Part shown: positions 1-25,689 of the stretch, piece after piece
How positions within the stretch are numbered: the first letter of the stretch is position 1
Layout: each line of letters opens with the position of its first letter
Source of the DNA: a virus
Lineage: Duplodnaviria > Caudoviricetes
IMG/VR virus record: IMGVR_UViG_3300010052_000200
Location: 1-25,689 of that record
Strand: one strand, 5' to 3'
DNA: 25,689 nt
Translations under genes and position numbers: made by a program
Notes under the pieces: generated by a model
Told to the model about the DNA's origin: nothing
The model's input: the letters and a program-made list of their open reading frames with translations, nothing else
The model's database searches: none

Positions 1-342
1 GAAGACGCTCGTGCCGGTACCCGTGTTTGCATCGGTCCAATTTGCAAGATCGGTGTCGAACGTTCCGTTGAGAACAAGCTCAGTTGCTTCGGCAACGATC
101 TGCCCCAGCGTCTTACCTCCCCACTTAGCTTGATCCAAAGCAAGGCCGATTAACTCACCTACATCATCTGCCAATGTGGGTCCGACGCTCTCCTGGAAGA
201 AACGGTCGAGCTTGGTCGTGTCAAAATAGACCCCATCGGACAGGGAGGCCATGTACGCGGCGAGTTGCGTCTCACCCCAGCCCCCCACGCCCTCACGACT
301 GGACGGAGAGCCGCGCAGGCTCATGCTCATGGACAGGTCCAT
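1..342 (-). CDS. Virion structural protein, possibly head-spike/fibre (partial, runs off the window)
   Basis: Manually translated open frame from ATG at 342 to the window edge: MDLSMSMSLRG...VYFDTTKLDRFFQESVGPTLADDVGELIGLALDQAKW...ELVLNGTFDTDLANW. Starts 4 nt after the stop of the 347..670 gene. Not in the ORF track because it has no stop in the window. Confidence 0.65.
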   Translation of the reverse strand, partial: MDLSMSMSLRGSPSSREGVGGWGETQLAAYMASLSDGVYFDTTKLDRFFQESVGPTLADDVGELIGLALDQAKWGGKTLGQIVAEATELVLNGTFDTDLANWTDANTGTGTSVF

Positions 343-346
343 GCGA

Positions 347-670
347 TCAGATCCCTGAGCCGGAGGTCACATAGACCTTGGCCGAGCCGCTGGCGCAAAT
401 TACCGACAGGTGCGTCGCACCACCTGGCACCGTCACGCCGGTCTCGCGGCCGGCCGCGATCGGCATACCCGTCGCGCCACCATTGTCGGCCGGCACCGCG
501 GCCACAACGGCACTGTCGCCGAAGGCGATGAACACCAAGTCGCTTCCGTCGACGAACAGCCGAGCGGTGCCGCCGACCATCAGGCCGAGACCTGCCAAGG
601 CGAACCGCTCCTGCGTCGTGGTGATGTCGAGACGCTGAGTAGTGCCGACAGGGGAAAACAGGCCGTTCAT
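347..670 (-). CDS. Small beta-rich phage structural protein (possible head-spike base)
   Basis: 107 aa, GGAG RBS upstream, GC-rich third codon positions, located in the head operon. Function inferred from position only. Confidence 0.65.
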   Translation of the reverse strand: MNGLFSPVGTTQRLDITTTQERFALAGLGLMVGGTARLFVDGSDLVFIAFGDSAVVAAVPADNGGATGMPIAAGRETGVTVPGGATHLSVICASGSAKVYVTSGSGI

Positions 671-684
671 GGTCGTGGTCTCCG

Positions 685-1008
685 TCAGAGTTTCTTGAGG
701 CTGATTTCAATCTCGAACCGGCCGTCACCGCCTTGCGGCACCTGCCAGTCGAGGACCTGGTATTGCGCGCCGTCGTCGATCATGTCGCCCTTGGCGAGGT
801 TCGGAAACTTGGCCTTCAGCGCGCGGGTGGTGTGGGTGGCGCCGCGAAGGTCCTGCCCCATCATGTCGAAGCGCTCGGAAACGATCTCCACACCCGAGAT
901 TGCCTTCGCGACCGTCACGGGTGCGCCAGGCGAGTGGGTGTACAGAACGTCTTCGAACAAGGCGAAGGAGGCGGCGTCGAGCACCGCCTCCACGAGGTCG
1001 CGACGCAT
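685..1008 (-). CDS. Head-tail joining / head closure protein (gpFII-like)
   Basis: 107 aa, TGATG overlap with the upstream gene, position after the capsid and DUF2190 genes, 'KGDMIDDGAQYQVLD...GDG' C-terminal pattern. Confidence 0.65.
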   Translation of the reverse strand: MRRDLVEAVLDAASFALFEDVLYTHSPGAPVTVAKAISGVEIVSERFDMMGQDLRGATHTTRALKAKFPNLAKGDMIDDGAQYQVLDWQVPQGGDGRFEIEISLKKL

Positions 1009-1337
1009 CAGATCGTCGGGATCAGCTTGACGCGCATCGTCGCATCGGCCGAGGCCGCGGCCTTCACGCAGATGCCGATCTTGGTATTGCCCGACGAGGT
1101 CTTGGTGACATTCTTGTTGGTGTTGTCCCAGTAGATCACGTCGCCGACCGCGGCAGTCGCGGCGACCGTGTACTTGAGGTCGAACACCCCGGTAGTCTTG
1201 CCTTCGACCGGCTTGGTGTTCAGGGCTGCGCCCACAGCTACGGCGAACAGTGAACCGATCAGGAAGCCGGCGCCGGAGGCAACGTCATAGGGCGCGACGA
1301 GGTCGAGCACATCGCCGTTCTGGATGTAGTTCTTCAT
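1008..1337 (-). CDS. DUF2190-family capsid-associated (cement/decoration-like) protein
   Basis: Start reassigned to MKNYIQNGDVLDL (ATG 1337, GGAG RBS). Motifs 'TTGVFDL', 'GDVIYWD', 'NTKIG' are typical of this family, found after ClpP-capsid fusions. Confidence 0.85.
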   Translation of the reverse strand: MKNYIQNGDVLDLVAPYDVASGAGFLIGSLFAVAVGAALNTKPVEGKTTGVFDLKYTVAATAAVGDVIYWDNTNKNVTKTSSGNTKIGICVKAAASADATMRVKLIPTI

Positions 1338-1384
1338 CAGGAAGTCTCCAAGGTTGAGGTTCGGGCGAGCGTTTCGACGCCTTT

Positions 1385-1423
1385 CAAACAAGGAGGGCGG
1401 CACCGTCGCCGGCACCGCCCTCC
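1385..1423 (-). terminator. Intrinsic terminator or stabilising hairpin after the major capsid gene
   Basis: Minus strand GGAGGGCGGTGCCG-GCGA-CGGTGCCGCCCTCC: 14-bp stem with two G-U pairs and a GNRA loop, followed by TTGTTT. Confidence 0.65.
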
Positions 1424-1446
1424 CCGTCCCCAAACCTGAGTGGTTG

Positions 1447-3600
1447 TTACTGGCCCTTGTAGAGACCGCGGTAGTCGAGCGGGTTGACGCCAGCATCGAG
1501 GCGAACCTTCAGCTCGGTGCCATCCACGGTCCAGCCGTTCTGGCTTTCCACCACCGGCTCCTCGATGCCATCGAGGTAGGTCACCTCGACGGTGTCGAAC
1601 AGGTTCGGGTCGGCCGCGAGATACCAGGTGCTGGCGGTGATCCGCTGGTCGGTGATCGGGGTAGCCAGCCCCTGGGCGGTGTTGGCGACGCCGGCATTCT
1701 TGGCGTCGGTCAAGGTCGAGGTCGACTTGAACAGCTGGTCGAACGTCACCTCGTAGGACGACGAGAGGGCGTAGCGCGGGCGGATGTTCAGCGCGACGGC
1801 GTTCTTTTCGCCGTCCTGCTGCTTGCCCATCGCAGTGCGGGCAGCGGTGGTCGTTGCTTCGGAGGGCGCCGCCAGCGAGCCTGCGAGGTTGCCGTGGTTG
1901 GCATGGAAGAAGGCGGTCCCATCCGACCAGTTGCCCGGCGCGTTAAGGAACGCATAGACCAGGTTGCCGACGGTGCGCTTGGCCGCGCGGCCCATCTTCA
2001 CCGGAAGCGAGCCGAGGATCGACAGGTCATCGTTGATGATCGCCTGACGGGTCACCGCGATCATCTTGCCATAGGTGGCAACAACCACCGTCGTGCCGCG
2101 GTCACCGACCGTCGCGTACTTGTACTCGGCACCCTCCGGCAGCAGGTCGAGGGCCGGGAACAGGCCGAGGTCGACACGGCTCATCGGCTTGAAGTCGGGC
2201 GCCTGCCCCTTGCTGGTCCACAGCTGGAAGGTCTCTTCGGCCTCGACGAAGCCCTTGAGCGCGCTCTTCTGAGCGACGTTCTGCAGGATGTAGCTGAAGT
2301 CCGAAGTCGAGTGCATGCCGCTCGCCATGGTGAACGCGGTGCCCACCATCAGCATCTTGTCCATCCGCCGGACATCTGCGTGCTGCCGCCCGCTGGCGAC
2401 CATGATCGCCTCGCGCGCCAGCTCGACCATGCTGAGGCCGGTGAACTCGTTGCGCTTGCCCTCCTTCAGGCCGACTTTGGCCATCAGTCCCTCGGTTGCG
2501 CCGGCAATGAACCTGTCGCGGGCATCCGCCGTCACCTGAGCGGTCGCGTTCGGTGCCGTGGTGCCCTTCATCTCGGCAACCTTGTCAATGATGGCAGCCA
2601 TCACGGCTTCCTTGGTCGTGTGCGCCGCCATGATGGCGTTGACGGCAACGAGGTCGAGACCGGCCTGGGCGCCACGGTTCATCAGGTCGCGCACGTCGGC
2701 AGCCGACATCTGGGCGACGACGGGAGCAGGCACGGCGGTCGAGGTCTGGGCCGGGCGCTCGAGCATCTTGGCCAGCAGCGCTTCCTTGGCCATCGCCATC
2801 GTGGCGACGCCGGCAGGATTGAACAGCGCGATCAGCGCCGCGAGGTCGATACCCTGCGCGATGGCCTGGTTGCACATGGTGGTGACGTCGGCCGCGGGGG
2901 TCTTGAACCGCGCGGCAAGCATAGCGATGAGCTCGGCGAGCGTCATGCTGGTCTCCTGAGGTTGCGCGGCGGTAGCCGCTTTCGGCTGGAACATGGAAGC
3001 CGACGCCGTAGCCAGCGCCGTCAGCATTTGGGGTGCCTTGTGGTAGAGGCGGTAATCGAACAGCGAGACGGCCTTGGCCTCGATGCCCTGCACTTCATCG
3101 GCAAAGCCTGCAGCGACCGCTTCTTCGGCGCCGTACCAGGTCTCTGCCTTCATGATGTCGCGGGCTGCCGAGACCTCGATCCCGGCCTTCGCTGCGTAGA
3201 TTTTGGCGAACTGATCCGCCATCTTGTTGAGCACGTCGGTGGCCGACTGCATCTCGTCGGCGTTCGCGCCGAACACGTCGACCATCGGGTCGTGGATCAT
3301 CATCAGCGAGCCGGCGCTCATGATGACCGTGTCGCCGGCCATGGCGATCAGGCTGGCCGCCGAGACCGCCGCACCGTCGACGATGACGGTGACTTTGCCA
3401 TCGTGCGCACTCAGCGCGTTGTAGATGGCGAGCCCATCCATCGCGATGCCGCCGCCAGAGTTGAGGCGGACGGTGATATCGCCATTGAGGTGGAGCAGCG
3501 CGTCGAGAACATCGCGTGCGGTGAAGTGGTCGCCACCCCACATGTCATCACCGACGAACCCGTAGAGGACGAGTTCGCCGTTCACGATCAACCAGTGCAT
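1447..3600 (-). CDS. ClpP-like prohead protease / major capsid protein fusion
   Basis: N-terminal ClpP motifs (LNSGGG, DGAAVSAASLIAMAGD, MMIHDP), an Ala/Pro-rich scaffold-like linker, and a capsid domain (HSTSDF, DFKP, TYGKMIAVTRQAIINDDL, LDAGVNPLDYRGLYK). Confidence 0.93.
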   Translation of the reverse strand: MHWLIVNGELVLYGFVGDDMWGGDHFTARDVLDALLHLNGDITVRLNSGGGIAMDGLAIYNALSAHDGKVTVIVDGAAVSAASLIAMAGDTVIMSAGSLMMIHDPMVDVFGANADEMQSATDVLNKMADQFAKIYAAKAGIEVSAARDIMKAETWYGAEEAVAAGFADEVQGIEAKAVSLFDYRLYHKAPQMLTALATASASMFQPKAATAAQPQETSMTLAELIAMLAARFKTPAADVTTMCNQAIAQGIDLAALIALFNPAGVATMAMAKEALLAKMLERPAQTSTAVPAPVVAQMSAADVRDLMNRGAQAGLDLVAVNAIMAAHTTKEAVMAAIIDKVAEMKGTTAPNATAQVTADARDRFIAGATEGLMAKVGLKEGKRNEFTGLSMVELAREAIMVASGRQHADVRRMDKMLMVGTAFTMASGMHSTSDFSYILQNVAQKSALKGFVEAEETFQLWTSKGQAPDFKPMSRVDLGLFPALDLLPEGAEYKYATVGDRGTTVVVATYGKMIAVTRQAIINDDLSILGSLPVKMGRAAKRTVGNLVYAFLNAPGNWSDGTAFFHANHGNLAGSLAAPSEATTTAARTAMGKQQDGEKNAVALNIRPRYALSSSYEVTFDQLFKSTSTLTDAKNAGVANTAQGLATPITDQRITASTWYLAADPNLFDTVEVTYLDGIEEPVVESQNGWTVDGTELKVRLDAGVNPLDYRGLYKGQ

Positions 3601-3606
3601 GGAAGA

Positions 3607-5118
3607 CTACCCTTGCTGCGGGGGAGGGATCGGCGGCGTGGCCGCATCGGCCTTCGCCTTGGCAGCCGCCTCGATGACGACGCCGGAAACGTTAGTGTCG
3701 TAGACGAGCCCAAGCTCGGCCTCGCGGGCCAGCTCCTCGGCGCGTTCTTTGTCGACCAGCTCTGGGTCGTAGCCCTGGCTGCGCAGGAAGCGCGACCGCG
3801 TGCCGAGCCCATCCTTGGTGGCCTGCGCAGCGGCCTTAAGCTCGTTGGCCGGGTCGATCATCTCGCGGCGCGGCGGCGTCCAGCCGATCGAAGTCTCGGC
3901 TGGTACCTTGGCGACGAGGCGTAACCCGTCGAGCACCCACTGTCCGATCTTGTGGCACATCTGCGGCAGGACCATGTGTTCGGTCCAGGCCGCGATATTG
4001 CGGTACATTTCGAGCCAGCCCATGCGGCCCGACGAGAAGTTGACGCCACTGAGGTCGCCAGTCAGCGCCTCGTAGGTGATGCCGAGACCCGCCGCGATGT
4101 CCCGGCCGTTGACGCGGAAGAAGGCCTCGAGGTCGGCGACGACGGGCGGCGTCCCGAAGCTGACGCTCTCGCCCGGCTGCAACCGCTCGATCATCCCCGG
4201 CTCGAGCGTCTCGATCCAGTTGCCGGCCGCGGTCTTGTCGTCGGCATTGGTCGGCGTGCCGGCCATGTCGTTCTTCGTGACGAACGCTGCGAAGCATGCC
4301 GCGATCTTCTGGCGCAGGATGTAGGCATCCTTGGTGTCTTCGAAGTCGCCGAGCCGGACGATCACCGGCGCGATCCACGACACGCCCTTGGCCTGCCCCG
4401 GCCGGTCGATGCGGTAGAGGTGCACCACGTCGGCGGCATCATAGCGCGTGCTCTTGAGCGCACTGTGCCAGGTCACGTCGCCAGGATGACGATCGTAGAG
4501 GTGATAGGCGATTGCCTTGCCGTTGGCGTTGAACTCAATTCCTTCGATCGCAAGGTTGCCATTTGCCTGCCGGCCATGCACCCGATCATCGAAGAAGTCC
4601 GACTCCAGCACCGAGATCTGGAACGGCAGCGGCAGCCCCTCTTTCGAGGTGGCCCGACGCCGGACCATCAGCGCCTCGCCATCCTGCACCGCAGCGTGGA
4701 ACGCCGTCGCCTCCAGCCCGTACAGGTTCTGCCGCCCGGCAGCATCAATCATCGGCGTGTCGCAGTGCGCGTTGACGATCGACTGTAACCCGTCGCGGGT
4801 CTTCGAACTGCGCATGCCGCCGACCGACGGGATGATGCCGGTGCCGATGACGTTGCTGGTCAGCACGCTGAAACCGCGGGCCGCCAGCGGGTTGTTGCGC
4901 GCCAGGTCACGCGCCGCATAGCGCAGCCGCTTCGCGCCACTCAGGACAGCGCTGTTCGCATCGCCCGGCCGGTACCGCCGATTGGCGTTCCGGTGCGAGG
5001 TGCTGGCGCCGTCAAATGCCGACTGCACCATCTGCGCCCGTGCCCGGTTGGCGAGGCGATCGGCACCAGCCTTCGGCGCAAGCCAGAGGATTGCGCGATC
5101 GAGAACGTTGACCTTCAT
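3607..5118 (-). CDS. Phage portal protein, lambda family
   Basis: 503 aa. Motifs ARDLARNNP, GIEFN, HLYRIDRPGQAKGVSW, GITYEALTGDLSGVNFSSGR. Confidence 0.95.
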   Translation of the reverse strand: MKVNVLDRAILWLAPKAGADRLANRARAQMVQSAFDGASTSHRNANRRYRPGDANSAVLSGAKRLRYAARDLARNNPLAARGFSVLTSNVIGTGIIPSVGGMRSSKTRDGLQSIVNAHCDTPMIDAAGRQNLYGLEATAFHAAVQDGEALMVRRRATSKEGLPLPFQISVLESDFFDDRVHGRQANGNLAIEGIEFNANGKAIAYHLYDRHPGDVTWHSALKSTRYDAADVVHLYRIDRPGQAKGVSWIAPVIVRLGDFEDTKDAYILRQKIAACFAAFVTKNDMAGTPTNADDKTAAGNWIETLEPGMIERLQPGESVSFGTPPVVADLEAFFRVNGRDIAAGLGITYEALTGDLSGVNFSSGRMGWLEMYRNIAAWTEHMVLPQMCHKIGQWVLDGLRLVAKVPAETSIGWTPPRREMIDPANELKAAAQATKDGLGTRSRFLRSQGYDPELVDKERAEELAREAELGLVYDTNVSGVVIEAAAKAKADAATPPIPPPQQG

Positions 5119-5315
5119 CAGAAGCCACCCACAACGCGGGCGACGCGGCGACCACCCGACGTGTCTGCGTTGACCTCCCGGCGCATGTCGGCCAGCAGCT
5201 TCCGCATGTCGTCGACGGACTGATACTCGATCTCACCGGATGAGTAGCGGACGCGCTTCACACCCTTGGCCATGGCAGCCTGCAAAGCGTCGATGTCGGA
5301 CTGCGACCAAGCCAT
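5118..5315 (-). CDS. gpW-like head-tail adaptor / head completion protein
   Basis: 65 aa MAWSQSDIDALQAAMAKGVKRVRY...IEYQSVDDM, located between terL and portal as in lambda. Confidence 0.88.
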   Translation of the reverse strand: MAWSQSDIDALQAAMAKGVKRVRYSSGEIEYQSVDDMRKLLADMRREVNADTSGGRRVARVVGGF

Positions 5316-5316
5316 G

Positions 5317-7476
5317 TCAGCTCCTCAGGAAACCTCGGCGCCGACCGCCAAGCCAGCTCTGTCGGGCCGGAACGATCGGCGCCGGCACGGCGACAGGCGG
5401 TACGACGGTAGCGATGCCGTCCGGCACCACGAACCCTTCGATCTTTTCGGCGTAGGCGTTGGCGGGCATCGGGGCCGCCCAGTCGACCGGCTTGTCCCAG
5501 TCGATCTTCTCGCCCCCCTTCACGATCACCACGGCCTTGCCGTACACGGCGAGGTCGAGTGCTTCGTTGCGGAGCACGCCAGGGCGCTTCTCCCACCCCT
5601 TGTCGGTCCGCCGCTCGGCCGCCAGTTCGCCGAACACCCGATCGTCGACGCGATCGAGGACGTTGTACGAACCCTCGCCGATCTCATCGCGGGTAAGCGC
5701 CGAACTGATCTCATCTTTGAGCGCATCGGTGCCGACCCAGATGACCGGCACATCGAGCTGAGTTTTGCGACCGTTCTCGGTGGATCGCTCCGGAAACGCC
5801 ACATAAGCGCGCCGTTGCGTGTCCGGCAGGCCGTGTTTGACGTGGTTGCCGCGCACCAGCATGAACCGCTGGCCAAGTCCACGCTTCCGTGCCCGCCGCC
5901 AAAACTTGTAGGCGTTCTGCGTCACGCCCGGCGCGCCGCCGCTATCGACGACAAGGAATGCCGGCGTCAGCCGGTAGCCAGTCCCATCGACTTCGTAGCG
6001 CCGCTCGCACAGGTCGAACAGCGCATCCCAATCCAGCGGGTACCGCGCCGGGTCGATCGCCCGCTCGCTGTCGTCGGACGGTTTGAACAGCTCGAACCGG
6101 TCGACCAGCGTCCGCTCGAGTTGCTCACCCCAGCTGTCGGCCTGCACCACGAAGCGGTTGGCCTGCACGTCCACCTGGATCGTGATGAACCGGGTGTTCG
6201 ACGGCACGATCCGGCTATCCGGCTCACCGAGATTGATCGCGCGCTTCTTCAGCTCGGTCTCAGTCAGCAGGCTTGCCGACCCCATGGCCCGAGGGCGGTA
6301 GGCATCGCCCTGGTCGACGTTGACCGTCACCTGCAGGGCCTTCTCATCCCCGGTGCGCCGGTAGACTTCCTCGGCATCGAGGTAGGCGGCGACCAGCTTC
6401 GCCCAGGTCTGGAACGATGCGGCCGGCCCGAACATCCAGTAGCTGGCGAGACCCGCCCGAATGACGTTGCCGTCGATGGTGGTTAGCCCCTTGAGGTGAC
6501 CACCCAGCCCGTCGTCGGCTGCTTCATGCAGCCACTTCGACTCGGCCAGCAGTTGGACCTTCAGGTCCGGCGTGGCCCGGAACTCGCAGAGCGGGCAACA
6601 CATCGTCGCCTGCTCTCCAGCCTCCACCGGCGGCGCGCCTTCCGGCCAGCGCAGCAGGCTGAACCTTGGCTCGTAGAGCTTCCCGCAATGCGGGCAGGGC
6701 CAGTACAGCCGGCCGCGCGTTCCCTGCCCATAGAGGCTCAGAATGCCGGTCGTCGGCGGCGGCTCATGCGGCGTCGATGGCTTCCACTCGGCATCGGTGA
6801 TCGGACGGCCGGGCGAGCTTTCCGCCATCACCTTGCCGGTCGAACCCACCGTTGCGGTCCGCTTCTTGCCGAGGGTGAAGGGCTCGCCTTCGCCGTCGAC
6901 ATCCTCGACCATGCGATCGTAGTCGGTGAACAGCACATCCGAGAGCGTCACGCCGCTCAGCTGCCCGATCACCGGCCACCCGATGGTAAGGCGCATGCCA
7001 CCCGCGAACTGCTTGTCGAAGATGTTGTCCGACCGCCGACCCGTCACCAGCCTGGCATTTATTGCCGGCGAGGTGCGGATCATCTTGTCGATGGTGCCCA
7101 GCGAGAACTCGCGGGCGGTATCCTTGTTCATGTGGATGACGCGCACGTCGCGCGGCTGCGTCATGATCCGGTGGCCGATGACGTTGACCACCATGCCGTC
7201 GGTCTTCAGCGTGCGGGCCGGACCGGCGAAGATCACGCCTTCATAGCGGCGCGAGGTCATCATCTCGGCCGGCTCGATCATCTGCGGGGCCGCTTCGTTG
7301 CGCCACGGACCGCGATAGCCGGGCGCGTCGACGACGCGATACTTGGCAGCAGCCTCAGGCACCGTGATCCGCTGCGCCGGGGCGAGGGCTGGCAGCGCCT
7401 CCCGCAAGCACCCCATTACCGAAGCGAACGGTGGCAGAACGCCCTTGTCGCGCCGGTAGTCCGGATCGCGATCCAT
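5317..7476 (-). CDS. terL: Terminase large subunit, lambda GpA family
   Basis: 719 aa. Walker A-like GPARTLKT, Walker B-like VLFTDYDR, ESSP, CPHC/CPLC zinc motif, nuclease motifs VDVQ, VDSGG and RNEALDLAVY. Confidence 0.95.
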   Translation of the reverse strand: MDRDPDYRRDKGVLPPFASVMGCLREALPALAPAQRITVPEAAAKYRVVDAPGYRGPWRNEAAPQMIEPAEMMTSRRYEGVIFAGPARTLKTDGMVVNVIGHRIMTQPRDVRVIHMNKDTAREFSLGTIDKMIRTSPAINARLVTGRRSDNIFDKQFAGGMRLTIGWPVIGQLSGVTLSDVLFTDYDRMVEDVDGEGEPFTLGKKRTATVGSTGKVMAESSPGRPITDAEWKPSTPHEPPPTTGILSLYGQGTRGRLYWPCPHCGKLYEPRFSLLRWPEGAPPVEAGEQATMCCPLCEFRATPDLKVQLLAESKWLHEAADDGLGGHLKGLTTIDGNVIRAGLASYWMFGPAASFQTWAKLVAAYLDAEEVYRRTGDEKALQVTVNVDQGDAYRPRAMGSASLLTETELKKRAINLGEPDSRIVPSNTRFITIQVDVQANRFVVQADSWGEQLERTLVDRFELFKPSDDSERAIDPARYPLDWDALFDLCERRYEVDGTGYRLTPAFLVVDSGGAPGVTQNAYKFWRRARKRGLGQRFMLVRGNHVKHGLPDTQRRAYVAFPERSTENGRKTQLDVPVIWVGTDALKDEISSALTRDEIGEGSYNVLDRVDDRVFGELAAERRTDKGWEKRPGVLRNEALDLAVYGKAVVIVKGGEKIDWDKPVDWAAPMPANAYAEKIEGFVVPDGIATVVPPVAVPAPIVPARQSWLGGRRRGFLRS

Positions 7477-7477
7477 C

Positions 7478-8074
7478 CTACTCGGCTGCCATCTTGTAGG
7501 AGGGCTCGCCGGCCAGGAGGCCGATCCGCTTTTCTGCTTCGGCCAGCACGTTGTCGCAAAGCTCGATCGCCAGGATCAAGGCCTTGCCGTTGAGCCCCAC
7601 CTCCCGCTCCAGCCGATCCGGGAACGCCGTCATCGCCTCGCGGAAGATCTTGAACACCTCTTCCCACGCTTCGACGACATCGCCACGACGCACCAGGTCG
7701 AGGCGCTGCAGCGCCGCCATCATGAACGCCGCCTCGGCGTCATACGCCTCCCGCCGCTCGCGCGGGCTCAGGGTGCGATCACTGTCGGCGAGGTCGTTGC
7801 CGCCGATCAGCGCCAGGCGCATCTGCTGCACCGCGCTTTCGGCGATTGTCCGCTTCTCGCTTTCGGCCCGCTCGCGACCTTTCAGCCACGCCCAGCACGC
7901 CGAGAGCTGGAATTCCCATGCCCGCCCGTTCGTACCCTCGACCAAGCATGGCATGCCGTCGACAATGTAGCGATCGATGGTCGGTTCAGATTTGTTGAGG
8001 GCTCGCGCGAGTTCGCCGCGATTGAGAACGGCATCGACCACGCCAGCCGGCAAGCCGGTCTCGCTGGTATCCAT
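7478..8074 (-). CDS. terS: Terminase small subunit, Nu1/DUF1441-like
   Basis: N-terminal winged-HTH pattern LNRGELARALNKSEPTIDRYIVDGMP, then a coiled-coil region. Lies directly upstream of terL. Confidence 0.88.
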   Translation of the reverse strand: MDTSETGLPAGVVDAVLNRGELARALNKSEPTIDRYIVDGMPCLVEGTNGRAWEFQLSACWAWLKGRERAESEKRTIAESAVQQMRLALIGGNDLADSDRTLSPRERREAYDAEAAFMMAALQRLDLVRRGDVVEAWEEVFKIFREAMTAFPDRLEREVGLNGKALILAIELCDNVLAEAEKRIGLLAGEPSYKMAAE

Positions 8075-8140
8075 CGATCTCTCTGAAAAACAACATCAAC
8101 CTAAAGCTGACACTCGGCAAAAGCCGAAAAAGGCGCGATG

Positions 8141-8187
8141 CAAGCGCTAAGACGCCCCACATGAGTTTTGACCTCCGGGAAGGACCC
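8141..8187 (-). other. Putative cos packaging site (cosQ plus cosN)
   Basis: Minus strand GGGTCCT (8187-8181, identical to lambda cosQ), then 23 nt, then GGGCGTCTTAGC (8157-8146). The spacing matches lambda cosQ to the cohesive end. Lies just upstream of terS. Confidence 0.7.
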
Positions 8188-8415
8188 AAAGGCCGAGCCG
8201 GACCGCAAATTTGCGGCCCGACCCGGTTTGGAGGTCGCACAGACTTAGGATCAGAAACACGAAGCCCGCCGCTGTTGCCAGGGCGGGCGTATGGCTTTGG
8301 GCACAAAGCGGGCGGTCGGCATATCGGTGATGCCTGGGTCCACTCGCCGCTCGGGTATCGCGCTTCAATGTAAAGCGGCCTGCGACGGATCAGCGGGTCG
8401 TCCGTTGGGATGGGA

Positions 8416-8445
8416 AGCTATGGTGCTTCGCCTGATTTGGTCAAG
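8416..8445 (-). promoter_or_regulatory. Putative late promoter (pR'-like)
   Basis: CTTGAC-N17-CATAGC on the minus strand immediately after the antiterminator stop codon, pointing into the head operon. Confidence 0.4.
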
Positions 8446-8455
8446 AGGCCTCGCG

Positions 8456-9172
8456 CTAATCGTCCACCGGCTCTAGATCGGACACCTTGAGCGGAAACTC
8501 CTGCTCGGCCTTGCCGAACAGTGGCAGCAACACCTTGGCAGCAAGCCCGTCGATAGCCGACACCCTCGCCTGCAGGCCTGCAAGCGATCCTTCAACCACC
8601 TGCACCATGTCACCCACCTTGAACTCCCGGCCCGCCTGCATGCCCATATGCTCAAACTCGACAGGCGCCTCAAGCGTACCGTTCACCTTCACGAACTCAG
8701 CTGTCTTCTCGCCATCCATGCGCCAGGCCCGCTCGCCCAGCCCGACAACCGACACCACCATACTGATCGAGAACACCTGCTCCCACGGCGCCACCGCACC
8801 GATCAGCCGCTCGACCTTCTTTCCGCTCCTCAGCCTGACAACTACCCGCTCGCCACCTCGCAGCTGCGCCTCGCTGAACCCGATCAGCACGTAGCGCGGC
8901 GCGATCACGTAGCTCCGCTTGGTCTTTCGCTTCACGAACCGATTGGCCCGCCGATACTCGGTGTGCATCGGCACGATGGCGACGAAGCCGCGCCGCTCGA
9001 GAATTGCCTCAACCGCGAACTCAGTGCCGGCCCTCACCTCGATCGCATACCAGTGGAGCGCCGCCAGCAGCCGCTTCGGCCACACCAGGGCCGCCCGCGC
9101 CGCGCTCAACCGCTTCGGTCCCGGCCGATCCTCGGTCCGCTCTACCCCATCCTTGTCCCGCCAAGTCGCCAT
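8456..9172 (-). CDS. NusG/RfaH-family transcription antiterminator (NGN + KOW)
   Basis: NGN motifs WYAIEVRAGTE and APRYVLIGF, KOW motif FKVGDMVQVVEGSLAG...KVLLPLFG. Start reassigned to ATG 9172. Sits where lambda has Q. Confidence 0.88.
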   Translation of the reverse strand: MATWRDKDGVERTEDRPGPKRLSAARAALVWPKRLLAALHWYAIEVRAGTEFAVEAILERRGFVAIVPMHTEYRRANRFVKRKTKRSYVIAPRYVLIGFSEAQLRGGERVVVRLRSGKKVERLIGAVAPWEQVFSISMVVSVVGLGERAWRMDGEKTAEFVKVNGTLEAPVEFEHMGMQAGREFKVGDMVQVVEGSLAGLQARVSAIDGLAAKVLLPLFGKAEQEFPLKVSDLEPVDD

Positions 9173-9185
9173 GAGCCGCCCTCTT

Positions 9186-9491
9186 AGACAGTCACAGACA
9201 GTCCCTTCGGACTGTCTCTCAATGAAAAATGCCGTAGGCATAGTGACTTAGAGAGGGTGCAGAGGGTGAAGACAGTTGCCCCGTGATACATGGCAAAAGA
9301 TCGACCCGCCTCAGCACCCAAATCAAACCACCCCTGACCCCCTCTACGTATACGCGAGAGAGAAGGGTCAGAGTGTCTATGAATGTCTGCAAGACATTGA
9401 TTTTGCTGTTGTAATAGCGCGCAGACAGTCGCATTCGACTGTCACTAACTCTCTTGACTGTCTATCGCCGCGCGGCAGCGCGGAGACAGTC
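9186..9491. repeat. Iteron-like AGACAGTC direct and inverted repeat cluster; putative replication origin
   Basis: AGACAGTC at 9186, 9196, 9423, 9484. Inverted GACTGTCT/A at 9210, 9437, 9456. Variant AGACAGTT at 9270. AT-rich stretch at about 9391-9416. Confidence 0.65.
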
Positions 9492-9589
9492 AAGACTTCC
9501 GTTTTCTTCGTCCCTGGTGGGGGTGCGGGGCGACGGCCGAGGCGGCGAGAATGTCTGCGCCACACCGCAATTTTGCGGACCGGGTCGCC

Positions 9590-11404
9590 CTAAATGGTTG
9601 GCGGCTGCCAGCCCGGATCGCCGGCGGGGGTGCGGGGTGGCGGCGACGACGGCACGCCCTCGGTGAACTTGCTCGCTGTGGGCACCAGCCGCACGTCGAG
9701 ATAGACGACGTAGTTGCCGCGCTTCTTCTTCAGCCCACGTTCGCCGAGGCTGTCGCCGAACGATCGCTGCGATGCCGGACGCAAGGCGTTCACCTCGCAC
9801 CACTCGGTGTAAGCCTTGTAGATGGCGCCGGCCTTCACCTGGCCACCTTCCTCGGGCTCCAACGCCACCTCGAGGAACACGCCGACATTGTCGCGCTCCT
9901 CGCGATAGTCCTGCCAGAACTCATGCACGTTGGGCGGGATGAACGGATCGAGCCCGTGCTTGAGGTAGAGCATCATCCCTTCGATCAGCCAGTTCAGGAT
10001 GCCCGATCGCTCGGCATCGAGCCGCTCGGCCAGCAGCGACGGCGCCACCCGCTCCTCTTCCGGGATCGTCACGCCCCACAGCACCGGAAGCAGGCGCCGC
10101 CAGATGCCATAGTCGGCGCCGTTGATCGCCGGCTTGGAGTTGCCAGACAGCACCGGCACGAACACCGGCATGAACTCGAAGAAGTCCTTGTTGAGGAAGC
10201 GCGCGAGGATCTTCGTGCCGCCCGTCAGCGCCTTCACCAGCTCCTCGCGCAGCGGCATGTGCTTGGGCAGCTCCTCGATCGTCACCAGGCGCGTGTTGTG
10301 CAGACGGGCGATATCGGGGTTGGCCTGCTGCCCCTGCCGCTGCCCTTCGCCTGTCACCGTTTCCGGCGACGCGATCGAGCGGTAGCTGCCGGCGAGGCGG
10401 CCGATCAGTTCGATGAAGGCGGACTTGCCGTTGGCGCCGCGCCCATAGTGGTAGACCATGCGCTGCGCATCATTGCCGGCGATCAGCAGCGCATAGGCGG
10501 TGATGACCTGCAGGTAGGTGCGATCGCGCTCAGCCGGCATCACCTTCTTGAGGAACGTGTCGAGAAAGTAGGGGCAGGTCGCATCCGGGTCATAATCGAC
10601 CTCGGCCAGCTTGGTCACCAGGTGATTGCGATCGTGCTCCAGCCGCTCCACCTCGCCCATCCACCGCTCGGCGCCTTCCGGCCGTTCCGGGTCGAGCACG
10701 CGCTTGAAGCGCAGCGTGGCGTTGCGGCAGTTGAACAGCATCGGGTCGGCGTCGAGCCGCTCGATCGGCAGAGACTTGAGGCTCTGGGCCTGCTGCAGCA
10801 TCGCCGAGGTCTTGCCGGCATTGCCTGACGTGACCGCCCAGTTCTTGCGCTTCGACCGTTTCTGGCTAAGGGACTTCCGAACATCGACAGCCTTGGCCGC
10901 GAGCAACCTGTCCGCGGCGGTCCAATCCTCTTCCTTCTTATCATCGACGAGCCGCTGCACCATCCGCAGCACCGTGGCTTGCCCATCGGTGGGGACGATC
11001 TCGAACGCCTCGATCTTGATCTTGTCGACGATCTGCTGCGCCAGCCAGCGCACGTCGAGGTCGGCCTCATCGCGCTGCCAATGCGTATCGCGCCACAGCA
11101 ACCAGCCGAGTCCGGTGACGTAGCAGAGCCCGTGCCCGAACCAGGCGATCAGCCGCCGACCGTTGTCGCGATCGTTCTGGTCGAGCATGGCGCAGAAGCG
11201 CGCGATCTTGCGCTCGTCCTCGCTGAGCCCGGCCGGCGCATCCATCTGCTCAAGATCGATGACAGGCTCGTCGTCACCATCGACACCGTCGTCTGCCGGC
11301 TCCTCAGGCTCGGCCGAGGCCTCGCCTTCCGGAAAGAATGGTTCGCCGTCCACGACCTCGCCTTGGGCCATGGCGTCGCGTACCCGCGATGATCCCCTGG
11401 TCAT
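9590..11404 (-). CDS. P4-family / D5-like SF3 replicative helicase (phage/plasmid primase-helicase)
   Basis: D5_N-like NDRDNGRRL...WQRD, Walker A GRGANGKS, Walker B LVTIEE, KALTGG, GNSKP, DYGIWRRL, and a C-terminal winged-helix-like region. Confidence 0.92.
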   Translation of the reverse strand: MTRGSSRVRDAMAQGEVVDGEPFFPEGEASAEPEEPADDGVDGDDEPVIDLEQMDAPAGLSEDERKIARFCAMLDQNDRDNGRRLIAWFGHGLCYVTGLGWLLWRDTHWQRDEADLDVRWLAQQIVDKIKIEAFEIVPTDGQATVLRMVQRLVDDKKEEDWTAADRLLAAKAVDVRKSLSQKRSKRKNWAVTSGNAGKTSAMLQQAQSLKSLPIERLDADPMLFNCRNATLRFKRVLDPERPEGAERWMGEVERLEHDRNHLVTKLAEVDYDPDATCPYFLDTFLKKVMPAERDRTYLQVITAYALLIAGNDAQRMVYHYGRGANGKSAFIELIGRLAGSYRSIASPETVTGEGQRQGQQANPDIARLHNTRLVTIEELPKHMPLREELVKALTGGTKILARFLNKDFFEFMPVFVPVLSGNSKPAINGADYGIWRRLLPVLWGVTIPEEERVAPSLLAERLDAERSGILNWLIEGMMLYLKHGLDPFIPPNVHEFWQDYREERDNVGVFLEVALEPEEGGQVKAGAIYKAYTEWCEVNALRPASQRSFGDSLGERGLKKKRGNYVVYLDVRLVPTASKFTEGVPSSPPPRTPAGDPGWQPPTI

Positions 11405-12657
11405 GTTACCCCTAAAGTCCCGCCGCCAACATCAGAGGGCGAGGCAGCCCCCAGCTCATCCATCGCCACATCGTTCATGTCGGAAAACCCGCCACCCGGC
11501 CGCACCAGCACGGTGCGTAGGGGCGGCAACTCCGGCCGCTCGCGCCGCGCCATCTCGCGCAGCCAGCGGTTGCGCAGGAGCCCGCGCGTGCACTTCTCGA
11601 TCGCATGCTTTTGCGGCTCGTCGTTCTCAGCGAGGAACACCAGCTCCTCACACCAGTCGGGCACCAGGAAGCAGCCCAGGTCGGTCATGTCCGGCCGGTC
11701 TTCATGCCGCTTCGCAAACTGGTAAAGCGCCTTGCCGCTCATGTTGCCGAGGTCGCCAGCCGCCCAATAGGCCGTGTCCGGCTCGAAGGCGTGGCAGAAC
11801 GGCGTCGCCGTCGTCTCGATGCCCTCGCCCATCACGATGCGGCGCGGGTTTTTCGGCGTGTAGATCGGGATCATCCCGCCCTGCTTCGTGCCGCGCATCT
11901 TCTTGGCCGGCAGCGGCTTGTCGGTGCGATGGTCGGGGTCGAACAGCAGCACCTTGCCTTTCGGCTGGTCGAGGTCGATCCACGTCTGATGCACGCCACC
12001 GAAGCGGCCGAGCGGGTCCTCGGGCTGCACCAGTCGCGCCGGCAGCAGGATCGGCAGCATCATGGCCGGGCCGGCGTGCAACACCTCGTATCCGCCCTGC
12101 CCGTTGCTTTCGACGTACGGCAGGTCGAGCCGTTCGCGGACAGGCAGCTCGTCGACGACCTCGATTGCCGGGTGGTCAAACAGGTCGAGTGCCCTCAGTC
12201 GCAGATACGCCGCAACAGGGCCATCCTTGGCAGGCATGCGACCGGACCGGTAGATGGTCAGCCCCGCATCGCGCGCCTTGCGCCGATAGCGATCCTCTTC
12301 CTCATCATCCCGGCGCTTCTTCTCCTCCAGCGCCCGAGCATTGGCGGCAGCACGATCGGGGTCGATAGGCGCCTCGGCCGAGCGTCCGGTAATGCGCTCA
12401 CAGGCGACGGTGAAGCTCACGTCGTCGGTCGCCATCACCAGGGCGATCACGCCCTCGCCAGAGATCCCGCAGCCGCGGCAGTTGAACAGGTTCTTCACCG
12501 TGTTGATCGAGAAGCGATCGGTACCGCCGCATTTCGGGCACGGCCCGGCGCGGTCGCGTCCCTTGCTCAGCGTCCAACGCTTCTGGATGGCCCAGCCATC
12601 GCAGGTCACGCGGAGCGCTTCGTCACGCAGGGCGGCGAGGTGGTCGGGGAGGCTCAT
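11401..12657 (-). CDS. Zinc-finger / TOPRIM DNA primase
   Basis: P4-alpha-type zinc finger GPCPKCGGTDRF...CRGC, YLRLR, GVHQTW, TOPRIM motif MGEGIET...AEND, C-terminal DMND. Confidence 0.88.
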   Translation of the reverse strand: MSLPDHLAALRDEALRVTCDGWAIQKRWTLSKGRDRAGPCPKCGGTDRFSINTVKNLFNCRGCGISGEGVIALVMATDDVSFTVACERITGRSAEAPIDPDRAAANARALEEKKRRDDEEEDRYRRKARDAGLTIYRSGRMPAKDGPVAAYLRLRALDLFDHPAIEVVDELPVRERLDLPYVESNGQGGYEVLHAGPAMMLPILLPARLVQPEDPLGRFGGVHQTWIDLDQPKGKVLLFDPDHRTDKPLPAKKMRGTKQGGMIPIYTPKNPRRIVMGEGIETTATPFCHAFEPDTAYWAAGDLGNMSGKALYQFAKRHEDRPDMTDLGCFLVPDWCEELVFLAENDEPQKHAIEKCTRGLLRNRWLREMARRERPELPPLRTVLVRPGGGFSDMNDVAMDELGAASPSDVGGGTLGVT

Positions 12658-12950
12658 CGCCGCACCCCCACTTGCTCGGCGCCGGCAGCCGGACGCATGA
12701 TCGAAGTAACAGCGAGATGATTCCTATGGGCAAGCCTGATCCTGAAGCCGATGCGCAGTTCATGCGCTTCAAGACTGACGTGCTGGCGGCCGAGCGCTCC
12801 GGCCGAGCGCCCACCAATCTGATCGAGCGTGCTGGCACGATCGTGTCGTTCCTCGAACATGCCTGGCAACCCGAACACGTCCTCGACGAGGCGAGGCTGT
12901 GGGTCGCCCGTGCTCTCAACCTTCGCGCAGACGATCGGTAGCTTGATCAC
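12654..12950 (-). CDS. Translationally coupled ORF antisense to 12717..12941 (hypothetical)
   Basis: GTGA overlap with the upstream gene and ATGA overlap with the primase. The protein reads like an antisense shadow. Confidence 0.4.
   Translation of the reverse strand: MIKLPIVCAKVESTGDPQPRLVEDVFGLPGMFEERHDRASTLDQIGGRSAGALGRQHVSLEAHELRIGFRIRLAHRNHLAVTSIMRPAAGAEQVGVRR
12717..12941 (+). CDS. Small hypothetical protein on the counter strand
   Basis: MIPMGKPDPEADAQFMRFKTDVLAAERSG... has helical, protein-like composition. Start could be 12717 or 12726. Confidence 0.5.
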   Translation: MIPMGKPDPEADAQFMRFKTDVLAAERSGRAPTNLIERAGTIVSFLEHAWQPEHVLDEARLWVARALNLRADDR

Positions 12951-13165
12951 GTCGTCGGCCTCTCAAATGCCGCCGCCTCAAGCGCGGCCGAGGCCTCTGC
13001 AAATCCCTGCGCAGCGAGAAAGGTGATCGCCTCGTCGAAGGCCTGTTCCCGCACGCGCAACTGCAGGCGCTTCTCGTAGCGCACCACCGAGGTGTGCCCG
13101 GCATCTAGCCGCGCCTCGTTCGCCGCGACCTTCTCGGCCTCGGTCATCTGGTCCCAGTCCTTCAT
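12947..13165 (-). CDS. Hypothetical phage protein (72 aa)
   Basis: Start reassigned to MKDWDQMTE (ATG 13165), ATGA overlap with the upstream gene, GGAG/AGGT RBS-like sequence. Confidence 0.7.
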   Translation of the reverse strand: MKDWDQMTEAEKVAANEARLDAGHTSVVRYEKRLQLRVREQAFDEAITFLAAQGFAEASAALEAAAFERPTT

Positions 13166-13380
13166 GGCACCTGCTCCAAAAACGTTGCGGCCAGCTTCAC
13201 CGCCGAGGTGAGCCCTTCGGCCAGCGTCTGATTGTTGAGGGGTGGGGTGAGCCGGCGCCGCGTCGCATCGTCGACAAGCGCCTGCTCGAAGTCGGGCAGC
13301 AGCGAGCCCGGCTCGAACGCCAGGTCGCGCAACATCCGCTCGAAGCGCCGACGATGGAACGCGGTGACGGACGGGCTCAT
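13162..13380 (-). CDS. Hypothetical phage protein (72 aa)
   Basis: ATGA overlaps at both ends; codon usage matches neighbouring genes. Confidence 0.7.
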   Translation of the reverse strand: MSPSVTAFHRRRFERMLRDLAFEPGSLLPDFEQALVDDATRRRLTPPLNNQTLAEGLTSAVKLAATFLEQVP

Positions 13381-13955
13381 GCGCGTTCAAGTCTCTCGGG
13401 GAAACCGAACCGCTCGCTGGTGAGGTTGAACTTCACGATCACCGCGCCGGCCAGGTCGATCTGGAATTCGTAAGCGAGTGCGTCAGTCGCCCGGAATACT
13501 TGACGCGCCCAGAAAGCACGCCCCTCTACATCATCACCGTCATCGACGCGCGCTATGGACTTAAAGAGCCAGTTGCCTCGCTCGCTCGGCGTCATAGCCG
13601 CTTCAGGATAGTTGGCCGCTGCATGGGAGGTGTCAGCACGGATGCCCGCAAAGTCGAATTCCTCGAACAGGCGGCGTTCCGGGAAGTCCCAGCCGAGGCA
13701 AATGTCGAGGTAAATCACTACATCCGCGAGTTCGCCTCCCAGATCATCGACGAGCGCGAGGTGCGACTTGAGGTTGCCGGCAAGGCCGTCGCGATCCCTG
13801 TTCAACTTTTTGACGACGTTCAGCGCCTCGCCGGCCTCACCGCCAAGGGCGAGGAACCAGTCGGAAAATGACCACGGCGGCGCTCCCTCAGGATGCCAAC
13901 GACGGCAGCGCGGAAGGTTCTGATCCCGAAGATGCGAAAATGTTAGGTTAGCCAT
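13377..13955 (-). CDS. MazG-like all-alpha nucleotide pyrophosphohydrolase
   Basis: LGGEAGEALNVVKK...GELADVVIYL metal-binding motif and C-terminal IDLAGAVIVKFN. GGAGG RBS. Confidence 0.85.
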   Translation of the reverse strand: MANLTFSHLRDQNLPRCRRWHPEGAPPWSFSDWFLALGGEAGEALNVVKKLNRDRDGLAGNLKSHLALVDDLGGELADVVIYLDICLGWDFPERRLFEEFDFAGIRADTSHAAANYPEAAMTPSERGNWLFKSIARVDDGDDVEGRAFWARQVFRATDALAYEFQIDLAGAVIVKFNLTSERFGFPERLERA

Positions 13956-14124
13956 GGTGCGCCTCCAGCGCTTGGGTAGGTTGGGAGCGCTCCAGCGCCA
14001 GGTCGAGCAGCCACGCCATCTCGCCGGCCGTGATGCGGGCGAGCGTCACGGCCTCGGATGGCTTCGTGCGAAGCTCCTCCAGCCGAGCGCGATCGATGGG
14101 TGTGGGGACAGCTCGTTTGCCCAT
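13948..14124 (-). CDS. Hypothetical phage protein (58 aa, not in ORF track)
   Basis: MGKRAVPTPIDRARLEELRTKPSEAVTLARITAGEMAWLLDLALERSQPTQALEAHHG. TGATG overlap upstream and 8-nt overlap with the MazG-like gene; fills the gap exactly. Confidence 0.7.
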   Translation of the reverse strand: MGKRAVPTPIDRARLEELRTKPSEAVTLARITAGEMAWLLDLALERSQPTQALEAHHG

Positions 14125-14465
14125 CAGCCGTGCCCCTGCACGGGCAGGTCGGCGATCAGCGTCTTGCCGAACGCGTCGAGTTCTTTGTGGATCATGTCCA
14201 TGCGCCGAAGGTCGGCCGCGGTCGGGTCACGATCCTCATCGAGGATGTTCATGATGCTGGCGAACAGGTGGTTGGCGCCGGCCATGAAGGCCTTGCGCAG
14301 GTCCGCCACCTGCTCTGGCGTAGCATCCTCTGGAAGCCAGCCCTTGCGCAGGCCAATCCACCCGGCCTCGACCAGCTTGCCGTCGTCGGCCAGCTTGCGT
14401 CCGAGGTTGGTCATCAGCCGCTCGTAGTCGGTCATCGACTCCCGCTTGCGTTTCGCCTCACCCAT
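14124..14465 (-). CDS. Hypothetical phage protein (113 aa)
   Basis: MGEAKRKR N-terminus, GGAGG RBS, 8-nt overlap with the methyltransferase stop codon. Confidence 0.8.
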   Translation of the reverse strand: MGEAKRKRESMTDYERLMTNLGRKLADDGKLVEAGWIGLRKGWLPEDATPEQVADLRKAFMAGANHLFASIMNILDEDRDPTAADLRRMDMIHKELDAFGKTLIADLPVQGHG

Positions 14466-17400
14466 TTGCGGCTGCCTCCTCGATCTCCATCAGTCCGAAC
14501 AGGTCCGGCGTCGCCAGCTCCTCGGCCATGCGTGCCACGTGGGCGCAGCCGTCGCGGAAGTAGGCCGGGTTGAGTTCCACCGCCCGGCCCTTGCGCCGGT
14601 GCTTCAGTGCCCGGAAGGGCACGCTCATCACGCCGCCGAACGGGTCGAACACCACCTCGCCGGGCTCCGAATACTGGTTGATGGCGCGGTCGATGATGTC
14701 GAACTGCAGCGGGCAGAGGTGCAACTCGCGCCCCTGCTGCGCCTGCAGCGTGTTCATCGACAGCATGCGGGCGACATCGGTCCACACGGCCGGGTGCTCG
14801 CTATGCGGCGGCAGCAGCATGAAGTCGCTGGGCAGGCCGGACGCCGCCTCGAGGCCTTCGGCCAGGTAGACGTGGTGCTCGAAATCGTACACCGCGCCCA
14901 GGTCGCAGCGCTTCCACAGCTTGTAGATCACGTTGGCGTCGAGCGCCCGTAGCTCCTCCGGCGTCAGCAGCCTGTTGCCGCTCGACTTGCGGAAGCCGTG
15001 CGCATCGAGCTGCCACCGGCCGCGGGAGTAGCCCTCCGGGTTGGTCCACCCCTCACCCTCGAAGGCCTTCTTGTCTTTCTTCACCGGCTTGTCGGCATAG
15101 CCGTTCGAGTTGTCCGAAGGCGGCTTGCGGAAGATCAGGCAATACTCCGGCAGCCCGTTGCCCATGCGCGAGCCGTCCTTGCATTGCTCGGTCCAGCCCA
15201 GCCGATAGGTCTGGTTGTTCTCCCGCACGACATCGGTGGTCACCGTGATACGGCTGAGGAAGGCCCAGCCATGCTGCCGGAACCGCGCCACGCAGTCGTC
15301 GGAGAACGGCGACACGGTCTGGAAGCCGAGTCCGGTCAACCCGCCCGGCACGATCCGGTCCTTCACGTGGATCATCGCGATACGGCCCGGTGCCAGCACC
15401 CTGAGCAGCTGTGGAATGAGGAAATCCATCTGCGCCCAGAAGTGCTTGTCGTCGTCGGTGTGGCCGAAGTCGGCGTAGTTCGGCGAATACTCGTACTGGG
15501 TCGAGAACGGGATCGAGGTGACGATCAGGTCGACCGAGTTGTCTCCCATGCGCCCAACCTCGTCGACACAGTCGTTGTTCACGAGCGTAAACATCGGCTC
15601 TCCATCTCTCACGGGAGCAGCCATGCCGACTGGACGCGCAGCGCCCCAGAATTCGGGGTCGCTGGTAACAACAACCCGCTCGACTCCCATGCCGCGCTGA
15701 AGCGACGATGCCATGGCCACGGCCGAGAGACCGTACTGCCGGATGATTGCTGTCATGATGTCCCGCTGCTCGTCGTGGCGCCGCCACTTGGCTTCAATGC
15801 TGTCGCGGATGGGCCGCTCGGCCTCGGTGTAGATGAAGTGGATTTCGACCGGCCGCTTCTGCCCGAACCGATAGATCCTGTGGCAGGCCTGGATCAGGTC
15901 TTGAAACTTGTGGCCGATACCGGCGAACACCATGCGAGCGCACTGCTGCAGGTTCACACCGGCGCCGTACATCTGGGCTTTGCTGACGAATGCCGTACGT
16001 TGGCGCTGCTTCCAGCGATGCATCAGCTCTTCGCGGATATCGACATCCTGGCTGCCGGTCAGCGATGCGTAACTGACACCCGCGGCGTCTAGCCCGCGCT
16101 CTAGGGCACGTTGCTCATCGTTGAGGTTGCACCAGATGACGACCTGGTCAGGTACTCCGCTGCGATGATCAGCAGTCGCGGATCGTCCCGCATCAACCCC
16201 AGCGCCGCGTTGCACCGATGGCAGAGCAGCCCCCGCACCCTGCCCGTCGAGTGGTCGTGATCCACGTACAGCTTCCGCCGACCCCTCAGCGGCTCGCGAG
16301 CCCGGCAGATCGCGCAGCAGTGCTCCTGCGCTTCCGCCATCTGCTGGTACTGCTCGGGCGTTACCCCCATAAGGCGCAGCTTCCGCACCCAGGAGGTCTC
16401 GATCGCCCGCGGCTTGTTGTTCCGGTACCAATCCGCGCTTCGAGCGACGAGCTTTTCGCGGTTCGCCTCCCGATAGTTCGCGTCCATCGCCGCGGCCTTC
16501 TCCGGGTTCAGTTCCCGCCAACGCTTCGACCGCGCCCGGTAGACCTCCGGCTTCGCCTGGTAGTTTCGCTTGCCCCGCTCCTTCTGCTTCGCCAGCAGCG
16601 TCTCGCGGTTCTTCAGGTAGTAGGCCCGCTGATAGGCTTTGCGCTTCTCGTCCATCGCGGACGATCTCCAATACCTTGCCGACTCGGACGCTGAGACTAT
16701 CGCGCTTCTCGCGTGCCGCATCGCCGAGCGAGGCCGCTGCATTCTTCAGCAACCGCCCCTGCCCGCTCTTCTCGGTGCCGGCCGTCAGGTGGTTCGACGG
16801 AAGCTCGTGCCAGTGAATGGTGAGCGCCGGGAGCGAATAGCCGTCGTCCGGATAGCCGAGGTCAGATGGCTTCTCGACGAACAGCCCCCAGCTCGCCACC
16901 CAAAGCCAGAACTCTTGCGCTTTGTGGGGATGGATGGTGAGCGTGTCGGCCTTCTCGCTGTTCCGCTTGAAGAAGCGGGTCTTCGCCTGCCCGACATCCA
17001 TCACCTCGAGGAACGCCGCGTAGGCGAGCAGCTCGATATATTCGTTCGGCGACGGCGTGGCCGTGGCGACGAACTTGAATGCCATGCCGCCAAACAGCCG
17101 CATGAACTCCCGGAAGGTCTTGGTGCCGCCGAAGCCGCGCAGGCACGAGGCCTCGTCGAGGGATGCGGCGCCGAAAGCGTTCGGGTCGAGCTTCCCGTCG
17201 CGGATCGATTCATAGTTGGCGAGGTAGTGTCCCGCATCCTTCACCTCGACGGTGCGGCGGATGAACTTCAGGTCGATCGCGCCGTCGGGGTGCGTCGAGA
17301 GCCAGGCGCGCAATTCAGCCCGCTGCGCCTCGGTGATGTCAGGATGCTCGCCGGTCGAGAGCGTCCGCGCGTCCGCCATCAGCTCGAGCCGGACGCCGAG

Positions 17401-17655
17401 TGGCGCCACCTGCAGCACGGCCTGGCCGAGGTGCAGCCGCACCAGGCGCAGCAGCTCCAGCTGCATGAAGCTCTTGCCAAGCCCAAACGCGGCAAAGATC
17501 GCCCGCTTACCGCCGTGACAGGCCCACTGCACGATCCGCTTCTGGTGCGGCTTCAGCAGCGGATTGATGTCCTCTACGGCGACGTCGAACCCACCATCGA
17601 CCGCGATCGGCACCTTGGCGTCGAGAAACTCCCGATAGGTTAGCGGCGTGTTCAT
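14458..17655 (-). CDS. SNF2-like SF2 helicase fused to a beta-class N4C/N6A DNA methyltransferase, with a ~168-aa insertion
   Basis: Helicase motifs AAFGLGKS, LDEAS, TAT, GVNLQ, QACHRIYRFGQ. Methyltransferase motif IV TSIPF precedes HLCPLQ and motif I DPFGG (beta order). Confidence 0.92.
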   Translation of the reverse strand: MNTPLTYREFLDAKVPIAVDGGFDVAVEDINPLLKPHQKRIVQWACHGGKRAIFAAFGLGKSFMQLELLRLVRLHLGQAVLQVAPLGVRLELMADARTLSTGEHPDITEAQRAELRAWLSTHPDGAIDLKFIRRTVEVKDAGHYLANYESIRDGKLDPNAFGAASLDEASCLRGFGGTKTFREFMRLFGGMAFKFVATATPSPNEYIELLAYAAFLEVMDVGQAKTRFFKRNSEKADTLTIHPHKAQEFWLWVASWGLFVEKPSDLGYPDDGYSLPALTIHWHELPSNHLTAGTEKSGQGRLLKNAAASLGDAAREKRDSLSVRVGKVLEIVRDGREAQSLSAGLLPEEPRDAAGEAEGAGQAKLPGEAGGLPGAVEALAGTEPGEGRGDGRELSGGEPRKARRSKRGLVPEQQAAGDRDLLGAEAAPYGGNARAVPADGGSAGALLRDLPGSRAAEGSAEAVRGSRPLDGQGAGAALPSVQRGAGVDAGRSATADHRSGVPDQVVIWCNLNDEQRALERGLDAAGVSYASLTGSQDVDIREELMHRWKQRQRTAFVSKAQMYGAGVNLQQCARMVFAGIGHKFQDLIQACHRIYRFGQKRPVEIHFIYTEAERPIRDSIEAKWRRHDEQRDIMTAIIRQYGLSAVAMASSLQRGMGVERVVVTSDPEFWGAARPVGMAAPVRDGEPMFTLVNNDCVDEVGRMGDNSVDLIVTSIPFSTQYEYSPNYADFGHTDDDKHFWAQMDFLIPQLLRVLAPGRIAMIHVKDRIVPGGLTGLGFQTVSPFSDDCVARFRQHGWAFLSRITVTTDVVRENNQTYRLGWTEQCKDGSRMGNGLPEYCLIFRKPPSDNSNGYADKPVKKDKKAFEGEGWTNPEGYSRGRWQLDAHGFRKSSGNRLLTPEELRALDANVIYKLWKRCDLGAVYDFEHHVYLAEGLEAASGLPSDFMLLPPHSEHPAVWTDVARMLSMNTLQAQQGRELHLCPLQFDIIDRAINQYSEPGEVVFDPFGGVMSVPFRALKHRRKGRAVELNPAYFRDGCAHVARMAEELATPDLFGLMEIEEAAANG
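16101..16655 (-). CDS. Endonuclease VII-family (His-Me finger) putative homing endonuclease nested in the helicase-methyltransferase gene
   Basis: Own GGAGA RBS and ATG at 16655. Basic helical N-terminus, then CAIC...[30 protein letters not shown]. GC-rich third positions in this frame. 184 aa. Confidence 0.9.
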   Translation of the reverse strand: [184 protein letters not shown]

Positions 17656-19748
17656 GCCGCCGCCCCGTGGATCGGATTGCGGGCCGGATCTGTTAGCCCA
17701 AGCCGGTGGGTCCAGGTCTGGACGGTGCCGAGCGGGTGGCCCAAGTCGATCGCCATCTGCCGCACCGGCACCTTGGCCGCGAGGCCGGCAGCCAGCGCGT
17801 CACGAGCGGTCGCCTGGTGCAGCTTGCCTTTCGGTTCGGTCAGCGCCCCAAGCGCACTGCGGTAAGCGGCGAGGAGGTCAGTGTCGCCGAACGTAAATGG
17901 CTCGTTCGCCGCTGGCTGCAGCCGCGCCGTCACCGCAGCCTCACTCGGATCTGCCGCGTCATCGACGAGACGCCACTTGCCGTTGTTCTCGACCACGTAG
18001 GCGCCAGTAACCGGGAAGTCCGCCACCGGCTTCAGATGCTCTGAGGTGGTGAGAAGCAGGATGTGCGTGGCGAGATGCACCGGCTTGGGGAAGCCGCGCT
18101 TGCTGCCGCTCTTCCAGGCGTTGACCTTGTCGCGGCAATCCTTCTCGGTCGCGGACCAGCTGTTGAGGGCCGTGCCCGCGCTGTCCCACTTGGGCAGCAT
18201 CGGCCACCGGCCATCGACAAGCTCCATGCCGCGCTTCACCCGGCCGATCTGTTCATGCTTCTCGGTGGGGTCGATCCGGCAGACGAATTCCGGATAGAAC
18301 ATCCCGACCTTGTCGTCGGACGTGGTTTTTTTGCCCTCGGTGTGACGCTCGACCAGTTGCGCCAGCGCCAGTCGCGCCGACTCTTCAACCGATCGGCCGA
18401 GGTCTTCCTTGAGGCCAACGCGCACCTCGACCCAGCCGCCACGCGGGAACTTCAGGTCAAACCTGGTAGCCATGAAGCGGAAGCTCGGTCCGTAACCCCA
18501 GTCGTCGAACTTGTAGCGCACGAGCGCCGGCAACCCGTCGACCTCGATCTCGAACAGCCCGGACTGGCCCCACATCGGCACAGTGCCGGGCGCCACGCTT
18601 GCTGCGTTGACCAGCGCTTTGGGTCGCTCTGCGATCAACATGCTGCTGCGATCCTTGCCGTTGGCGTGCCAGCGCAGCGCCTCGAGTAGCAGTTTGGCCT
18701 CGCCGGCCCGATCCTCGTGCCCAGCGCGCATCGCCTGGTCGAACAGACTGTGCGCCTGCTTGTAGTCGGCGATCAGCAGGTCAAGATCATCCGACATCCC
18801 TGTCGTCATGACCGCGAGCAATGAGTTGCCGTAGAGGTCGCCCTCACCCACCTCGGTGCGCTTGCGCGCCACGTCGAAGGCCAGCCGGACCTCACGCTTG
18901 AGGTTGAGCACCCCATCGCGATCGGCGAGCAGCTTGTGCTCTCTTGCCAGCGCGTCGAGCGTGGCCGCGTCGATGTCCTTGCCCTTCTCGCCGATCTCGC
19001 AGATCGCCGCCGCGAACATGACGATCATGCTCGGGTCCATCGCCTTCACGACCGGCCCGCTCTCAGCGAGCGGCGGCGGGTCCTGCAGCTTCTGGCGGGC
19101 AGCGGCCGAGGCCTCGCCCCGCGGCTTGCTGGCCACCTCGCGCTGCTCGTCTTCGTCGTGGTCGACCAGCTGCTCGGCGAGATAGGCCGGCACCCGCCCG
19201 TCGTCGACGGCTGCGATCAGTTCCGGCTCGGCCTCGGCCACGATCTTCGCCGCCGAGTTGACCTGCCTTTCGGAGACGCCGAACTTCGTCGCCGCCTCGG
19301 CCTGCGTGATCTCCCGCAATTTTGCGTACCGCGCCGCCGACATCGCCCGCTGGCTGGCACTGTCATGTCGCCGCTGCTCGTTCAGCGACCAGACGAAGTC
19401 GAGCGCCTCCGACTCTGTGCCGGCGAACTCGGTGAAAAGCTCCGGCCGGTCGCGCCAGCGCTCATCCTCCGGCTCGAACACGCCGTTGTCGACCAGCACC
19501 AGGTAGCGGTTACGCCCGTCGAGGATCGCGTCTTCGAATACCGTGATCTTGTTCTTGAGACCGGTCTGGACGATGTCGTCCTCGAACGCCTCGCGCTCAT
19601 CGCCGGCCAGCATCCGGAAGATGCCGGCGAACCGGTGCGGCTGCAGGCCGATCTCCGGCCAGTTCAACGGCGGTTGACTTGGCCCGGAGCCAGCATCAGT
19701 GCCGAAGCCGAACTCGGACTGCGGCATGTCGTTTTGTGCGTCGCTCAT
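17652..19748 (-). CDS. ParB/Spo0J-like N-terminal domain + HTH multidomain phage protein
   Basis: HRFAGIFRML...GLKNKI...ILDGRNRY...NEQRRHDSASQRAM, HTH TQAEAATKFGVSERQV, central APGTVPMWGQSGLFEIEVDG region, second HTH-like motif at the C-terminus. Confidence 0.82.
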   Translation of the reverse strand: MSDAQNDMPQSEFGFGTDAGSGPSQPPLNWPEIGLQPHRFAGIFRMLAGDEREAFEDDIVQTGLKNKITVFEDAILDGRNRYLVLVDNGVFEPEDERWRDRPELFTEFAGTESEALDFVWSLNEQRRHDSASQRAMSAARYAKLREITQAEAATKFGVSERQVNSAAKIVAEAEPELIAAVDDGRVPAYLAEQLVDHDEDEQREVASKPRGEASAAARQKLQDPPPLAESGPVVKAMDPSMIVMFAAAICEIGEKGKDIDAATLDALAREHKLLADRDGVLNLKREVRLAFDVARKRTEVGEGDLYGNSLLAVMTTGMSDDLDLLIADYKQAHSLFDQAMRAGHEDRAGEAKLLLEALRWHANGKDRSSMLIAERPKALVNAASVAPGTVPMWGQSGLFEIEVDGLPALVRYKFDDWGYGPSFRFMATRFDLKFPRGGWVEVRVGLKEDLGRSVEESARLALAQLVERHTEGKKTTSDDKVGMFYPEFVCRIDPTEKHEQIGRVKRGMELVDGRWPMLPKWDSAGTALNSWSATEKDCRDKVNAWKSGSKRGFPKPVHLATHILLLTTSEHLKPVADFPVTGAYVVENNGKWRLVDDAADPSEAAVTARLQPAANEPFTFGDTDLLAAYRSALGALTEPKGKLHQATARDALAAGLAAKVPVRQMAIDLGHPLGTVQTWTHRLGLTDPARNPIHGAAA

Positions 19749-19963
19749 GCGTGAACGCCCCCGAGCTTGATGGATTTACGGAAGATGATTTCGTCGTCGT
19801 CGCGGGCGAGGATCGCGTCGGCCTCGTCGAGGCGCGCCCGCAGGTCGCGCAACTGCTGCCGGGTCAGCGAGAACTGCTTGTGGGTGCCGACGAACGACAC
19901 GCAAACGGTCGCCTGCGAGTTCGGTCCCTGGTGCAGCCATACGGAGATAGGCGCCTCAGCCAT
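19745..19963 (-). CDS. Hypothetical phage protein (72 aa)
   Basis: Start reassigned to MAEAPISV (ATG 19963); ATGA overlap with the ParB-like gene. Confidence 0.65.
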   Translation of the reverse strand: MAEAPISVWLHQGPNSQATVCVSFVGTHKQFSLTRQQLRDLRARLDEADAILARDDDEIIFRKSIKLGGVHA

Positions 19964-20120
19964 TTTTCTTGGCCCGCGCCCTGGCTTGCTTCCACGACCG
20001 GCGCAACACATGGAATGTCCGGAGGGCGAACAGTCCGGTTCCCGTCATCACGAGGGCCAGCATCACGATCCCGCCGACGCGGAACAGCAGCGTATCGCTC
20101 GCGAGAAGCCAGTCAACCAT
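19956..20120 (-). CDS. Small single-pass membrane protein (54 aa, not in ORF track)
   Basis: MVDWLLASDTLLFRVGGIVMLALVMTGTGLFALRTFHVLRRSWKQARARAKKNG: hydrophobic helix and basic tail, 8-nt overlaps at both ends, GGAG RBS. Confidence 0.7.
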   Translation of the reverse strand: MVDWLLASDTLLFRVGGIVMLALVMTGTGLFALRTFHVLRRSWKQARARAKKNG

Positions 20121-20628
20121 CGGCCCGCTCCACCACTACGGCCGCCTTGACCGCCTCGGCGAGGCCCGCCAGTTCGAGCATCAGCTCGCGGATGTCGTTA
20201 AGGATCGGCGCTGCCTCGTCGGGCGTGATCCTGCCATCATTGGCGAGCGCGCCGAACACGCCCGACATCACCTCGCCGAACTCGTGCGCGCTCCGCCCCG
20301 ATCGCTCGGTGACGGCGCTGTTGCCCGCCCCGTGCGGCAGCTGCACCAGCAGGCAGTTGGCCAGCTCGGCAAGCTTCCGGGTGACGATCGGCTGGCCGCA
20401 TTCGGCCTCGAGATCGGCGATCACATCGGCCGGCGCGAAGCGCTCGTGATGTTCATCGCCCACGCTGCCGTAGCCACTGAGCACCTGTTGGCTGACGCGC
20501 GTCGCCTTGGCGGCTTCGTTGCCACCACCGACCGCGGTCACCAGCTGGCGGGTCGCGGCTTTCAGCGCGACATAGTCGGACGCGGGGAGTTGCCGGGCGC
20601 GATTGGAGACCTGGACCGGGATCGTCAT
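20113..20628 (-). CDS. CII-like phage regulatory protein
   Basis: Start MTIPVQ (ATG 20628). LKAATRQLVTAVGG...RVSQQVLSGYG HTH, FAPADVIADLEAECGQPIVT, ALANDGRITPDEA. Located downstream of cro. Confidence 0.75.
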   Translation of the reverse strand: MTIPVQVSNRARQLPASDYVALKAATRQLVTAVGGGNEAAKATRVSQQVLSGYGSVGDEHHERFAPADVIADLEAECGQPIVTRKLAELANCLLVQLPHGAGNSAVTERSGRSAHEFGEVMSGVFGALANDGRITPDEAAPILNDIRELMLELAGLAEAVKAAVVVERADG

Positions 20629-21077
20629 GGCGTAAGCTCCGCCGCACTTACGCCATGACGAGAGGATGCCGCACGGTCTACAGGGAGTGAGACCCGTGCG
20701 GCCCCGGCCACGACGCGCGGGAGGGAAGCGCGCGCCGAAGGGGAAATGGGATGGAAGACAAGCCGCTGCCGAGCCACGCGACCTTCTACGTCGCGCATGC
20801 GGTCGCCAACGATGTGCTGATAAAGCTCGCCTACAGCTTGGCGGCAAACCTGACAGTGACCGCGCCGGAGGATCGAGAGCACGGTGGCGCAGAAGTCTTG
20901 GGCGACCTGCTCGCGAGCTTTATGCTGTCGGCCGACTTCAAGCCGGGGGAGATTGCCGACACGCTGCCTGAGCTTGGGCCCTACGATGCCGACGAAGCAG
21001 AAAGCATCGCTATGGACATTGTCGGCGAAGCGCTGACGCTGATCCGGTCGAGGCTTGTGGACTGATGCGCGCGTCAT
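20625..21077 (-). CDS. Translationally coupled ORF antisense to 20751..21065 (hypothetical)
   Basis: ATGA overlaps at both ends (21074-21077 and 20625-20628). The protein reads like an antisense shadow. Confidence 0.4.
   Translation of the reverse strand: MTRASVHKPRPDQRQRFADNVHSDAFCFVGIVGPKLRQRVGNLPRLEVGRQHKAREQVAQDFCATVLSILRRGHCQVCRQAVGELYQHIVGDRMRDVEGRVARQRLVFHPISPSARASLPRVVAGAARVSLPVDRAASSRHGVSAAELTP
20751..21065 (+). CDS. Acidic helical hypothetical protein on the counter strand (104 aa)
   Basis: Purine-rich RBS (GAAGGGGAAATGGG) and protein-like composition. Confidence 0.6.
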   Translation: MEDKPLPSHATFYVAHAVANDVLIKLAYSLAANLTVTAPEDREHGGAEVLGDLLASFMLSADFKPGEIADTLPELGPYDADEAESIAMDIVGEALTLIRSRLVD

Positions 21078-21376
21078 TCTGCCAGCCTCACCAAAACGGC
21101 GGCGCGAAGCCGGGGCTCCATTCCCTTCAGCCAGGACTTGTCGCGGCGGACGAGCGACGCCATCCGAACCACCGTCTCATCGAAGGTGATTTTCGCCGGC
21201 ACCGGCAGGCCGGCATGGGCGAGAGCGGCACGAACGTCACGGTCGGCCAGTGCTTCACGCGCCACGCGGCTGAAGCTGCGCATCCGGCCATAGTGCCGCT
21301 CGATACGGAACCGGATCGTGCTGGCGCGGTAGCGCTGTTCTTCCAGTTCGAGCATGCGGGGCGATTTCCAGCTCAT
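21074..21376 (-). CDS. Basic hypothetical phage protein (100 aa)
   Basis: Start reassigned to MSWKSPRML (ATG 21376), GAGGT RBS, ATGA overlap with the upstream gene. Confidence 0.7.
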   Translation of the reverse strand: MSWKSPRMLELEEQRYRASTIRFRIERHYGRMRSFSRVAREALADRDVRAALAHAGLPVPAKITFDETVVRMASLVRRDKSWLKGMEPRLRAAVLVRLAE

Positions 21377-21531
21377 GGTTGCACCTCGGCGCGGCGACGC
21401 GGCCGGATCGAAACCTGCTGCGGCGTGACCCGCATGGGAGATGTGAGGTCGCGGGGCCGAACCCCGGCGAGCAGCATGTGCCGCATCGCGTCGCGCTTGG
21501 CGGGAGAGATGACGAGTGCAGGGCGCCTCAT
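21373..21531 (-). CDS. Small basic protein, possibly HTH (52 aa)
   Basis: MRRPALVISPAKRDAMRHMLLAGVRPRDL...VTPQQVS. ATGA overlap with the cro stop codon. Confidence 0.6.
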   Translation of the reverse strand: MRRPALVISPAKRDAMRHMLLAGVRPRDLTSPMRVTPQQVSIRPRRRAEVQP

Positions 21532-21773
21532 TCCGCCACCGCCACTGCTGCGTTCGACTTCTCCCAAGCGAGACGGACCTCATAGAGGTCCTGCGCGGTC
21601 ACCTGACCGGCGGTCGCGCTTTCGATTGTTTCGATCATCACTGCGTTGGGCATCCGCTCGCCCCGCTCGAGCCGCTGAAGCGTTCGAGCGGGATTGCTGC
21701 CGGAAAGCCCAAGACGCGCGGCCGCTTCAGCAAGCGTGACAGACTGTGATTTGCGCCAATCGGAGAGGTTCAT
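21528..21773 (-). CDS. cro: Cro-like XRE HTH regulator
   Basis: MNLSDWRKSQSVTLAEAAARLG...TLQRLERGERMP...GQVTAQDL; divergent from the repressor. Confidence 0.88.
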   Translation of the reverse strand: MNLSDWRKSQSVTLAEAAARLGLSGSNPARTLQRLERGERMPNAVMIETIESATAGQVTAQDLYEVRLAWEKSNAAVAVAE

Positions 21774-21781
21774 GCAAAGAA

Positions 21782-21858
21782 GTAGCCATATCGGCTACAT
21801 TCCTGTCAACATGAAAAGTAGCCGTATCGGCTACAACATGGGTAGCCGTATCGGCTAC
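21782..21858. promoter_or_regulatory. OR-like operator region: three 17-bp GTAGCC-N5-GGCTAC operators with divergent promoters
   Basis: GTAGCCATATCGGCTAC 21782-21798, GTAGCCGTATCGGCTAC 21818-21834 and 21842-21858. TTGACA on the minus strand at 21809-21804. Confidence 0.92.
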
Positions 21859-21867
21859 ATTCCGGGA

Positions 21868-22500
21868 ATGGGCAATCGTATCAAACAGTTGATGAGGGAT
21901 CGACGCCTGTCGCGAGACGACGTGGCGGATGCTCTCGACATCCATCCGGTAACGGTCAGCAAGCTGATCAGTGGCAAAATGCAGCTGACGGTCGACTATC
22001 TTGATCGGTTCGCTAAGCTGTTTGCAGTCGAACCGTCTGAGATAATCGCCCCGAAGCCGTCGACCCGCATCATCAAGGTGCGCGGCCCGCTACAGGCCGG
22101 CGCCTATCAAGCGTCGACCGAGTGGGACGAAGACGACTGGTACGATGTAGCCATTCCCGACGATCCGGAGTTGCGCTCCGTGCCTCTCTACGCCGCAGAG
22201 ACCCGCGGCCCGTCGATGAACAAGCGCTATCCTGAGCGTACGGTCTTGGTGTTTGCGCACATAGACGACCTTCCAGAACCACTGCAGGTAGGGAAGCGAT
22301 ACGTCGTCGAAAGGGAGCGCGCCGATGGTCTGCGGGAGGCGACAGTCAAGCAGCTGTGGCAAGACGAAACCGGCCGTCTGTGGCTTCTGCCCGAGTCCAA
22401 CGATCCTCGGTGGCAAGAGCCCATCTCGATCGAAGGCGGAGCAGATGACACGGTCCGCATTCTCGGTCGCATCCGGTATTCGGTGCAACGCGAAGATTGA
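21868..22500 (+). CDS. cI: CI-like repressor (XRE HTH + S24 autopeptidase)
   Basis: Start reassigned to MGNRIKQL (ATG 21868). HTH SRDDVADALDIHPVTVSKL, cleavage-site-like QAG, catalytic GPSM (Ser) and ATVK (Lys). Confidence 0.92.
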   Translation: MGNRIKQLMRDRRLSRDDVADALDIHPVTVSKLISGKMQLTVDYLDRFAKLFAVEPSEIIAPKPSTRIIKVRGPLQAGAYQASTEWDEDDWYDVAIPDDPELRSVPLYAAETRGPSMNKRYPERTVLVFAHIDDLPEPLQVGKRYVVERERADGLREATVKQLWQDETGRLWLLPESNDPRWQEPISIEGGADDTVRILGRIRYSVQRED

Positions 22501-22549
22501 CTCTTTTTGGCTGCCGAGATTTTAGTGGTCTGCGTTGGGGGAATTTGAA

Positions 22550-23041
22550 ATGAAGCTTGTTTTATTTGCACTGCCACTATTGGGCATTCTGGCCGGATGC
22601 GCACCATCCACCATGCTCTCAAGTTCGTTTCGCGCCGAAGACGCAGCGTTCATTAACTCCAAAGGCACGGCTACGGTGACGGGCCAGGCTTTCCTTCGGC
22701 GCAACGACGGCATCGTCGTGTACGCAGCGGGTAGTCCGGTAAGTCTAACGCCAAAAACCAACTACTCCGACGAGCGGATCGCCTTCATATACAAGGGCGG
22801 AAAGAGTTCATATTTCGGCGGCACCTTCAAAAACGATGACCCCGAATACTACAAGTATTCCCGCACCGCGACCGCTGATGGTGAAGGCAGGTTCACGTTC
22901 TCGGACGTTCCCGCTGGCTCGTACTACATCACGACTGAGGTGACTTGGATGGTGCAATACGAGCGCCAGGGCGGCGCGCTGATGGAGCGCGTTACGGTAG
23001 CCGACGGACAGAAGGTTGAAGTCATCATGACTGGTCAGTAG
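22550..23041 (+). CDS. Lipoprotein with carboxypeptidase-regulatory-like (prealbumin-type) fold; moron
   Basis: Signal peptide II MKLVLFALPLLGILAG-C, motif ADGEGRFTFSDVPAGSYY, lower GC than its flanks, directly downstream of cI. Confidence 0.85.
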   Translation: MKLVLFALPLLGILAGCAPSTMLSSSFRAEDAAFINSKGTATVTGQAFLRRNDGIVVYAAGSPVSLTPKTNYSDERIAFIYKGGKSSYFGGTFKNDDPEYYKYSRTATADGEGRFTFSDVPAGSYYITTEVTWMVQYERQGGALMERVTVADGQKVEVIMTGQ

Positions 23042-23091
23042 CCATATCGGCTACTTTTGCCTTGACACGCATGTAGCCGATTTGGCTACAT
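23038..23091 (+). promoter_or_regulatory. OL-like operators and PL-like promoter
   Basis: GTAGCCATATCGGCTAC 23038-23054 and GTAGCCGATTTGGCTAC 23073-23089 flank TTGACA 23062-23067, followed 17 nt later by GCTACA. Confidence 0.9.
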
Positions 23092-23121
23092 AGTGCCCAT
23101 CGATCACCGATGGAGCACGCC

Positions 23122-23592
23122 ATGTCGCTGCTAGAACCCGCCGACCAGTTCCCCTTCCCACCGCTCGCTCCGGCCTATGCCGATATGACCATCGTCGAGC
23201 GCATGTGCGAGGTCATGCGCCGCAATCAGCGCCAGGGCCAGCCGACCACAGTCACCGATTTCAAGGAAGCCGAGGAAACCTGCGACCTCAGCCTCGCCGT
23301 GCTCACCGAGAATATCGGCAAGGCCAAGCGGCTGATGAACACCGAGACGATCCGCTACGACGAGCCCGCGCGGCCGGTCGATCCATGGGACCTGTTCGAC
23401 GACTACCGCACGCAGCGCGTCGAGCGCGCCGCCCACCTGATCGCCGGCAACCCAGCGCTCGGCGACCCCGACATGTTCGCCGTGCTGCGCCAAGCCGGCT
23501 ACAGCGCCCGCGAACTCGGCGCCCTCTGGAAAGAGATCCTCGTCGAAGCCGCCGCCATCGTCCGCGGCGACCGCAAATTTGCGGTGTCGTGA
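23122..23592 (+). CDS. Hypothetical early phage protein (first gene of the PL-like operon)
   Basis: GGAG RBS at 23112-23115 favours ATG 23122; GC-rich third positions. Confidence 0.8.
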   Translation: MSLLEPADQFPFPPLAPAYADMTIVERMCEVMRRNQRQGQPTTVTDFKEAEETCDLSLAVLTENIGKAKRLMNTETIRYDEPARPVDPWDLFDDYRTQRVERAAHLIAGNPALGDPDMFAVLRQAGYSARELGALWKEILVEAAAIVRGDRKFAVS

Positions 23593-24077
23593 TGCATACC
23601 TACAATCCTTACGTGTCGGCCTTTGACGAGGTTCGTGTTGCCGGGACCCAGTTGCTGGAGACCATCCGGAAAATGCACGCGCTACAGCCTCCGAGCTGGG
23701 CCGTCTTTTCGGGCAGGAGCATTCTTGCGCCGGAGGGAGCGGCGCTCGCCGGTATCATAAGATGGGACAGGGACAATCTCTCGCAGTGCTGGATCGGTCT
23801 CTACTTTAATCCCAGATACCCGCATGTCCGCGATGCCGAAGCCGAACGTCAGCTCGGTAGGTTGATGCGCCGACGCCTGCGCGCCGTGGCGAGAGCGATG
23901 GGTGCGAAGCCGCTGGCAGACGTCACGGTTCAGCCCTCCAGTAGCCACCTCATAATCGACCTACGTGCCCCTGATCCGATCCAGCGCTGCATTCAGAACT
24001 ACAAGCAAATGCTTGCGCACCATGAGGAGCAACTGCTCTCTGGCATGCGCGCGTTCACCGACGGGTTTCCGGATTAA
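23592..24077 (+). CDS. Hypothetical phage protein (161 aa)
   Basis: Start reassigned to MHTYNPYV (TGATG overlap at 23590-23594). Confidence 0.7.
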   Translation: MHTYNPYVSAFDEVRVAGTQLLETIRKMHALQPPSWAVFSGRSILAPEGAALAGIIRWDRDNLSQCWIGLYFNPRYPHVRDAEAERQLGRLMRRRLRAVARAMGAKPLADVTVQPSSSHLIIDLRAPDPIQRCIQNYKQMLAHHEEQLLSGMRAFTDGFPD

Positions 24078-24080
24078 GCC

Positions 24081-24311
24081 ATGACCGTGGCTGGAGAGGC
24101 GCCCATCACCCTGAGCCGGCTGGAGCGTGGCATGGACACGCTCTGCCGGATCATGGCCGACGAGGAGCCGGAATACGCTGAAAAGCTGATCCCGCTCTAT
24201 CGGCTGCTCGAAACCGAGATCGAGGCGCGCCGCGCCAGCCTCAGCACCATCGATGCCGCCAGGGCGCGCGCCCGCGACCTCAAACGCTCTTCTCATCGAA
24301 CGGCAGCGTGA
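24081..24311 (+). CDS. Small helical hypothetical protein (76 aa)
   Basis: Starts 3 nt after the previous stop codon; its 3' end overlaps the integrase 3' end convergently. Confidence 0.65.
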   Translation: MTVAGEAPITLSRLERGMDTLCRIMADEEPEYAEKLIPLYRLLETEIEARRASLSTIDAARARARDLKRSSHRTAA

Positions 24312-25653
24312 TCGCTGCGAGCGCCTTGCGCCGCAGCTCCAGCGAACCACCCGTCCCATATTCCGGCCGGTCAAGCGCATGCCCCATGATGATCTTGCGC
24401 AGCTCGGCGTCGACCTTCCCATCCTTCATCCGATCCTCGAAGCTGTGGCGCAGCGAGTAGAGCACGTGCCGCGGCGACGGCATTAGGCTCAGCTTCCGCA
24501 GCTGCTTGTTGACGAGGGCAGAGAGGCTGCTCGACTTGTCGCGATAGCGATCAAAGCCGTTCGGAAATTTCTTGAACACGGCAAGCGACACGCCGAGCAG
24601 CGGGATCATCCGCACCGCCGCGTTGGACTTCACCTCGCGCGGATCGTCCGGATCGTCCCGCGGCTCCACCAGCACGTGCGGCACCTTGTGTTTGAGCAAG
24701 ATATGGTTCGCCCTGAGGTTCACCACCTCGCTCGGCCGCATGCCGGTTTCCACCATGGCTAGGATGGCGCCGCGCGCCTCGTCGTTGAGGCTCGCCAGTG
24801 CGCCCTTGGCCAGGATCTTTTCCCGTATCCATTCGGTGGGGAACGGTGGCCGCTTCTGCCGGCGTTGCCGCTCGGTGAAGCTCAGGTCGTCGAACGGGTT
24901 CGGCCGATCGCGCTGCCCCAGGTGCCGCCAGTAATCGCGATAGAAGCTGCGCATGCTGGAGAGGTCGCGGTTGCCCGACGAGGGCGAGTGCGTCTGGCGG
25001 GCCCCGTCCTCGGTCGGCGCGATCCGCTTCCGCCACAGGTCGTAGACCTTGAGTGCATGTTCGCGCGCAATGTCGTCCATCGCGACCTCGCCGTTGAGGT
25101 CGCGGAAATTGTTGACCGCGCGGCGCATCACCTTGGTCCACTGCCGGCGCTGCTCCTCGCTCTTGCCGGCGATGATCGAAGGCGCGATCTCCTGCAGGTA
25201 GAACTCGAAGCCCTTCGTCAGCGTAACCCGCGGCGCCTCGATGAGGCCAAGCACCGCCCGGCTGGTCGCCCGCGGCGTCCGATCGTCGGCTACGGCTTCC
25301 AGCCGGTTCAGCAAGTCACCAAGCCGCGCCGGGCCGGCCGTCTCGATTGGCCGGTAGGCGAACCCCATCGCCTCGCTACGCTTGACCGCCTCATGGTGGC
25401 GCAGCTTCGCCAGCTCCATGCCATCGCCGTTGAGCAGCGACGCCCAGAACGCATCGTCCGCGGCCTCGAGCGCGTCGCGCTTCTGCCGCGCCAGCGCGCG
25501 GTCACGCGTTTTGAGAGTGACCCGCACATGCGGCGCTCGATTGTCAGCGTCGGCAACCGAGGCGGGTACCCGGCGCTTGTAATGGAATGTGCCACCGCGC
25601 TCGACGATGAAGCGGTCAGGATCAAGCTGTTCTGAGGACTTGCGTAGCGGCAT
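24280..25653 (-). CDS. int: Tyrosine recombinase / phage integrase with N-terminal arm-binding (DUF6538-like) domain
   Basis: N-terminal RGGTFHYKRRVP...VTLKTRD. Catalytic motifs TGMRPSE (R), VKS (K), YSLRH, MGH and EYG (Y). Start taken at MPLRK (25653); 25689 is an alternative. Confidence 0.93.
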   Translation of the reverse strand: MPLRKSSEQLDPDRFIVERGGTFHYKRRVPASVADADNRAPHVRVTLKTRDRALARQKRDALEAADDAFWASLLNGDGMELAKLRHHEAVKRSEAMGFAYRPIETAGPARLGDLLNRLEAVADDRTPRATSRAVLGLIEAPRVTLTKGFEFYLQEIAPSIIAGKSEEQRRQWTKVMRRAVNNFRDLNGEVAMDDIAREHALKVYDLWRKRIAPTEDGARQTHSPSSGNRDLSSMRSFYRDYWRHLGQRDRPNPFDDLSFTERQRRQKRPPFPTEWIREKILAKGALASLNDEARGAILAMVETGMRPSEVVNLRANHILLKHKVPHVLVEPRDDPDDPREVKSNAAVRMIPLLGVSLAVFKKFPNGFDRYRDKSSSLSALVNKQLRKLSLMPSPRHVLYSLRHSFEDRMKDGKVDAELRKIIMGHALDRPEYGTGGSLELRRKALAAITLPFDEKSV

Positions 25654-25664
25654 CGGCGGGGAGG

Positions 25665-25685
25665 TTGTGGCACCGTTTGTGGCAC
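25665..25685. repeat. TTGTGGCAC direct repeat, candidate integrase arm-type sites near att
   Basis: TTGTGGCAC at 25665-25673 and 25677-25685, just upstream of the integrase start. Confidence 0.5.
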
Positions 25686-25689
25686 ACAT

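Follow-up and report, generated by a model that had tools for sequence, protein, structure and literature searches.

The window, i.e., the entire stretch of 25,689 nt that was analysed (IMG/VR record IMGVR_UViG_3300010052_000200, Caudoviricetes), contains a gene for a helicase fused to a DNA methyltransferase, within which a second gene, encoding an endonuclease VII-family protein, is located in another reading frame of the same strand (Table 1; all coordinates are positions in the window). The host gene is a prophage gene. Its product matches the Pfam families Helicase_C at residues 502-598 and N6_N4_Mtase at residues 708-1033, as well as PHROG 16 'DNA helicase' (E 4.5e-102). Gp64 of the Gordonia phage Squiddly is annotated as 'DNA helicase' only. 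A protein search yielded more than 7000 homologues of the helicase-methyltransferase, most of which are ~870-880 aa long and lack the insert; thus, the insert-free alleles that an earlier, sequence-only reading of this DNA had proposed to seek by aligning homologues were found. A promoter and terminator scan of positions 15900-17800 revealed no promoter-like or terminator-like site inside the host gene.

Table 1. Features of the helicase-methyltransferase locus and of the gene nested in it.
Feature	Position	Strand	Remarks
Host gene, SF2/SNF2-like helicase fused to N4/N6 DNA methyltransferase	14458..17655	-	1065 aa, single open frame
Predicted Shine-Dalgarno sequence GGAG	16666..16669	-	from host codons TTG GAG ATC (Leu-Glu-Ile), 10 nt upstream of ATG
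Insert, 169 host codons (residues 334-502, DGREAQ...HRSGVP)	16150..16656	-	from alignment with insert-free alleles
Nested endonuclease VII-family gene, 184 aa + stop	16101..16655	-	frame host+1, ATG at 16655, stop ends at 16101
Catalytic and zinc-binding core of the nuclease (predicted), residues 92-170	16146..16382	-	from Pfam and alignment of nested homologues
Nuclease tail after conserved 'EYL' motif	16101..16149	-	host sequence DQVVIWCNLNDEQ read in the +1 frame to the first stop
Flank downstream of the insert (host residues 509-606), not native to the lineage of the window	15838..16131	-	from drop in identity

The boundaries of the insert, which are accurate to within a few codons, place it in a variable inter-domain linker between the two RecA-like lobes of the helicase. 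Read in the host frame, it encodes a peptide rich in G, A, R, and E, which agrees with the low-complexity segment described earlier in this protein. The suspected abundance of otherwise rare codons was confirmed: the six codons GGA, CGA, GAA, CAA, CTA, and TCA make up 28.4% of the host-frame codons of the insert vs. 2.8% in the remainder of the gene. The GC content by codon position in the insert is 0.88/0.65/0.45 in the host frame and 0.65/0.45/0.87 in the nuclease frame. Since the latter pattern resembles that of the host gene without the insert (0.65/0.43/0.86), it is the nuclease frame that shows normal coding bias, as had been claimed. The third frame of the same strand contains six stops over the insert. 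The opposite strand is open as well, at 16218-16694. In an AlphaFold model of the host protein, the insert is found between a helix (residues 321-345) and a strand (505-509), and residues 346-499 are modelled as coil with a pLDDT of about 26 (<50) between well-modelled lobes. With low confidence, the host-frame peptide may be considered a loop without predicted structure, a low pLDDT not being proof of disorder.

Judged by profile matches, the nested protein is a member of the endonuclease VII family and a predicted nuclease. It matches Pfam PF02945 (Endonuclease_7) over residues 92-170 with an E-value of 6.5e-25 (87.3 bits; cut-off 23.6) and PHROG endonuclease VII families with E-values down to 3e-33, and a search of structures with its profile retrieved Hpy99I (9e-14) and T4 endonuclease VII (1e7d; 3e-12). 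Eight residues, i.e., C114, C117, D132, H133, H135, C145, C148, and N149, are invariant across 14 nested homologues. Presumably, the four cysteines bind zinc and the Asp/His/His/Asn set is catalytic, with roles as in T4 endonuclease VII. This catalytic and zinc-binding core appears to be common to the nested nuclease, T4 endonuclease VII (1e7d/1en7), Hpy99I (3fc3), and F-CphI, which is described as a homing endonuclease with an Endo VII motif (PMC6083498). Unlike these three enzymes, the nested nuclease has an N-terminal region of 90 residues, which is rich in K, R, E, and Y. Relatives of endonuclease VII are commonly free-standing in phages, with 1031 phage records matched. When only the nuclease protein was used as the query against genome contigs, no relative was retrieved.

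The putative ribosome-binding site of the nuclease is contributed by codons of the host gene, as the sequence-only reading had suggested. Among the 14 non-redundant inserts (that of the window included), nine have GGAG 7-11 nt before the start codon at the junction, and five are without a clear GGAG. At the other end, the stop codon was expected about 50 nt inside the resumed host coding sequence, and it lies 52 nt past the start of the alignment obtained with a host C-terminal query beginning at V506. Thus, the nuclease ORF begins at the 5' junction and extends beyond the 3' junction. A frameshift fusion between the N-terminal lobe of the helicase and the nuclease was considered as a general mechanism and rejected: in two relatives (L011 and L132), a stop directly precedes the start codon, so that the nuclease frame opens exactly there and such a fusion cannot be general. 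In the window, there is a TGA 30 codons upstream in the nuclease frame.

The arrangement recurs. Protein searches identified at least 10 homologues with an insert at the same site that is read through. In addition, a DNA scan was anchored on a host motif downstream of the insert and was hence blind to the insert's frame state. It yielded 172 loci, 163 of which could be evaluated, and the N- and C-terminal parts of the host protein are in one frame in all 163. The linker is shorter than 20 aa in 140 of these, whilst the site of the window's insert is occupied by an endonuclease VII insert in 14 loci, 13 of them non-redundant. These related inserts are 140-183 codons long. In 13/13 non-redundant cases, as in the window, their length is a multiple of three, the host frame is without stops and the nuclease frame is intact, as had been anticipated. 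Conversely, host-frame stops, the frequent occurrence of which would have spoken against read-through, are absent from all 14 inserts, each of which has an intact nuclease ORF in the host+1 frame and 3-16 stops in the third frame. Four additional, partial loci have no stops across the 98 codons available. One locus of the set (L218) is nested in the other register, and there, too, the stop-free frame is that of the host. The same layout is present in the annotated Gordonia phages Squiddly and Malisha and in other isolates and viral contigs. The hosts of the insert span two phyla, Actinomycetota and Pseudomonadota, with the gene always at one site in one gene.

That the shifted frame is open had been ascribed to GC-rich third positions, which make stop codons rare. 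The frame is indeed open, but GC content alone is insufficient as an explanation. When the nuclease protein of the window is kept fixed, the host frame is open in 2.4% of synonymous shuffles, and it is open in 2.3% of resamplings from host codon usage; over all loci, the chance in synonymous shuffles is 0-13.6% per locus, with a mean of 2.7%. The same frame is open in 1/78 non-nested endonuclease VII relatives and in none of the 27 free-standing relatives with a GC content of ≥0.55, which have 1-11 stops each, vs. all 13 nested genes (Fisher's test, 8e-11). The nested genes keep the host frame stop-free by a codon rule, i.e., no nuclease codon ending in T precedes a codon that begins with AA, AG, or GA: in the pooled nested genes, none of the 229 codons ending in T is followed by such a codon vs. 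695/2092 of the other codons (p 3e-38). With a chance of ~3% and not one GC-rich free-standing relative open, active selection against stops is required, and it is visible. Such active maintenance of the host frame argues that ribosomes do traverse the insert. In the host+2 register, the shuffle test gives probabilities of an open frame of 0.19-1.0 and is uninformative; therefore, the argument for selection rests on the +1 register.

Conservation tracks the nuclease frame, not the host frame. The nested copies share 31-55% protein identity, with saturation at synonymous sites, for which reason the frames were compared by identity at each codon position rather than by dN/dS. At the three nuclease codon positions, nucleotide identity is 0.54/0.56/0.45, and amino-acid identity amounts to 39.5% for the nuclease frame vs. 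26.3% for the host frame. The host-frame comparison that had been proposed as a check thus came out on the side of the nuclease.

The distribution of the insert is sporadic, and its history, as reconstructed from alignments and trees, differs from that of the host gene. On a host tree of 108 rows (FastTree), the insert state changes at least nine times, at least six of which are forced by starred branches, gains and losses being inseparable on such trees. Eleven of the 35 rows in one clade carry the insert vs. 2/73 elsewhere. The nuclease tree rejects three groupings of the host tree (AU p 0.018, 0.0037, and 5.6e-46), groups that were named after the nuclease alignment had been seen. Furthermore, the downstream flank of the window's insert is only 41-43% identical to that of the nearest insert-free relatives, whereas the rest of the protein is 82-89% identical. 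This flank of ~100 codons is likely a co-conversion tract that arrived together with the insert. The closest alleles with and without the insert share 66-85% DNA identity, at best about 80-85%, and no near-identical pair, which was sought to fix the junction and the target site, was found.

We consider it probable that the insert is a splicing-free homing element, which is read through as a disordered loop and the nuclease of which is initiated internally. Host ribosomes would pass straight through the insert to produce the full-length 1065-aa helicase-methylase, in which the loop would be tolerated, whilst the nuclease would start at its own ATG using the GGAG provided by the conserved host codons Met/Leu-Glu-Ile. 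The nuclease would cut alleles that lack the insert, in phages or prophages residing in the same cell, and repair would copy the nuclease gene with flanking host sequence into the cut allele. Such cutting and copying with flanks would account for the scattered occurrence of the insert, the disagreement between the trees and the ~100 foreign codons downstream. The core of this proposal, a homing element without intron or intein that is read through in the host frame, had been put forward in the sequence-only reading, and all computational tests run are in its favor. The homing specificity of the nuclease, in particular, is an inference, since relatives of endonuclease VII are often free-standing and some are resolvases, not homing enzymes.

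Several other explanations have to be weighed. If the insert were a non-canonical mini-intein, protein splicing would likewise demand a stop-free host frame and a length divisible by three, the length of the inserts would fit, and true inteins are known in this gene family (L002, P0102, and Pacc40 gp60). However, the nuclease ORF covers the entire insert, the coding bias along its whole length fits the nuclease frame, host-frame identity is low, and AlphaFold produced coil instead of a Hint fold. The host-frame insert also matched no Pfam family at E-values up to 10, Hint and intein families included. Among relatives, its first residue varies (D, S, H, E, or G), the residue that follows the insert is Pro or Ser, and a His-Asn end, for which the alignments were inspected, is absent. 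An intein would be recognized by a Cys or Ser at its N-terminus, a TxxH motif in block B, a C-terminal His-Asn, a Cys, Ser, or Thr at +1, and the Hint fold; this combination does not occur in the insert, consistent with the earlier remark that no intein ends are visible, and we regard this explanation as very improbable. We consider it just as improbable that the insert is excised ahead of translation, as an unrecognized self-splicing RNA, or skipped in its course, by ribosomal bypassing like that in T4 gene 60. Group I introns are the usual carriers of phage homing nuclease genes, and models miss divergent introns; yet, neither RNA removal nor bypassing needs a multiple of three or a stop-free frame, and 13/13 relatives have both, at a chance of ~3% each. 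An Rfam search of positions 15600-17200 gave no matches at E-values up to 1, and no ribozyme core of group I or group II type around the ORF was recognized computationally. Because the nuclease ORF spans both junctions, there is no non-coding room for a ribozyme, as had been noted. A frame that is open by chance, or an error of assembly or annotation, is refuted as the source of the overlap: although long spurious ORFs abound in GC-rich genomes, as the open opposite strand may illustrate, such an ORF would not be expected to give the Pfam match described above nor to recur with the same layout in 13 independent loci of isolates and viral contigs and in the two Gordonia phages.

A more serious alternative, albeit still an unlikely one, accepts the nested nuclease and denies it mobility: it would be an endonuclease VII useful to the phage, e.g., as a junction resolvase or packaging aid, that became fixed within the helicase gene, its transmission being vertical apart from sporadic losses. 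Resolvase activity is established for T4 endonuclease VII, and genes of this family are widespread in phages. Moreover, the 14 copies are without exception intact, their catalytic residues do not vary, none shows the decay that a homing life cycle predicts, and the insert is concentrated in one host clade. Against this, the gene always occupies the same site of the same host gene although the hosts belong to two phyla, the nuclease tree disagrees with the host tree, and the window's lineage appears to have gained the insert together with a foreign flank. In addition, F-CphI, as reported in PMC6083498, indicates that enzymes with the endonuclease VII motif can be homing enzymes. Read-through homing hence remains our preferred explanation.

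To our knowledge, the prevailing view has been that a homing nuclease gene can persist in essential DNA only by way of an intron, an intein or an intergenic location. SegF of phage T4 is reportedly a free-standing homing endonuclease, and mobE is said to split the nrdA gene of Aeromonas phage Aeh1. Free-standing phage homing endonucleases and intronless homing, as described for MobE (PMC2790892), involve neither intron nor intein and combine cleavage of the nuclease-free allele with co-conversion of the flanks, and the mosaic flank in the window suggests the same. However, genes of the SegF/MobE type are intergenic or split their host gene in two, whereas the window's host gene stays one ORF. 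Inteins that contain an endonuclease VII-like homing nuclease in a shifted frame also resemble the window in that their host frame is open over the nuclease; these inteins, as far as described, reside in DNA polymerase, minor capsid, terminase, and thymidylate synthase genes and possess splicing domains, of which the window's insert has none.

The closest precedents are the ShiLan domain (ShiLan gp65) and the "hidden HNH" of Pacc40 gp60, which were presented as read-through, out-of-frame nuclease insertions (PMC11855218, Genes 2025). Thus, the arrangement is not new as a kind; new here are the nuclease family, the site and the hosts. The main text of that report contains no mention of endonuclease VII, Squiddly, or Gordonia. 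According to its description, the ShiLan element, like that of the window, is a nuclease gene that is carried by an insertion in a phage gene for DNA modification and is read in an alternate frame, with a stop-free host frame, no intron or intein signature, a predicted loop peptide, and a disjunct distribution. The two differ in host gene and site, in the nuclease (HNH with zinc fingers vs. endonuclease VII, PF02945), and in register (third frame vs. host+1). For ShiLan, leaderless initiation was proposed, with no ribosome-binding site seen, whereas the start codon in the window is preceded by a GGAG from host codons; and stop avoidance, for which the report appears to offer no statistical test, was tested for the inserts described here. 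Pacc40 gp60 belongs to the same host gene family as the window's gene, aligning with P0001 over the helicase and methylase parts, and its out-of-frame nuclease is likewise described as read through in the host frame (PMC11855218). Its insert, however, follows 'RPSDI' at about residue 266 of P0001 and not the linker between RecA1 and RecA2, and its AP2/HNH-like nuclease of 160 aa is in the host+2 frame and unrelated to that of the window. Consistently, Pacc40 gp60 does not match the window's nuclease and has no insert at the window's site. By these comparisons, the window's insert and the published elements are of the same kind but are not the same element.

The ShiLan report presented translation through the insertion in another frame as a fourth solution to the problem of housing a homing nuclease, for a few mycobacteriophages and, in its text, without a test of selection (PMC11855218). 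The inserts in helicase-methylase genes add an independent nuclease lineage, two host phyla, a putative ribosome-binding site donated by the host gene, and a quantitative signature of the open frame. As the cultured Gordonia phages Squiddly and Malisha carry such inserts, crosses are feasible there. Gene callers conceal nucleases of this type, and low-complexity 'linkers' in phage proteins therefore merit inspection in the other frames. Somewhat less likely than not, in our view, is a broader reading in which read-through homing is widespread and constitutes, besides introns and inteins, a third route by which nuclease genes inhabit coding DNA. The helicase-methylase family would then have been invaded independently at least three times across Actinomycetota and Pseudomonadota, endonuclease VII having entered in two different frame registers and an AP2/HNH-type nuclease at a different site; each invasion would bring along a cassette of ~300 nt that alters the beginning of the helicase's second RecA lobe, and the strict codon rule of the +1-register lineage could serve as a genome-wide detector of such elements.

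The 1065-aa ORF of the helicase-methyltransferase is uninterrupted, with a G/A/R/E-rich stretch at host residues 334-502. The six codons noted as rare by the sequence-only reading make up 28.4% of this insert vs. 2.8% of the rest of the host gene. One base downstream of the host frame, an ATG opens an ORF of 184 codons, which belongs to the endonuclease VII family (Pfam PF02945, E 6.5e-25, residues 92-170). Its GC content at codon positions 1, 2 and 3 (0.65/0.45/0.87) agrees with that of the remainder of the host gene (0.65/0.43/0.86); in host-frame codons, the insert DNA gives 0.88/0.65/0.45. A GGAG formed by the host codons TTG GAG ATC lies 10 nt upstream of the nuclease ATG, and the nuclease stop lies 52 nt past V506, where the C-terminal match to the host protein starts. 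Thus, the rare-codon segment, the intact nuclease with normal codon bias, the host-derived sequence of its putative ribosome-binding site and a stop ~50 nt inside resumed host coding sequence were all described correctly from the sequence alone.

Features of the window, a complete provirus record in IMG/VR of 25,689 bases with a gene layout of the temperate phage type
Feature	Coordinates	Strand	Remarks
Integrase	24280-25689		
CI-like repressor	21694-22500		
CII-like protein	20113-20847		
ParB-like protein	17652-19748		
Helicase-methyltransferase	14458-17655	minus	Helicase_C and N6_N4_Mtase domains; PHROG 16 'DNA helicase' match
Insert	16656-16150	minus	Within the helicase-methyltransferase
GGAG	16669-16666	minus	
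Nuclease ORF	16655-16101	minus	Nested, host+1
Extra segment PEFWGAARPVGMAAPVRDGEPMF	~15580-15660	minus	Helicase/methylase boundary, ~666-690 of the window's host protein (P0001); ~23 residues found in this protein only, missing from all 20 aligned homologues; low-confidence in the AlphaFold model
ORF, 113 aa	14124-14465	minus	Directly downstream of the helicase-methylase; no Pfam/PHROG match
ORF, 192 aa	13377-13955	minus	As preceding ORF
Primase	11401-12657		
D5-type primase/helicase	9590-11404		
NusG-like antiterminator	8456-9241		
Small terminase, large terminase, portal, protease-capsid fusion			Also present

Among the best 120 of more than 7000 homologues of the host protein, most are 840-915 aa long and lack the segment (Devosia, Rhizobium, Agrobacterium and others), whilst at least ten carry an insert at the same site with the host frame read through (P0004, P0105, P0110, P0113-P0116, P0118, P0119, and P0121). 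The insert-free alleles that an alignment had been proposed to reveal therefore exist, and in them the site is a variable linker of ~10 residues. It is bordered by a helix ending '...(M/L)E(I/L)V' and by the strand 'DQ(V/I)(V/I)(I/L)WCDLNDEQ', the opening of the second RecA-like lobe. The conserved C-terminal 'EYL' of the nuclease directly adjoins the host 'DQ', and the final ~15 nuclease residues are host sequence in the +1 frame. A nuclease-free allele in a Myxococcales MAG (L039) has a 23-residue linker ending 'TGLSDQVVVWCDLNDEQ', similar to 'SGLSDQ...' at the 3' junction of alleles with the insert; this may be what a lost insert left behind, or the sort of site that is prone to invasion. 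Additions at this linker that are shorter, in frame and free of a nuclease ORF also occur: two other loci (L058 and L063) have 62 extra residues, and in a third (L165), the 98 open codons upstream show no match to the nuclease or to the N-terminal part of the host protein.

Since protein databases are biased towards unbroken ORFs, DNA was scanned with a degenerate pattern for WCDLNDEQ, a host motif located downstream of the insert and uninformative on the insert's frame. The scan yielded 172 loci, 52 from species-representative genomes and 120 from viral contigs. Host matches on both the N- and C-terminal side were present in 163 of them, always in the same frame (163/163), and the linker was shorter than 20 aa in 140. 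At 14 loci (13 non-redundant, L079 and L087 being the same), a gap of 420-549 nt at this site contains an endonuclease VII match; they comprise genomes of Microbacterium, Dactylosporangium, Gellertiella, Azospirillum, Caulobacter, Variovorax, and Acidovorax and seven viral contigs. In all 14, the nuclease ORF is intact in host+1 and the host frame has no stops, with 3-16 stops in the third frame. Hence, related inserts are 3n long and stop-free in the host frame in 13/13 non-redundant cases, as the sequence-only reading had proposed to check. Four further loci with just 624 bases show no host-frame stops over the 98 codons present.

Pairwise comparison of the 14 nested copies (91 pairs) gave nucleotide identities of 0.54 at the first, 0.56 at the second, and 0.45 at the third position of nuclease codons, and amino-acid identities of 39.5% in the nuclease frame vs. 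26.3% in the host frame. Within the endonuclease VII core, all copies share the four cysteines and the Asp, His, His, and Asn, and a profile of the nested proteins matched the solved structures of Hpy99I (9e-14) and T4 endonuclease VII (3e-12). These patterns indicate that the nuclease is under purifying selection and that the sole constraint on the host-frame peptide is the absence of stops.

When the codons of each nuclease gene were shuffled synonymously, 0-13.6% of trials (mean 2.7%) left the host frame open. The value was 2.4% for the window, or 2.3% with codons redrawn from host gene usage, and 0/4000 for the Caulobacter copy, which has a GC content of 43% and yet an open host frame. Of 79 endonuclease VII relatives from viral contigs, 78 are not nested; the corresponding frame is open in one of these 78 and in none of the 27 with a GC content of at least 0.55 (1-11 stops each), as against 13/13 nested copies (Fisher's exact test, 8e-11). 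For a stop to arise in the host frame, a nuclease codon ending in T must precede one beginning with AA, AG or GA. In the pooled nested genes, a codon of the latter type follows 0/229 T-ending codons vs. 695/2092 other codons (p 3e-38). Thus, the GC-rich third positions that had been suggested to make read-through feasible do contribute, but are insufficient alone; judging from these sequences, the host frame is held open by selection.

A 3n, stop-free insert would be demanded by protein splicing if the insert were an intein, whereas neither an intron nor ribosomal bypassing of the insert calls for these properties. An Rfam search of 15600-17200 gave no matches at E up to 1, and since the nuclease ORF starts at the 5' junction and extends past the 3' junction, no non-coding RNA remains for a ribozyme. 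As for an intein, the first host-frame residue is variable, a His-Asn end is lacking, the next residue is Pro or Ser, and a Pfam search with the host-frame insert gave no family even at E up to 10. Furthermore, an AlphaFold model of the entire 1065-aa protein (64-sequence alignment, mean pLDDT 70.6) presents residues 346-499 as coil (pLDDT ~26), a low-confidence stretch flanked by helix 321-345 and strand 505-509, which belong to well-modelled lobes. The earlier statement that intein ends and room for a ribozyme are lacking is thereby upheld, and the case against splicing remains computational.

Within 15900-17800, no promoter- or terminator-like sites were found. GGAG precedes the junction start codon by 7-11 nt in 9/14 non-redundant inserts (window included), where it derives from the conserved host codons (M/V/L)-E-I; the remaining five have a weaker or no GGAG-like motif. 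At two insert loci (L011 and L132), a stop immediately precedes the nuclease start codon, which argues for initiation of its own rather than a general frameshift from the helicase. Expression of the nuclease from its own start is thus predicted.

The distribution of the insert suggests mobility. A FastTree tree of the host protein (108 rows) was built after removal of the insert and the first 100 downstream codons; short loci (L030 among them), identical rows, and four loci carrying large inserts of another kind were excluded. The 13 insert-bearing rows require at least nine state changes, at least six of them forced by well-supported branches, and occur in both major clades (11/35 proteobacterial and 2/73 actinobacterial rows). 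The nuclease tree rejects the host-tree groupings of the window with L106 (AU p 0.018), L011 with L028 (0.0037), and L034 with L079 (5.6e-46). Moreover, against its nearest insert-free relatives (P0006, P0007, and P0013), the window protein shows 82-84% identity in the N part and 87-89% in the C part, but identity drops to 41-43% in residues 509-606, directly downstream of the insert; these residues are closer to distant insert-bearing alleles (54-61%). Such a mosaic flank would be expected from co-conversion of flanking DNA in homing. Against recent movement, no pair of near-identical alleles differing in presence of the insert was found, and every copy is intact, without decay. Altogether, stop avoidance, nuclease-frame conservation, sporadic distribution, and tree conflict support the proposed splicing-free homing element read through by the host frame, and we consider this explanation of the nested nuclease likely. 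In Mycobacterium sp. 48b, a free-standing endonuclease VII relative (L024:5537-5851) lies ~500 nt downstream of an insert-free helicase-methylase, possibly an intermediate between free-standing and nested forms; it resembles the free-standing nucleases beside the Tiff81 and Sashimi genes (PMC11855218).

The arrangement is much less novel than the sequence-only reading took it to be, since inserts of this kind are already known. Arsenault, Gosselin and Gogarten (Genes 2025, PMC11855218) described a mycobacteriophage methylase insertion, the 'ShiLan domain', without host-frame stops or intron/intein signature and with a hidden HNH gene in the third frame, and a different hidden nuclease in the helicase-methylase Pacc40 gp60. 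Sequence comparison showed the latter (L174:3102-7127) to be homologous to the host gene in the window. Its insert follows 'RPSDI' (~residue 266 of P0001), with an AP2/HNH-like protein encoded in host+2; unlike the window, Pacc40 has no insert at the linker. The published case belongs to a second read-through type located after 'PSD(I/L)', also seen in L107:3-942 (+), L130 (same sequence as L107), L097, P0017, and P0088. The host frame of these inserts is S/T/A/P-rich, ~190 aa long and stop-free, and host+2 encodes an AP2/HNH-like nuclease with the motif 'DRIDNDGNYEPGNCRWAT'. The host frame stays open in 30-100% of synonymous shuffles; thus, openness is cheap in this register. The main text of PMC11855218 mentions neither endonuclease VII, Squiddly nor Gordonia, although repositories or supplements might list the element, and in a preprint, the group reports that endonuclease VII-like nucleases also occur out of frame within true inteins. 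The window element is therefore a new, unusually well-supported case of a known kind. Its new features appear to be the endonuclease VII, the RecA1/RecA2 linker, the +1 register, the predicted host-donated ribosome-binding site, and the range over proteobacterial and actinobacterial prophages.

At the same linker, an endonuclease VII gene in host+2 is found in Gordonia phage Squiddly gp64 (L173:1997-3853, annotated 'DNA helicase'), Malisha gp71 (hit H2), and L218:3273-3833, with an S/T-rich, stop-free host frame and six stops in the remaining frame; in Squiddly, helicase and methylase are separate genes. Since Squiddly and Malisha are cultured phages, the model in which host ribosomes cross the insert and the nuclease is made from an internal start is testable there. 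Apparent canonical inteins occupy three other sites of the family: in L002 (Sediminivirga luteola) after 'MDTGQA', with a LAGLIDADG-type middle and a 'THN' end followed by T; in P0102 after 'YSPNY'; and in the C-terminal part of Pacc40 gp60. As far as these sequences indicate, the helicase-methylase gene is a hot spot for selfish inserts.
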